From contig JAWLBL010000016.1 of NCBI GenBank assembly GCA_041687695.1, forward strand, positions 72,722 to 136,721: 64,000 bases of DNA. The letters run 5' to 3'. The DNA is from Myxococcota bacterium. GTDB lineage: Bacteria > Myxococcota_A > UBA9042 > PHBI01 > JAWLBL01. This document shows, piece after piece, positions 1-64,000 of the stretch. Below the pieces are notes generated by a model. It had not been told where the DNA came from. It saw only the letters and a list, made by a program, of their open reading frames with translations, and ran no database searches. The position numbers and the translations under genes are program-made. Every line of letters begins with the position of its first letter. The stretch's first letter is position 1.

Positions 1-161
1 CACGGAGCCCCGGCCAGGTCCGGGGCTTCGTCGTCTCGCGGCTCCGCGACGGCGCCAGATGTCACGGAGCCCCGGCCAGGTCCGGGGCTTCGTCGTCTCG
101 CGGCTCCGCGACGGCGCCAGATGTCACGGAGCCCCGGCCAGGTCCGGGGCTTCGTCGTCTC
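1..161. repeat. 62-bp tandem palindromic repeat (about 2.6 copies visible, cut by window edge); REP/BIME- or terminator-like
   Basis: The unit CACGGAGCCCCGGCCAGGTCCGGGGCTTCGTCGTCTCGCGGCTCCGCGACGGCGCCAGATGT occurs at 1 and 63, with a partial copy at 125. It contains the inverted repeat AGCCCCGG/CCGGGGCT. Confidence 0.9.
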
Positions 162-292
162 CAGGCCTGGGTCGTTCACCTCGCCGGCGTGGCTTGCCTC
201 GGATTGGGGCCTGCGCTACAAGCGCGATGCCGATCCTCGTCCTTGGCTCGGCGCCCCGACCACGGCTGAAGACAAACCCTCTGGAGGACCCG

Positions 293-1006
293 ATGAGCGC
301 CCTCGATCACGCGCTGTCCCGCCCGGTATCCGACGCGACCGTCAACGAGCGCCTCGCCTTCCTGCGCCGCGTCTACGGCTGGATGGCGGCGGGTCTGCTG
401 ACCACGGCCATCGGCGCGGCGATCTCCATCGAGTCGGGCCTGGCCTTCGCCTCGCTGCAGATGGGCTTCTTCGCCCACCTGCTCATCGTCCTCGCCTGGA
501 TGGGCGGCGCGAGCGTCGCCATGGGCCTGCGCCACCGCCCCGGCGTCAACGTCATCGCCTTCGCCGCCTACGCGCTCTTCACCGGCTTCGTCATCAGCGA
601 CGTCATCCTGGTCTCGATGCTGGTCGCCTCCAGCTCCGGCGCCTCCAGCCTGGTCTACGTGATGCAGGCCCTGGTGACGACGGTCGTGACCTTCACCGGC
701 CTCAGCGTCTACGCCATGACGACCAAGCGCGACTTCACCATGATCGGCGGCCTGCTCGTGGCCGGCGTGCTGGTGCTCGTCTGCGGCGGCATCGCCAACC
801 ACTTCATCGGCAGCAGCGGCTTCTCGCTCGTCCTGACCAGCCTGGGCGTGCTCGTCTTCTCGGCCTTCATCCTGTACGACACCCAGAAGATCGTCCGGAC
901 CTACCCGCTCGGCGAGCACGTCGCCGCGGCGATGGCGCTCTTCCTCAACTTCGTCCTGCTCTTCCTCTACCTGCTGCGCCTCATCCTGTCGCTCTCGCGC
1001 GACTGA
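293..1006 (+). CDS. Bax inhibitor-1/YccA family membrane protein
   Basis: GGAGG RBS before ATG 293; about 7 TM helices; motifs FLRRVYGWM, TTKRDFT, FILYDTQKI, AAMALFLNFVLLF. Confidence 0.9.
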   Translation: MSALDHALSRPVSDATVNERLAFLRRVYGWMAAGLLTTAIGAAISIESGLAFASLQMGFFAHLLIVLAWMGGASVAMGLRHRPGVNVIAFAAYALFTGFVISDVILVSMLVASSSGASSLVYVMQALVTTVVTFTGLSVYAMTTKRDFTMIGGLLVAGVLVLVCGGIANHFIGSSGFSLVLTSLGVLVFSAFILYDTQKIVRTYPLGEHVAAAMALFLNFVLLFLYLLRLILSLSRD

Positions 1007-2610
1007 AGGGTCGCCGCTGGCGCCGGCTCCTGCGGTGGCGCCGGCTCCTGCGGCGGCGCCGACAGCCACAGGCGCGCCTCGTCGAGCAGGCTGAAGGGCT
1101 GGCAGTACACGGGGTTGAGGGCGCAGCTCGCGACCCCGTGGGCGTCGTGCCGGACGAAGGGCATGTCCACGCGGGCGTGGGCGAAGGCGTCCATGATGAC
1201 GCCCTTGTCCGCGACCAGGTTGCTCGCGGCGAACAGCAGCCACAGCGCGACGTGAGCGGGGTTGAAGCGCGGCTGCAGCAGCCCGCGCGTCAGCCGGTCG
1301 AGCCCCGTACCCCAGCGGTCGAACTGGGGGCACAGGGCGTTGGCGATGGGGATGGGCGCGACCTTGGCCCAGAAGTCGGTCAGGCCCTGGGCCTCGAGGC
1401 CGAAGTCGAAGGCCAGCATGCCGAGGCCCACCGCGAGGCCGAACAGGACGCGGCCGGCGGCGGTGCGGGGCACGGTCGCCGGGTCGGTGATGAGCAGGAC
1501 CAGCACCAGCGTGACCGGCGCGTAGTGCGGGATGAAGGCCGGCAGATCGAAGCCCTGCGCGCCGTCGAGCACGAGGGCCGCCGAGAGCGTGGCCAGCACG
1601 ACCGGGACGCGCAGCTGCACGACGAGGCCGAGCAGGAGGATGAGCTCGGCCATGTTGGGGACGACGCCGAAGGCGTGGCTGTTGTCGCCCGTGCCCAGCT
1701 GCGGCAGGAAGGTGTTGACGACGCCCACGAGGGCCAGGCCGAAGGCCGACGGGTTGAAGATGTGCCGGCCGTCGCGGCGCAGGAAGGCCTTGGACAGCAG
1801 CGCCAGGGTGATGACGGCCAGGGACATGCCGACGCCGGCGAGCGAGAACTGGGCGAACAGGTTGGTGCTGAGGACGACCGGGAAGGGCGCGAAGCCGATG
1901 GCCCAGCGCTTGTGGACCGCGAAGCTCAGGACCATGTCCAGCACGATGGCGTAGGCCAGCTGCACCAGGATGGACAGGGCCTGGTCGGGCATGGCGGGCC
2001 AGTACAGGGCCCAGTAGGCGAAGATCGTGAGCTGGATGCCGGTGGGCAGGGCGTGGGTGAGCCGGAGCTGCAGGCTCATGGCGTGGCGGCGGCGGTAGAG
2101 CGCGACCGCGGCGAGCAGCGTCAGCAGGCCGGCGCCCGCGGCCCAGAACCATCGGTCACTCGCCGTCGGAGGAGGGGGCCGGTGGCCGACGACGATGTAG
2201 AAGTCGCCTTGGTCGTGGGCGGCGACGCTGTGGGCGGCGGCGTCGAGGACGCGCGCGGCCTCGGTGTCGGCGGCGCGGTGCACCGTGCGAGCGACGAAGT
2301 TGCGCGTGCGGACCTCGCCGGGCAGCCCGCTCTGGGCCGGGGCGAGCAGCAGGTACCCGACCGGCTGGCCCGACGGGGCCGCGAGCGTGTAGCGGACGGC
2401 CTGGGCCTCGATGGCGAGGCCGCTGAAGCGCAGGCCGCCGAGGGTCGGGGTCATCCAGCCGACCTCGGCGATGAGCTCGCGGGCGATGGCCTCGCGGCCC
2501 GGGGGGATGACCAGGCGTTGCGCGTGGGCGCTCGCCGCCATGGCGGCGTCGAGGGCCACGAGGGCCAGGGCGAGCAGACAGGCGGCGAGCGCGCGTCGGG
2601 CGGGGCTCAT
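967..2610 (-). CDS. RnfD/NqrB-like (UnbU-type) membrane protein with N-terminal exported domain, paralog 1
   Basis: ATG 2610 overlaps the upstream stop (ATGA); signal peptide ...ASAHA; motifs RHIFNPSAFGL and LLITDPATVP; multiple TM segments. Confidence 0.7.
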   Translation of the reverse strand: MSPARRALAACLLALALVALDAAMAASAHAQRLVIPPGREAIARELIAEVGWMTPTLGGLRFSGLAIEAQAVRYTLAAPSGQPVGYLLLAPAQSGLPGEVRTRNFVARTVHRAADTEAARVLDAAAHSVAAHDQGDFYIVVGHRPPPPTASDRWFWAAGAGLLTLLAAVALYRRRHAMSLQLRLTHALPTGIQLTIFAYWALYWPAMPDQALSILVQLAYAIVLDMVLSFAVHKRWAIGFAPFPVVLSTNLFAQFSLAGVGMSLAVITLALLSKAFLRRDGRHIFNPSAFGLALVGVVNTFLPQLGTGDNSHAFGVVPNMAELILLLGLVVQLRVPVVLATLSAALVLDGAQGFDLPAFIPHYAPVTLVLVLLITDPATVPRTAAGRVLFGLAVGLGMLAFDFGLEAQGLTDFWAKVAPIPIANALCPQFDRWGTGLDRLTRGLLQPRFNPAHVALWLLFAASNLVADKGVIMDAFAHARVDMPFVRHDAHGVASCALNPVYCQPFSLLDEARLWLSAPPQEPAPPQEPAPAATLQSRESDRMRRSR

Positions 2611-4202
2611 GGGGTGCCGGAGAGCCAGACGCGCGCCTCTTGCAGCAGGGTGAAGGGCTCGCAGTACAGCGGGTTGACGGCGCAGCTGGCGCGGCCGGCG
2701 GCGTCGAGCTGGACGAAGGGCATGGCCTCGCGCGCCTGCCAGAAGTGGTCGATGTAGTCGGCCTTGCCGTCGACGAGCAGGAACACGGCGAGGGCGACCC
2801 AGAGCGCGACGTGGACGCGGTTGAAGCGGGGTTGCAGCACGCCGAGCGTCACGCGGTCGAGGTGCTGGCCCAGGCGGTCGAACAGGGGGCTCAGGGCGTT
2901 GGCGACGGGGAGGATGGTGACCTTGGTCCAGAAGTCGGTCAGGTCGTGGACCTCGAACCAGAGGTCGAAGGCGGCCATCCCCAGGCCGACGAAGACGCCG
3001 AAGACGACGCGGCCCGGGTTGGTGCGGGGGAGGGTCGCCGGGTCGGTGATGAGCAGGACGAGGACCAGGGCGACCGGGGCGAAGATCGGCACGAAGGTGC
3101 GGACCTCGTAGTGCTCGAAGCCGACGAGGACCAGGGCGGCCGAGAGCGTGGCCAGCACGACCGGGACGCGCAGCTGCACGATGAGGCCGAGCAGGATGAT
3201 GAGCTCGGTCATGTTGGGGGTCGCGCCGAACTCGTGGCTGTAGTCGCCCGAGCCGAGGGCCGGGAAGAAGGTGTTGACCAGGCCGAACAGGGCGAGGCCG
3301 AAGGCGGAGGGGTTGAAGATGTGGCCGCCGCCCTTGCGGCGGAGCAGGGCCTTGCTGAGCAGGGCCAGGGTGATGATGACCAGGGAGAAGTGGACGCCGC
3401 CGAGCGAGAACTGGGCGAAGAGGTTGGTGCTGAGGACGACCGGGAAGGGGGCGAAGCCGATGGCCCAGCGCTTGTGGACGGCGAAGCTGAGGACCATGTC
3501 GAGGACGATGGCGTAGGCGAGCTGGACCAGGATGGACAGGGCCTGGTCGCCCATCGGGGGCCAGTAGAGGGACCAGTAGCCGAACAGGGTGAGCTGGATG
3601 CAGGCGGGCAGGGCGTGGGTGATGCGGACCTGCAGGTGCATCTGGTCGCGGCGGACGTACAGGGCGCGGGCGGCGGCAGCGGCGGCGAGGCAGGCGCCGA
3701 CGACCCAGAGCCACCAGGGGACCAGGGGCGGGCGGTCGGAGCCGGGGCGGAGCACGGCGCTGCCCAGGGCCACGTAGAAGCCGCCCTGGTCGCGGGCGAC
3801 GACGCTGGCGGCGGCGGCAGCGAGGGCGCGGTCGGCGTGGGGGTCGGCGGCGTCGCGGACGGTGCGGAGGACGAAGCTGGCGCTGGTGGGCTCGAAGGGG
3901 AGGGCGGTCGCGCGGGGGGCCAGGACCAGGGCGCCGACGGGGTGGCCGTCGGGGAGGCGGGCCAGGGTGTAGCGGACGGTGGTCTCGTCGAGGGCGATGC
4001 TGGTGAACTGGAGGCCGCCCTCGAGCGGGGTCATCCAGCCGACGTCGGCGATCAGGTCGCGGGCGACGCCCTCGCGGCCGGGGGGGATGACCTGGTCCTG
4101 GGCGCGAGCGACGGCGGGGGCGGCGAGGTCCGTGGCGAGCAGGGCCAGGGCCAGCAGCGCGACGAAGAGGGGGGAGCGGGGCCGGCGAGGGGCTGCAACC
4201 AT
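2607..4202 (-). CDS. RnfD/NqrB-like (UnbU-type) membrane protein with N-terminal exported domain, paralog 2
   Basis: Signal peptide ...AVARA; motifs HIFNPSAFGL and LLITDPATLP; long stretches identical to 967-2610. Confidence 0.7.
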   Translation of the reverse strand: MVAAPRRPRSPLFVALLALALLATDLAAPAVARAQDQVIPPGREGVARDLIADVGWMTPLEGGLQFTSIALDETTVRYTLARLPDGHPVGALVLAPRATALPFEPTSASFVLRTVRDAADPHADRALAAAAASVVARDQGGFYVALGSAVLRPGSDRPPLVPWWLWVVGACLAAAAAARALYVRRDQMHLQVRITHALPACIQLTLFGYWSLYWPPMGDQALSILVQLAYAIVLDMVLSFAVHKRWAIGFAPFPVVLSTNLFAQFSLGGVHFSLVIITLALLSKALLRRKGGGHIFNPSAFGLALFGLVNTFFPALGSGDYSHEFGATPNMTELIILLGLIVQLRVPVVLATLSAALVLVGFEHYEVRTFVPIFAPVALVLVLLITDPATLPRTNPGRVVFGVFVGLGMAAFDLWFEVHDLTDFWTKVTILPVANALSPLFDRLGQHLDRVTLGVLQPRFNRVHVALWVALAVFLLVDGKADYIDHFWQAREAMPFVQLDAAGRASCAVNPLYCEPFTLLQEARVWLSGTP

Positions 4203-4319
4203 GCGAACAGCATAGCGTTGGAGGGGGGAGGCTGTCACCGCGGGTTGCGGACGAGGGAGCCGGGCTCGTTGTCGAGGGGCGCGGACTTTGCGTATGCTGA
4301 CGTCGAGCAGGGGGGAGCG

Positions 4320-4631
4320 ATGGGCGAGCGCGGGCGACACGAGGACGAAGCGCGGGCCGTGCGGGCGGCGGCGCTGGAGGGTGAGGGTCACCTCGGGGCG
4401 GCGCAGCGGCAGGCGGCGGCGGCTGGCGAGGGGCTCGGCGGGGCCGCGGCGGTGTACGTGGACAAGATCCACCGTCACGCCCACCGGGTGACGGATGCGG
4501 ATGTGGCCGCGTTGAAGGGCGAGGGCTACACCGAGGACCAGATCTTCGAGCTGACCGTGGCGGCCGCGGTGGGGGCGGGGATGAGGCGGCTCGACGCCGG
4601 GCTGGCCGCGATCCGGGGAGGCAAGCGCTGA
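4320..4631 (+). CDS. Small CMD/AhpD-fold partner protein (no CxxC)
   Basis: C-terminal part of ORF 2640..4631; GGAG RBS before ATG 4320; VTDADVAALKGEGYTEDQIFELTVAAA is typical of the AhpD-like C-terminal half; TGATG overlap with the next gene. Confidence 0.75.
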   Translation: MGERGRHEDEARAVRAAALEGEGHLGAAQRQAAAAGEGLGGAAAVYVDKIHRHAHRVTDADVAALKGEGYTEDQIFELTVAAAVGAGMRRLDAGLAAIRGGKR

Positions 4632-5212
4632 TGCGACTGAGCGTGCTGGAGCGTGGGCACCGGCTGAAGGAGAAGCTCGTCCTGACGATGATCCGCGTCG
4701 TCTCGGGGGCGCCGCCGGTGGACGTGATCAAGGTGCTGATGTACCGGCCCGAGCGCTTCGGGCGGCCGTTTTCGGCCTGGATCCAGAGCTCGCTGCGCGG
4801 GCCGAGTGAATGGAGCGTCGGCGAGCGCGAGCTGTTCGCGGCGTTCGTGTCGCGGCTGAACGCGTGCCGGTTTTGAACGGCGGCGCACGGCGCGGTCGCG
4901 TCGTTGGAGCTGGGTGAGGACGTGACGAACGCGGTGCTGGACGACTGGCGGACCGCGCCGATCGACGAGCGGCTGCGGGCGACGCTGGGCTTTTTGGAGA
5001 AGCTGACGCTGGACCCCGACGGGCTGACGCCCGAGGACGCCGACGTGGCGCGGCGGGCCGGGGCGAGCGACGCGGCGCTCGAGGACGCGGTGCACGTCGC
5101 GGCGGCCTTCAACATAATCGACCGCGTCGCCGACGCGGTCGGCTTCGAGGTCGTCTCGCGCGAGCGGTTCTTCGCCGGCGCGCGGACGCTGCTGTCGCGG
5201 GGTTACCAATAG
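4631..5212 (+). CDS. AhpD/carboxymuconolactone decarboxylase-family peroxidase-like selenoprotein (CxxU, Sec82), 193 aa
   Basis: ORFs 4631..4876 and 4904..5212 share a frame. Reading through TGA 4874-4876 gives ERELFAAFVSRLNACRF-U-TAAHG, matching the AhpD E..S..N.CxxC...H motif. Confidence 0.85.
4877..4906 (+). promoter_or_regulatory. Putative bacterial SECIS element
   Basis: Stem ACGGCGC (4887-4893) / GCGTCGT (4898-4904), with one G-U pair and apical loop GGUC, 17 nt after the UGA. Confidence 0.7.
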
Positions 5213-5241
5213 GGGCGGCGCGCACCAGCGAGGCGTCGGGC

Positions 5242-6108
5242 GTGGCGCCCACGTCCACGCGGCGGGTGGTCGACCCGGCGGCGGCGGCGAAGGAGCGCTT
5301 CGACCGGCTGCACGGGGCGGAGCTGCTGGCGCAGGTGCCGACGTCGCCCGGGGTGTATCGCTGGTTGGCCGAGGACGGGTCGGTGCTGTACGTCGGCAAG
5401 GCCAAGAACCTGCGCCGGCGGCTGTCGCAGTATCGGGCGGCGCGGCGGACGAAGAAGGGCCGCAAGATGTGGCGCCTGGTGGGCCTCGCGGCGCGGGTCG
5501 AGTGGACGGCGCTGGGCAGCGAGCTGGAGGCGTGCCTCGAGGAGGTGCGACTCATCCAGGCGCTGCGGCCGCCGGAGAACGTCGCGTCGGCCTTCGAGTT
5601 CCTGTACCCGATGATCGGCGTGTCGCCGCGGGCGGCGCACGCGCGGCTGTGCCTGACGACGCTGCCCGACCGCTTCCCGGAGTACGCGATGCACGGCGCC
5701 TATCGGTCGCGCGAGACGACCGGGGCGGCCTTCTTCGCGCTGATGCGGCTGCTCGAGTTCGTGGCGCACACGCTGCCGCGGCGCGAGCTGGGCGAGGAGG
5801 CCGACGTCGAGCACTCGTACGTGTTCGGGTTCCGGCGGCTGGGCGCGGCCTGGGTCGCGCGGGTCGAGGCGTTCCTGCGGGGCGACGACCCGGGGCTGAT
5901 GGCCGAGCTGTCGCTGGCGCTCATCGAGCGGCCGAGCGCGCGCGCCCGCGCCGGCGACGTCCAGGCGGACCTGCGGCTGCTGCGTGACTTCTGGCGCGAC
6001 GAAGTGAGGCCCCTGCGCGAGGCCGTCACCACGGACGGCTTCGCCGTGTGGCCGGTGCCGCAGGCCGCGCGCGACCCGCTGTTCCTGAGGTTCCGGGCGA
6101 CCGGCTGA
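5242..6108 (+). CDS. GIY-YIG nuclease family protein (UvrC N-terminal/Cho-like)
   Basis: VPTSPGVYRW...VLYVGKAKNLRRRLSQY...SELEACLEEVRLI...PPEN. Confidence 0.85.
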   Translation: MAPTSTRRVVDPAAAAKERFDRLHGAELLAQVPTSPGVYRWLAEDGSVLYVGKAKNLRRRLSQYRAARRTKKGRKMWRLVGLAARVEWTALGSELEACLEEVRLIQALRPPENVASAFEFLYPMIGVSPRAAHARLCLTTLPDRFPEYAMHGAYRSRETTGAAFFALMRLLEFVAHTLPRRELGEEADVEHSYVFGFRRLGAAWVARVEAFLRGDDPGLMAELSLALIERPSARARAGDVQADLRLLRDFWRDEVRPLREAVTTDGFAVWPVPQAARDPLFLRFRATG

Positions 6109-6129
6109 TCCCAGCGATCGTCTTGTGGG

Positions 6130-6161
6130 TTGACCCTCACGCGACGTCAGGCCCTACCACT
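6130..6161 (+). promoter_or_regulatory. MerR/TipA-type promoter-operator
   Basis: -35 TTGACC, about 19-bp spacer overlapped by the dyad CCTCACG-CGA-CGTCAGG, then a weak -10 TACCAC(T); lies directly upstream of a TipA-like gene. Confidence 0.7.
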
Positions 6162-6180
6162 GCACCCAGGAGGTGAGGAG

Positions 6181-6951
6181 ATGGCGCTGACGGTCGGCCA
6201 GGTCGCGAAGCTCTCGGGGGTCAGCGTGCGCGCGCTGCATCACTACGAGGCCATCGGGCTGCTCGCGCCCTCGGCGCGCACCGTGGCGGGCTATCGGCTG
6301 TACGGAGACGCGGATCTGCAGCGCTTGCAGCAGATCCTGTTCTTCCGCGAGCTGGGGTTCTCGCTCGAGCAAATCGGCCGAACGCTGAGCGACCCGGGGT
6401 TCGACCTGCGGGCCGCCCTGACCCTGCAGCGTCAGCTCCTCGCCGAGAAGGAAGGACGCGTGCGAGCGCTGGTGGCCGCGGTGGACAAGGCGCTGGCGTC
6501 CCTCGACTCGGGAGTGACCATGAGCAAGGAAGAGATGTTCGAGGTGTTCGGGGACGTCGACCCGACCCAGCACGAGGACGAGGTGAAGGAGCGCTGGGGC
6601 GAGACCGACGCCTACCAGGAGTCGGCCCGGCGCACCAAGCAGTACCGCAAGGAGGACTGGCAGCGCATCAAGGCCGAGGGAGACGCCAACCTGCAGGCGT
6701 TCGCCGCGGCGCTCGACGCGGGCCGGGCGCCGGACCATCCGGCCGTGATGGCGCTGGCCGAGGAGGCCCGGCAGCACATCCACCGGTGGTTCTATCCGTG
6801 CTCGCCGGCGATGCATCGCGACCTGGCCGAGCTGTACGTCGCGGACCCGCGCTTCACGGCGACCTACGAGCAGGTGCGGCCGGGGCTGGCGCAGTTCGTG
6901 CGCGACGCCATCGTGGCCAACGCGGACCGGCAGGCCGGCCTCAAGGCCTGA
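6181..6951 (+). CDS. MerR family transcriptional regulator with TipAS antibiotic-recognition domain
   Basis: LTVGQVAKLSGVSVRALHHYEAIGLL HTH; EVKERWGETDAYQES and LYVADPRF TipAS motifs; internal Met (MSKEEMFEVF) as in TipAS. Confidence 0.92.
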   Translation: MALTVGQVAKLSGVSVRALHHYEAIGLLAPSARTVAGYRLYGDADLQRLQQILFFRELGFSLEQIGRTLSDPGFDLRAALTLQRQLLAEKEGRVRALVAAVDKALASLDSGVTMSKEEMFEVFGDVDPTQHEDEVKERWGETDAYQESARRTKQYRKEDWQRIKAEGDANLQAFAAALDAGRAPDHPAVMALAEEARQHIHRWFYPCSPAMHRDLAELYVADPRFTATYEQVRPGLAQFVRDAIVANADRQAGLKA

Positions 6952-7825
6952 GTCCCGGCCGGGCGAACAGCTCGCCCAGGAAGTCGAGCACGGCGCGGAC
7001 GCGCGCCGTCTCGGCGACGTCGCGGTGGACCACCTGCCAGATGGGGCGCGGGCGCGGGGCGCCGAGGGCCGGCAAGCGTACGAGCGCTGGTTCGCCCTCG
7101 GCCACCGCGACCGGCAGCAGGGCGACGCCCAGGCCGGCGATCGTCGCGGCCAGGAGCGTGCTGACGCTGGTGGTCCGCAGGGCGACGCGCGGCGTCTCGG
7201 ACTTCTCGTGCAGCCAGGCGCTCTCGGCCGTCGGGTACAGGGCCTCGGCGTAGTCCAGGGCGTCGACGCCATCGAGCGAGCGCAGCGTGTCCGGCGCGAG
7301 ACCTCGGGCCTCGAGGTAGCCGCGCGAGGCGTAGGCGCCGAAGTGGATCTCGGTCAGCTTGCGCGCGACGAGGGCCTCCTCCTTGGGCCGCGCGATGCGC
7401 AGCGCCACGTCGGCCTCGCCGCGCGCGAGATCCAGCGTGCGCATGGTGCACAGCAGCTCGAGGTCCAGCCCCGGGTGGCGGGTCCGGAGCGCCGGCAGCG
7501 CGGGCGCGATGAAGCGCGTGGCCACCGTCTCGATGGTGGTCAGGCGCACCACGCCCTCGACGGCGGCGGCCGCCCCGCGCGCCGCGCGGCCCAGGGCGGT
7601 CACCTCGGCCTCGAGGCGCTCGGCCGACGGCAGGACGCGCTGGCCGGCCTCGGACAGGCGCCAGCCGCCGGACGTGCGCACGAACAGCCTGGCCCCGAGC
7701 GCCTCTTCGAGCGCGGCGATGCGGCGGCCGACCGTGGTGGCGTCGACCCGTAGCCGGCGGCCCGCCTCGGACAGCGAGCCGCGGCGCTGCACGGCCAGGA
7801 AGTACCGAACGTCGTCCCAGTCCAC
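6941..7825 (-). CDS. LysR family transcriptional regulator
   Basis: MDWDDVRYFLAV..GSLSEAGRRLRVDATTVGRRIAALEEALGARLFVR; start GTG 7825 preferred over 7855. Confidence 0.92.
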   Translation of the reverse strand: MDWDDVRYFLAVQRRGSLSEAGRRLRVDATTVGRRIAALEEALGARLFVRTSGGWRLSEAGQRVLPSAERLEAEVTALGRAARGAAAAVEGVVRLTTIETVATRFIAPALPALRTRHPGLDLELLCTMRTLDLARGEADVALRIARPKEEALVARKLTEIHFGAYASRGYLEARGLAPDTLRSLDGVDALDYAEALYPTAESAWLHEKSETPRVALRTTSVSTLLAATIAGLGVALLPVAVAEGEPALVRLPALGAPRPRPIWQVVHRDVAETARVRAVLDFLGELFARPGLRP

Positions 7826-7849
7826 GAGCGCCCCCGGTCTGGTCAAGTG

Positions 7850-7863
7850 CTGCAAATTTGCAG
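7850..7863. promoter_or_regulatory. Palindromic operator, probable LysR binding site
   Basis: Perfect palindrome CTGCAAATTTGCAG in the divergent LysR/hydrolase intergenic region; a related CTGCAAATTCGC lies at about 7969. Confidence 0.55.
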
Positions 7864-7946
7864 GTTGGAACTGCGCAGCCGGGCATTTCAGCGACCCTGC
7901 GCGCGCGCCATTGTCCTAGCACGAACCGCCTACCAAGGAGAGCGCC

Positions 7947-8921
7947 ATGTTCGTCGTCGACGCCCTGCCTGCAAATTCGCCCCAGTCATCGCCCGCCTCG
8001 CGTCACCGCGTCATCGAGGTCCCTGCCCTCGACGGCGTGCCCCTGGGCGCGCGGGTCTACGAGCCCGATGCGGCCGACGGCGGCGCCGAAGCCGCACGCG
8101 CCGTGGTCGTCATCGCCAGCGCGACCAGCGTGCCGCAGCGCTACTACACGCGCTTCGCCGGCTTCCTGGCGCGCGCCGGCTTCCGGGTCGTGACCTTCGA
8201 CTACCGGGGCATCGCCGCCTCGCGCCGCCGCGGCTCGCTGCGCCGCGAGCGGGCCACGATGCAGGACTGGGGACGCCAGGACCTGGGCGGCGTGCTGGCC
8301 TGGGCCGAGCGGACGTGGCCCGGCCTCGAGCGGCTCCTGGTGGGCCACAGCTTCGGCGGGCAGGCGCTGGGCCTCACGCCGCACACGGCCAAGCTCTCGG
8401 GCGCCATGCTGGTCGGCGCGCAGCTGGGCTACTGGCGCCGCTGGCCGGCCTCCGAGCAGCTCAAGCTCGGCCTCGCCGTCCACGCGCTGATCCCGGGCTT
8501 CGCGACCGCGCTCGGCTACGTCCCCGGCTGGACGGGCCTGGGCGAGGACCTCCCCGGCGGCGTGGCCAGCGAGTGGGCGCGCTGGTGCCGGCACCCCGAG
8601 TACCTCATCGGCTACGTCCCCGAGGCGCGCGACCACTTCGCCTCGCTGCGCGGCCCCGTCCTCGCCTGGGGCTTCACCGACGACTGGTACGCCCCCATCC
8701 CGGCGGTCGACGCCCTGCTCGACCAGCTGCGCGGGGCCGACGTGCGCCGCGAGATCGTCGCGCCCCACCAGGTCGGCGCCAAGGCCGTCGGCCACTTCGG
8801 CTTCTTCCGGCCCGACCACCGCGACACCCTGTGGCGCGAGGCCGCCGAGTGGCTCCTCGACGTCGCGTCGCGGGCGACACGGCCCGCGGCCTCTGCTATC
8901 CACGTGGTCTCCCCCACCTAG
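7947..8921 (+). CDS. Alpha/beta fold hydrolase
   Basis: TFDYRGI; nucleophile motif GHSFGG; Asp in FTDDWYA; His in VGHFGFF. Confidence 0.88.
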   Translation: MFVVDALPANSPQSSPASRHRVIEVPALDGVPLGARVYEPDAADGGAEAARAVVVIASATSVPQRYYTRFAGFLARAGFRVVTFDYRGIAASRRRGSLRRERATMQDWGRQDLGGVLAWAERTWPGLERLLVGHSFGGQALGLTPHTAKLSGAMLVGAQLGYWRRWPASEQLKLGLAVHALIPGFATALGYVPGWTGLGEDLPGGVASEWARWCRHPEYLIGYVPEARDHFASLRGPVLAWGFTDDWYAPIPAVDALLDQLRGADVRREIVAPHQVGAKAVGHFGFFRPDHRDTLWREAAEWLLDVASRATRPAASAIHVVSPT

Positions 8922-8931
8922 GAGGCGCTCC

Positions 8932-9324
8932 GTGATCCTCGACCACATCGGCCTGGGCGTCCGCGACTACGCCCGCTCCAAGGCCTTCTACGACGCGGCC
9001 CTGGCGCCGCTGGGCATCGCGCTGGTGATGGAGGTCGGCGCCGATCTCACCACCTCCGGTGCCCCCGCCTGCGGCTACGGCCGCGGCCGCAAGCCCGAGT
9101 TCTGGCTGGGCGGCGAGGGCCACACCACCCCGCCCCTGCACGTCGCCTTCGTGGCCGAGACCCGCGCCCAGGTCGACGCCTTCTACCAGGCCGCCCTGGC
9201 CGCCGGCGGCCGCGACAACGGCCCGCCCGGCGTCCGCGCCCTCTACCACCCCAACTACTACGGCGCCTTCGTCCTCGACCCCGACGGCCACAACATCGAG
9301 GCCGTCTGCCACGCCCCCGGCTGA
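8932..9324 (+). CDS. VOC/glyoxalase family protein
   Basis: LDHIGLGV, LHVAFVA, YYGAFVLDPDGHNIEAVCH. Confidence 0.92.
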   Translation: MILDHIGLGVRDYARSKAFYDAALAPLGIALVMEVGADLTTSGAPACGYGRGRKPEFWLGGEGHTTPPLHVAFVAETRAQVDAFYQAALAAGGRDNGPPGVRALYHPNYYGAFVLDPDGHNIEAVCHAPG

Positions 9325-9341
9325 CCGAAGCGAGGCGTCTG

Positions 9342-10310
9342 ATGCATCGGATGCGGGCCGGGTTCTTCGGGTTGCTCGCCTTCGCGCTGTGGGCGCAGGC
9401 TCCGTCGGCGCGGGCGGGCGAGCGGTGTGGGCCCAACTTCTGCGAGGGCGACGAGGTCTGCTGCAACGAGGGCTGCGGCATCTGCACCAAGCCGGGCGGC
9501 GCCTGCATCATGCCCTTTTGCGAGTGGGGCCGGCCCGGCTGGATCGACGCGGTCGCGGTCCCGGGGGCGGACGTCTTCCCCAGGGCGCGGGCGGTCGTCG
9601 GCGTGACGCAGCACCGGCTCGACCTGGGCTTCGGCGTGGCCGACCTGACCACGCTCTCGGTGCGGGCCGACGTGCAGGCCTACGTCGCGCGGGGCCTCGC
9701 CGTGCGGCTGGGGCTCGGCGGCGTCGGCGCGCTCGACGCGGACGCCGGCTTCGACGACACCGCGGACTGGTCGGCCGTGGCCGGCCTCACGGCCCAGTTG
9801 CCCGAGCTGACGCGCCTGTTCAGCTGGGCGTTGGTCCTCGACGTCGCCAGCGAGGCCGGCCTGGACGCGCTGTCCTGGCTGACACCCCGGGCTCCGGTCG
9901 GCGGGCGCGCGCTGGCGGTCGCCGCGGGCCTGGCCTTCGCCGACCGGATGAACATGGGACCGCTGACGGCGAAGGCGCGTTGGGTGCAGGCCTTCCCCCA
10001 CGAGGACGGCGACCCGACCGGGACGCTCGAGCTGGCGGCCGGGCTCAGCACCGACCTCCGCTGGATCCGCGCCCTGGGCGGGCCCGAGATCCCGCTCGGC
10101 CTGCGCGCCGGCTACCGCTTCGCCCACCGGCTCACGGGGGGCGAGCTGACCGCCCACGAGCTCGGCGGGGGGCTGTATCTCATGGGGCTGACCGACGAGC
10201 TGCGGCTCGGCCTGGACGCGGTCGCCAGCTGGACCGACGTCGCGGGCGCCGAGGTGCGCGCCCTGACCGGGCTGCTGCGGCTGGACTACTACTGGGAGTC
10301 GAACCACTGA
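9342..10310 (+). CDS. Secreted hypothetical protein: short Cys-rich N-domain plus probable beta-barrel
   Basis: Signal peptide ...SARA; CGPNFC..CCNEGCGIC..ACIMPFC; alternating beta-strand pattern ending LRLDYYW. Confidence 0.55.
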   Translation: MHRMRAGFFGLLAFALWAQAPSARAGERCGPNFCEGDEVCCNEGCGICTKPGGACIMPFCEWGRPGWIDAVAVPGADVFPRARAVVGVTQHRLDLGFGVADLTTLSVRADVQAYVARGLAVRLGLGGVGALDADAGFDDTADWSAVAGLTAQLPELTRLFSWALVLDVASEAGLDALSWLTPRAPVGGRALAVAAGLAFADRMNMGPLTAKARWVQAFPHEDGDPTGTLELAAGLSTDLRWIRALGGPEIPLGLRAGYRFAHRLTGGELTAHELGGGLYLMGLTDELRLGLDAVASWTDVAGAEVRALTGLLRLDYYWESNH

Positions 10311-10428
10311 GCGCGCCGGGCGGGGCGCCGCCGTTGCATCGAATGGCGGCGCCGCTACACTCCGCGCCGATCGCCGGCCCGCCCGTCCGCCACGGCCGGG
10401 CGCCGGAACCCCGCTCGAGGTAGCCGCC

Positions 10429-12006
10429 GTGACCGTTCGCCCGTCCTCGCTCGTCGTCCTGCTCGCCCTGGCCCCGCTCGCCGCCTGCGACGGCCCGGGC
10501 GGCGCCAGCATCACCCCCGGCAAGGCCAAGACCCTCGAGGCCGGCGGCCTGGCCCTGGGCGGCAGCCACACCTGCGCCATCATGAAGGACGACACCGTCC
10601 GCTGCTGGGGCCGCAACGCCGCCGGGCAGCTCGGCCCCGACGAGGCCGGCGCCTGCGCGACCGCCGACGCGACCGCCTGGCCGCGCAGCGTCGGTCAGCT
10701 GAAGGTGGCGGACCTGTCCGCGGGCGAGCTGCACACCTGCGCGGTCGGCCAGGACGGCGTGGTCAGCTGCTGGGGCGGCAACGCCCACCAGCAGCTTGGC
10801 GGGGCCCCGTCCAACGCCTGCGCGCCCGTCGCCGTCGCGGCCGTCACCGGAGCGACCGACGTCGCGGCGGGCGACCGGCACAGCTGCGCGGTCGACGGCG
10901 AGGGCGCCGCCTGGTGCTGGGGCGACAACACGCGCCGCCAGCTGGGCGCGCCGACCACCGACGAGCACGGCCCGGTGAAGGTCGAGCTGCAGACCAAGGT
11001 GACGCGGGTCGGCGCTGGCGCCGAGCACAGCTGCGCCGTGCTCGAGGTCGGCCTGGTCGCCTGCTGGGGCCGCAACCACCGCGGGCAGCTGGGCGTCGGC
11101 AACCTCGAGGACGGCGACACGCCGCGCCAGGTGCTCGGGCTGCAGGGCGGCGTCTCGGTCGCCCTGGGGCGCGCCCACACCTGCGCGCTCGACGGCGCCG
11201 GCGCGGTCCACTGCTGGGGCGCCAACGATCGCGGACAGCTCGGCCAGGGCGCGGGTAGCCTCGACAGCTCGGTGCCGCGCCGCGTCGGCGAGCTGACGGG
11301 CCTGCTGGGCCTCACGTCCGGCGCCGACCACGTCTGCGCCATCACCGCCGAGCGCGAGGTCCTGTGCTGGGGCGCCGCGGACCAGGGCCAGGTCGGGCCG
11401 GGCGCCTCGGCCGACGCCCACCAACCGGTCGCCGTCCCCGGACCCACCGGGGTCGTCGCCCTGGACGCCGGCGCGCACCACACCTGCGCGGCCGGCGACG
11501 GCGGGCAGGTCTGGTGCTGGGGCGCCGCCGCGCCGCTGGGCGTCGAGGACGGCGCCGCGTTCTCGGCCGACCCGGTGCTGGTCGAGTGGACGAAGCCCGA
11601 GCAGCCGGCCGAGCCCGATGCGGACACGCACCAGGACACCCACCAGCCGCCCGCCGACACCGTCGTCAAGCCCGACGTCACCGCCGACGTCGGCCCGGTC
11701 GACGACGCCGGCCCCATCGGGTCCGAGACGGCGTGGACGGTGTGCGAGACCGACACCGACTGCTCCTCGTTCGAGTACTGCATGCCGCCGCTGACCGGCC
11801 TCGCGCCGATGTGCCTGCCGGCCTGCGGCTCGGGCACGCCTCACGTCGAGGTCTGCCCGCCGGGGCCCGGGCACGCCGAATCGTTCTGCTTCGACGGCGT
11901 CTGCGCCATGGCCTGCTGGACCGGCGATCCGAGCTGCCCGTCCGGCATGACCTGCCAGGAGGGGCCCGACTGGGGCGGCGAGGGCCTGTGCGGCCATGCG
12001 TTCTAA
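10429..12006 (+). CDS. RCC1-repeat lipoprotein with Cys-rich C-terminus
   Basis: Lipobox LAAC; about 7 repeats of G.xHTCA...G.V.CWG.N..GQLG. Confidence 0.88.
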   Translation: MTVRPSSLVVLLALAPLAACDGPGGASITPGKAKTLEAGGLALGGSHTCAIMKDDTVRCWGRNAAGQLGPDEAGACATADATAWPRSVGQLKVADLSAGELHTCAVGQDGVVSCWGGNAHQQLGGAPSNACAPVAVAAVTGATDVAAGDRHSCAVDGEGAAWCWGDNTRRQLGAPTTDEHGPVKVELQTKVTRVGAGAEHSCAVLEVGLVACWGRNHRGQLGVGNLEDGDTPRQVLGLQGGVSVALGRAHTCALDGAGAVHCWGANDRGQLGQGAGSLDSSVPRRVGELTGLLGLTSGADHVCAITAEREVLCWGAADQGQVGPGASADAHQPVAVPGPTGVVALDAGAHHTCAAGDGGQVWCWGAAAPLGVEDGAAFSADPVLVEWTKPEQPAEPDADTHQDTHQPPADTVVKPDVTADVGPVDDAGPIGSETAWTVCETDTDCSSFEYCMPPLTGLAPMCLPACGSGTPHVEVCPPGPGHAESFCFDGVCAMACWTGDPSCPSGMTCQEGPDWGGEGLCGHAF

Positions 12007-12012
12007 GGCCTG

Positions 12013-13086
12013 ATGACGACCCACCCTTCACAGTCCCTGCACCTCGCGCCCGCGCCCGCGCCCGCAACCCCCGTGGCCCAGACGCGGGACCAGGCCCCCG
12101 CGCTCGGCCGCGACGCCTTCTTCGACAACGCCAAGCTCGGGCTCATCACGCTGGTCGTCACCGGCCACGCCATCGAGCCCTTCATCCGCGGCGACGTCGC
12201 CCTCCGCGCGCTCTACCTCCTCATCTACGCCTTCCACATCCCGGCCTTCGTCCTCCTCGCCGGCCACCACTCGGCCAAGCGCCTCGACGCCGGGCGTGGA
12301 CAGAAGCTCATCACGGGCGTGGTCGTGCCCTACCTCCTCTTCGAGGTCCTCTACTCGGTCTTCGAGTGGAAGGTCATGGGCCGCCCCCTGAGCTTCACCT
12401 TCCTCACCCCCTACTGGCTCATGTGGTTCCTCGTGAGCCTGTTCACCTGGCGCCTGCTCCTGCCCGTCTTCGCCTCGCTGCGCGGCGCGCCCCTGTGGGG
12501 CCTGGTCCTCGCCCTGCTGGCCGGCACCACCGCCGCCGGCTACAGCCTGTCGCTGTCGCGCACCTTCACCTTCCTGCCCTTCTTCCTGCTCGGCGCCTGG
12601 CTCCGCCCCGAGCACTTCGCCGCGCTCGCCCGCCCGGCCGTCCGCGTCGCCGCCGTCGCCGTCCTGGCCGCCGGCGCCTGGCTCGCCTACGACCACGCCC
12701 CCGAGCTGCGCGCCCGCTGGTTCTACGGCGCCCACTCCTACGCCGCCCTCAAGCTCGACGCCGCCGACGGCGCGCTCCTGCGCCTGTCCCTCCTGACCGC
12801 CGGCGCGGTCCTCGGCGTGGCCTTTCTGGCCCTGGTCCCCCGCCGCCGCAGCTGGCTCACCAAGCTCGGCTCGCGCAGCCTCGCCGTCTTCCTGCTGCAC
12901 GGCTTCGCCATCAAGCTCGCCGTCCACCTCGGCTACCTGCGCCACGGCCCGAACACCTGGCCGGTCTGGGCCATCCTCGCGCTCGGCCCCGCGCTCACCC
13001 TGCTCCTGGCGTCTCGCCCCGTGGCCTGGCTCACCCGGCCGCTGCTGGCCCCGCGCCTGTCGTTCCTCTTCCGCCGCGCCTCCTAG
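12013..13086 (+). CDS. Acyltransferase 3 family membrane O-acetyltransferase
   Basis: RDAFFDNAK..LVVTGH, IYAFHIPAFV, WFLVSLF, LGSRSLAVFLLH. Confidence 0.9.
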   Translation: MTTHPSQSLHLAPAPAPATPVAQTRDQAPALGRDAFFDNAKLGLITLVVTGHAIEPFIRGDVALRALYLLIYAFHIPAFVLLAGHHSAKRLDAGRGQKLITGVVVPYLLFEVLYSVFEWKVMGRPLSFTFLTPYWLMWFLVSLFTWRLLLPVFASLRGAPLWGLVLALLAGTTAAGYSLSLSRTFTFLPFFLLGAWLRPEHFAALARPAVRVAAVAVLAAGAWLAYDHAPELRARWFYGAHSYAALKLDAADGALLRLSLLTAGAVLGVAFLALVPRRRSWLTKLGSRSLAVFLLHGFAIKLAVHLGYLRHGPNTWPVWAILALGPALTLLLASRPVAWLTRPLLAPRLSFLFRRAS

Positions 13087-13141
13087 CCCGCCTCGCGGCC
13101 GCCCGCTCGCCCCGACGGCGCACATCGGCGACGCTCCGGCC

Positions 13142-14329
13142 ATGGCTCGAGCTCGCCGCCGCCGCTGGCCCCTCGTCCTGGCCGGCCTGGCCCTCGTGCT
13201 GCTGGTTACCGGCTATCTGTTCCGCGGGTATCTGGTCGCCATCCTGCCCGGCCAGGCCCCCAGCGGCGCCTTGCCCCTGGGCCGCCTGCACCTGCCCGCC
13301 GGGTTCGTCGTCGAGGCCTTCGCCGAGGACCTCACTGGCGCCCGCTCGCTGGCCCTGGGCCCCGACGGCCTCGTCGCCGTGGGCACCCGCGACCCGGGGC
13401 GCGTCTACGTCCTGCGCGACGCCGACCGAGACGGGCGCGCCGAGCAGCGCTGGACCGTCGCCACGGGCCTGCGTCAGCCCAACGGCGTCGCCTGGCGCGG
13501 CGCCGACCTGTACGTCGCCGAGATCGGCCGCGTCCTCCGGCTGCCCGACCTCGCCCGCGCCCTGGACGCGCCCCCCGCGCCGGTCGTGGTCACCGACGCC
13601 TTCCCCGAGGAGGGCCACCACGGCTGGAAGTTCATCGCCTTCGGCCCCGACGGCCTGCTCTACGTCCCGGTAGGCGCCCCCTGCAACGTCTGCCTGTCCG
13701 AGGACCCCGCCTTCGCCGCCATCCACCGCCTGCGCCCCGACGGCACGGGCCTCGAGCCCTTCGCCGTCGGCGTCCGCAACACGGTCGGCTTCGACTGGGA
13801 CCCGGCCACAGGCGACCTCTGGTTCACCGACAACGGCCGCGACTGGATGGGCCCCGACCAGCCCCCCGACGAGCTGAACCACGCGCCGCGCCCCGGGCTG
13901 CACTTCGGTTTCCCCTTCTGTCACGGCCGTGACCTCGTCGACCCCGACCACGGTGGCCGCGACTGCGCGGCCTTCATGCCGCCCCGGGCGACCTTCCAGG
14001 CCCACGCGGCCGCCCTGGGCATGCGCTTTTACGACGGCGCGATGTTCCCGGCGCGCTACCGCGGCGGGGTCTTCGTGGCGCTGCACGGGTCGTGGAACCG
14101 CCCCGAGCCGGTCGGCTACGAGGTGGTCTTCGTCCCGATGACCCCCGACGGCCCCGGCCCGCCCGAGCCGTTCGTCACCGGCTGGCTGGGCGCGGTGGGC
14201 GCCTGGGGCCGCCCCGTCGACGTCGAGGTCCTGCCCGACGGCAGCCTGCTGGTCAGCGACGACCGCGCCGACGCCGTCTACCGGGTCCGCTACTCGTCCG
14301 CGCCACCCACCGACGCCAACGCGCGCTGA
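13142..14329 (+). CDS. PQQ-dependent sugar/sorbosone dehydrogenase family protein
   Basis: LHLPAGFVVEAFA, HHGWKFIAFGPDG, GVRNTVGFDW, HGSWNR, GRPVDV; N-terminal TM segment. Confidence 0.9.
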   Translation: MARARRRRWPLVLAGLALVLLVTGYLFRGYLVAILPGQAPSGALPLGRLHLPAGFVVEAFAEDLTGARSLALGPDGLVAVGTRDPGRVYVLRDADRDGRAEQRWTVATGLRQPNGVAWRGADLYVAEIGRVLRLPDLARALDAPPAPVVVTDAFPEEGHHGWKFIAFGPDGLLYVPVGAPCNVCLSEDPAFAAIHRLRPDGTGLEPFAVGVRNTVGFDWDPATGDLWFTDNGRDWMGPDQPPDELNHAPRPGLHFGFPFCHGRDLVDPDHGGRDCAAFMPPRATFQAHAAALGMRFYDGAMFPARYRGGVFVALHGSWNRPEPVGYEVVFVPMTPDGPGPPEPFVTGWLGAVGAWGRPVDVEVLPDGSLLVSDDRADAVYRVRYSSAPPTDANAR

Positions 14330-15348
14330 CCGCGCGGGCTCAGGGCGCGCGCCATGAACACCGCGTCGCGGTAGTCGGGCTCGGTGCCGAGCGCCGCCGC
14401 CGCCTCTTCGAGGCCGAGGCCCAGCGGCGCGAACCCCGCGGCGCGATAGCAGGCGATGGCGCGCGGGTTGCGGGCCGAGGGCTGCACGAACATCAGGTCG
14501 ACCCAGCGCTCAGCGGCCAGCCGCTCGCCCAGCAGGGCCAGCGCGCGGCGCCCGTAGCCCAGGCCGGTGTAGGCGCTCGACGCCAGCCACAGGTCCAGCT
14601 CCGTCACGCAGGCGCCGTCGTGCAAGCGCACGTGCTCGTTGGTGTTCACCCAGCCGACCGGCTCGCCGTCGACCTCCAGCACGAAGCCCTGGCCGTCGTC
14701 CGGCGCCGAGCCGTCGAAGTAGTGGGCGCCGTAGTCCGCCAAGAACTCGTCCAGCGTCGGGACGGGCACCTCGGGGAACAGCGGCGGGCCCATCATCGCG
14801 GCCGTCAGATCCGAGCGCGCGCACCAGCGCCAGACCGTCGGCGCGTCGCTGGGGCGCGCAGGGCGCAGCGCGAGCTCGGGCGGCGTGATGAGCCGCGTGC
14901 GCAGGCCGCGGGGCACGGGCTCGAAGCCCTCGGTGGCGTACAGCGCGATCGCCGGGGCGTTGTCCGGTCGGACCTGCAGGTGCAGCGCCTTGGCGCCGCG
15001 CACCGCCGCCAGCCGCGTGGCCTCGCGCACCAGCGTCCGCCCGATCCCGGCGCCGCGATGCGCGGGCAGCACCCAGACCTCGGTCAGCCAGGCGTCGCGG
15101 CCGGCGAACTCGAGGTCGAAGCCGTAGGTGACCAGGGCGTAGCCGACCAGCGTCTGATCGCCCTTGGGTTGCGCGGCCTCGGCGACCAACGCGAAGCCGA
15201 TCGACGGGTCGGCGACGAGGCGCTCGAGCGCCGGCCCCATGCGATCGGCGGCGAAGGCGATCTCCTCGTGGGCGTTGAACTCGGCCATGGGCCCCAGCAG
15301 CGACGGGACGTCGTCCGGGCGGGCGAGGCGGACGCGGAGGGCGGCCAT
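14290..15348 (-). CDS. Tandem GNAT acetyltransferase (two GNAT domains)
   Basis: VLPAHRGAGIGR..NAPAIALY (first domain); YTGLGYGRR..NPRAIACYRAAGF (second domain); ATG 15348 overlaps the upstream TGA. Confidence 0.82.
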   Translation of the reverse strand: MAALRVRLARPDDVPSLLGPMAEFNAHEEIAFAADRMGPALERLVADPSIGFALVAEAAQPKGDQTLVGYALVTYGFDLEFAGRDAWLTEVWVLPAHRGAGIGRTLVREATRLAAVRGAKALHLQVRPDNAPAIALYATEGFEPVPRGLRTRLITPPELALRPARPSDAPTVWRWCARSDLTAAMMGPPLFPEVPVPTLDEFLADYGAHYFDGSAPDDGQGFVLEVDGEPVGWVNTNEHVRLHDGACVTELDLWLASSAYTGLGYGRRALALLGERLAAERWVDLMFVQPSARNPRAIACYRAAGFAPLGLGLEEAAAALGTEPDYRDAVFMARALSPRGQRALASVGGADE

Positions 15349-16517
15349 CAGTGGCGCTCGAAGAGGGTGACCCACTCGCAGTGGGGCGTCTGCGGGAACT
15401 GGTCGACGCCGACGGCGCGGGTCGGGACGTAGCCGAGCGCGCCCAGGGCGGCGGCGTCCTGCACCAGGGTCGGGGCGAAGCACGAGACGTAGAGCAGGTG
15501 CCGCGGGCGCGTCTTGCGGGGCAGGCTCTCCAGCGCGAAGACCAGGTCGCGCAGGCCAGAGCGCGGCGGGTCGGCGACCAGCAGGTCGTGCCGCTCGAGC
15601 AGCCCCAGCAGCGTGTGGCTGACGCGCTGGACGTCCAGGCGCTGCGCGGAGATCTGCTGGCCCAGGCCGCGCTCGGCGACGGCGCGCTCGAGGCCCTGAC
15701 AGGCGCTGGGCTCGACCTCGAGGGCGGTGACGCGCGCGCCGAGGGCGGCCAGGGGCAGGGTCAGGTTGCCCGCGCCGGCGCACAGCTCGAGGACATGGGT
15801 CGGCCGGGCGGCCTCGGCCAGCGCGCGGACGGTGCGGACCAGCAGGCGGTTGGCGGCGAAGCCGGGCTGCGTGAACGAGCCCACCTGGGTGTAGATCGGG
15901 GTCGCCTCCTCGCCGGGGCCGACGTAGGTCTCCCACCACGGGCCCAGCTCGGCGGGCAGCAGCTTCAGGGCGCCGCCGTCCGGGTCGCGGCCCAGGCGCT
16001 TGCGCTTCTGGCCGATCTCGACGCAGTCGGCGGCGTCGAGCAGCCGGCCGAGCCAGGCGGCGTCGTCCAGGAGATCGCGCACGGTCGCGTTCGGCAGGTC
16101 CAGCCAGGCGCCGCGCTGGCCGGCGGGCGAGACGCGCAGCCGGATGGAGCCCTGGTCGATGCGCGGCAGGTCGGCGCGGAAGGCGGCGTACCAGGCGGCC
16201 AGCGCGTCGGACATCTGCGGGCAGCGCGGCATGTCGACGATCTGGCGATGATCCTTGCCGTACAGCCCGATGCGCACCCCGCGCCCGTCACCCTGCAAGG
16301 TCAGGTCGACGCGATCGCGCAGGCCGCGCGTGCCGGGGCTGTCCAGGCGCAGCGAGGCCGGCGCGGTCACGCCCGCCTCGCGCAGTCGCTTCCTCAGCTC
16401 GTGCGCCTTCTGCTCGAGCTGCGCCTCGTAGGGCGAGCCGATGAGGGCGCAGCCCGAGCAGCGCCCCGCCAGCTCACAGGCGTCGCCGTCCACGGGAGCA
16501 GCGGCCCCCGGGTCCAT
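15348..16517 (-). CDS. RlmD/TrmA-family RNA (uracil-5)-methyltransferase
   Basis: C-x4-CSGC Fe-S motif, SFTQ, LELCAGAGN, DPPRSGL, YVSC, DQFPQTPHCE; no TRAM domain. Confidence 0.88.
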   Translation of the reverse strand: MDPGAAAPVDGDACELAGRCSGCALIGSPYEAQLEQKAHELRKRLREAGVTAPASLRLDSPGTRGLRDRVDLTLQGDGRGVRIGLYGKDHRQIVDMPRCPQMSDALAAWYAAFRADLPRIDQGSIRLRVSPAGQRGAWLDLPNATVRDLLDDAAWLGRLLDAADCVEIGQKRKRLGRDPDGGALKLLPAELGPWWETYVGPGEEATPIYTQVGSFTQPGFAANRLLVRTVRALAEAARPTHVLELCAGAGNLTLPLAALGARVTALEVEPSACQGLERAVAERGLGQQISAQRLDVQRVSHTLLGLLERHDLLVADPPRSGLRDLVFALESLPRKTRPRHLLYVSCFAPTLVQDAAALGALGYVPTRAVGVDQFPQTPHCEWVTLFERH

Positions 16518-16584
16518 GGTAGCTGCGGTCACTCGGCGCCCTCTCCCACGGTCCGTCCCTCGTCCCCGCGCGGTCGCGGGCGAA

Positions 16585-16737
16585 GGAGAGAAGGGTCCAT
16601 GCGCGCCGCAGTCGGAGCCCGAGAACCTACCAACCCGGGTGTCCCTGTCGCGCGCGCGCTGGACCCTCGAAGATCCCAACATGAATGGTTTCGGACCATT
16701 CCGGGAGAGTGGCCCGGCCACGCGGCCCTCCCCGGCC
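16585..16737 (-). ncRNA. Candidate structured ncRNA or leader (family unassigned)
   Basis: Multiple hairpins, including a 76-nt irregular rod (AGGGTCCA/TGGACCCT closing, 16592-16667); possible TTGCCA-N17-GAGGAT promoter upstream on the minus strand. Confidence 0.35.
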
Positions 16738-16778
16738 TGCGATCCTCCGACAACCCGCGCCCGCTGGCAATGGTCCTG

Positions 16779-17513
16779 CTAACCGTCCAGACGCACCGGC
16801 AGCGCCCGCGCCAGCCCGACGTACTCCGGCGTGACCTCGGCCTGCCACGCGTGGACCTCGACCCCAAGCGCGGCGACCTGCTCCAGCGCCTCGGCGTAGG
16901 CCGGGTCGATGTGGCGCGCCGGTCCGAACGAGCGCGCGTCCGTGCGCTGGATCAGGAAGAAGATCGTCGCCCGATCCCCGGCCGCCACGCGCGCCGCCAG
17001 CTCGTGCAGGTGCTTGAGCCCCCGCGCCGTGACCGCGTCCGGGAACATCGCGTGGCCGGCGTCGGCCAGCGTCACGTTCTTGATCTCGACCCAGCACGGC
17101 CGTGGGTCGTCCGGGTGATCCTCGAGCAGGACGTCGATGCGCGAGCGCTCGCCGTAGCGCACCTCGCGGCGCACGGCGCGGTACCCGGTGAAGCCGGGCA
17201 GCGCCCCCCGCGCGGCGGCCTCGGCCACCAGCTGGTTGGGCAGCGACGTGTTGACGCCGATGAGCGCCTCGCCCTCGGAGGCGATCTCCCAAGTCCACTG
17301 CAGCTTGCGCTTGGGGTCGTCGTGGGGCGTCAGCCACACGCGGCTGCCGGGGGACAGGCACCCCTTCATGCTGCCGGTGTTGGCGCAGTGGGCGACCACC
17401 GTCCGGCCGTCGGCGAGGCGCACGTCGGCGAAGAAGCGCTTGTAGCGCCGCTCGAGGTGCCCGGGGACGAGGGTCGGCGCGTAGGGGATGCGGAAGGGGG
17501 ACGTCGTGGTCAC
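16779..17513 (-). CDS. sfsA: DNA/RNA nuclease SfsA (sugar fermentation stimulation protein)
   Basis: RRYKRFFADV, AHCANTGSM, EVRYG..SRIDVLL, VEIKNVT, FPDAVTARGLKHL. Confidence 0.95.
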   Translation of the reverse strand: MTTTSPFRIPYAPTLVPGHLERRYKRFFADVRLADGRTVVAHCANTGSMKGCLSPGSRVWLTPHDDPKRKLQWTWEIASEGEALIGVNTSLPNQLVAEAAARGALPGFTGYRAVRREVRYGERSRIDVLLEDHPDDPRPCWVEIKNVTLADAGHAMFPDAVTARGLKHLHELAARVAAGDRATIFFLIQRTDARSFGPARHIDPAYAEALEQVAALGVEVHAWQAEVTPEYVGLARALPVRLDG

Positions 17514-17614
17514 GGGCTTGCCTCTCGATGCGCCGCGGCGCGCCGCCCGCCGTGCGGCTGGATTGGCCGGAGGCGGAGGTCTATCATCCCCGCCTCGAAC
17601 ACGGAGGTGGCGAC

Positions 17615-18184
17615 GTGGGTTCCTGGGTTCGATGCGGCCTGGCCGCGGTGATGCTGGCGCTGGGCGCCGGGTGGGCGGCGGACGCGCGGGCGACGCTGGT
17701 GCGCGGGTTCAGCCTGCCGGGCCTGGTCGCCGAGGCGCACTCGGTGCTGCGCGGCGAGGTGGCCTGGCAGGAGGTCGTGTACGACGCCCGGTGGGGCCGC
17801 GTCTACACCCACTCGTTCCTCGTGGTGGACGAGGTGCTGGCCGGCCGCGAGGCGGTCGGCGACGTGGTGGTCGTCCGGCAGCTGGGCGGCGAGCTGGACG
17901 GCGTGCTGAGCCAGGTGCCGGGGACGGCGCGGCTCGAGGTGGGCGCCGAGGTGGTCGTCTTCGCGCGCACCGACGGGGCCTTCCACTACCTGGTCGGCAT
18001 GGCGCAGGGCGCCTTCGAGGTGCGGCGCGAGGCGCCCGGTCGCGTGACGCTGCGCCGCTCGACCGCCGGGCTGACCGTGCCGCCCGTGGCCGGCCCGACG
18101 CGCCCGCTCGCCCCCGACGCGCTGACCCTGGACGCGCTGCGCGCCCAGGTGCGTGACCAGGGGCGCGCCGGAGGCCGACAGTGA
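17615..18184 (+). CDS. Secreted protein co-transcribed with the matrixin
   Basis: GGAGG RBS before GTG 17615; signal peptide ...ADARA-TL; GTGA overlap with the next gene. Confidence 0.7.
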   Translation: MGSWVRCGLAAVMLALGAGWAADARATLVRGFSLPGLVAEAHSVLRGEVAWQEVVYDARWGRVYTHSFLVVDEVLAGREAVGDVVVVRQLGGELDGVLSQVPGTARLEVGAEVVVFARTDGAFHYLVGMAQGAFEVRREAPGRVTLRRSTAGLTVPPVAGPTRPLAPDALTLDALRAQVRDQGRAGGRQ

Positions 18185-20250
18185 GCCGCCTCGCGCGCGT
18201 CGCGCTGCTGTCGCTGATGGGCCTGCTGGCGTCCGCCGCCCCCGCCCAGGCCTACGTCGTCCTCAAGCACTGGAACAGCGGCAACACCCAGAAGTGGTCC
18301 AAGGCGACCGTGACCTGGACGATGACGACCAGCACGCCCGCCGGACACGACCCGAACGCGCTGCAGCAGGCCCTCGCCGCGGCCTTCGCCAGCTGGCAGG
18401 CCGTCCCGTGCGCCACCATCGGCTTCACCTGGGGCGGCTTCAAGGCGGCCGACCCGGGCAACGGCATCCACTTCTACTTCCAGCAGACCACGTGGGACCC
18501 GGCCGTCGGCGACGCGCTGGCCTACTCGCAGTCGCAGAGCGACTGGTCCGGCACCATCACCTCCAACGACATCGTCTTCAACGCGGCCCAGCACCAGTGG
18601 TCGACGGCCGCCTTCGCGCCGCCCGGCTTCCAGGACGTCCAGGGCGTCGCCACCCACGAGATCGGGCACTCTCTGGGCCTCGACCACAGCCGGCACCGCC
18701 AGGCGACCATGTTCTTCTCGGGCGGCTCGGCGGACCTGCGCTCGCTCGAGCCCGACGACCAGAACGGCCTGTGTTTCCTGTACCCGAAGGTGACCTTCAC
18801 CCAGGGCGCGGCCTGCGACGCGTGCACCGCCGACAGCCACTGCAAGGCGGGGCCGTGCCTGAACTGGGGCGGCGGGCACACCTACTGTGGGCAGACGTGC
18901 ACATCGTCGTCGCAGTGCCCGTCGGGGTTTTCGTGCTGGCAACTCGAGAGCGGCGCGACGACCTGCCTGCCCGACAACGAGTTCTGCCACCAGGCGGGGC
19001 AGAACATCGCGATGGGCGACTATTGCTATGGCCACGAGACCTGCCAGGCCGGCCTGTTCTGCTTGCCGCTGACCGACGACGCGATGTGCACGCGCGAGTG
19101 CACGGCGGCCAAGCCGTGCCCCAGCGGTTTCGCCTGCACGGCCGGGATCTGCATGAAGGCGGGCTCCAAGCCGTACGGCGCGCCGTGCCAGGAGTCCAGC
19201 GAGTGCGCGACGGCCGCCTGCATCCAGTTCCAGAGCGGCGGCGTCTGCTCGAGCTACTGCGGCAAGAACGGAGGGAGCTGCCCGGCCGGTCACCAGTGCT
19301 ATCAGGACGTGGCGTGCGTGCCGCCGGGGCCCAGCCCGAACGGGACCAAGTGCCTCAGCCCCACCCAGTGCCAGGGCACCTGGTGCGAGGCGAACCTGTG
19401 CACGCAGCCCTGCGGCGTCGGCAGCCCGTGTCCGACTGGCACGACCTGCCAGGGCGGCTTCTGCGTGGGCGCGGCGACGGGTGGGCAGTGTCAGGACGGC
19501 GGCCAGTGCCCCGACGAGATGGTCTGCCAGAAGCTGGCCTCGGGCGTCACCGGCACCTGCGAGCGCGCGTGCAACCCGCTGCTGGCGGACAGCGGCTGCC
19601 CCGGTGGCCAGGTCTGCAAGTGGCGCTGGGAGGCGGGCACCCAGACCATCACCGGCACCTGCGTCCCGGCCATCGGCGGCAAACAGGTCGGTGAGGCCTG
19701 CGACGACGTGGCCGACCCGTGCGAGCTCGACCTCGTGTGCGTCGCCGGCACCTTCGACACGCCGACCTGCCACCGCGACTGCAAGATCCAGTCGAACAAC
19801 CTGGGCTGCGCGACCCTCGAGAAGTGCGTCTCGCTCGACGACCCCGGCGACCCCAAGCGCGGCCTGTGCATCGACCCCAACCCGCCCCAGCCCACGGCCG
19901 ACCCCGACCCGGCCGACGCCGGCCCGACCGCGCCCGACGTGGCCGTCGCGCCCGACGCCGCCCCCGCCCCCGACCCGGGGCCCGAGCCCGACACCGCGGC
20001 GGCCGACGACCTCGCCCAGGGCGCCGACGCCCCGCCCGCCGATGGCGCGCCCGCCGACGCGCTCGCCGACGCGCCGCCCCTCATCCCGGGCACGCAGCCC
20101 GGCTCGAGCGGGCCCAGCGGCTGCGCCGGCGGGGGCGGCGCGACCAGCGCCTGGGCGTGGTGCCTCGCGCTGCTGCTCGGGGCCGCGTCGCGCCGTCGCC
20201 GCTCGCCTCGTCCAGCCGCTTGTCGTCGCGCCCGCGCGCTTCTATGGTGA
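18181..20250 (+). CDS. Matrixin (M10) zinc metalloprotease with Cys-rich repeats and MYXO-CTERM-like tail
   Basis: HEIGHSLGLDHS plus Met-turn ATMF; many Cys repeats; Pro/Asp linker then GCAGGGG..WCLALLLG..RRRR. Confidence 0.9.
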   Translation: MSRLARVALLSLMGLLASAAPAQAYVVLKHWNSGNTQKWSKATVTWTMTTSTPAGHDPNALQQALAAAFASWQAVPCATIGFTWGGFKAADPGNGIHFYFQQTTWDPAVGDALAYSQSQSDWSGTITSNDIVFNAAQHQWSTAAFAPPGFQDVQGVATHEIGHSLGLDHSRHRQATMFFSGGSADLRSLEPDDQNGLCFLYPKVTFTQGAACDACTADSHCKAGPCLNWGGGHTYCGQTCTSSSQCPSGFSCWQLESGATTCLPDNEFCHQAGQNIAMGDYCYGHETCQAGLFCLPLTDDAMCTRECTAAKPCPSGFACTAGICMKAGSKPYGAPCQESSECATAACIQFQSGGVCSSYCGKNGGSCPAGHQCYQDVACVPPGPSPNGTKCLSPTQCQGTWCEANLCTQPCGVGSPCPTGTTCQGGFCVGAATGGQCQDGGQCPDEMVCQKLASGVTGTCERACNPLLADSGCPGGQVCKWRWEAGTQTITGTCVPAIGGKQVGEACDDVADPCELDLVCVAGTFDTPTCHRDCKIQSNNLGCATLEKCVSLDDPGDPKRGLCIDPNPPQPTADPDPADAGPTAPDVAVAPDAAPAPDPGPEPDTAAADDLAQGADAPPADGAPADALADAPPLIPGTQPGSSGPSGCAGGGGATSAWAWCLALLLGAASRRRRSPRPAACRRARALLW

Positions 20251-20255
20251 GCGCC

Positions 20256-20525
20256 ATGTCCGAAGCACGCGTCAAGCTGTACACGACCCGGGCCTGCTCC
20301 TACTGCGTCGCCGCCAAGCGGCTGCTGCAGCAGGACGACATCGCCTTCCAGGAGATCGACCTGACCACCCAGCACGAGCTGCGCGCCCAGCTGTCGCGCG
20401 AGCACCACTGGCGGACGGTCCCGATGATCTTCATCGACGACGAGTTCGTCGGCGGCTTCCAGGAGCTGGCCAGGCGCCGCAGCGAGGGCGGGCTGAAGGA
20501 CCTGCAGCCCTCGTCGCAGGGCTGA
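20256..20525 (+). CDS. Glutaredoxin (GrxC-like)
   Basis: LYTTRACSYC, RTVPMIFI, VGGF. Confidence 0.92.
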   Translation: MSEARVKLYTTRACSYCVAAKRLLQQDDIAFQEIDLTTQHELRAQLSREHHWRTVPMIFIDDEFVGGFQELARRRSEGGLKDLQPSSQG

Positions 20526-20554
20526 AGCACCTGCAGCCCTCGTCGCAGGGCTGA
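20490..20554. repeat. 29-bp tandem palindromic repeat spanning the glutaredoxin stop
   Basis: GGGCTGAAG(G/C)ACCTGCAGCCCTCGTCGCA x2 plus GGGCTGA; forms CAGCCCT-N6-AGGGCTG hairpins. Confidence 0.8.
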
Positions 20555-20627
20555 GCGGCCTCGGATCTGGCCCTCGACCCCTGGCCGGCCGGCGTGGCCG
20601 GGGCTCTGACACCTGACCCCCCAAACG

Positions 20628-20660
20628 AAAAAAGGGGCACGCTCGAGAGCGCGCCCCTTT
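20628..20660 (-). terminator. Intrinsic terminator (possibly bidirectional)
   Basis: AAAGGGGC..GCCCCTTT hairpin with a T6 tract on the minus strand, between convergent genes. Confidence 0.8.
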
Positions 20661-20697
20661 GTCCGGGCCGGGTGACGGTGTCAGCCGTCCGAGCGGA

Positions 20698-21936
20698 TCA
20701 CTTGCCGCCGGGGCGCGGCGGGGCCGTGCGGCGCTCGGGCGTCGCGGCCGCGGGGCGCGGCGGCGAGGTCGGGCGCGCGCCCACGTCGAGGCCACCGCCG
20801 GGCGCCACCGGGGACGCCTCGTCACCCTTGGACGCCTTTCGGAGGCGGATGGTGGCCGCCTCGTCCGTCGCGGGCTTGGCCTCGGGAGCCGGCGCCGCCG
20901 CGGGCTTGGCCTCGGGAGCCGCCGCCGCCGCGGGCTTGGCCTCGGGAGCCGCCGCCACGGGCTGGATCTCGGGGGCCGGCGCCTGGGCCGGCTCGGGCTG
21001 AGGCTCGACCGGGGTCTCCGCCTCTACGGCCTCGGCCAGCTCGGTCGCCTCGTCCTCGCCCTCGACGTCCTCGTCGTCCGGCTGGCCCACGCCCGTCAGA
21101 TCGATGGGAGGCATGTCCAGGACGGTGAACGTCGGCTGATCGGGCCGCAGGGCCTGCCGCTTGGGCGACTTGTCGGCCATCTTGTAGGGCGGCGCCTCGC
21201 CGTGCTTGAGGACGTAGTTCTCGTCGGTAAGCAGATCGAGCTGCAGCTGCGTGATGATGTAGGCGCGGCGGCTGTGCTCGGCGCGCTGCGCGGTCTTGCG
21301 CAGCTCGACCTCGCGGACGATCACCTCGCGCTTGAGCCGCTCGAGCCGCTTTTCGAAGCGCTCGACCGTCTCCTGCGCCTTGGCCAGCTCGCGCTCGAGG
21401 CGGGCGGCGGTGGCCTTGGCCTCGCGGGCGGACTCGCCCTGGGCGCGGTCGGGCTCGGGCGCGGGCTCCGGTCGCGGTGCCGGGGTGGCGGCCTGCGCGG
21501 TGGCCGCGGCCTTGAGGGCCTCGAGCTCGGCCGCGGTCTGCCCAAGCTCCTTGAGCTTGGCCTTGGCGGCGGCCAGCTCCTGGCGCGTCTCCTCGCGGTC
21601 GATGCGCACGCGGTTGAGGTCGCTCGACAGCTCCTGGCGAACCTCCTCGGACTTGCGCAGGTCCGCGCGCAGGGTCTGGAGCTCGTTGGCGAGCTGCGCG
21701 TTGCGCTGCTTCTGGCCCTTCGCGCTCGTGTCCTTGGTCGAGGCCTCCTGGGCCTTCTGCGAGTACTTCTGGGCCTGATCCTCGAGCTGCGTCTGCAGCT
21801 TCTTGTTGTCGCGCTGCAGCGTCGTCAGCTGCTCGCGCGCCTGATTGTTCGAGGTCACGAGCTCGGCGTGGCGGATCCACAGGACCACCAGCGCGACGAA
21901 GAGCACGAGGGCGACCGCGCCAACTGCTATCGACAT
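20698..21936 (-). CDS. Membrane-anchored long coiled-coil protein with acidic/Ala-Pro tail
   Basis: N-terminal TM segment (VGAVALVLFVALVVLW), heptad-rich E/K/L/Q body, and 3x30-bp APEAKPAAAA repeat (20869-20956). Confidence 0.75.
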   Translation of the reverse strand: MSIAVGAVALVLFVALVVLWIRHAELVTSNNQAREQLTTLQRDNKKLQTQLEDQAQKYSQKAQEASTKDTSAKGQKQRNAQLANELQTLRADLRKSEEVRQELSSDLNRVRIDREETRQELAAAKAKLKELGQTAAELEALKAAATAQAATPAPRPEPAPEPDRAQGESAREAKATAARLERELAKAQETVERFEKRLERLKREVIVREVELRKTAQRAEHSRRAYIITQLQLDLLTDENYVLKHGEAPPYKMADKSPKRQALRPDQPTFTVLDMPPIDLTGVGQPDDEDVEGEDEATELAEAVEAETPVEPQPEPAQAPAPEIQPVAAAPEAKPAAAAAPEAKPAAAPAPEAKPATDEAATIRLRKASKGDEASPVAPGGGLDVGARPTSPPRPAAATPERRTAPPRPGGK

Positions 21937-22236
21937 GAGATCATCGTCCCTTGCACGACGGGTCAGGGGAGGGGACCACGGGTCCCGGCGGCGTGCCCCC
22001 CGCAAAGGCGCGCCGCGCTGCCCCCGGGACACCCGGGAGCGAAAGGCGCGGGACATTAGCTCATCGCAAGCCCGTTGCCCAGCCGGACCGACCGGCGACG
22101 GCACAACATGCGCTGGGGCCTCGAACCTTCCCGCAGCGGCGCCGGGCCGCTCCCCCGGACGGGGGATGTTGCGTCTTCGCCGCGCCGGGTTACGCTCGAC
22201 CTGAACCGCTCGTGATCGGGGACGCGCGCCGTGAGA

Positions 22237-23172
22237 ATGTTTCCCAAGCCCATCGTGCTGACCGAGGCCCGTGAAGGCGCCGAGCTGAGGCTGCTCGGCA
22301 GCACCGACCAGGAGGCCCTGCTCGAGTCCGGCGAGGCCGGCCTGCCGCCCGGGACGCCGCTGGTCCTGACCGCGCCCGACGGCCGCTTCGGTCAGGTCGA
22401 GCTGTACGCCCAGGTGGTGGGTCCCGCTCGGGTCCCCGTCGGCCCGGCCCGCGGCGCCGGCGCGACGCGCGTGCGCTGGATCCTGGTGTCGTCGCCGCGC
22501 CGCCGCGACCACCTGGCGCGGGCGCTGAGCGACGTCCTCGGCCTGCAGACCGAGGTGACCAACGAGGACCCGGACCTGCCCGTCGGCCGCAAGCTCATCT
22601 TCGAGGTCGCGTCCTGCAAGCTGCGCCTCATCCGCCTCGAGACGCAGCCCGCGCCCAGCCTGAGCGCTCCACCGACGGACCTCGCCCCGGCGCCGGCGCG
22701 CCCCGCCGGCGAGCGCGGCCTGCGCGTCGACCCGCGCGAGCTCGCCCGCGTCCGCGTCGTCGGCCACGCCGGCCAGAAGGCCGACGCGGACACGCTGCTG
22801 GGCCGCCGCACCCTCGGCCGCCGCGAGCCCCGTCCGCTGCCGGTCTTCCGCCGCGCCGAGGCGCGCGGGACCTGGAGCGCGCTCGGCGCCCCGCCGCAGC
22901 CGATGGCGTGCGGCTGGATCGGCCTGTCCCATTGTGTGTTCGTCATCCCGACGCTGGCCGGGCCCGAGCTGGGGGCCGTCATCGACGCCGACATCCCCCT
23001 CGATCCCATCGGACCGGGCGCCGTCCGCGTGTCCGGCCCGGTCTCGATGTTGCGCATCGACGAGAGCGTCGAGCGCGTCGTCGTGGAGCTGGATCTCCAG
23101 GGGCAGCCGGACCTGCCCGAGCCCTACCGCCAGCTCGTCACCTACTGGGAGCTCCAGAACCTCGGCGCCTGA
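22237..23172 (+). CDS. Hypothetical protein, possible degenerate PilZ-like domains
   Basis: Typical codon usage; RREPR (RxxxR) followed by a beta-rich segment; the D/NxSxxG motif is not conserved. Confidence 0.55.
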   Translation: MFPKPIVLTEAREGAELRLLGSTDQEALLESGEAGLPPGTPLVLTAPDGRFGQVELYAQVVGPARVPVGPARGAGATRVRWILVSSPRRRDHLARALSDVLGLQTEVTNEDPDLPVGRKLIFEVASCKLRLIRLETQPAPSLSAPPTDLAPAPARPAGERGLRVDPRELARVRVVGHAGQKADADTLLGRRTLGRREPRPLPVFRRAEARGTWSALGAPPQPMACGWIGLSHCVFVIPTLAGPELGAVIDADIPLDPIGPGAVRVSGPVSMLRIDESVERVVVELDLQGQPDLPEPYRQLVTYWELQNLGA

Positions 23173-23278
23173 CCTTCGGCGAGGGCGCGCGGCCTCGTCA
23201 CACGCCGTCGCTCGACCTCCGGACTGCACCAGCTCGCGCGTGCTCCGGCCTGAGGCAGCTCGCTGCGCCCGCGGCCGC

Positions 23279-24472
23279 TCAGCGATCGGGCGTGTAGACC
23301 CAGGCCTCCCAGAGCTCGAGCTCCTCGCCCCAGGTCTTGCCCGAGATCTCCTGCAGCGACCACAGCGCCATCTCGCGCACCTCACGCTCGGGTCGTCGCA
23401 GCGCGCCCAGCAGCGCTTCGCCGGCCGAGATGTCCCGGATGCGCCCGAGCGCCTCGGCCGCCCAGCGCGCCACCCGCGGCGCCTCGTCCTTGAGGTACGG
23501 CTTGAGCGCGGCCACGGCCGACGGTGAGCCGATGGAGCCCAGCGCCCAGAACACCTGCTGGAGCAGGCTCACGTCGGTCGTGCCCTCCTTGAGGATCCGG
23601 ACCAACCCCGGCACGGCGTCGCTGCTGCCGATCTCGCCCAGCGCCGCCGCCACCGTCGTCGCCATCTCGGGCCGCGGCAACAGGTTCAGCAGCGGCGCCA
23701 CGGCGCGCCGGTCGCGCTGCTTGCCCAGCGCCTCGGTCGCCGCCCAGACCAGCGCGTGCTCGGCCTCGCCCAGGACCTCGACCAGCGGCGGCACGGCGTC
23801 CGGGTGCTTCAGCCCGCCCAGCGCCTCGGCGCACGCGAGGCGCCCGGGCCGCGACGTCTTCGGGTCGCGCAGCGCCTTGGCCAACGCGGGCACCACCTCG
23901 GCCTCGCCGATGGCGGCCAGCGCCCGCGCCGCGCTCGCCTGGACCATCGGGTTGAAGTGCCGCAGCGCCCGCATCAGCGGGTCCATCGCGCCCGGCTCGC
24001 GGCTGCGCCCGAGCGCCGTCGCCGCCAGCATCGCGTCTCCCACGCTCTTGCCGCCCAGCAGATTGGCCAGCGCCGGCAGCGCCCCCTCGGCGCGCAGCTC
24101 GCCCGCAGCCATGATGGCCGCCCCGCGCGCGTCGGGGTCCGAGTCCTTCAGCATCGCCAGCGCCGCCTGCCCAGCCGGCTCGTGACGCAGCTCGGCCAGG
24201 GCGGTGATGGCCGCCGCCCGCACCCGCGCGTCCTTGTGGGTCACCTGCTTCATCAGCTCGGCCGCCGCCCCCGGGCCCAGCGCGACCACCTCGGCCGTCG
24301 CCTTGCACCGCGTCGGGTACGGCAGCTTGCAGTCCTTGGCGCCGGCGAGCTTCGCCCGGACCGTGGCCGCCGGCACCGCCTTGACGGCAGAGGTCCGCGC
24401 CGCGGGCCGCGCCAACGCCGGACCGGACGCGGACAAAAGGATCGCCGACAAGAACCAACCGTGGATTCGCAT
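23279..24472 (-). CDS. Exported HEAT/PBS-lyase repeat protein
   Basis: Signal peptide; repeated 'L...L.D....VR..AA.ALG.I' units. Confidence 0.85.
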   Translation of the reverse strand: MRIHGWFLSAILLSASGPALARPAARTSAVKAVPAATVRAKLAGAKDCKLPYPTRCKATAEVVALGPGAAAELMKQVTHKDARVRAAAITALAELRHEPAGQAALAMLKDSDPDARGAAIMAAGELRAEGALPALANLLGGKSVGDAMLAATALGRSREPGAMDPLMRALRHFNPMVQASAARALAAIGEAEVVPALAKALRDPKTSRPGRLACAEALGGLKHPDAVPPLVEVLGEAEHALVWAATEALGKQRDRRAVAPLLNLLPRPEMATTVAAALGEIGSSDAVPGLVRILKEGTTDVSLLQQVFWALGSIGSPSAVAALKPYLKDEAPRVARWAAEALGRIRDISAGEALLGALRRPEREVREMALWSLQEISGKTWGEELELWEAWVYTPDR

Positions 24473-24581
24473 GCTTGCCCCCGAGTCGCAGCCGTTGGCA
24501 TTGTCCGGGGGCCGCCCCGACGCGTCAAGCGCGCCCCACGAGGACGGCGTAGCCGCCGCCCCCGCTCGCCACCGAGGTCTC

Positions 24582-25199
24582 ATGGGTCCGTCCCTGCCGT
24601 GCGCCGCGCTCCTGCTCGCCCTCGCCGCCTGCCACGGCGACCCCGGCGCGGACCCGGTCGAGGTCGCGCCGGCCGACGGCGCGCTGGAGGTCGCCACCCC
24701 AGACGGCGGCGCCGGACCCTCGCCGGCGGGCGGCGCCCTGTGGGTCGAGGACGCGGACGGGGTCACGGCCGGCGTGCTGGTCCGGCGCGGCGGCGACGAC
24801 GCTGCGGCGGGCCGGGTCATCTACGACCTGGTCACCGTCTTCCACCCGGACAGCGGCCTGTTCTTCGACCTCACGATGGCCGACGGCGTGGTCCGCTACC
24901 CGGCGACCACCTTCTTCAACGGCTCGGGCTGCGGTCAGCCGGTCGGCGTCACCGCCGGCGGCTGCTCCGAGTGTCGGTCCGCCTTCGGCCTGGCCTTCCT
25001 GCACGACGGCGCCTGGTGGCGGGTCGAGGGCGGCGCGACGTCGCAGCAGCGCGCCAACGGCTCGAGCCGCGGCCCCGGCGTGGCGAGCCCCTGCGTCGCC
25101 CACGGCAGCGCCAACACCAAGGTGTTCCCGGTCGAGGCGGTGACCGGCCCGGCCCCGCCGACCACCTTCGCGGCGCCGTTCCGCTTTTCCTGGCGCTGA
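24582..25199 (+). CDS. Hypothetical lipoprotein
   Basis: GAGG RBS; lipobox LALAAC. Confidence 0.7.
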   Translation: MGPSLPCAALLLALAACHGDPGADPVEVAPADGALEVATPDGGAGPSPAGGALWVEDADGVTAGVLVRRGGDDAAAGRVIYDLVTVFHPDSGLFFDLTMADGVVRYPATTFFNGSGCGQPVGVTAGGCSECRSAFGLAFLHDGAWWRVEGGATSQQRANGSSRGPGVASPCVAHGSANTKVFPVEAVTGPAPPTTFAAPFRFSWR

Positions 25200-25265
25200 C
25201 CGAGGCGCTGTGATCTGCTCGCGGCCGCCCCCACCTGGTAGCCACCACGCCGCACGAGGTCCCCG

Positions 25266-25700
25266 ATGGGTTGGGTGAAGGCGCTGCACCTGTTCGCGAT
25301 GATCCTCTGGGTCTCCGGCGTGCTCATCCTGACGCGCGTCCTGGCGGTCCACGTGCAGGAGACCGTCGACGTGCAGCGGCGCCTCGCCTGGCTCGAGGGG
25401 CGCCTGTACTGGGCCACCGCCTTTTCGGGCATGCTGCTCACCTGGGTGTTCGGGCTCGTGCTGCTGGCCCGCAACCCCGCCGTCCTGGACGCTGGCGTCT
25501 ATGGCCCGGCTTTCCACGTGAAGCTGGCCCTGGTGGTCCTGCTCAGCGGCGCCACCGGCGCGATGCGCAAGCGCATGCGCAAGCTGGCCGCCGACCCCGG
25601 CACCCACCACGCGCCGGGACCGTTCAAGGCGCTCCACATCGTCTCGGCGCTGTCCGTGCTCGGCATCCTGCTGGCCCTGTACGGGTTCGGACCCTGGTGA
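25266..25700 (+). CDS. hemJ: Protoporphyrinogen IX oxidase HemJ / CopD-family membrane protein
   Basis: WVKALHLFAMILWVSG, ..RLY.., FHVKLALVVLL; 4 TM segments. Confidence 0.72.
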   Translation: MGWVKALHLFAMILWVSGVLILTRVLAVHVQETVDVQRRLAWLEGRLYWATAFSGMLLTWVFGLVLLARNPAVLDAGVYGPAFHVKLALVVLLSGATGAMRKRMRKLAADPGTHHAPGPFKALHIVSALSVLGILLALYGFGPW

Positions 25701-26965
25701 CCACGACGAGGACCCCCGTGACCGCCACCCGCCGCCTGTACTGGCACGACCCGCTGCTGTTGACCTTCGAGGCCGAGGTGACCCAGGCCGCCGCGCTCGG
25801 CGGACGGCCGGCGCTGGTCTTCGCCGAGACCGCCTTCTACCCCGAGGCCGGCGGCCAGATGGCCGACCGCGGCGTGGCCCGCTGGCTGGACCGCGACGGC
25901 CGCCCCGTCTCGGCCGCCGTCGTGGACGCCCAGGCCGACGCCGAGGGCCGCGTGCTGCACGCCCTCGAGCTGCCCGACGGCGTGAGCCCGCCGGCGGTCG
26001 GGGTCGCCGTCGACGTCTCCGTCGACGAGGCGCGCCGCCGCCAGCACATGAGCCTGCACACCGGGCAGCACATGCTCTCGCGCGCGCTGCTCGACGTCGC
26101 CGGGGCGCCTACCGTGTCGAGCCGCCTGGGCGAGTCGATCTGCACCATCGACACGCCCCATGGCGTCCTGTCCGACGAGGCCCTGGCCGACGTCGAGGCG
26201 CTGGTCGGCCGCGTCGTGCTCGAGGACCGGCTGGTGACCGCCCTGTACCCCGACCCCGACACCCTGGCGCGCCTGCCGCTTCGGCGCGATCCCAAGGTCA
26301 CCGAGTCGGTGCGCGTCATCGAGATCGCCGGCTTCGACCTGTCGCCGTGCGGCGGGACCCACGCGCAGCGCACGGGGCAGGTGGGGCCGGTGCACGTCAC
26401 GGCGGTCGAGCGCTACAAGGGCGGGCTGCGCCTGTCGTTCCACGCCGGGCGGCGGGCGCTCGAGGACTACGCGACCAAGGACCGCGCGGTGCGGGCGCTG
26501 GGGCGGCGCTTGAGCTGTGGGGTCGACGGGCTGGTGCCGGGCGTCGAGCGGCTCGAGGCCGATCTGGTGGCGGAGCGGCGCGAGGTGGGTGCGCTGCGTC
26601 AAAGGTTGGCGGCCCACCTGGCGGCGGCGCTGGTCGCGGCGGCGCCGGCGCGCGCGGACGGGGCGCGGATCGCGATCGCGGCGCTGCCGGGCGAGCCGGT
26701 CGAGGTGCTGCGCGCCGTCGCCGAGCGCGCGATCGAGGCGCGGTCGGTGGTCGTCGTAACCGCACCTGCCGGCGACACGGCGGCGATCGTGGTGCAGTGC
26801 AGTGCCGGGGTCGGCGTGGACGCGGGGCAGGTGATGAAGCGGCTGGCGCAGGCCACGGGCGGGCGCGGCGGCGGTCGGCCGGAGCGCGCCGAGGGGCGGC
26901 TGCCGGCGGGCGAAGCGCTCGAGGCGGCGCTGCAGGAGCTTCGGGGCGCCCTGCTGGCGGGGTGA
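25697..26965 (+). CDS. AlaX-type alanyl-tRNA editing protein with DHHA1 domain
   Basis: TRRLYW, TAFYPEAGGQMADRG, HTGQHMLS (HxxxH), CGGTH (CxxxH), GGRGGGRP. Confidence 0.9.
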   Translation: MTTTRTPVTATRRLYWHDPLLLTFEAEVTQAAALGGRPALVFAETAFYPEAGGQMADRGVARWLDRDGRPVSAAVVDAQADAEGRVLHALELPDGVSPPAVGVAVDVSVDEARRRQHMSLHTGQHMLSRALLDVAGAPTVSSRLGESICTIDTPHGVLSDEALADVEALVGRVVLEDRLVTALYPDPDTLARLPLRRDPKVTESVRVIEIAGFDLSPCGGTHAQRTGQVGPVHVTAVERYKGGLRLSFHAGRRALEDYATKDRAVRALGRRLSCGVDGLVPGVERLEADLVAERREVGALRQRLAAHLAAALVAAAPARADGARIAIAALPGEPVEVLRAVAERAIEARSVVVVTAPAGDTAAIVVQCSAGVGVDAGQVMKRLAQATGGRGGGRPERAEGRLPAGEALEAALQELRGALLAG

Positions 26966-27109
26966 GGCGGCCGGATCGGGCGCTCGACGCGAGGCGCCTG
27001 GGGTGACGCTGGGCCGTCCTTCGTGTTACAGCCTGCGGGAGAGCGGAGCTCCGGGGGGACTCCGCGCGTCCGGCCCTTCGTTGGGCACGCCTCCATACGC
27101 ACGCTGAAC

Positions 27110-29800
27110 ATGTCGCTGAAGACCGTCCAGGCGCCCGAGGCGCTCGAGCCCATCTTTGCCAAGGCCGAGGCGACCGTCACGGCGTTCTTCGCGCAACGCC
27201 GCGACGCGCCCGCCGAGGGGCGCATCGAGATCTTCGGCGAGCGCTACATCCTGGTGCGCGCGGCGGCGCTGTCGGTCGAGTTCTTCGGGCTGGTCGAGGG
27301 GCTGTTCGGGCCGGGGCGCGAGGGCGAGGCGGCCGACTTCGCGCGCAACATCCTGTACGACCTGTCCCACGCCATCGCCCGGTCGGACGCGCGCGCGCTG
27401 CAGTCGAAGATGGGGCTCACCGACCCGCTGGACCGGATGGGGGCCGGGCCCGTGCACTTCGCGCACAGCGGCTGGGCGTCGGTCCACGTCCTGCCCGAGT
27501 CGCGCATGAGCCAGGACGAGGACTTCTACCTGCTGTACGACCACCCCTACTCCTTCGAGGCGGACGCGTGGCTGACGGCGGGCGCGAAGGCGTCCTCGCC
27601 GGCGTGCATCATGAGCGCCGGGTACTCGTCGGGCTGGTGCGAGGAGAGCTTCGGCCTGCCGCTGGTCGCGGTGGAGGTGACGTGTCGGGCGTGCGGCGAC
27701 GAGGCGTGCCGGTTCATCATGGCGCCGGTCGACCGGATCGAGGCGCACCTCGCGCGCTGGGCCGACGGACGGGCGTCGCCGGGCCGCACCGCGCCGATGC
27801 AGGTGCCCGACTTCTTCTCGCGCAAGCGGGTCGAGGAGCAGCTGCGGCGGCGGGAGGCGCAGTATCGCGGCATCTTCGAGGCGACCGCCGACGGGCTGTG
27901 CATCGCGACGCCCCAAGGGCGGATCGTCGACGTCAACCCCGCGTTCTGCGCCATGCACGGCTACACGCGCGAGGAGCTGATCGGGCAGTCGGTCTCGCAG
28001 GTCATCCTCCCCGACGATTGGCACCTGTTCGAGGCGTGCGTCGTCGACCTGGCCGGGGGCGGCTCGTACCAGGCCGAGGCGCGGCACGTCCGGCGGGACG
28101 GCGCCGTCATCCCCATCGCGGTGCGCGCCTCGCTCTTCGACTATCACGGCTCCGAGCACCTGCTGGCCGTGGTGCGGGACGTCACCGAGCAGAAGCAGGC
28201 CGCCGAGGCGCTCGAGCGGCAGCGGCGCTTTCTGCGCGAGGTGCTCGACATCAACCCGGCGGGGATCTTCGTCAAGGACACCGAGGGGCGGCTGACCCTG
28301 GTGAACGCGGCGGCGGCGGCCTTCTACGGGGCGCCGAGCGACGCCCTCATCGGCCGGCGCGAGGACGAGCTGTGCCCGCACCCCGAGCAGGTGGCGCGTT
28401 GGCGGCGAGAGGACGCCTACGTGATCGAGACGGGGCGGGAGCTGCTCATCCCGTGCGAGCAGGTGCGCCAGCGCGACGGCAGCGTGCGGTACGAGCAGAC
28501 GGTCAAGCGGCCGCTGGCGGACGACTCGGGGCGGTACACGCAGGTCATCGGCATCGTCAACGACATCACCGAACGCCTGCGCATCGAGGAGGATCTGCGC
28601 AGCGCCAAGGTGGCGGCCGAGGCGGCGAACCTGGCCAAGGGCGAGTTCCTGGCGAACATGAGCCACGAGCTGCGGACCCCCCTGAGCGGGGTCATCGGCA
28701 TGACGCAGCTGCTGCTCGACACGCAGCTCGACGGGCAGCAGGCCGAGTACGTCGACGCGGTGCGGCGATCGGCCGAGGCGGTGCTGGCCATCGTCAACGA
28801 CGTGCTCGAGTACTCGAAGATCGAAGCGGGCAAGCTGACGCTCGAGCGCGTGCCGTTCGATCTGCGGCGCGTGGTCGGCGAGGTCGCGGACCTGATGGCG
28901 CTCGAGGCGCGGCGGCACGGGCTGCAGGTCGCGGTGCGCTACCCCGACGACCTCCCGGACTGGTGGATGGGCGACCCCAGCCGCATCCGGCAGGTCCTGA
29001 CGAACTTCGTCGGCAACGCCGTGAAGTTCACGCCCGAGGGCTCGGTGACCCTGGCGGTCGAGCGGCGGCCCGGCCCGCCGGGTGGGTTCCCGACGCTGCG
29101 GCTGTCGGTGAGCGACACCGGCATCGGCATCCCGAGCGACCAGCTCGAGCACATCTTCGGCCGCTTCACCCAGGCCGACACCAAGGCGAGCCGTCGCTAT
29201 GGCGGGGCGGGGCTGGGCCTCGCGATATCCAAGACCCTGGTCGACCTGATGGGCGGCCGCGTCGGCGTGGAGAGCTCCGTGGGGCACGGCTCGGTGTTCT
29301 GGTTCGACCTGGTCCTCGAGCCGACGGCGCCGCCCGCGCCCGCGCCGTCGGAGCCCGCGGGCGGCGGGGCGCCTGCGCCGACGGGCGAGTCCGCGGCGGG
29401 GGCGCTCGAGCCGCGGGCTCGGGTGCTGCTGGTCGAGGACAACGAGATCAACCAGCGGGTGGGCGTGCGGATGCTCGAGCGGCTCGGCTGCGACGTCGTC
29501 GTGGCGGCGAACGGGCGCGAGGCGCTCGAGGCGCTGTCGGCGCGGCCCGGGTTCGATCTGGTCCTGATGGACTGCCAGATGCCCGAGCTGGACGGGTACG
29601 AGGCGACCGCCGCCATCCGGGCGGGCGCGCCGGGCATCGAGAACCCGCGCATCCCCATCGTGGCCATGACGGCGCACGCGATGTTCGGCGAGCGCGAGCG
29701 GTGCCTGGCGGCCGGGATGGACGACTACGTGTCCAAGCCGGTGACCGCCGCCAGCCTCAAGGAGATGCTGGCGCGCTGGCTGCCGCGTCAGCTGGACTGA
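27110..29800 (+). CDS. Cytoplasmic hybrid histidine kinase: XylR_N/V4R-PAS-PAS-HisKA-HATPase-REC
   Basis: [10 protein letters not shown] and [22 protein letters not shown] (V4R); [40 protein letters not shown]. Confidence 0.92.
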
Positions 29801-30260
29801 GCCAGCCGCGGCCCAGGGCGCCGCCGAGCAGGGCGCCCAGGATCCCGGTCATCCAGCCGTACAGCGGCAGGCTGTAGGTCGACAAGACCAGGCCTTCCAG
29901 CCCGATCTCGTGCAGCGGGGCGGCGTCGAGCAGGCCGAACACCCACCAGGTCGGCGGGTGCGAGGCCAGGCCGACCATCAGCCCCGCGCCGGCGCCGCGG
30001 GCACGCAGGCGCGAGGCGCGCGGCACGCCGCGGCGCGGGCGCAGGGTCAGCGCCCAGCAGGGCAGGGCGACCAGGGCGCTGGCGATGGCCGAGCTGCTGG
30101 CGAAGCGGACGACCTCGTCGAGCGAACCCCCGATCGCGCCGAGCAGAACCGCGGCCACCGTCCCACCCCCGACGCCGAAGGCGACGGCGGCGCGCGGCAC
30201 CGACGCTGGCCGGCGCGGGACGGCGGCGGTGAGGGCTGGCTCCGGACGCGCGTTCGACAT
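29757..30260 (-). CDS. Small integral membrane protein
   Basis: About 4 hydrophobic segments; downstream of uvrA on the same strand. Confidence 0.55.
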   Translation of the reverse strand: MSNARPEPALTAAVPRRPASVPRAAVAFGVGGGTVAAVLLGAIGGSLDEVVRFASSSAIASALVALPCWALTLRPRRGVPRASRLRARGAGAGLMVGLASHPPTWWVFGLLDAAPLHEIGLEGLVLSTYSLPLYGWMTGILGALLGGALGRGWLSPADAAASAPASP

Positions 30261-30318
30261 CGCCGACAGCCTACCGCAGCCCGCTCGGTCCGGAGTAGCC
30301 CGACCCGCTCGGCCCCGG

Positions 30319-33300
30319 TCAGCCGCCGTGTTCGCGCAGCCAGCGGCCGGTCACCGACTCGGCGACGTCCAGGACGCCCCGGAACGGCCCCTGGTAGACG
30401 CACCGGCCGCCGTCCGCGCCCGCGCCCGGCCCCATGTCGATGAGCCAGTCGGCCTCGCGCATGACGTCGGGGTTGTGCTCGATGACGACCACCGTCGCGC
30501 CCGCGTCGACCAGCCGGTGGACCACCGACAACAGGCGCGGCACGTCCGCCATGTGCAGCCCGGTGGACGGCTCGTCGAGCAGCAGCACCGTGTCCGACCG
30601 GTCCCGCCCCAGCAGCTCGGTCGCCAGCTTGATGCGCTGCGCCTCGCCGCCCGACAGGGTCGGCGAGGGCTGACCCAGCTTCAGGTAGCCGAGCCCGACG
30701 TCCTCGAGCATCTGCAGCGCGGCCCGCAGCTTGGGCACCCGCTCGAAGACCTGCAGCGCCCGCCGCACCGGCATCTCGAGCACGTCGTAGATCGAGTGCC
30801 CGTCATAGGTGATGTGCAGCGTCTGCCGGCTGAAGCGGCGCCCCAGGCACACGTCGCAGGCGACGTAGGCGTCCGGCAGGAAGCTCATCTCGAGCTTGAC
30901 CGCCCCGTTGCCCGAGCAGGCGTCGCAGCGCCCGCCCGCCACGTTGAACGAGAACCGCCCGGCCGCGTAGCCGCGCAGGCGCGCCTCGGGCAGCTTGGCG
31001 AACAGCTTTCGGATCTCGTCCCAGAAGCCGACGTAGGTCGCCGGCGTCGAGCGCGGGTTCTTGCCGATGGGCGTGGCGTCGACGCGCACCAGCCGCTCGA
31101 GCCCCTCGAGCCCGCCGACCTCGCGCCAGGAGGCCGGCTTGTCGGCGCGCGACACCGCGTGGGCCAGCACGCCGCCAACGAACGACGACTTGCCCGAGCC
31201 GGACACGCCCGTCACGACCGTCAGCCGCCCTCGCGGCAGCCTCAGATCCACCCCGTCCAGGTTGTGGTAGCGCACGCCCTCGAAGCGGATGAAGTCCGCG
31301 CCCTCGAGCGGCCGCGGCGTCGCGCGCACCGGCGGCCTCGGGTCGGCCAGGCAGCGCCCGGTCACCGAGCGCGGGTCGGCCATCACCTCGGCCAGCGGCC
31401 CGGCGGCCAGCACCTGCCCGCCCTCGTCACCCGCGCCCGGCCCCATGTCGACCAGCACGTCGGCCGTCCGCAGCGTCGCCTCGTCATGCTCGACCATCAG
31501 CACGCCGTTGCCGCGCGCCTGCAGCCGGTCCAGCGTCGTCAGCAGCCGCTGCGTGTCCGACGGGTGCAACCCGATGGTCGGCTCGTCCAGCACGTACAGC
31601 ACGCCCGACAGGTGCGCGCCCAGCTGGGCGGCCAGCCGAATGCGCTGCGCCTCGCCGCCCGACAGCGTCGGCACCAGCCGGTCCAGCGTCAGGTAACCCA
31701 GCCCCACGTCCAGCAGGAACCCGGCCCGCTCGGCGATGGCCTTGAGCGGCCCCGACGCCACCTGCCGATCGCGCTCGCTCAGCGCCTCGGCGAGCCCGTC
31801 CAGGTGCACCAGCAGCTGGCTCGGGTTCATCTCGAGCACCCGCGGCAGGGTCAGCGCGCCGAAGGTGATCGACCGGCCCACCAGCCCCAGGCGCTGCCCG
31901 TCGCACTCGGGGCAGCGCGCCTCGCCCGCGTCAGCCGCCTCGGTCAGGGCCCCGGTGCCCTTGCACACCTCGCACGCGCCCAGCTCGGTGCGCGGCGAGA
32001 AGTAGCGCGGATCCAGCGACTTGCGCGGCCCGGCCGCCTCCCACGCCGGCTCGACCATGAAGGACCTGGCGCTGGCCGCGTCCGGCCCGACCCGCACCTC
32101 GCCGTCACCCAGCCGACAGGCCTCGTCGACGAGCCGCGCGACCTCGGCCCCGTCGTCCGCCGCCACCGGCCCCAGGATGAGCTCGATGGTGTGGGCCTTG
32201 GTCTTGCGCATCTTGGGCGGCGGGTCGACCGGCACCACCTCGCCGTCGAGCACCACCTGGGTCAGCCCCAGCGACGCCGCCCGCACGAACACCGCCTTGT
32301 GGAACCCCTTGCGCAGCCGCACCACCGGCGCGAACAGCTGCACCGGCTTGGCCTTCCACTTCTTGGCGACCTGGCGCGCCACCTCGGCGGCCGGCACGCG
32401 ATCGTCCAGCACGCCCGACGGGGCCCGGCCCAGCCGCGCGTAGAGCAGCCGCAGGAAGGGCTCGATCTCGGTGACGTTCGCCACGGTCGACCAGGCGCCG
32501 CCGCGGGTCGTGCGCTGCTCGATGGCCACCGTCGGCGGGATGCCCGCCACCACGTCCGCGTCGGGCCGCCCCAGCTGCGTGATGTACTGCCGCGCGTAGG
32601 GCGACAGACAATCCAGGAAGCGCCGCTGCCCCTCGGCGAACACCAGGTCGAAGGCGAGCGAGCTCTTGCCCGAGCCGCTGAGCCCGCTGACCACCGTGCG
32701 CCCGCCGCGCGGCAGCCGCACCGACACGTTCTTCAGGTTGTGGACCCGCGCCCCGGCGATCTCGATGGCCTCGTCCTCGGGCGCGTGCCCGTAGCGCGCC
32801 GCCTGCTCGGCCACGCCCAGCTGCGTCAGCGGATCCAGTTGGCGCGCCAGCGGGTCCAGCCCCTCGAGCCACCGGGCCAGGTGCTGCCCGGTGTGCGTCC
32901 CCGACCGCGCCAGCGCCGCCGGCGGCCCCGCGAACACGACCTGCCCGCCGCCCTGGCCGCCCTCGGGTCCCAGGTCCACCACGTGGTCGGCCGCCCCGAT
33001 GACGTCCAGGTGGTGCTCGACGACCACCACGGTGTTGCCGGCCGCCACCAACGCCTTCAGGTTGGCCACCAGCACGTCGACGTCGGCCAGGTGCAGCCCC
33101 GTCGACGGCTCGTCGAACAGGAACAGCGTCCCCCGCGTGCGCTCGAGGCCCAGGTGATGGGCCAGCTTCAGCCGCTGCGACTCACCGCCGGACAGCGTCG
33201 CCAGCGGCTGCCCCAGCGTCAGGTAGCCGAGCCCGCACTGCTGCAGCGCCGCCAGCCGCCGCCCCGCCGTCGTCCTCGCCCCGACCAGCGCGACCGCCTC

Positions 33301-35718
33301 GTCGACGGTCAGCGCCAGCATGTCCGCGATGCTGCGCCCCTTCCAGGTGACCTCGAGCACCTCGGGCTTGAAGCGCTTGCCCTCGCACATCTCGCACACG
33401 AGGAACACGTCCGACAGGAACTGCATCTCGACGCGCTCGAAGCCGGCGCCCTCGCAGGCCGGGCAGCGCCCCGCGCTGGAGTTGAACGAGAAGGTCCCGG
33501 CCGCGAAGCCGCGCTCCTTGGCCAGCGGCTGCCGCGCGAAGATCGAGCGGATGCCGTCCCAGGCCTTCACGTAGGTCGCCGGGTTGGCGCGCGGGCTGGC
33601 CGCGGGCGCCGCCTGGTCGACCCAGACCACGTCGCGGATCGCCTCGAGCCCCTCGATGCCGTCGTGCGGTCCGGGCGGCTCGGTCACCTCGCCCCGGCGC
33701 CGCAGGATGCCGCGGTGCAGGACCTCTTCCACGAAGGTCGACTTGCCCGAGCCGCTCACGCCGGTCAGCACCGTCAGCCGGTCGTAGGGCAGGTGGACGT
33801 CGACGCCCTTGAGGTTCTGCGCCCGCGCGTTGCGCACCGTCACGCCCGGCAGGCCGCCGCAGTCCGCGTCGGCCGCCGCTCGCGGCCCGCGCCTGTCCGC
33901 CAGCGCCCGAGTCGTGGCCGCCTGCGCCACCGCCTCGAGCGCCCCCGGCGGCCCCGCGTGCACGATCTGCCCGCCGGCCTTGCCCGGCCCGGGCCCGACC
34001 TCGACCACCCAGTCGGCGAAGCGCAGCACGTCCGGGTCGTGCTCGACCACGACCACCGTGTTGTCGCGCGCCGTCAGCTCGGCCATCAGCGTCGAGAGCC
34101 GCTCGGAGTCCCGCGGGTGCAGCCCGATGGACGGCTCGTCCAGCACGAACAGCGCGTTGACCAGCCCGCTGCCGATGGCGGTCGTCAGGTTGGCCCGCTG
34201 CACCTCGCCGCCCGACAGGGTCCGCCCCTGCCGGTCCAGGCTGAGGTAGCCCAGCCCCACCCGCTCGAGGTAGGTCAGCCGGTGCCGCAGCTGGTCGGTC
34301 ACCGCCAACAGCGCCGGATCCTCGGGCCCGGGCGGCAGCCCGTCGAGCCACGCCAGCGCGTCCGACACCGACAGCGCCAGCATCTGGCTGATGGTCAGCC
34401 CGCCCAGCCGATACAGCAGCGACTCGGGCTTGAAGCGCCGCCCCTCGCAGTCCCGGCACCCCACGTAGGCCCGGTAGCGCGCGAGCAGGATGCGCACGTG
34501 CATCTTGTAGCTCTTGCGCTCGAGCCACTGGAACCACCCGCGCACCCCGAACCAGCGGTGTTTCCAGCCCTTGCCGGGTTCGCCCTCGAGCACGAAGCGC
34601 TGCTGCTCGGGCGTCAGCTCCTGGAAGGGCGTCTTGAGGTCGATGCCCACCCGCGCGCACGCCTCGCGCATCAGCTTGCGCTCGTCCGCCCGCGACGGCC
34701 CGGTCGCCCAGGGCTTGATGGCCCCCTGGGACAGGCTCAGCCGATGGTCCGGCACCACCCGGTCCATGTCGACGTCGATGACGCGCCCGAAGCCGTTGCA
34801 GGTCCCGCACGCGCCCAGCGGGCTGTTGAACGAGAACAGCCCCTCGCGCGGCTCGGCGTAACGCACGCCGCAGTGCCGCCGCTCGCGCGTCAGATCCCGC
34901 CGCTCGAAGCCCCCTCCGCCCCCCTCCGAGGGCACCTCGAGGTGCAGGCTGGCGTCGTCCTCGCCCACCCGGTAGGCCGTCTCGATGGCCTCGACCAGCC
35001 GCGCCCGGTCCGACGCGCGCACCACCAGCCGGTCGACCAGCACGTCCAGCCGCCCGCCGCCCGTGTCCGGGTCCACCGCGTCCAGATCCACCGCGCGCCC
35101 CTCCACCAGCACGCGCCGGTACCCCTCGCGCGTCAGGTAAGCGAACGCGACCCGCGCGTCGTCCCCGTGCCCCGCGTGGAACGGGAAGGTCACCATGACC
35201 CGCCGGCCGTCCGCGGTCGCCAGCAGCTCGTCCGCCACCGGCCCGGGCAGGTCCACGCCGACCGCCTCGCCGCACACTTCGCAGTGCAGCTGCCCGCGCG
35301 CCGCGTACAGGACCTTCAGATAGTCCGTCAGCTCGGTCAGCGTCCCCAGCGTCGACCGGGCCGACCGGATGGTGTTGCGCTGCTCGATGGCCACCGCCGG
35401 CAGCAGCCCGTCGATGCCGTCCACGTCCGGCCGGTCCATGCGCTCGAGGAACTGCCGCGCATAGGTCGAGAAGCTCTCGACGTAGCGCCGCTGCCCCTCG
35501 GCGTACAGCGTGTCGAACGCCAGCGACGACTTGCCCGACCCGCTGACGCCGGTCACGACCGTCAGCGCGCCGCGCGGCAGGGCCACGTCCACGTCCGCCA
35601 GGTTGTTCTGCCGGGCGCCGCGCACGCGGATCCACCGGCCTTCGCTCGCGCTCGCGCCGCCCGTCGCGACGGGCAGCGCCTCAGGAGGCTGCTTCGACAA
35701 GACCACGCTTCCAGACAT
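30319..35718 (-). CDS. uvrA: Excinuclease ABC subunit A, double-length (two UvrA units, four ABC ATPase domains)
   Basis: Four G(V/L)SGSGKS Walker A motifs and four LSGGE signatures; two EGQRR(Y/F) motifs; CxxC zinc modules. The true start may be a few codons downstream. Confidence 0.95.
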
Positions 35719-36421
35719 AGACCTTGGGGGAGATGGGATAAGGCGCCGCGGCGTAGGCCTGCGCCGCCGCCTCGGCCGTCAGCTCGCGCCCGACCAGCAG
35801 CTGGTCGCGCCCCGGCACCGCGAAGCGCACGCCGTCGGCGTCGCCCCGGTCGTAGAACACGTCGCCCATCAAGATGGCGCGCGCCGCGTCGTAGCCGTCC
35901 TTGGTCGCGACCTCGGTCGCCCGGTACGGCACCTCGGCCCGGTGGTACAGGTTCGACCGCCCGCAGCTGAGCATCGTGTCCGCCGACACGCCCCACCGCG
36001 CCACCTGCGCCCGCGTGACGTAGCTGAACCGCCAGCCTTCGTCGCGCGCGAAGGCGACCACCAGGTCGGGCCCGAAGGGCAGGGTGAACAGCCCGTCGTC
36101 CACGCTGCCGTCGCGCCCGTAGACCACCGCGTCGTAGGCCTGCGGGAACCGCGCCCGCTCGACCTTGGGCAGCAGGTTCGCGGCGCCCTCGCGGAAGGTG
36201 CTCGCGTCGACCTCGCTCGGGTACTTCACGGCCGCCTCGATCGCCGCCGCCACCGCCAGCAGCTCGCCCTTGCGCGCCGCCTCGTCCAGCCCGTCCAGCG
36301 GCAGCGCGCGGATCACGTGGCGCTCGCGCTCGTAGCCGACCGCCCAGCCCTGCTCGTCCGGCTCGAGCCGCAGCCGCACCGTCCCCAGCAGCAGCCCCAG
36401 CTCCGTCGCTTCAGCGTCCAT
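35681..36421 (-). CDS. DUF1444/YtpQ-like hypothetical protein
   Basis: LLPKV, LVVAFA.D, DGYDAARAIL, FAVPGRDQLLV, PISPKVY. Confidence 0.65.
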   Translation of the reverse strand: MDAEATELGLLLGTVRLRLEPDEQGWAVGYERERHVIRALPLDGLDEAARKGELLAVAAAIEAAVKYPSEVDASTFREGAANLLPKVERARFPQAYDAVVYGRDGSVDDGLFTLPFGPDLVVAFARDEGWRFSYVTRAQVARWGVSADTMLSCGRSNLYHRAEVPYRATEVATKDGYDAARAILMGDVFYDRGDADGVRFAVPGRDQLLVGRELTAEAAAQAYAAAPYPISPKVYVWKRGLVEAAS

Positions 36422-36575
36422 GGGTCCCCTCCATCGGTGGTCGCGCACTGTACATAGGTTCACCGGTCGGTCCAAGCCCGATCTTGTCGCGCGCCCCCGA
36501 TTGCGCGAAAACACCCCGGCCGCTTCCCCCAACCCGACGAGGCCCGCCCCCATGCCGACCGCCACCCCCCGCCGC

Positions 36576-37361
36576 GTGGATCTCTCCCTGTCCGGCCGCC
36601 ACGCCCTCGTCTGCGGCGCCTCCCAGGGCATCGGCCGCGCCGCCGCCCTCGCCCTGGCCGAGCTCGGCGCCCGCCTCACCGTCCTCGCCCGCGACCGCGC
36701 CGCCCTCGACGCCCTCCTGCCCGACCTCCTCGCCGCCGGCGCCCCCGACGCCCAGGCCCTGGCCGCCGATCACGACGACCGCCCCGCCCTCGAGGCCGCC
36801 GTCGCCGCCCACCTCGCCGCCGAGGGCCCGGTCCACGTCCTCGTCAACAACAGCGGCGGCCCCGCCGGCGGCCCCCTGCTCGACGCCACCGAGGACCAGC
36901 TCCTCGCCGCCTTCGGCCGCCACGTCCTGGCCTCGCACCTGCTGGTCCGCCTCTGCCTGCCCGGCATGGTCACCGCCGGCTACGGCCGCGTCGTCAACGT
37001 CATGTCGACCTCGGTCCGCGAGCCCATCGCCAACCTCGGCGTCGGCAACACCGTCCGCGGCGCCTACGCCGCCTGGGCCAAGACCCTGTCGAACGAGCTC
37101 CCCCCGGGCGTGACCATCAACAACCTCCTGCCCGGCTACACGGCCACCGACCGCCTCGGCGCCCTCGCGGCCGCCAACGCCCAGCGCACCGGCCGCACCG
37201 TCCACGACGTCGAGACCGAGTGGATCGGCACCATCCCCGAGGGCCGCCTCGGCCGCCCCGAGGAGCTGGGCGCCGTCATCGCCTTCCTCGCCTCCCCCGC
37301 GGCCTCCTACGTCCGCGGCGTCAGCCTCCCCGTCGACGGCGGCCGCCTGCGCAGCATCTGA
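36576..37361 (+). CDS. SDR family oxidoreductase
   Basis: GASQGIG, VLVNNSGGP, NNLLPGYTAT, VDGG; atypical active site (GNTVR instead of YxxxK). Alternative start ATG 36552. Confidence 0.92.
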   Translation: MDLSLSGRHALVCGASQGIGRAAALALAELGARLTVLARDRAALDALLPDLLAAGAPDAQALAADHDDRPALEAAVAAHLAAEGPVHVLVNNSGGPAGGPLLDATEDQLLAAFGRHVLASHLLVRLCLPGMVTAGYGRVVNVMSTSVREPIANLGVGNTVRGAYAAWAKTLSNELPPGVTINNLLPGYTATDRLGALAAANAQRTGRTVHDVETEWIGTIPEGRLGRPEELGAVIAFLASPAASYVRGVSLPVDGGRLRSI

Positions 37362-37367
37362 CGCGGC

Positions 37368-38177
37368 TCAGACGACCGGCCGCGTCCCCGGGATCCACGG
37401 GCCCGGCGGGTCGTCGCCGCGCGAGGTCAGGATGATGGGGCCGTCGTCGGTGATGGCGATCGAGTGCTCGAAGTGCGCGCTCGCCCGCCCGTCGGCCGTC
37501 ACCACCGTCCACCCGTCGTCCAGGGCCACCGTCTCGTGGGTGCCCAGGTTCACCATCGGCTCGATGGCGATGCACCACCCCGACTTCAGGCGCTTGCCCG
37601 TCCCCGGCACGCCGTAGTTGGGCACCTGCGGCTCCTCGTGAAGCCGCCGCCCGACGCCGTGCCCGCAGTACTCCTCGACGATGCCGTAGCCGAACGGCCG
37701 GATGTACTTCTCGACCGCGTGCCCCACGTCGCCCAGCCGCGCCCCCGGCGTCGACGCGCGGATGGCCTCGTACAGGCTCATCCGGGTCCGCTCGAGCAGC
37801 TGCGTGAGCTCGTCCCCGACGTCCCCCACCGCATAGGTGACCGCGCTGTCGCCCACGTAGCCGTCCAGCGTGGCCCCGCAGTCGATGCTGACGATGTCGC
37901 CCTCCTCGATGACCCGCGACCCGGGGATGCCGTGGACGATCTCCTCGTTGACCGACGTGCACAGCGTCCCCGAAAACGGCGGCGCCCCCGCGACCACGTA
38001 CCCCTTGAAGGTCGGCTTCGCCCCCGCCTTGCGCACGATGTCCTCGGCGATGCGGTCGAGCTCCAGCGTCGTCACCCCGGGCTTGATGACCTCGCGCATC
38101 CGCTTGTGCACCTCGGCCACCACCTGGCCGGCGCGACGCATCTTCTCGATTTCGGCTCTGGACTTGCGGACGATCAT
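37368..38177 (-). CDS. map: Methionine aminopeptidase type I
   Basis: CTSVNEEIVHGIP, DIVSIDCG, GDSA, GHGVG..LHEEP, AIEPM, SAHFEH. Confidence 0.97.
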   Translation of the reverse strand: MIVRKSRAEIEKMRRAGQVVAEVHKRMREVIKPGVTTLELDRIAEDIVRKAGAKPTFKGYVVAGAPPFSGTLCTSVNEEIVHGIPGSRVIEEGDIVSIDCGATLDGYVGDSAVTYAVGDVGDELTQLLERTRMSLYEAIRASTPGARLGDVGHAVEKYIRPFGYGIVEEYCGHGVGRRLHEEPQVPNYGVPGTGKRLKSGWCIAIEPMVNLGTHETVALDDGWTVVTADGRASAHFEHSIAITDDGPIILTSRGDDPPGPWIPGTRPVV

Positions 38178-38325
38178 ACGGGTACTCCGGGGCGCACGGT
38201 GCCACGGCTGGCACGCGGGCACGGGATAGCACCGCTCCGCCCCGCCAGCAACCACCGTCACGTCACGTCGCGATCCGGGCCGCTCGGCGCCGCGCGTCGC
38301 GCCCGCCCTCGCCAACCCGCCACCG

Positions 38326-39525
38326 ATGCTCTCCACTCCCGCCCCCGCCGCCCGCACCCTCGACCCCGCGCTGGGCCTCCGCCTGCTCTACGGCGTCGTC
38401 TTCCTCTTCGTCGGCGGCTACTCCAACTACTTCTCCATCTGGCTGCGCGACGCCGGCTGGGACGAGGCCCGCATCGGCTGGATCGGCGGCGTCTACTCGG
38501 CCTGCGTCATCGCCTTCCCGCTCGCCTGGGGGCACCTCACCGACCGCTGGAGCGACCCGGTCCGCGTCCTCCGCATCACCCACCTCGCGGGCCTCGTCGC
38601 CTTCCTGCCCTTCATCGCCACCCACGCCGTCGCCCCGCTGCTCGGCGCCATGTTCCTCTTCGCCGCCTTCCGCGTCGGCGTCATCCCGGCCGCCGACGCC
38701 CTGACCCTCGGCCACGTCGACCGCGCCGGCGGCGACTACGGCGCCTACCGGGTCTGGGGCTCCGCCGGCTACATCGTCGGCGGCTTCGCCACCGGCCTGC
38801 TGGTCGAGGTCACCTCCCTCGCCTCCGTCCCCTGGACGCTCCTGGCCACCCTCGCCGGCGCCCTCGCCCTGGTCAGCCTCCTGCCGCGCCCCGAGGCCGA
38901 CCCCGCCGTCGCCCCGCCGACCCACGTCCTCGCCACGGTGCGCCGCCTGTGGGCCATCCCGCCCCTGCGCGCCTTCTACGTGGTCACCTTCGCCTCGCGC
39001 CTGGCCGCCCAGGGCCTGTACGTCTTCCTCCCCCTGCACCTGCAGGATCTGGGCGTCTCGGCCGCCCTCATCCCGGTCTACTGGGCCGTCGGCGTCGTCG
39101 CCGAGATCGCCATCATGCGCGCCGCCCCGCGCCTGTTCGGCCACCTGCGCCCCTCGGTCACCCTCGCCCTCACCTTCGCCGCCGCCGCCCTGCAGTTCGG
39201 CCTGATGGCCCTGACCACCTCGCCCGTCCTGGTCCTCTTCGTCATGCTCCTGCACGGCCTCAGCTTCGGCCTATGGTACTACGCCAGCGTCATCTTCATC
39301 TCGCGCCGCGCCCCACCGGGCGAACGCGCCACCGCCCAGGCCGTCTTCCAGTCCCTCGGCTTCGGCGTCGGCGGCACCCTCTCGGCCATCCTCTCGGGTT
39401 ACGTCTACGAGGCCGCCGGCGGCCACGCCCTCTTCGCCGCCGCCGCCGCCCTGGCCCTCGTCACCCTCGCCCTCGCCGTCCACCTCGCCCGCACGGCCGG
39501 CCCCTCGCCGCCCTCAGCCCCCTGA
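38326..39525 (+). CDS. MFS transporter (HcaT/MFS_1-like)
   Basis: 12 TM pattern; [29 protein letters not shown]. Confidence 0.88.
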
Positions 39526-39598
39526 GCGCCTCGCGCCCCGCCGCCCGCCGCCGGGCCACTCCTTGCGGTCCCCTCGCGCCTCTGCTACCTCATCGGCC

Positions 39599-40000
39599 AT
39601 GAGCGAGCACCGCAATCCCCTCCCCACGGTCGACATCCTCATCGAGACGCGCCCGGGCACGGTGGTCCTCATCCGCCGCAAGAACCCGCCGCACGGCTGG
39701 GCGATCCCCGGCGGCTTCGTCGACTGGGGCGAGACCCTCGAGCAGGCCGCCGTCCGCGAGGCCAAGGAAGAGACCGGCCTGGACGTGCGCCTCGTCCGCC
39801 AGCTCCACACCTACTCGGACCCGGCGCGCGACCCCCGGCACCACACCATCAGCACCGTCTTCGTCGCCACCGCCAAGGGCACCCCCGAGGGCGCCGACGA
39901 CGCCGCCGAGGCCCAGGTCTTCGATCTCCACGAGCTGCCCTCGCCCATCGTCTTCGACCACGCCCAAATCCTCGAGGACTGGATCGATGGCCGCTACTGA
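39599..40000 (+). CDS. NUDIX hydrolase
   Basis: Nudix box [34 protein letters not shown]. Confidence 0.93.
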
Positions 40001-40571
40001 CGGCTTGCGCACCGCCGACAAGCGGCGCCTGCTGCAGATCGCCCGCGAGGCCATCTTCTCCAAGCTGACCCGCGGCACCCTGCCCGCCTTCGACGTGCCC
40101 GAGGGCCCCCTGCGCGCGCCACGCGGCGCCTTCGTCAGCCTGCACATGGACGGCGAGCTGCGCGGCTGCATCGGCGCCCTGCACCCCTCCAAGCCGCTGT
40201 ACCAGACGGTGGCCGAGATGGCCGTGTCGGCCGCCACCGACGACCCGCGCTTCCCCGAGCTGACGACCCCCGAGCTCGGCGCGACCGACATCGAGGTCAG
40301 CGTCCTCGGCGACCTCGAGCGGGTCGACGTCGACGACATCGTCTCGGGCACCCACGGCCTGTACGTCACGCGCGGCGCCCGCCGCGGCGTGCTGCTGCCC
40401 CAGGTCGCGACCCAGTACCGCTGGGGCCGCGAGCGTTTCCTCTCCGAGACCTGCCGCAAGGCCGGCCTCGGCCCCGACGCGTGGAAGGACGACCAGACGG
40501 TCGTCTTCGGGTTCACCGCCGAGGTCTTCAGCGACACGACCCTCGCCCGCGCCGAGATCGTGCTCGAGTAG
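39987..40571 (+). CDS. AMMECR1 domain protein (AmmeMemoRadiSam protein A)
   Basis: GAFVSL...LRGCIG, DDPRFP, IEVSVL, LLPQVA, CRKAG. Confidence 0.93.
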
Positions 40572-40580
40572 TCAGGAACC

Positions 40581-41099
40581 ATGCTCCGCGACGACCCCTT
40601 CGACGTCCTGGGAGTCCCCGCCGAGGCCGACGAGGAGACCATCCGCCTGGCCTACCGGCGCCTGGTCCGGCAGGCCCACCCCGACGCTCTACACGGCGAC
40701 CTGCAGCGCTTCGTCGCCATCCGCGAGGCCTACGAGCTGCTGATGGATCCCCAGCGCCGCATGGCCCTGCGCGACGCCGCGCGCCTGTCGCCCCGTCGCC
40801 GAGCCCAGCGCCGGCCCCCCTCCGCCACCCGCCCCGACGCGTCGGCCGACGCCACGCGTCCTGATCCGTCGACCGACGCCGCGGCCGAACCGCTGACCCT
40901 CTCCCTCGAGGCCGACCTCGCCCGCCGCGGCGGCGCCCTGACGGTGACGCTCACGCGCTCGGGCGTCCAGGTGCGTGCCCAGGTCGTCCTGCCGGCCGGC
41001 GTCACCCACGGCCAGCTGCTCGCCGCCCCCGTCACCGTCGACGGGCAGCCCACCACGACGCGGCTCGTCCGCGTCCTGCTCGTCACGCTGCGCTCGTGA
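40581..41099 (+). CDS. DnaJ (J-domain) protein
   Basis: DPFDVLGV..IRLAYRRL...HPD...F..IREAYELL. Confidence 0.85.
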   Translation: MLRDDPFDVLGVPAEADEETIRLAYRRLVRQAHPDALHGDLQRFVAIREAYELLMDPQRRMALRDAARLSPRRRAQRRPPSATRPDASADATRPDPSTDAAAEPLTLSLEADLARRGGALTVTLTRSGVQVRAQVVLPAGVTHGQLLAAPVTVDGQPTTTRLVRVLLVTLRS

Positions 41100-41701
41100 C
41101 CCTCGACGACCTCGCCCTCTCCGAGCGCTGGCCCGCCGACCGACTCGCCGGCCTGCCCGGCCGGGTGCGTGGTGTCGTCCTGCGCGACTGGGCCCGCAAC
41201 GTCTCCCATCGCTTCGGCCCTTCGGCCGTCGACGCCGTCCGCGCCGCCCTCGGCGCCGACTCGCCGGCCCTGGCCGACCAGCCCGACCCCGAGGCCTGGC
41301 TCCCGGTCCCGCTGCTGCTCCGCACCGCCGATGCCCTGCTCCACGACGTCGCCGGCGGCGACCCCCACCGCCTGGTCGACCTGCTGCACGACGCCACCGC
41401 CGCCGCCAGCCCCCGCGCCGCCACCTGGCTGGCCCGCCGCCTCGGCCCCACCGCCTTCTTCAAGAAGGCCCCGGACGCCCACCCGCACCTCTACGACGTC
41501 GGCACGGTCACCGCCAGCCACACCCGCGACTCGGTCACCTTCCACTGCGCGGGCGCCGCCCTCTTCGCCCACCCCACCTGGGCCCTGCTCCAGCTGGCCG
41601 CCCTCTCCGCGCTCCTCCGCTTCCTCCAGCGCACCCCCACCCGGCTCACCGCCACCCCCGCCGGCCCCGACGCCCTCACCCTGACCGTCGCCTGGCGCTG
41701 A
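41096..41701 (+). CDS. Hypothetical protein (myxobacterial DUF2378/H-NOX-like)
   Basis: RVRGVV..RFG..WLPV pattern; GTGA overlap with the DnaJ gene. Confidence 0.55.
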   Translation: MTLDDLALSERWPADRLAGLPGRVRGVVLRDWARNVSHRFGPSAVDAVRAALGADSPALADQPDPEAWLPVPLLLRTADALLHDVAGGDPHRLVDLLHDATAAASPRAATWLARRLGPTAFFKKAPDAHPHLYDVGTVTASHTRDSVTFHCAGAALFAHPTWALLQLAALSALLRFLQRTPTRLTATPAGPDALTLTVAWR

Positions 41702-41711
41702 CCCGCACCGC

Positions 41712-42098
41712 CTACTCGGGGGCGAGCGCCCGTATCCCCAGCAGCTCGGCGGCCTCGATCATGCGGCGGTCGTAGGTGACGACCGCTTCGAGGTCTGGCG
41801 CCAGGGCGCGTGCCGAGGCCAGATGGATGGCGTCCAGGCTGCGGAGCACGCGCGGGTCGAGCGCGGCCGCGTCCGTCAGGATCGGGTCGTCGACCTTGAG
41901 GACGCGCACGGCAGCAAGGACGCGGTGAGCCCGGGCTACGGCCTCGGGACCGAAATCGCGAACCGCTCTCGCGACCTCCACGCGCGACAGGCCGCTGGTC
42001 ACTCGGTGTGGGCGCAGAGACAGGAACGCGACGAGCGCCGCGCTCTCGGCTTCGCGCACGACCAGCTTCACCAAAGCCGACGCGTCCAGGTAGATCAC
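41712..42098 (-). CDS. vapC: Type II TA toxin, PIN domain (VapC)
   Basis: IYLDASALVK, E, LRSLDAIHLASA, TYDRR. Confidence 0.93.
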   Translation of the reverse strand: MIYLDASALVKLVVREAESAALVAFLSLRPHRVTSGLSRVEVARAVRDFGPEAVARAHRVLAAVRVLKVDDPILTDAAALDPRVLRSLDAIHLASARALAPDLEAVVTYDRRMIEAAELLGIRALAPE

Positions 42099-42106
42099 CG
42101 CGCGCC

Positions 42107-42397
42107 CTACCGCTCTTGCTCGCGTCGTCGGCGGAGGACCTCGCCGGGTCCGGGCCCCGTCGCCGGCTCGAGCGGCTCGCCCAAAGCCAGGAGCGGGTCG
42201 TCCGCGCCGCCCTCGGCGGCCGGCGAGGTCAACCGACCCTGGAGCTCGAGCCGCTGCAGGACCGTCAGCGCGCTCACCGGCACCAGCATGGCCACCGGCT
42301 CGCCCCGATCGCAGATCTCGACCGCCTCACCTTGCCGGGCGAGGCGAACGTAGGTGCTCGCGTTCTGCCTGAGCTCTCGGATTCCGATCCGGGTCAT
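42107..42397 (-). CDS. Type II TA antitoxin, Phd/YefM family (VapB)
   Basis: IGIRELRQNAS..GEAVEICDRGEPVAMLVP. Confidence 0.9.
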   Translation of the reverse strand: MTRIGIRELRQNASTYVRLARQGEAVEICDRGEPVAMLVPVSALTVLQRLELQGRLTSPAAEGGADDPLLALGEPLEPATGPGPGEVLRRRREQER

Positions 42398-42413
42398 GTG
42401 CTACATGTAGCAC
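42398..42413. promoter_or_regulatory. Perfect 16-bp palindromic operator of the TA operon
   Basis: GTGCTACA|TGTAGCAC directly abuts the antitoxin ATG. Confidence 0.75.
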
Positions 42414-42522
42414 CGGCGCGGGTGGGCGGCAAGACGGACCCGCGAGCAGTCCACCCCGTTCCCTACGCTCCCGGCGTCCGCCGTCAACCTGAGAGGCCCG
42501 GCCTCCTCGGCAGGAGGCCGAG

Positions 42523-42940
42523 CCCCCTCCAGAACCGTCCCTCGGCCCGCTCGGCAGGGAGTCGCACCCCCTCCAGAACCGTCCCCCGGAGCCTTCGGTA
42601 GGGGCGCCAACCCCTCCCGAACCGACCTGCGGTCCCCCCTCGAGGGGCCGAACCCCCTCTCGAACCGACCTGCGGTCCCCCCTCGAGGGGCCGAACCCCC
42701 TCTCGAACCGACCTGCGGTCCCCCCTCGAGGGGCCGAACCCCCTCTCGAACCGACCTGCGGTCCCCTCTCGAGGGGGCCGAACCCCCTCCGGAACCGACC
42801 CGTGGACCCTTCGTTTGGGGGCGGCCCCCTCCAGAAGCGACCCGTGGACCCCTGAGTAGGGGGCGGCCCCCTCCGGAACCGACCCGTGGACCCTTCGATA
42901 GGGGGTCGGACCCCTCCCGAACCGACCTGCGGTCCCTCGG
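42523..42940. repeat. Tandem array of about 10 units of 42-44 bp with a conserved core and hairpin-forming variable part
   Basis: Core CCCC(C)TCYNGAACCG(A/T)CC recurs about every 43 bp; central units are near-identical (CCCCCTCTCGAACCGACCTGCGGTCCCCCCTCGAGGGGCCGAA). Confidence 0.9.
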
Positions 42941-43148
42941 GTCGCCGCTCCTTGGCCGCTGGGCGCCTGCGTCACTCGCTACCCAACGCTGCGCAACGGC
43001 CGACGCGGGACCGGCCGGTCACGGCACGACGACTCGACTGGCGACTTTCGCCACAGCTTTCGACGCGGCGCGTCACGGCAGGCGCTGGCGAGGGCCTTGG
43101 CACGCCGGCTGCACCAGGGGCGGAGCGACTCAACGAGAGAGGTTCACC

Positions 43149-43790
43149 ATGACCCGATCGCTTCGCACGCTGCTCCTGGCCCTGGGCCTCGCGACCCTCG
43201 CCGTCCCCTCCGCCCACGCCGAGGCGGGGGGCGCCCTCGTCTACACCGAGCCCCTCGGCGCCGCCCTCTTCGCCACCAACGGCGACCTCTTCCTCCCGCT
43301 CGGGCTGGCCCTGCCGGTCGGCCCCCGCAGCCAGCTGCTCGTCGAGGTCACCCCCACCTCGGCCAACTGGCACCCGTGCAGCTCGCGGTCGCGCGGCGTG
43401 TTCGGCAAGGTCGGCCTGCGCCACGCCTTCGGCCCCGCCGAGCGCTCCCACGACGGCTTCTTCCTGCAGCCCCGGGCGGGCGTCCGCTACCTGTCGACCT
43501 CGGGCGGCGACGCCGACGGCTGGCTGGGCTGCAGCGCCGAGGGCCTCGCCCACGTCCAGGGCGACGAGCTCGAGGTCTCGGTCGGCCTCGACGTCGGCTA
43601 CCGCTGGACCTTCGGCTCGCTCTACGTCGCGCCCGTCTTCGGCGCCAGCGTCGGCTGGTGCCAGGACTGCCTGGACGACGGGCACCCGCTGCCCGTGCTG
43701 GTGAACCTGTTCCCGCAGCCCAGCCCGCGGGCCGATCGCTTCGTCAGCGGCCTCAACCTGAACCTGCTGCAGGTCGGCTGGGCCTTCTGA
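43149..43790 (+). CDS. Small outer-membrane beta-barrel protein (DUF3575-like)
   Basis: Signal peptide ...AHA; DGFFLQP, DVGYRW; C-terminal QVGWAF. Confidence 0.7.
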   Translation: MTRSLRTLLLALGLATLAVPSAHAEAGGALVYTEPLGAALFATNGDLFLPLGLALPVGPRSQLLVEVTPTSANWHPCSSRSRGVFGKVGLRHAFGPAERSHDGFFLQPRAGVRYLSTSGGDADGWLGCSAEGLAHVQGDELEVSVGLDVGYRWTFGSLYVAPVFGASVGWCQDCLDDGHPLPVLVNLFPQPSPRADRFVSGLNLNLLQVGWAF

Positions 43791-43826
43791 CCCCCTCGCG
43801 GTCTGGACGGCGGCGGCGGGCCGCGC

Positions 43827-44096
43827 TCAGTCGCCGTCCTGGAAGGCGGCCGGGAGGCGCCACAGCGCGGCCACGCCAAGCGCGGCCGCGACGGCCATGA
43901 CGCCGAGCGCCCAAGGGTAGAGCCTGGGGAACGCGTCGGCGTCCCCCAGCGCGTACGGCAGCGCCTGGCCTGCGGCGTACACGAGCGGCGGCAGGAGCCC
44001 GAGCAGCCGGCGCGGCCCGCGCGTGCGAACCAGCGTCAGGCCGCCGCCCAGGGCGGCCGCGACCAGCCCGATGACCTCGATGAGCGTAGCCATCAT
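43827..44096 (-). CDS. Small membrane protein
   Basis: About 89 aa with 3 hydrophobic segments. Confidence 0.5.
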   Translation of the reverse strand: MMATLIEVIGLVAAALGGGLTLVRTRGPRRLLGLLPPLVYAAGQALPYALGDADAFPRLYPWALGVMAVAAALGVAALWRLPAAFQDGD

Positions 44097-44225
44097 GAGC
44101 GTCGAATAGCATGCGCCAGGCTCGGCGTCTTCACGGAGCGGCGGAGCGCTCGGGCCAGGGGCGCTGACCGACCGCCCTCGAAGGCGCACAGCGCCGGGCC
44201 CACGCGGGTCCGGCGCTCGCCGTCC

Positions 44226-44311
44226 GTTGGCTCGGCAGGCGCGGGAAGAGCTCCGGATCCTGGGGCGCCGTCTGCCGCGCCCACGCTACGTTGTTTCGCT
44301 CGTCTCTCCTC
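44226..44311 (-). pseudogene. Degenerate remnant of the carbonic anhydrase RBS and 5' coding region
   Basis: GAGGAGAGACGA is identical to the can RBS; translates NNVAWARQTAPQDPELFPRLPSQ versus can NNVDWARQTATQDPEFFPRLASQ; start codon region deleted. Confidence 0.75.
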
Positions 44312-44464
44312 CGGGTGCGATGGCCACTTCGGCCACGGTGTGGCGAATTTCGCCACACCCTCCCGGAGCGCTCGCCCGCGCGACCGCCATCGTGGCCGGT
44401 CGATCGCGCTTGGCACGGCCGCTGCTAAGGGCCCGCCCTCCACCTCCGAGCGAGAGACCCTACG

Positions 44465-47239
44465 ATGCAACGACTGTCCGTCCTTGGCCTCTGTCTCGCG
44501 GCCGCGCTGGCCGCCTTGCCCGCCTGCGAGTCTTCCAGCGGCGCGAACGCGTGCGGCGCCGCGCCCTGCGGCCTCCCCGACGCCGGCGGGGACGGGGGCG
44601 GCGACGTCCCCCAGCTGCCGATGCCGACCAAGCACCACCCGCAGGTCCAGGGCGACAGCTGGACCGTGCTGGTCTACATGATGGCCGACAACGATCTCGA
44701 GCCGTTCGCGCTGCTGGATCTCGCCGAGATGGCCGAGGTCGGCTCGACCGGCAACCTGAACATCGTCGTCCAGATCGACCGCGCGGCCGGCTACTCCAGC
44801 GACGGCGTCCTGGATCTCGGGGACTTCACGACGGCCAAGCGCCTGCGGGTCGTCCAGGGCAAGCTCGAGGTGATCGAGGACCTCGGCGAGACGGCGACCG
44901 GCGACCCGGCCGTGCTGGCCGACTTCGTCTCCTGGGGCCTGACGACCTTCCCGGCCGACCGCCACGCGCTGATCTTCTGGGATCACGGCGCCGGCTGGTT
45001 CGGCTTCGGCTCCGACGACGCCAGCCCCGACAAGGACGGCCTGAGCTTCGCCGAAATAGACCAGGCGCTCACCGCCGGGCTCGCGACCGCCGGCGTGGAC
45101 GACCTGTCGCTCATCGGCTTCGACGCCTGCCTGATGGGCTCGTGGGAGACCGCGCGCACCGTGGCCGAGCACGCCGAGTACATGCTGGCCTCCGAGGAGC
45201 TCGAGCCCGGCCACGGCTGGGACTACCGCGCCCTCGCCAAGCTCCGCGACGACCCCTCGACCGACCCCGTGGCCTTCGCCAACGCCCTCATCGAGGGCTT
45301 CCAGGCCCAGGCGCTCACCTACCAGACGGGCGCGAACATCACCCTGTCGCTCGTCGATCTCTACGCGCTGCCCATCCTCGACCACGCCATCGCCAAGCTG
45401 GCCGAGGGGCTGACGAGCGACGTCGCGATCCTCGCGCCCTCCATCGGCCAGCACCTCGCGCAGACCATCGGCTTCGGCCGCTCGCCCGACCCCGAGCAGG
45501 ACATGCGGCACGTGGACCTCGGTGACCTCGTGGCGCGCCTCGCGGCCGCGAACCCCAGCCTGCTGGCCGTCGCCGCCAACGTCGAGTTCGCCATGGACTT
45601 CTACGTGCTCGCCAACGTCACCGGGCCGGCGCGCGAGGGCTCGCGCGGCGTCTCGGTGTACTTCCCGCCTCACCGCGAGCGCTACGACACCCGCTACGAC
45701 GCGCTCCCCAAGGTCGACGTCTGGCGGGCCTTCCTCGCCGCCTTCTACGGCGCCGGCGACCAGGTCACCGAGACCCCCGACCTCGCGCCGGTCTCCGAGA
45801 CCCCCGTCGTGTGGCAGGACGGCCTCGCCCGCATCGCTGGCGAGATCCCGCCCGAGCAGGCCGCCAGCATCACCGACGCCACCCTCTTCGTCGGCGTCGT
45901 CCAGGAGGACGCCTCCGTCATCTTCCTCGCCGACCACCCCGCCCAGCGCGTCGACGCGACGACCTTCGTCGGCCAGTGGGACGCCGCCGCCGTGGTCGTG
46001 GTCCAGGGCGACACGACCGCGTACGCCTACGCCTCGTTCACCGAGGAGGTCGGCGGCTTCGTCGGCCTCACGGTGCCCTTCGCCTACCAGCGACCCGGCG
46101 CCTCCGATCTCATGACGGTCCTGCTGCACCGCAGCCTGAACGCCTCGACCGGCGAGGTCGCCGCTGAGACCTACTACATCTACGACGAGCTGGGGATCGG
46201 CGAGCTGACGCCCGAGCCGGGGGCGCTGATGGCGCCGATGCTGCAGGTCGCCCAGAGCGACGGGGCGACCAGCTGGCAGTTCCTGCCGGACGCCGTCCTG
46301 GACCCGACCGCCCCGGTCGACCTCTACGCGTCGTTCCTGCCGGAGGGGACCCCGCTGTACCTGCTGCTGCAGATCACCGACTTCGCCGGGCAGACGGCCG
46401 CCCTGGTCGGGACCACCTACGTCGGCGGCGAGGCGCCCCAGGATCCGTGCGGCGGCGTCCCGGCCACCGGCTCGTGCCAGGACGACTGGATCTACTGGTG
46501 CTCCGAGGACGGAACCGCCCTGCTGAGCGCCAACTGCGCCGACGGCGGGCAGACGTGCGGCTGCGTCGCGGAAGGCTGCGGCTGCGTGGTCGCCGAGGAG
46601 CCCGGCGAGACCTGCGGCGACGTCCCGGCGACGGGCGTGTGCGACGGCGATGTGGTGCGCTGGTGCGACCAGGCCAGCGGGATCGTCCAGACGAACGACT
46701 GCGGGACCATGGGCTGGAGCTGCGTCTGTGACGCGGGCGCTTGCGGCTGCGACACGCCCCCGCCCGTGGACTGCGAGGGGCTGCCCCCGGCCGGGATCTG
46801 CACGAGCGACACGGTCCTCACCTACTGCGCGAGCTTCGGACCGGCCACCATCGACTGCGCCGACTGGAACGAGCTCTGCGTCTGTGACGACGCCGGCCAG
46901 TGTGGCTGCCTGATGCCCGGAGAGGGGCAGCCCTGCGGCGACGTCCCCGTCACGGGGGTGTGCACGACCGCGACCGTCGTCACGGCGTGCGCCGAGGATG
47001 GCACGACCACCATGTTCGACTGCGCCGTCAATGGGAAGGCCTGCGGGTGCGGGGACGACGGGGTGTGCGGCTGCGGCCTGGGGGCGCCTGCGGAGGGCTG
47101 CGGCGATCTCACCTTCGAGGGCGTCTGCGACGGCGACATCGTGCGTTGGTGCGACGGCGGAACGGCGAAGTCGCTGGACTGCGCGCCGTCCGGGCTCACC
47201 TGCGGCGTCGACGACGGCGGCTTCGCGAGCTGCCTGTGA
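44465..47239 (+). CDS. Clostripain-family (C11) cysteine peptidase lipoprotein with Cys-rich C-terminal repeats
   Basis: Lipobox LPAC; WTVLVYMMADNDLE, LIFWDHGAG (His), FDACLM (Cys), ASEELEP; repeated C....G.C.GD...WC.....DC units. Confidence 0.92.
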   Translation: MQRLSVLGLCLAAALAALPACESSSGANACGAAPCGLPDAGGDGGGDVPQLPMPTKHHPQVQGDSWTVLVYMMADNDLEPFALLDLAEMAEVGSTGNLNIVVQIDRAAGYSSDGVLDLGDFTTAKRLRVVQGKLEVIEDLGETATGDPAVLADFVSWGLTTFPADRHALIFWDHGAGWFGFGSDDASPDKDGLSFAEIDQALTAGLATAGVDDLSLIGFDACLMGSWETARTVAEHAEYMLASEELEPGHGWDYRALAKLRDDPSTDPVAFANALIEGFQAQALTYQTGANITLSLVDLYALPILDHAIAKLAEGLTSDVAILAPSIGQHLAQTIGFGRSPDPEQDMRHVDLGDLVARLAAANPSLLAVAANVEFAMDFYVLANVTGPAREGSRGVSVYFPPHRERYDTRYDALPKVDVWRAFLAAFYGAGDQVTETPDLAPVSETPVVWQDGLARIAGEIPPEQAASITDATLFVGVVQEDASVIFLADHPAQRVDATTFVGQWDAAAVVVVQGDTTAYAYASFTEEVGGFVGLTVPFAYQRPGASDLMTVLLHRSLNASTGEVAAETYYIYDELGIGELTPEPGALMAPMLQVAQSDGATSWQFLPDAVLDPTAPVDLYASFLPEGTPLYLLLQITDFAGQTAALVGTTYVGGEAPQDPCGGVPATGSCQDDWIYWCSEDGTALLSANCADGGQTCGCVAEGCGCVVAEEPGETCGDVPATGVCDGDVVRWCDQASGIVQTNDCGTMGWSCVCDAGACGCDTPPPVDCEGLPPAGICTSDTVLTYCASFGPATIDCADWNELCVCDDAGQCGCLMPGEGQPCGDVPVTGVCTTATVVTACAEDGTTTMFDCAVNGKACGCGDDGVCGCGLGAPAEGCGDLTFEGVCDGDIVRWCDGGTAKSLDCAPSGLTCGVDDGGFASCL

Positions 47240-47246
47240 AGCGAAG

Positions 47247-47286
47247 AGGGCGGGGCGCGCCAGGTCGACCCGGCGCGCCCCGCCCT
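47247..47286. terminator. Strong hairpin between convergent genes
   Basis: 15-bp perfect stem AGGGCGGGGCGCGCC/GGCGCGCCCCGCCCT; no U tract. Confidence 0.6.
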
Positions 47287-47314
47287 TGGGCTTCGAAGCC
47301 GCTCCGGACCCGGC

Positions 47315-47947
47315 TCAGACCACCATGCGGTAGACCTCGGGGATCTGCTCGGGGCGCTGGATGCACAGGTCCAGGTCCTTGAGTAGCCCGTCCTCGAGCG
47401 AGTAGATCCAGCCGTGGACGGACAGCTCCTGGCCGCGGCGCCAGGCGTCCTGCACGACCGTCGTCTCGCAGACGTTCTCGACCGAGGCGGCGACGTTCAG
47501 CTCGCACAGGCGCTTGAAGCGCGCGCCCTCGTCGGCGATGGCCTCGAGCGCCTCGTGGTGGATGGCGTAGATGTCCTTGATGTGGCGCAGCCAGTTGTCG
47601 ATGAGGCCGTGGGAGCCGTTGCCCATCGCCGCCTTGACGCCGCCGCAGCCGTAGTGCCCGCAGACGATGACGTGCTTCACCTTCAGCACGTCGACCGCGT
47701 ACTGCAGCACCGACAGCAGGCTGAAGTCGGTGTGGACCACCAGGTTGGCCACGTTGCGCGTGACGAAGACCTCGCCCGGGGCGAGCCCCGTGATCTGGTT
47801 GGCCGGCACGCGGCTGTCGGCGCAGCCGATCCACAGGTACTCGGGGCTCTGCTGGCTGGCCAGGCGCGGGAAGAACTCGGGATCCTGGGTCGCCGTCTGC
47901 CGCGCCCAGTCCACGTTGTTCTCGAACAGCTTCTTCAGGGTGCGCAT
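47315..47947 (-). CDS. can: Beta-class carbonic anhydrase
   Basis: WIGCADSRV, RNVAN, CGHYGCGG; GAGGAG RBS. Confidence 0.95.
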   Translation of the reverse strand: MRTLKKLFENNVDWARQTATQDPEFFPRLASQQSPEYLWIGCADSRVPANQITGLAPGEVFVTRNVANLVVHTDFSLLSVLQYAVDVLKVKHVIVCGHYGCGGVKAAMGNGSHGLIDNWLRHIKDIYAIHHEALEAIADEGARFKRLCELNVAASVENVCETTVVQDAWRRGQELSVHGWIYSLEDGLLKDLDLCIQRPEQIPEVYRMVV

Positions 47948-47979
47948 CGTCTCTCCTCTTGGTGCGAAGTCGACTTCGA

Positions 47980-49548
47980 TCATCGGGCGTTCTCGGCGAC
48001 CATCGTCGGCGCCTTCGGTTGCGGTTCGGGCCGGCGGTCGCGCTGCTTGGCGCCCAGCTCGTCCCAGTCGACCTCGAGGCCGCCGCCGAAGTTGCGCAGC
48101 TGGCTGTCGGCCGACTTCATCAGATCCAGGCAGGCGGCGTCGATGAAACGCAGCCCGCGCGAGTGGATCCGCGCCTTGGTCCCGCGGGGCAGGCGCTCGA
48201 TGGCCTGGGCGAGCCGCGGCAGCGACAGGAAGGTCGCGGCGCCGGTCAGCTCGATCTCGGCGCGGTCCGAGCCGACGTCCGTCTGGACCCGAACCTGCAG
48301 GCCCGCCAGCGCGATCAGGTTCTTGACCGCCGCCAGGGCGAAGCCCAGCGCGACGCCGGTCAGCAGATCGAAGGCGACGATGCCGACGACGGTGGCGAAG
48401 AAGACGACCACCTCGCCGCGGCCGTACTCGGCGACCTGCCGCACCACCCGCGGGTGGGCCAGCTTGTAGCCGGTGTAGACCAGCACGGCGGCCAGGCTGG
48501 CGGTGGGGACGGTGGCCAGGACGAAGGGCAGGGCGGCCACGAAGAGCAGCAGCCACGCGCCGTGCAGGATGGCCGACACGCGCGTCTTGCCGCCGGCCTG
48601 CACGTTGGCCGACGAGCGCACGATGACGCCGGTCATCGGCAGGGCGCCCACGGCGCCGCAGATCATGTTGCCCACGCCCTGGGCGACCAGCTCCTTGTCG
48701 AAGTCGGTCCGCGGGCCGGTGTGCATCTTGTCCACGGCGACGGCGCACAGCAGGGTCTCGGCGCTGGCGATGATGGTCAGGCCGAGCGCGGCCGCGAGGA
48801 AGGACGGGTCGGCCAGCAGGCCCAGCAGCCCGGCGGTCGGCAGGGTGATCCCATCGAGCAGGTTCGCGGGGACCTCGACGTAGCGGATGGGCAGGGCGAA
48901 GGCGGTGGCCACGATGGCGGTGACGGTCACGCCGATGAGGGCGCCTGGGACCACCTTGAGGCGCCCCGGCGCGAGCGCGTTCCAGCCCACCATGCCGACC
49001 AGGGTGAGCACGCCGGCGACCGCGGCCAGGTTGTGAGGGCTGCCGTCGGCGGGGAAGATGCCGCCCCAGACGGCGGCGGGGATGGACAGCAGGTTGTCCA
49101 GGCCCCCGCCCTTGGGGGCGTCGTCGAGCAGGACGTGGAACTGGCTGGCGAAGATGAGCACGCCGATGCCGGCGAGCATGCCGTAGATGACCGAGGGCGA
49201 GACGGCGCGGAACCACTGGCCCGCGCGCAGCTTGCCCATCAGGATCTGCAGGGCGCCGGCGAGCAGGACCGCCAGGCCCAGGGCCGCGAGGCCGTGGCTC
49301 TGGACCAGCTCCCAGACGAGGACGGTCAGGCCGGCCGCGGGGCCGCTGACCTGCAGGGGCGAGCCGGCGAGCGCGCCGACGACCAGGCCGCCGACGATGC
49401 CGGTGATGAGCCCCATGGCCGGGGGGACCCCGGAGGCGATGGCGATGCCCATGCAGAGCGGGAGGGCGACCAGGAACACGACGACCGACGCGAGCAGGTC
49501 GCGCTTGAAGTGGGGGAATCGGGTTCGTGGGGGCAGGGGACCGGGCAT
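47980..49548 (-). CDS. SulP/SLC26 anion (probably bicarbonate) transporter
   Basis: DLLASVVVFLVALPLCMGIAIASG, QVSGPAAGL, ASAETLL, PMTGVIVRSSAN; STAS-like tail. Confidence 0.93.
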   Translation of the reverse strand: MPGPLPPRTRFPHFKRDLLASVVVFLVALPLCMGIAIASGVPPAMGLITGIVGGLVVGALAGSPLQVSGPAAGLTVLVWELVQSHGLAALGLAVLLAGALQILMGKLRAGQWFRAVSPSVIYGMLAGIGVLIFASQFHVLLDDAPKGGGLDNLLSIPAAVWGGIFPADGSPHNLAAVAGVLTLVGMVGWNALAPGRLKVVPGALIGVTVTAIVATAFALPIRYVEVPANLLDGITLPTAGLLGLLADPSFLAAALGLTIIASAETLLCAVAVDKMHTGPRTDFDKELVAQGVGNMICGAVGALPMTGVIVRSSANVQAGGKTRVSAILHGAWLLLFVAALPFVLATVPTASLAAVLVYTGYKLAHPRVVRQVAEYGRGEVVVFFATVVGIVAFDLLTGVALGFALAAVKNLIALAGLQVRVQTDVGSDRAEIELTGAATFLSLPRLAQAIERLPRGTKARIHSRGLRFIDAACLDLMKSADSQLRNFGGGLEVDWDELGAKQRDRRPEPQPKAPTMVAENAR

Positions 49549-49589
49549 GGAGGGCTCCAGAGAGGGTGAGGGTCCGACGCGGACCGAGC

Positions 49590-49660
49590 CATAGAAAGAA
49601 GCATGTCTATGACTTCCGTCAAATCGTTGATTTCGTGCATTCAATCAGAAAAAATCTGAG
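49590..49660. promoter_or_regulatory. AT-rich divergent promoter with LysR-type dyads
   Basis: TCAGA-N5-TCTGA (49645-49659) and CATAGA-N10-TCTATG (49590-49611) between sulP and the NhaR-like gene. Confidence 0.55.
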
Positions 49661-49736
49661 ATAGGCCTCGGCCCTGAAACCTCTCTGAAACAAGCTTGGG
49701 GCCAGTAATCCCGCCATCGACCGGAGGACGACGCGC

Positions 49737-50693
49737 TTGGAGTGGCTCAACCACCATCACCTGCTCTATTTCTGGACGGTCGCCCGCGAAGGCAGCATCG
49801 CGCGCGCGAGCGAGACCCTGCACGTCACGCCGCAGACCATCAGCACCCAGATCAAGGCGCTGGAGGCGCAGCTGGGCGAGGCGCTGTTCACGCGCGTGGG
49901 GCGAGGCCTGACGCTGACCGAGACCGGGGAGATGGTCCGGCGGTACGCCGACGACATCTTCGCCCTCAGCCGCGAGCTGCTCGACACCGTGCAGGGGCGC
50001 TTCGAGGGGCGGCCGATGCACCTGCGCGTCGGGGTGGCCGACGTCTTGCCCAAGCTCATCTGTCACCGCCTGCTCGAGCCGGCGCTGCACCTCGACCACC
50101 CGGTGCAGCTGATGTGCCGCGAGGAGGGGGTCGAGGCGCTGCTCGGCGAGCTGGCCATCCACCGCCTGGACATGGTGCTGGGCGACTCGCCCATGCCGGC
50201 GAACGTCGCCGTCAAGGCCTACAACCACCGGCTGGGCGAGTCGGGGATCGTCTGGATGGGCACGCCCGAGCTGGCCGCGCTGGCCAAGCCGGACTTCCCC
50301 TTCTCGCTCGACCGCCTGCCGTCGCTGCTGCCGCCCCTCGACACGGCGGTGCGCCGCTCGCTCGACCTGTGGTTCGACCGCTACGGCGTCCGCCCGCGCA
50401 TCGTCGGCGAGTTCATGGACGCGGCGCTGCTCGCGGCCTTCGGAGAGGCCGGCGAGGGCGTCTTCCCGGTCGCCGAGGTGGTCGCCGACCGCGTCGCGCG
50501 CTTTTACGGCGTGGTGCCCATCGGGCGCGCCGAAGGCGTGACCGAGAGCTACTACGCCATCACCGTCGAGCGGCGCGTCCGCCACCCGGCGGTCGTCGCG
50601 ATCACCTCGCAGGGGCGCGAGTTCTTCGGCGCGGGCACGCCGGGCGCCGTGTTGCCGCCGGCGCGACGGCGAAAGCGCGGCGGGGCGTCGTGA
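49737..50693 (+). CDS. nhaR: NhaR-like LysR family transcriptional activator
   Basis: TTG start after GGAGG; MEWLNHHHLLYFWTVAREGSI..TPQTISTQI, YYAITVERRVRHP. Confidence 0.85.
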   Translation: MEWLNHHHLLYFWTVAREGSIARASETLHVTPQTISTQIKALEAQLGEALFTRVGRGLTLTETGEMVRRYADDIFALSRELLDTVQGRFEGRPMHLRVGVADVLPKLICHRLLEPALHLDHPVQLMCREEGVEALLGELAIHRLDMVLGDSPMPANVAVKAYNHRLGESGIVWMGTPELAALAKPDFPFSLDRLPSLLPPLDTAVRRSLDLWFDRYGVRPRIVGEFMDAALLAAFGEAGEGVFPVAEVVADRVARFYGVVPIGRAEGVTESYYAITVERRVRHPAVVAITSQGREFFGAGTPGAVLPPARRRKRGGAS

Positions 50694-50703
50694 CGGCGCC
50701 GGG

Positions 50704-51663
50704 TCAGCGCGACGCGAAGAGCAGGCCGTAGCCCTCGTCGTGGACGCCGAGGACCTCGGCGCGCGCCAGCCCCGCCCGGGCGCACAGGGCCACCATGTCG
50801 GTCGTGGTGTAGACACGGCCGTTCGGCGTGTAGAGCAGCATCGTGAGGCCGAAGAACACGGCGTTTTCGGGGTGCACCTGCTGGTCGTCGCGCCAGAAGT
50901 CCTTGAGCACGACGACGCCGCCCGGGGCGAGCGCCGGGGCGAGGCGGCCCAGCAGGGCGACGCACTCGTCGGGGCCGAGGCCGTGGACGATGTTGGACAG
51001 CAAGATGCCGTCCCAGGGGCCGCCGAGGTCGTCGGTCATGAAGTCGCCGGCCAGGTAACCGAGCGTGTCGCCGAAGCGCTCGCGGGCCAGCGCGGCGATG
51101 GGCGGCTTGTCGAAGACGGTGGCGGCGAAGCCGCGCTCGGCCAGGGCGTGCGCGTAGCGGCCGTGGCCGCCGCCCAGATCCAGGACGCGGCCGCCGGCGG
51201 GCAGGCGGGGGGCGAGCCAGCGGGCGACGGTCTCGGCGCTGGTGGCGCTGCGGCGGTACAGGAGATCCATGAAGCGGCGGGCGGCGTCGGGGTCGCCCGG
51301 GGTCACGCCGATCTCGGTCCGAACGGCGGGCCCGCCGCTGCTCAGGAGCGCTCCGAGGTCGGCGAGGTAGCCGAGGTGATCCCCGTTGCGGACGCGGTCG
51401 AGCGCGCCGGCGGCCAGCAGCGCGCGGCCGGTGGCCGACAGGGCCCAGCGCTCGCCGTCGGTGACCAGCAGGCCGAGGTGGCCCAGGATGGGGGCGGTGA
51501 TCTCGAGGGCGCGCGGGTCGCCGGGCAGGTCGGCCAGGCGGCGCGGCTCGCCGTCGGCCAGCACGCGGAGCAGGCCCGAGTGACTCCAGGCGATGACGGT
51601 GGCGTAGGCGCCGGCCGCGCGGCCCAGGGCGTCGAGATCGGCCTCGGTGGTGATGGGGCGCAT
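50704..51663 (-). CDS. SAM-dependent O-methyltransferase (Methyltransf_2 with dimerisation domain)
   Basis: VLDLGGGHG, AGDF, LLSNIVH, LAPGG. Confidence 0.88.
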   Translation of the reverse strand: MRPITTEADLDALGRAAGAYATVIAWSHSGLLRVLADGEPRRLADLPGDPRALEITAPILGHLGLLVTDGERWALSATGRALLAAGALDRVRNGDHLGYLADLGALLSSGGPAVRTEIGVTPGDPDAARRFMDLLYRRSATSAETVARWLAPRLPAGGRVLDLGGGHGRYAHALAERGFAATVFDKPPIAALARERFGDTLGYLAGDFMTDDLGGPWDGILLSNIVHGLGPDECVALLGRLAPALAPGGVVVLKDFWRDDQQVHPENAVFFGLTMLLYTPNGRVYTTTDMVALCARAGLARAEVLGVHDEGYGLLFASR

Positions 51664-51673
51664 GGGTCGGCCT

Positions 51674-53146
51674 TCAGAGTCGGGTGGTGCGGGGACGCTC
51701 GCGGCCGCCGGGCGGGGCCGCCGGGACGTCGCCCACGATGGTGGCGGTGGCGCGCTGGCTGGTCAGGCCGGCCAGGGCGCGGCCCACCTCGGCGACGCGC
51801 TCGGAGCCCTGGCCCCGCTCGGTCATGTCGCGCAGGTAGCCTTCGAGGTCCACCTTGCCGTCGGCGATGGCCAGCGCGCCCAGGATGACGTCGATGATCG
51901 ACTTGGGATCCTCGATGCGCAGGATGTGCTCGCGGGGGATGACCGTCGCCCACTGGGCCAGGATCACCTCGTCCGAGTAGGCGTGGTACGGGTCGGCGGA
52001 CCGCTCGGCGGCCGGCTGCCGCTGGCCCGGGTCGTACTCGAAGTCGAAGACGGTCACGTTCGAGTCGTGGCGGGTCTCGCCGTTGGGGCTGACGACGCCG
52101 TCGACGTGCTGGAAGCGGCCGTTGACCTCGAGCTCGACGCGGAACGGCGTCGGGGCGCGCTTGGCCTCCTTGAAGGCGAAGTTCTGGACGTAGACCCGGT
52201 AGCGGCCGGCCGGCGCCTGGCCGCGCGCCCAGCGGACGTTCTCGACCGGCTTTTCGGTCTCGCCGCGGACGTTCATGTCCACGTCGAGCCAGCCGCCGCA
52301 GGCCGAGCGCTTGTGGCCGTAGTAGACCTCCTCGCCCGAGGGCGGGATCACGTGCAGATCCAGGTCGTTGCGGTCGTTCCAGATCAGCGAGGCGCGGATG
52401 TCGACCCCGTCGTACTGGCCGCCGGCGGCGGTGACGCGGCTGCGGATCTCGGCGTCGATGTCGCCCTTGCGGTCCTCGAGCGACTTCTTCGGGTGGATGA
52501 AGAAGACGTGGAACTTGTCCTGCAGGCGCCGGAAGGCCTCGGCGCTGTCGACGTCGCGCTCGAGGTCCTCGCCGAGGAGGCGGCGGACGTGCTGCTTGTC
52601 GACCGTGGGGTAGAAGCCCTCGTCGCCGACGAAGAAGAAGTAGCCCTTCTTGCCGGTCCCCTCGGCCAGCCGGACGCAGTTCGTCCGGCTGTAGAACCAG
52701 GCCGCCAGCTCGTAGGACTCCTGGCCCGTCCCGCCGCCGCCCTCCTCGATCCAGAAGCGCTCGAGCACCTCGTCGAGGCGGTTGTCGGCCTCGAACTGGC
52801 CGACCTGCAGCGGCGCGCGGTCGCTGTTGGCGTCGCCGATGGCGCAGAAGCTGATGCCCGGGCCCTCGATGTACCCCTTGAGCTCGATCTGCCCCATCAG
52901 CATCGGCAGCTTGTCGTAGACCAGCTTGGTGTCCTCGCCACGCGAGCGCGTCACGTCGAGGGCGACCACGATGGGCGTGACGTTGTTGACCTCGCGCACC
53001 TTGCCGTTCGGGTCCAGCGCCGGGTGGACCTGCGTGCGCCCGCCGGCGCCCGTGGCCGGCTGCTGGTAGGTGTCGTAGGCGAAGGCCGCGCGGTTGCTCG
53101 AGCGCGCCTCGAGCGCGACGTCCTGGCTGTAGTGTCCGCCTCCCAT
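51674..53146 (-). CDS. vWA-like protein with inserted YfaP/DUF2135-like domain, 490 aa
   Basis: GAGGAGG RBS, start MGGGHYS; LDVTRS MIDAS-like motif, GDANSDRAPLQVGQFE, GGGG.GQESYE, FFVGDE; insert ASLIWNDRNDLDLHV..GGWLDVDMN..PVENV..PAGRYRVYV. Confidence 0.8.
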   Translation of the reverse strand: MGGGHYSQDVALEARSSNRAAFAYDTYQQPATGAGGRTQVHPALDPNGKVREVNNVTPIVVALDVTRSRGEDTKLVYDKLPMLMGQIELKGYIEGPGISFCAIGDANSDRAPLQVGQFEADNRLDEVLERFWIEEGGGGTGQESYELAAWFYSRTNCVRLAEGTGKKGYFFFVGDEGFYPTVDKQHVRRLLGEDLERDVDSAEAFRRLQDKFHVFFIHPKKSLEDRKGDIDAEIRSRVTAAGGQYDGVDIRASLIWNDRNDLDLHVIPPSGEEVYYGHKRSACGGWLDVDMNVRGETEKPVENVRWARGQAPAGRYRVYVQNFAFKEAKRAPTPFRVELEVNGRFQHVDGVVSPNGETRHDSNVTVFDFEYDPGQRQPAAERSADPYHAYSDEVILAQWATVIPREHILRIEDPKSIIDVILGALAIADGKVDLEGYLRDMTERGQGSERVAEVGRALAGLTSQRATATIVGDVPAAPPGGRERPRTTRL

Positions 53147-53166
53147 GGGGGCCTCCTCGGTGTCGG

Positions 53167-54852
53167 TCAGAGCTTGAAGTCGACGAAGGTGTGCGGGCCC
53201 CAGATGGCCTCGCGGACGCGGTCCAGCTCGCGGTAGAGCTGCCAGGCGTCCTGCGCGCGGCCGAGCGGGCTGTCGACCACCATGAAGCGGAGGACGCGCG
53301 CGAGGCGGTCGTCGAGGCCCTCGGGCAGGGTCTTGGTGGCGGGGTCGCCGCCGGCCGCGAAGATCATGCACTTGCCCAGGGCGTACAGATCGCTGGACGG
53401 CAGCGGGGGCTTGCGTCGGGCGGCCTCGGGCGGGCCGTAGTCGGGGTTGAGGGCCCGGAAGCCCTGCCCGGTGCGCGCCGGCTCGACGATGGCCCAGCAC
53501 CAGTCCACCAGCCAGACGTTGTGGTCGTGCGGGCGCACCATGATGTGCGACGGGTCCAGATTGCCGTGGAGGACGCCCTGCGCGTGGGCCCAGCCCAGGG
53601 TCGACAGGCAGCGGCGCATCAGCCAGATCAGGTGGCGCGGCGGGACGCCGTCGGGGAGCTTGTCGCGGACGGCGAGGAGATCGAAGCCGTCCACGTGCTC
53701 GAACACGGTGCCGAGCCGCCCGTCGGGCGTGCGGAACTGGTCCAGCGCCACCGGCAGGTGCTTGTGCTGCGGGCTGGGCTGAGTGCGCAGCAGGTTCAGG
53801 GCGCGGACCTCGTTCTGCATCAGGTCGTTGTCGCGCGCCTCGTAGGCGACCTTGACCGCCACCTTGGCCGCCGCCGCGGGCGCCACCGCAGACGCATCGG
53901 GGGCGAGCGCGTGACCGCCGTAGACCGTGGCCAGGTCGCCCTCGGCCAGGGTCGTGGTGACCTGATAGGTGGCGCGCTCGGTCGTGACGGCGAACGAGAC
54001 GCGGCGCGGGTTCGACGAGGCCGGCGCGACCGGGGGCGTCGAGGCGGAGGCGCCGGACTGAGGGGCCTGCGGCCGGACGACGCGCAGCGGGACCGGGTGC
54101 CACTCGGCCTCGGGCGCGAGGCCGCCGCCGGCCGGCGCGAGGGCGCCCGCGCCGAAGGCGCTGCGGCTGTTGTCGACGACGCGCGCCGAAGACTGATCGA
54201 TGTTGACGACCTGCACGCGTGGCCCGTCGCCGGGGACGCCGACCCGGAAGTGCACGGAGTCGAAGCGGAAGGTCACGTGCTCGCCCATGAGATCGACGGC
54301 CCGGACGACGCCGGCCAGCTCGTGGAAGCCGGGCTCGGCGGGGACGATCGACAGCCCGACGACCTCGGCGTGGCCGGGGAAGAGGGTGCCGATGGCGGCC
54401 GGGGCCTGCCCCGCGCCCGTCAGGGCCGCCTCGATCTCGAGCCGCTCGAACGCCAGATCGCCGTCGTTGAAGAGCCGCAGGCGGAGCAGGCACCGCGCGC
54501 CGGCCTCGAAGTGGCGCATGGTCGCGACGTCCACCGACAGCTGCAGCGCCGGCGGCGGCGGCGCGGCGGGCGCGAGGGGGGCGACCAGGCGGCTGTGGGT
54601 GGCGAGCGAGACGCCCAGGCGCTGGCGCAGGGTCTCGAGCTGCTGGTGCTCGCGATCGTCGAGTGACCCGCTGGCCACGAAGCCCGCGAGGACCTGCTGG
54701 TAGCGCGCGATCGCGGCCTCGCTCTCGGCCGGCTGCAGACGCGCCGCGCCGCAGCCGCCGCAGAACGCGGCGCCGTCGCGACCCGCGCGGCCACAGGCGG
54801 GGCAGGCGAGCGCGGCCTCGAGGCCGGCCCCACGATCCCGAGTGTCACCCAT
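53167..54852 (-). CDS. Zn-ribbon, helical and Ig-like domains fused to a degenerate Ser/Thr kinase domain
   Basis: CPAC..FCGGC; kinase fold LAEGDLATVY, VAVK, NEV, HGNLDPSH (versus HRDLKPxN), DWC (versus DFG), PPE, SDLYALG. Confidence 0.82.
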   Translation of the reverse strand: MGDTRDRGAGLEAALACPACGRAGRDGAAFCGGCGAARLQPAESEAAIARYQQVLAGFVASGSLDDREHQQLETLRQRLGVSLATHSRLVAPLAPAAPPPPALQLSVDVATMRHFEAGARCLLRLRLFNDGDLAFERLEIEAALTGAGQAPAAIGTLFPGHAEVVGLSIVPAEPGFHELAGVVRAVDLMGEHVTFRFDSVHFRVGVPGDGPRVQVVNIDQSSARVVDNSRSAFGAGALAPAGGGLAPEAEWHPVPLRVVRPQAPQSGASASTPPVAPASSNPRRVSFAVTTERATYQVTTTLAEGDLATVYGGHALAPDASAVAPAAAAKVAVKVAYEARDNDLMQNEVRALNLLRTQPSPQHKHLPVALDQFRTPDGRLGTVFEHVDGFDLLAVRDKLPDGVPPRHLIWLMRRCLSTLGWAHAQGVLHGNLDPSHIMVRPHDHNVWLVDWCWAIVEPARTGQGFRALNPDYGPPEAARRKPPLPSSDLYALGKCMIFAAGGDPATKTLPEGLDDRLARVLRFMVVDSPLGRAQDAWQLYRELDRVREAIWGPHTFVDFKL

Positions 54853-55028
54853 CGCCGCCGGTTCTACCGCAGCTGCCGCCCCCTGCCTAGGGCAGCCGCC
54901 CTGCCGTCACGCGGACTTGCGAAATCACGCGATCAGGGCTGGACACGGATACGCATGTTCAGTACCTTCCGCCGCGTTCCCCGCATCCACCCCTCCGACC
55001 GCTGCCCCCGCGCAGCAAGAGGTCCGTC

Positions 55029-55496
55029 ATGGCCGTTCAGCCGGTGCCTCCGGGCTACCACACCGTCACCCCTCACCTGACCATCCGCAACTGCCGCGAG
55101 GCGATCGCCTTCTACGAGAAGGCCTTCGGCGCCACGACCCTGTCGGTCATGCCAGGCCCCGACGGCAAGATCATGCACGGCGAGATCAAGATCGGCGACT
55201 CCGTCGTGATGGTCGCCGACGAGTTCCTCGACTGGGGCGCCAGGTCGCCTCAGGCGCTCGGGGGCACGCCCGGCGGGCTGTTCCTGTACGTCGACGACGC
55301 CGACGCCTGGTTCCAGCGGGCCGTCGACGCGGGCGCGACGGTCGAGATGCCGCTCGAGAACCAGTTCTGGGGCGATCGCTACGGCAAGCTGCGCGATCCG
55401 TTCGGCCACGGCTGGGCCATCGGGCAGCACATCGAGGACGTCGGCGAAGAGGAGATGATGCGGCGGATGCAGGCCAGCATGGGCGGCGGTCAGTAG
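55029..55496 (+). CDS. VOC/PhnB-family protein
   Basis: PPGYHTVTPHL, AIAFYEKAFGA, MHGEIKIGDS, FWGDRYG..DPFGH. Confidence 0.92.
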   Translation: MAVQPVPPGYHTVTPHLTIRNCREAIAFYEKAFGATTLSVMPGPDGKIMHGEIKIGDSVVMVADEFLDWGARSPQALGGTPGGLFLYVDDADAWFQRAVDAGATVEMPLENQFWGDRYGKLRDPFGHGWAIGQHIEDVGEEEMMRRMQASMGGGQ

Positions 55497-55685
55497 TCCC
55501 CGGCGGGGCTCGGGCGCGCGTTCGTCCGGGCCCCGCGGCCGCCCTCGTCGGGCGTGGTGGACCCGTAAGTGGCTGGAATGAGGACGTTCCCGCGCGATGG
55601 AGCGCTGCGGACAGAGTCCTATTGAGTCTGAAAGTGTCCGCCGCTAACCTCCCGCCACTTCGCACACCCCTCCGGGAGATGGCTC

Positions 55686-58625
<2,940 letters not shown>

Positions 58626-58719
58626 GGCTGACGGGGCGGCCGCGGCGAGCGTCGCGGGCCGCTCCCCACGAAGACCGCGCGTCGCGGGGATCCGATCCCG
58701 GCGGCGCCGGACGCGGCGC

Positions 58720-60120
58720 TCAGGCCTTCGGGTCTGGGCGCTCGTCGTTTCGGGAGCCCTGCACCAGGACGCGCAGCCCGCGGGGCTCGACCTGCTCGAA
58801 GGCGATGCTCCAGCCGCAGCGGGTCGCGATCTCGGTGGTGATCGCCAGGCCGAGGCCGGTCCCCTTGGGGTCGCGCCGGCGCGCATCGTCGCTGCGGAAG
58901 GTGCGCTCGCCCAGGCGCGGCAGCTCGGACGGGGCGACGCCGGGGCCGTCGTCGACGACCTCGAGCGCGAATCGACCGCCAGCCGTCGTCAACACGACGG
59001 CTACCTGACCGCCCGGCCCGCCGTAGGCGACCGCGTTCTGGACCAGGTTGCCCAGCGCCTGCTCGGCGGCGACCGCATGGCATCGCACCGGGACGGGCGC
59101 GTCGGGGCGGGCGCCGTCGAGGGCCATGCCCTTGCGTCGGGCCACCGGGCGCTGGCGCGCGACCACGCGGTCTACGATGGCGCCCAGATCCACGCGCGGG
59201 TCGCCGGCGGACGGATCCAGGCCGTCCTCGAGCTGGGCAGCGAGGCGGAGGTCGTCGACCAGCCCCGCCAGGTAGACCAGGTCGCTCGCGGCGCCGGTCA
59301 GCGTCGCCTGGAGCTCGGGATCTTCGGTGACGCTCAGGGCGTGCTCGAGGTTGAGCTGCAGCGAGGCGATGGGCGTGCGAAGATCGTGGGCGACGTCGGC
59401 CAGGTGGCGCTCGAGGCCTTGTGTCTTGGCGGCGAGCGCATCGGCGTCGGCGCGGATGCGCGCATGGGCGCGGTCGAGCAGGGCCGAGAGGCGGCCGAGC
59501 TCGTCGGGGCGCCGGTCCCGGGCCGAGGTGAACCCCTCGGGCGCGCCGACGGACTCGGCCGCGGCGCCGATGCGGCCGATACGGCGGACCAGGGGGCGCA
59601 CCGCGAAGACCGTACCGAACGCGGCGGCGCACGCCAGGACGAGCAGCGAGACGATCAGCGCCGTCCACAGGCCGCGTGTGCGGACGGTGGGAGAGGGGGC
59701 CCACGCGACCTGCACGAGCCCGCAAGCCCCTGGCAGGCCGGTGTCGAGGAGCGCGGCGCCGCCCAGGTCGCCTTCGACGAAGAGCTCGAGGGGGGCCACC
59801 TCTCCCTCGCGCCAGCGCGACACGAGCGAGGGCACGAGCGGCGGTGCGGCGGGGTTCGCCGAGCGCAGGGTGCGCGGATCGTAGGCGTGGACGCGGGCGC
59901 CGTCGAAGGAGCCCAGGCTCCAGGAGGCCGGATCGGCGCTGCAGCGCGCGCCCTCACCGGCGGCGAGGGCGCGGCTCAGGAGATCGCTGTAGCGCTCGGC
60001 GACGCCGGTGAGGATGCCCTCGGCCGTCCCGACGAAGCCCAGGCCGACGCCGAGCGCGGCGCAGACGAGGGAGACCAGGATGATGCGTGGGGCCAGTCCC
60101 CGCCACAGGCGGACCTTCAC
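58720..60120 (-). CDS. Membrane sensor histidine kinase (HAMP-HisKA-HATPase)
   Basis: 2 TM segments, DELGRL, DVAHDLRTP, NLVQNA, DDGPG, GTGLGL; GTGA overlap with the response regulator. Confidence 0.9.
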   Translation of the reverse strand: MKVRLWRGLAPRIILVSLVCAALGVGLGFVGTAEGILTGVAERYSDLLSRALAAGEGARCSADPASWSLGSFDGARVHAYDPRTLRSANPAAPPLVPSLVSRWREGEVAPLELFVEGDLGGAALLDTGLPGACGLVQVAWAPSPTVRTRGLWTALIVSLLVLACAAAFGTVFAVRPLVRRIGRIGAAAESVGAPEGFTSARDRRPDELGRLSALLDRAHARIRADADALAAKTQGLERHLADVAHDLRTPIASLQLNLEHALSVTEDPELQATLTGAASDLVYLAGLVDDLRLAAQLEDGLDPSAGDPRVDLGAIVDRVVARQRPVARRKGMALDGARPDAPVPVRCHAVAAEQALGNLVQNAVAYGGPGGQVAVVLTTAGGRFALEVVDDGPGVAPSELPRLGERTFRSDDARRRDPKGTGLGLAITTEIATRCGWSIAFEQVEPRGLRVLVQGSRNDERPDPKA

Positions 60121-60803
60121 ACCGAGTCCTCGGGAGGGTCGAAGCGATAGCCGATGCCCCAGACCGTGGCGATGCGAGCCGCGCCCACCGGGCCGAGCTT
60201 TCGTCGCACCCGGGCGACGTGGCTGTCCACCGTGCGCACGTCGCGATCGCCCTCGATGGGCAGGGCGGCGTCGGCGAGTTGGAGGCGCGCGAGGGCGCGC
60301 GACGGGCGCTCGACGAGGTAGGCCAGCAGGTCGAACTCGTGGCGCGTGAAGGCCACCGGCTGACCCGCCACGCAGACCGTGCGGGCGTCGAGATCGACCT
60401 CGACGTCGTCGAAGCCGATGACCCGCCGCGGGGCGCTGTCGCGCAGTCGGAGCCGCGCGCGGATGCGCGCGACCAGCTCCTCCATCCAAAAAGGTTTGGC
60501 CAGGAAGTCCTCGGCGCCCAGGTCCAAGCAGCGCAGCCGGTCGTCGAGCGCTGCGCGGGCCGTGAGGACGACGACGGGGACGCTGCTGTGGGCCCGGATG
60601 CGTTCGAGGACGGTGAAGCCGCTGTCGCCGGGGAGCATCAGATCGAGCACGACCAGATCGGGCGCCGCGGCGAGCACGCGGCGGGCGCCCTCGTGGCCCT
60701 CGACGGCCAACTCGACCGCGAACCCGGCGGCGCGGAGCCCCCGAACGAGGCCGGCGGCGATGGCGGCGTCGTCCTCGACGACGAAGATGCGCGGCGCGGT
60801 CAC
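60117..60803 (-). CDS. OmpR-family response regulator
   Basis: IFVVEDD, LDLMLP, LTAR, KPF, RTVDSHV..RRKL, TVWGIGY. Confidence 0.93.
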   Translation of the reverse strand: MTAPRIFVVEDDAAIAAGLVRGLRAAGFAVELAVEGHEGARRVLAAAPDLVVLDLMLPGDSGFTVLERIRAHSSVPVVVLTARAALDDRLRCLDLGAEDFLAKPFWMEELVARIRARLRLRDSAPRRVIGFDDVEVDLDARTVCVAGQPVAFTRHEFDLLAYLVERPSRALARLQLADAALPIEGDRDVRTVDSHVARVRRKLGPVGAARIATVWGIGYRFDPPEDSV

Positions 60804-61199
60804 GGGCGGGCCTCTCTCGAGCGATGGGTCCGTCGGGCCGACGACTCCGGCGGCCGACGCGGCATGATGGGCGGAACGCGCCGCGGAAGGCGAGTCCGGT
60901 CGGACGCGGCACCGGGTGGCGCGGTCGTGGCGACGCTCGGGCGCGGGCTCGGCCGTCCAGCCCCGCCCGGCCCGAGCGTCCCCTCTTCCCCCAGACCGCG
61001 GGGTGAGCCCCCCCGACTCCCCCCGGATCAGGGTCAAGATAGCCGGCGATTGTTGAGAAAGCGTGAAGGCCTGGGACGCCGCCGCCAGCGCCCTGCACGG
61101 CGGCGTCGGGCCAGGGTCGCCTCGGCGGTCGGGCGGCGGTTGCTCGCGCGCCCGCTTCGGTTAGGATCGGGCGCCTGGGACCATCCCGAGGAGGCTGAG

Positions 61200-63653
61200 A
61201 TGCCCGCTGCCATCGACTGCGCCCACTGCGGCCACGCCAACCCGGCCGGGGTGCGCTTCTGCGCGGCCTGCGGCGCCAGCGCCGCGGCGCAGGTGCACTG
61301 CCCGACCTGCAACCAGCTCAACCCGCTGGGTGACCGGTTCTGCACGGGCTGTGGCGCGCCGCTCGGCGAGGCCTCCTGGGCCAGGGAGCCGGCGGACGGG
61401 GCGGTGGTCGATGGCGTGTGGGAGCGCGGCCCCGAGGAGTTCATCCGCCGGGTCGAGCCCGAGGACACCCGCACCTTCCTGGGCAGCCGCGTGGTGCGCG
61501 TGCCGCCCGGGACGGTGGGCGTCGTGGTCGTGGACGGGGTCGTCGAGCGCGTCCTGCCCCCGGGCGAGCGCACGACCCAGACGCTCTTCGAGCGCGTCGC
61601 CGGCTTCTTCACCCGCCGCGACGACCGCACGGCCTTCTTCCTGGTCGACCTGCGGCCCATCCCGGTGCCGTTCGTCGTGACCACCCGGCCGAGCGCGGCG
61701 GGGCGGGTCGTGCAGACGCAGGTCCTGGTCTCGTGCGCCTTGCGGCGTGGCGACAAGGAGGCGCTCGGGAGCTTCATCGCGAACGTGCTGGGGGATCGGC
61801 CGTCGTTCGGCGCGCGCGATCTGCACGACCTCTTGCGGCCCGAAGTGGTCCGAGTCACGCAGCTCGCGCTCGAGCGCCTGGCCGGGCAGGGCGAGCTCGC
61901 CTACGCCGAGGTCGAGGCCGAGCTGAGGCGCCTCCTGGGCGAGGCGCTGGGGCCGCGCTACGGGATGGGGCTGGACGTCACGGTCGCGCCGCTGACCACC
62001 ACGGCCAGCCTGAGCTTCCTCCTGGGCGCCGGGCAGGCGCCGCGGGTGCGGCCCTGCGTGGCGTGTGGCCACGAGCTGCCCGCCGCGATGCGCTTTTGCG
62101 ACGCGTGCGGCGAGCGGCAGCCGACGGTCCTCAGCCCCGACCGGACCTGCGGGGGCTGCGGCGCCCAGGTGGCCGAGGCCGACCGCTTCTGCCAGGGCTG
62201 CGGGGCCGAGTGGGCCGCGCCGCCAGCGACGGCCGCGCCGCTGTTCACCCGGGACGGGCAGCAGGTCGAGCTGGACCTGGTCGTGCGCGTGCAAGGCCAG
62301 CACCAGGACTTCGCGCCCGAGCACATCGCGCCGGCGCTGGTCGCGGCGGCCGCGGCGCACCTGCGGGGCGTCGACTTCGCGGGGCTGGCGTCGGGGGACG
62401 GGTTCAGCGCCATGGAGGGCGCGGTGAAGGACGGCATCGCGCAGGCGCTGAGCAGCTACGGGCTGCTGCTGGTGTCGCTGAGCGTCCTGGACGTGCGGTC
62501 GAAGGGCGGGCAGTGGCTGCTGGCCGCGCGGGCGGATCTCGAGCGGGCGCGGCAGGATCTGACGCTGGGTCGGCAGTGGCTGACGCAGCGGGCCGACGAG
62601 CTGGATCTGGCCGAGCTGACGATGGCGCAGCGGCTGGACCAGCAGCGGCGCGAGCGGGCGGGGCGGCTGCAGGAGGTCGCGCTGGAGCTGGCGGCCGGGC
62701 GGCGCGAGGCGGCGCTGCGCGCGGACGACGCCTTCGCGCGCGACGAGCAGGCGCTGGCGGACCGGCGGCGGCGCGAGGGGCTGTCGGGCGGCCAGGCCGA
62801 GCTGGACGTGGCGGGGGCGCGGCGCGAGGCCGAGCGGGCCGTCGGGGTCGCCACGGCGCAGCGCGAGGTCGAGCGCGACGAGCGCGAGGCGCGCCACGCC
62901 CGCGAGGAGGCCGAGGCGGCGCACCAGACGGCGCGCGAGCAGGCCGCCTTCGCGCACGAGGCCGAGCTGACGCGCGGGGCGATGGATCTGGACGGCGAGC
63001 GGCGGCGTCAGGCGACCGCGCTCGAGACCGAGGCGGACCGGGCGCGCCGCGACGCCGCCTACGACGACCACGAGCGGCGGGCGCGGCTGGAGGAGGCGCT
63101 GAAGGCGAGCGAGGAGCAGCGCCAGGCCGACAAGCTGCGGCTGATGGCCGAGCTGGACCGGGCGATGGCCGCGCAGGACCACGCGCACGCCGAGCGGATG
63201 CGCGAGCAGCTGCGGGGGCTCGACGCGCGCGCGATGATCGCGATGCAGGCGACGGAGCTGTCGCGGGCCGAGGGCGGCGGCGCGGCGTGGGCGCAGGCGC
63301 TGTCGTCGGCCGAGCGGGTCGACGACGCCGAGCGCCACGGGACCGAGGTGCGCGAGCTGATGGAGCGGCAGGCGGCGCAGATGCAGAGCATGATGACCGA
63401 CCAGCTGGGCCGCATGCAGGCGATGAGCGAGCGCATGATCGACGCCGCCACGACCCGCGGAGGCAACGCGGCGGCGGCCGAGGTCTACGAGCGGTCGATG
63501 GACGCCATGTCGCGCGTCGCGGCGTCGCGCGCGGCGCCCGCGCCGGTGGCTCCCGCGGTCATGGCCACGGCCGCGACGACGCCTTGCGCCAGCTGCGGCG
63601 CCGAGCTGCGCGCGGAAGCCCGCTTCTGCGGGGTCTGCGGCGGGGCGCAGTGA
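61200..63653 (+). CDS. SPFH/band-7-like protein with five CxxC..CxxC zinc ribbons and a long coiled coil, 817 aa
   Basis: GAGGAGG RBS; 10 CxxC motifs; VRVPPGTVGVVVVDG..LPPG SPFH-like start; A/E/R-rich helical tail. Confidence 0.75.
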   Translation: MPAAIDCAHCGHANPAGVRFCAACGASAAAQVHCPTCNQLNPLGDRFCTGCGAPLGEASWAREPADGAVVDGVWERGPEEFIRRVEPEDTRTFLGSRVVRVPPGTVGVVVVDGVVERVLPPGERTTQTLFERVAGFFTRRDDRTAFFLVDLRPIPVPFVVTTRPSAAGRVVQTQVLVSCALRRGDKEALGSFIANVLGDRPSFGARDLHDLLRPEVVRVTQLALERLAGQGELAYAEVEAELRRLLGEALGPRYGMGLDVTVAPLTTTASLSFLLGAGQAPRVRPCVACGHELPAAMRFCDACGERQPTVLSPDRTCGGCGAQVAEADRFCQGCGAEWAAPPATAAPLFTRDGQQVELDLVVRVQGQHQDFAPEHIAPALVAAAAAHLRGVDFAGLASGDGFSAMEGAVKDGIAQALSSYGLLLVSLSVLDVRSKGGQWLLAARADLERARQDLTLGRQWLTQRADELDLAELTMAQRLDQQRRERAGRLQEVALELAAGRREAALRADDAFARDEQALADRRRREGLSGGQAELDVAGARREAERAVGVATAQREVERDEREARHAREEAEAAHQTAREQAAFAHEAELTRGAMDLDGERRRQATALETEADRARRDAAYDDHERRARLEEALKASEEQRQADKLRLMAELDRAMAAQDHAHAERMREQLRGLDARAMIAMQATELSRAEGGGAAWAQALSSAERVDDAERHGTEVRELMERQAAQMQSMMTDQLGRMQAMSERMIDAATTRGGNAAAAEVYERSMDAMSRVAASRAAPAPVAPAVMATAATTPCASCGAELRAEARFCGVCGGAQ

Positions 63654-63928
63654 GCGGCGAGGGGCTCGAGCCGGGCGCGTCCGGCGACCCGGTCGAGCTC
63701 GAGGGCACGGTCGCGCTGGCGCCGGTCCTCGCGGGCAGCCGCTCCGAGCGCGAGGCCGTGGTGCTGCGCGCCGACGACGGCCGCGTCCATCGCCTGCACC
63801 TCGAGGGCGACCAGCCCTTCGAGCAGCCGGGTCTGCGCGCCCTGCTCGGGCGACGCGTCCGCGTGCGCGGCCGGTGGCGCAACCGCGTCCTGCGCGTCTC
63901 GCCGGCCGACCTCCAGGCCCTGCCGTGA
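63650..63928 (+). CDS. Small hypothetical protein (OB-fold-like), 92 aa
   Basis: GTGA overlaps on both sides; LEGTV..GSRSER.AVVL..GRRVRVRG. Confidence 0.65.
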   Translation: MSGEGLEPGASGDPVELEGTVALAPVLAGSRSEREAVVLRADDGRVHRLHLEGDQPFEQPGLRALLGRRVRVRGRWRNRVLRVSPADLQALP

Positions 63929-64000
63929 GCGCCTGCGCCGCCTGCGGGGCCGCGCCGAGGCCCGGCGCCCGCTTCTGCGGCCAGTGCGGCGCCGCCACGG
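63925..64000 (+). CDS. Zinc-ribbon protein (5' partial, runs off window)
   Basis: GTG 63925 starts SACAACGAAPRPGARFCGQCGAAT. Confidence 0.65.
   Translation, partial: MSACAACGAAPRPGARFCGQCGAAT

Follow-up and report, generated by a model that had tools for sequence, protein, structure and literature searches.

A TGA-interrupted AhpD-like gene in a Myxococcota genome: a predicted CxxU selenoprotein with a conserved SECIS-type hairpin and an overlapping cysteine-free partner gene

Does an in-frame TGA within an AhpD-like reading frame of a Myxococcota genome mark the end of a gene, or is it decoded as selenocysteine (Sec)? The question arises on the plus strand of the 64,000-nt stretch of DNA analysed here (the window), where two open reading frames, 4631..4876 (81 aa, starting with ATG) and 4904..5212 (102 aa, starting with TTG), lie in the same frame with exactly one stop between them, the TGA at 4874-4876. 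This arrangement had been pointed out in an earlier sequence-only reading of the DNA, and both the coordinates and the translation bear it out: Read through, the frame yields a product of 193 aa with the motif ...ERELFAAFVSRLNACRF-U-TAAHG..., that is, Cys79-x-x-Sec82. The frame and the motif positions of the 193-aa protein postulated in that reading are thereby confirmed, with Sec82 itself being a prediction. The gene and its key codons are as follows:

4631..5212, plus strand: predicted AhpD-like (TIGR01926) selenoprotein gene, 193 codons followed by the TAG stop at 5210-5212
4829..4831, plus strand: codon of Glu67, predicted proton-relay residue, 12 positions before Cys79, present in 120 of 120 database homologs
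4865..4867, plus strand: codon of Cys79 (TGC), predicted resolving partner of Sec82
4874..4876, plus strand: in-frame TGA, predicted Sec82, second position of the CxxC-type redox motif
4886..4888, plus strand: codon of His86, predicted proton-relay residue, 4 positions after Sec82, present in 120 of 120 database homologs

The ATG at 4631 shares one nucleotide with the TGA of the upstream gene, and the first two residues encoded from it, M1 and R2, are invariant among 30 orthologs. GC3 in the frame of the predicted selenoprotein amounts to 0.93-0.94, and the GC3 periodicity is unbroken from 4651 to 5100; because it continues across the TGA, both halves can be regarded as coding in one frame. 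A promoter and terminator scan of 4100-5400 returned neither on the plus strand.

The read-through protein belongs to the AhpD/CMD family, and the corresponding assignment made from the sequence alone holds up in each of the comparisons that we performed. The protein reaches 83.6 bits with the NCBIfam model TIGR01926 ('peroxidase-related enzyme'; cut-off 81.8, E 1.5e-23), which it exceeds by a small margin with residues 31-173 aligned to positions 31-174 of the 178-position profile, and 23.5 bits with Pfam CMD, where the margin over the cut-off of 23 is likewise small. The scores for the (seleno)protein models NF041238, TIGR04030, and NF053654 are far under their cut-offs, for which reason membership in NF041238 (AhpD_rel_CFYUT; 47.2 versus 175) or NF053654 (YciW-related; 15.8 versus 310) was rejected. 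A profile built from nine orthologs retrieves solved AhpD-like proteins, with 6k40 in first place (E 1.6e-39), followed by 3c1l, 2pfx, 2oyo, and 2prr (6.3e-33); the PDB matches extend over ~150 residues, and the Sec column is aligned with the second cysteine of the solved proteins (6k40, 3c1l, 2pfx). Mycobacterium tuberculosis AhpD is absent from the 14 PDB matches of this profile. All nine orthologs share R66, E67, A70, C79, U82, and H86, and E67 and H86 form a Glu/His pair at the spacing of the AhpD proton relay. Cys79 is moreover invariant in three ortholog alignments (A1, A2, A5) and a cysteine in 116 of 120 database homologs. No ahpC gene is present in the flanks examined around the selenoprotein gene.

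We then turned from the protein to the RNA, where the following elements are located directly downstream of the TGA:

4887..4904, plus strand: SECIS-type hairpin, composed of the 5' arm ACGGCGC (4887-4893), the loop GGTC (GGUC in the RNA; 4894-4897), and the 3' arm GCGTCGT (4898-4904)
4888-4893 paired with 4898-4903, plus strand: conserved 6-bp core of the hairpin

The hairpin comprises seven pairs including one G-U, its stem begins 10 nt and its loop 17 nt after the TGA, and the stem length, loop sequence, and distances given for it in the sequence-only reading are all found in the DNA. The distance window of bacterial SECIS elements from the UGA is 16-37 nt. The stem-loop with a G in its loop that is expected of a SelB-dependent selenoprotein gene is present at 4887-4904, and a small apical loop with a G just 3' of the UGA has been described as the hallmark of the bacterial SECIS (PMC1088965). 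Energy alone cannot support the hairpin because the fold of the surrounding 71 nt (4865-4935) is indistinguishable from that of shuffled sequences (z = -0.08; 83 of 200 shuffles fold equally well), and the minimum-energy structure of this segment omits the hairpin and uses other pairs. An Rfam scan of 4700-5100 with E values up to 10 gave no SECIS family, only two irrelevant weak matches (E 5.5 and 7.8).

The hairpin becomes significant only by comparison between genes, not on the single sequence. It occurs at the same place in nine loci, i.e., in the window's own and those of relatives, and its imprint on codon choice can be read from 86 Sec-form genes (loci L021-L026 and L033-L112, with the three distant loci L027-L029 left out):

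Codon 87, Gly: GGC in 74 of 74 genes
Codon 88, Ala: GCG in 84 of 86 genes
Codon 89, Val: GTC in 84 of 86 genes
Codon 90, Ala: GCG in 86 of 86 genes

Elsewhere in these genes, at 20 conserved four-fold-degenerate columns, the commonest codon accounts for 41-72%. Codons 87-90 are therefore frozen at synonymous sites, which reflects selection acting on the RNA instead of the protein, and the frozen sites provide a very clean natural SECIS consensus, CGGCGC-GGUC-GCGUCG, that is common to several phyla. Covariation was assessed on a 57-column DNA alignment of the 86 sequences, in which the TGA occupies columns 7-9 and the core pairs columns 21-26 with columns 31-36. The six core pairs are standard in 84, 86, 85, 86, 86, and 86 of the 86 sequences. 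Pair 21-36 is C-G in 76 sequences, U-A in seven, U-G in one, and unpaired in two; in the U-A form, the third positions of a His codon (CAC to CAU) and of a Ser codon (UCG to UCA) have both changed synonymously. At pair 23-34, 73 sequences have G-U, 12 have C-G, and one is unpaired. Two pairs of the stem thus display compensatory double changes. When a weak 3-bp lower stem is included, 88.4% of the cells are paired, versus 25.5-58.8% with the 3' partners slid by 1-3 columns, and none of 500 shuffles reaches the observed covariation score, a control that ignores relatedness. Apart from L101 and L111, whose apical loop reads AGUU, all sequences (84 of 86) have GGUC there; the central G-U is therefore kept. 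Conservation of the hairpin, which had been named as a point to verify, is thus found, with covariation, among the 86 Sec-form genes. The distant orthologs L027 and L029, with HGEDLRE in place of HGAVAS, still fold a hairpin at this position, with 8 bp and a GGA loop; in the third distant ortholog, L028, the hairpin has 5 bp and GGUC. Cys-form DNA was available from two distant loci only (L030, L031), too small a sample for a control, and neither of them shows the GGUC hairpin.

Decoding of the TGA as Sec would imply that the Sec machinery is encoded elsewhere in the genome. This consequence had been drawn beforehand, and selA, selB, selD, and tRNA-Sec are indeed all present above their cut-offs in the genome to which the window belongs (7.97 Mb, 63 contigs, 99.3% complete): selA scores 486.4 bits (cut-off 267.9), selB 267.4 bits, or 292.6 bits with its neighbours in frame (cut-off 242.25), and selD, which contains an in-frame TGA of its own, 371.9 bits; the tRNA-Sec gene scores 78 bits (gathering score 47) and is called by ARAGORN as tRNA-SeC with the anticodon TCA. 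Within the set of 61 genomes searched, consisting of the window's own and 60 relatives, selA is over the cut-off in 50. Out of line with this picture, no selA match was obtained in two carriers of the TGA form, G005 and G012, which belong to one genus and are 93% and 90% complete, respectively. G005 has selB, selD, and tRNA-Sec; G012, an assembly of 1,150 contigs, has selB and selD and no tRNA-Sec over the gathering score. The missing selA may in both cases be due to assembly incompleteness.

What occupies the position of the TGA in other genomes? Matches to the selenoprotein were obtained in 10 of the 61 genomes, at nine places with an in-frame TGA and at three without. In all nine TGA-bearing loci (the own genome plus eight from relatives) the TGA is situated at the CxxU column, the motif varying between CRFU, CLFU, CDYU, CRYU, and CAFU at 23-55% alignment identity to the window protein. 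With the six closest orthologs as query, 507 relatives were retrieved from species-representative genomes, and in each of the best 80 that were kept the TGA is again at the CxxU column (80/80). By their labels, 48 of these best 80 are Gemmatimonadota, 12 Actinomycetota, six Myxococcota or 'Deltaproteobacteria', three Desulfobacterales-type, two Acidobacteriota, two Verrucomicrobiota, and seven others (Ktedonobacterales, Binatia, Sericytochromatia, Phycisphaerae, 'Proteobacteria', 'Enterobacteriaceae', and 'uncultured bacterium'); being kin, best-scoring, and in 48 cases Gemmatimonadota, these loci do not constitute independent samples. Split genes cannot be represented in the protein database, and among 120 homologs taken from it the Sec column contains Cys in 103 full-length proteins, Trp in 15, and Arg in two. 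The alignment to homologs that had been suggested as a check thus finds TGA (88 other loci) or Cys (103 of 120) at this column.

The 15 Trp entries could speak for a reading of the UGA without selenium, by insertion of a near-cognate Trp or Cys or by some local recoding other than Sec. All 15, however, contain F-W-T-x-x-H-[GS]-A-V-A-S, the motif of the Sec forms, and on a phylogenetic tree they branch within the TGA forms; for these two reasons they are most simply explained as TGA codons that gene callers translated under another table; the true homologs have Cys. Moreover, the hairpin, the G in its loop, its spacing, and the full selABCD set fit Sec, and 243 nt before the Sec codon a TGA functions as a normal stop and terminates the partner gene described below, as it does in 77 of 84 loci. 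TGA is therefore not reassigned genome-wide, and we consider a selenium-free read-through very unlikely.

A second alternative is that the locus is an ordinary Cys-type AhpD-like gene disabled by a nonsense mutation, which would account for a frame split by a single in-frame TGA and could draw on the ease with which Sec and Cys replace each other in this family. The latter is evident from the tree mentioned above, a FastTree phylogeny of the 120 database homologs and the 86 Sec genes (206 tips; Sec column masked, midpoint-rooted, loci L027-L029 not included), many of whose nodes are poorly supported: Sec and Cys forms occur intermingled, parsimony requires about 12 switches between them, and a single exclusive Sec clade was rejected on account of this intermingling. 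The pattern is in keeping with the frequent Sec/Cys exchange reported in the published account (PMC1794560). The window protein falls into a group of MAGs labelled Polyangia, Polyangiales, Myxococcaceae, and 'Deltaproteobacteria' (support 0.66). Against a pseudogene stand the retention of the TGA in 88 other genomes across several phyla, the part 3' of the TGA, which is open, keeps its GC3 periodicity, and encodes a conserved protein, and an RNA hairpin that is under selection; we regard inactivation as extremely improbable. That the locus consists of two separate small genes of 81 and 102 aa, as mechanical ORF calling lists them, or that the TGA is a sequencing or assembly error, can practically be dismissed: All 120 database homologs span the site and none ends or begins there, a pattern contrary to the homologs terminating at the TGA that had been named as counter-evidence in the sequence-only reading, an error cannot recur in 88 independent assemblies, and contigs from three other metagenome runs, weak evidence given that they are those of relatives, list no other letter at 4874-4876. 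Of the sequencing runs compared, none contains more than 12% of the sampled words, and no RNA run is among those with a match.

On these sequence comparisons it is very probable that the locus is one gene, in which the TGA at 4874-4876 is decoded as Sec to give a 193-residue TIGR01926 protein with the motif Cys79-x-x-Sec82. In the corresponding mechanism, SelB loaded with Sec-tRNA(Sec) would bind the hairpin 4887-4904 with its GGUC loop on the translating mRNA and would deliver Sec, with release factor 2 as its competitor for the UGA. In the protein, Sec82 would act as the attacking residue and would form a selenenylsulfide with Cys79, while Glu67 and His86 would constitute the proton relay; these chemical roles are assigned to the four residues by homology to AhpD only. 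The enzyme might then help to detoxify peroxides or disulfides, be it as a weak peroxidase in its own right or as a reductant of a peroxiredoxin-type partner.

Because the AhpD-like CxxU family is already established, the find is an ordinary one and amounts to an annotation fix: The gene genuinely belongs to a selenoprotein family that was described in 2005, without standing out in it, one predicted selenoenzyme takes the place of two 'hypothetical' fragments, and the organism gains a second selenoprotein beside selD. The fix matters beyond this genome, as the family is badly represented in protein databases, the best 80 of the 507 relatives all being TGA forms split by gene callers, and as public protein sets appear to hold mistranslated copies (TGA as Trp, 15 of 120 entries). 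The additions to what is known are modest and consist of the cross-phylum SECIS consensus, the mistranslated Trp copies, and a conserved Cys-free partner whose gene overlaps the selenoprotein start, with translational coupling being predicted.

The surroundings of the selenoprotein gene, from which this partner emerged, comprise the following features:

about 2551-4050 (by GC3), minus strand: gene of a membrane protein with a weak NQR2/RnfD/RnfE match
4320..4631, plus strand: partner ORF, 103 aa, no Cys, TGA stop at 4629-4631, inferred start at ATG 4320
about 5242-6108: GIY-YIG neighbour
about 6130-6951: MerR/TipAS neighbour

The partner ORF is the end of a longer open reading frame, 2640-4631 (663 aa), which we rejected as a single gene: It has no Pfam or NCBIfam match, GC3 assigns 2551-4050 to the minus strand, and a plus-strand gene is confined to its last ~103 codons. 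In 84 of the 88 other loci, a homolog of the partner immediately precedes the selenoprotein gene; the four loci without it are the three distant ones, L027-L029, and L090, where the contig begins inside the gene. In 52 loci the partner stop and the selenoprotein start have 1 nt in common, in 18 loci they have 4 nt in common. At E 1e-5, homologs of the GIY-YIG, the MerR/TipAS, and the membrane protein were each found in 0 of the 88 loci, and these neighbours were consequently rejected as parts of a unit with selenoprotein and partner.

In an hhalign comparison, residues 43-94 of the partner are aligned with residues 118-169 of the selenoprotein at a probability of 92.3% (E 5.6e-7), and judged by this alignment the partner is a remote paralog of the C-terminal helices of the selenoprotein. 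In addition, 24 of 30 partners match TIGR01926 weakly and far under the cut-off, and the partner profile matches 2oyo and 6k40 in their C-terminal parts (about 1e-5); designed repeat proteins that ranked above these two structures in the list were set aside as repeat artefacts. Among 8,000 database candidates scored, 923 relatives of the partner were obtained with E values up to 1e-5. They are ~100 aa long, no Pfam domain was found in them, and they go by the names 'hypothetical protein' or 'alkylhydroperoxidase family enzyme', in agreement with the ESM Atlas. A search for the partner in the three short Cys-form loci L030-L032 gave one match, which lies inside the AhpD-like gene itself, a sample too small for a conclusion on Cys forms in general. 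The Sargasso Sea, GOS, and 2026-review accounts of the AhpD-like family, in the portions accessible to us, make no mention of a partner ORF.

From the gene arrangement we predict that the partner is co-translated with the selenoprotein, of which it may be a structural subunit. More tentatively, and in our judgement less probably than not, the two could be an obligate pair, in which a translationally coupled Cys-free paralog and the selenoprotein would assemble into a heteromeric AhpD-like particle and which would have spread together with its near-invariant SECIS as one cassette through at least eight phyla. In any event, the Cys-free partner provides a concrete and testable hypothesis on how these uncharacterised enzymes are built.

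How does the locus compare with known systems? In the SECIS of Escherichia coli fdhF, the hairpin follows ~11 nt after the UGA and presents a GGUC apical loop, whose G and U contact SelB. The element described here shares this loop and lies one nucleotide nearer to the UGA, whereas it differs from the fdhF element in its stem sequence, in the lack of an evident bulged U, and in its short core of 6-7 bp with a weak lower stem. With the selenoprotein families NF041238 and NF053654 the protein has the CMD fold and the CxxU motif in common, yet it is a member of neither. In M. tuberculosis AhpD the attacking residue is Cys133. The all-helical CMD fold and the predicted thiol/selenol-disulfide chemistry are those of this enzyme, in which, unlike here, His132 stands in the place of Phe81 and Cys133 in the place of Sec82. 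According to the published description, the M. tuberculosis motif is Cys130-Ser-His-Cys133 with a relay of Glu118, His132, and His137, and the relay residues of PA0269 are spaced as Glu36/Cys48/Cys51/His55; the spacing E-x11-C-x2-C/U-x3-H is identical in both and in the window protein, and Phe81 takes the position of a His or Tyr in these two proteins (PMC3141380). The best solved relatives, Deinococcus radiodurans DR1765 (6K40), 3C1L, 2PFX, 2OYO, and 2PRR, are all Cys-Cys proteins, unlike the Sec form. To our knowledge, no partner subunit has been described for any of them. A DR1765 mutant was reported to be sensitive to H2O2 (PMC8945050).

The closest comparison is with the AhpD-like selenoproteins themselves, whose standing as a known class, asserted in the sequence-only reading, is upheld by the literature: The Sargasso Sea study of 2005 introduced the 'AhpD-like protein' (COG2128, CXXU, 27 sequences) as a new selenoprotein family (PMC1088965), 'AhpD-like 1' (COG2128, CxxU, 299 sequences) takes fourth place in the GOS table of 2008 (PMC2398784), and a table of a 2026 review contains the row 'AhpD-like protein, TIGR01926, CxxU' (PMC13188914). 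The same family serves as the browsing example of BSepDB (PMC13326102). As far as these sources describe it, the window protein agrees with the family in passing TIGR01926, in its CxxU motif with Sec in second place, in the small, G-containing apical loop of a SECIS-type hairpin, and in the widespread occurrence of Cys homologs. In contrast to the members described there, it belongs to a branch with an N-terminus of its own (MRL..RGHRL...) that is barely over the TIGR01926 cut-off, and it originates from a soil or sediment-type Myxococcota genome, not from marine plankton.

Several public protein homologs of the AhpD-like selenoprotein carry a standard amino acid at the column that corresponds to the predicted Sec82. 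Trp stands exactly at this column in P0004, P0006, P0012, P0013, P0016, P0035, P0036, P0054, P0061, P0069, P0089, P0104, P0107, P0111 and P0118, and Arg in P0002 and P0009. The entries of both types display the motif that surrounds the column in the Sec form (F-W-T-x-x-H-[GS]-A-V-A-S in the Trp entries) and are nested on the tree among homologs with an in-frame TGA. Judged by their protein sequences, the Trp entries probably represent TGA codons that were translated under another table, and the two Arg entries are probably CGA variants or errors. A taxonomic label also appears doubtful: The selenoprotein and partner sequences of locus L055, recorded as 'uncultured Enterobacteriaceae', are nearly identical to those of L054 from a Candidatus Binatia MAG, which suggests that the Enterobacteriaceae assignment stems from an error in binning or labelling.

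In and around the pair formed by the selenoprotein gene and the small Cys-free partner ORF directly upstream lie the following frames:

2607-4202 (approximate, start uncertain), minus strand: membrane protein that probably carries a signal peptide and weakly matches NQR2/RnfD/RnfE
967-5115, minus strand: long open frame of 1,382 aa, artefact of high G+C
2640-4631, plus strand: long open frame of 663 aa, artefact of high G+C
5242-6108, plus strand: GIY-YIG domain protein
6130-6951, plus strand: MerR/TipAS-type regulator

The membrane protein gene is divergent from the pair, and its NQR2/RnfD/RnfE match (E 3e-5) falls below the cut-off. GC3 periodicity rules out both long open frames as single genes. 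The GIY-YIG protein and the regulator lie just downstream of the selenoprotein gene, and neither shows conserved adjacency to it among 88 related loci.

The Sec machinery has apparent gaps in some relatives. No selA match was detected in G005 and G012, two genomes that hold TGA forms (L025 and L026), despite the presence of selB and selD; in G012, tRNA-Sec also scored below the gathering score. These missing matches may reflect incompleteness or a loss of the trait that left a stranded TGA gene. In the 88%-complete genome G016, the sole selA-like match (G016:C4:30584-31742) is weak (58 bits) and contains two in-frame TGA codons, and this stretch may be a decayed selA. In the genome to which the window belongs, selD lies outside the window (G000:C8:58895-59818) and is predicted to be itself a selenoprotein, since it carries a single in-frame TGA.
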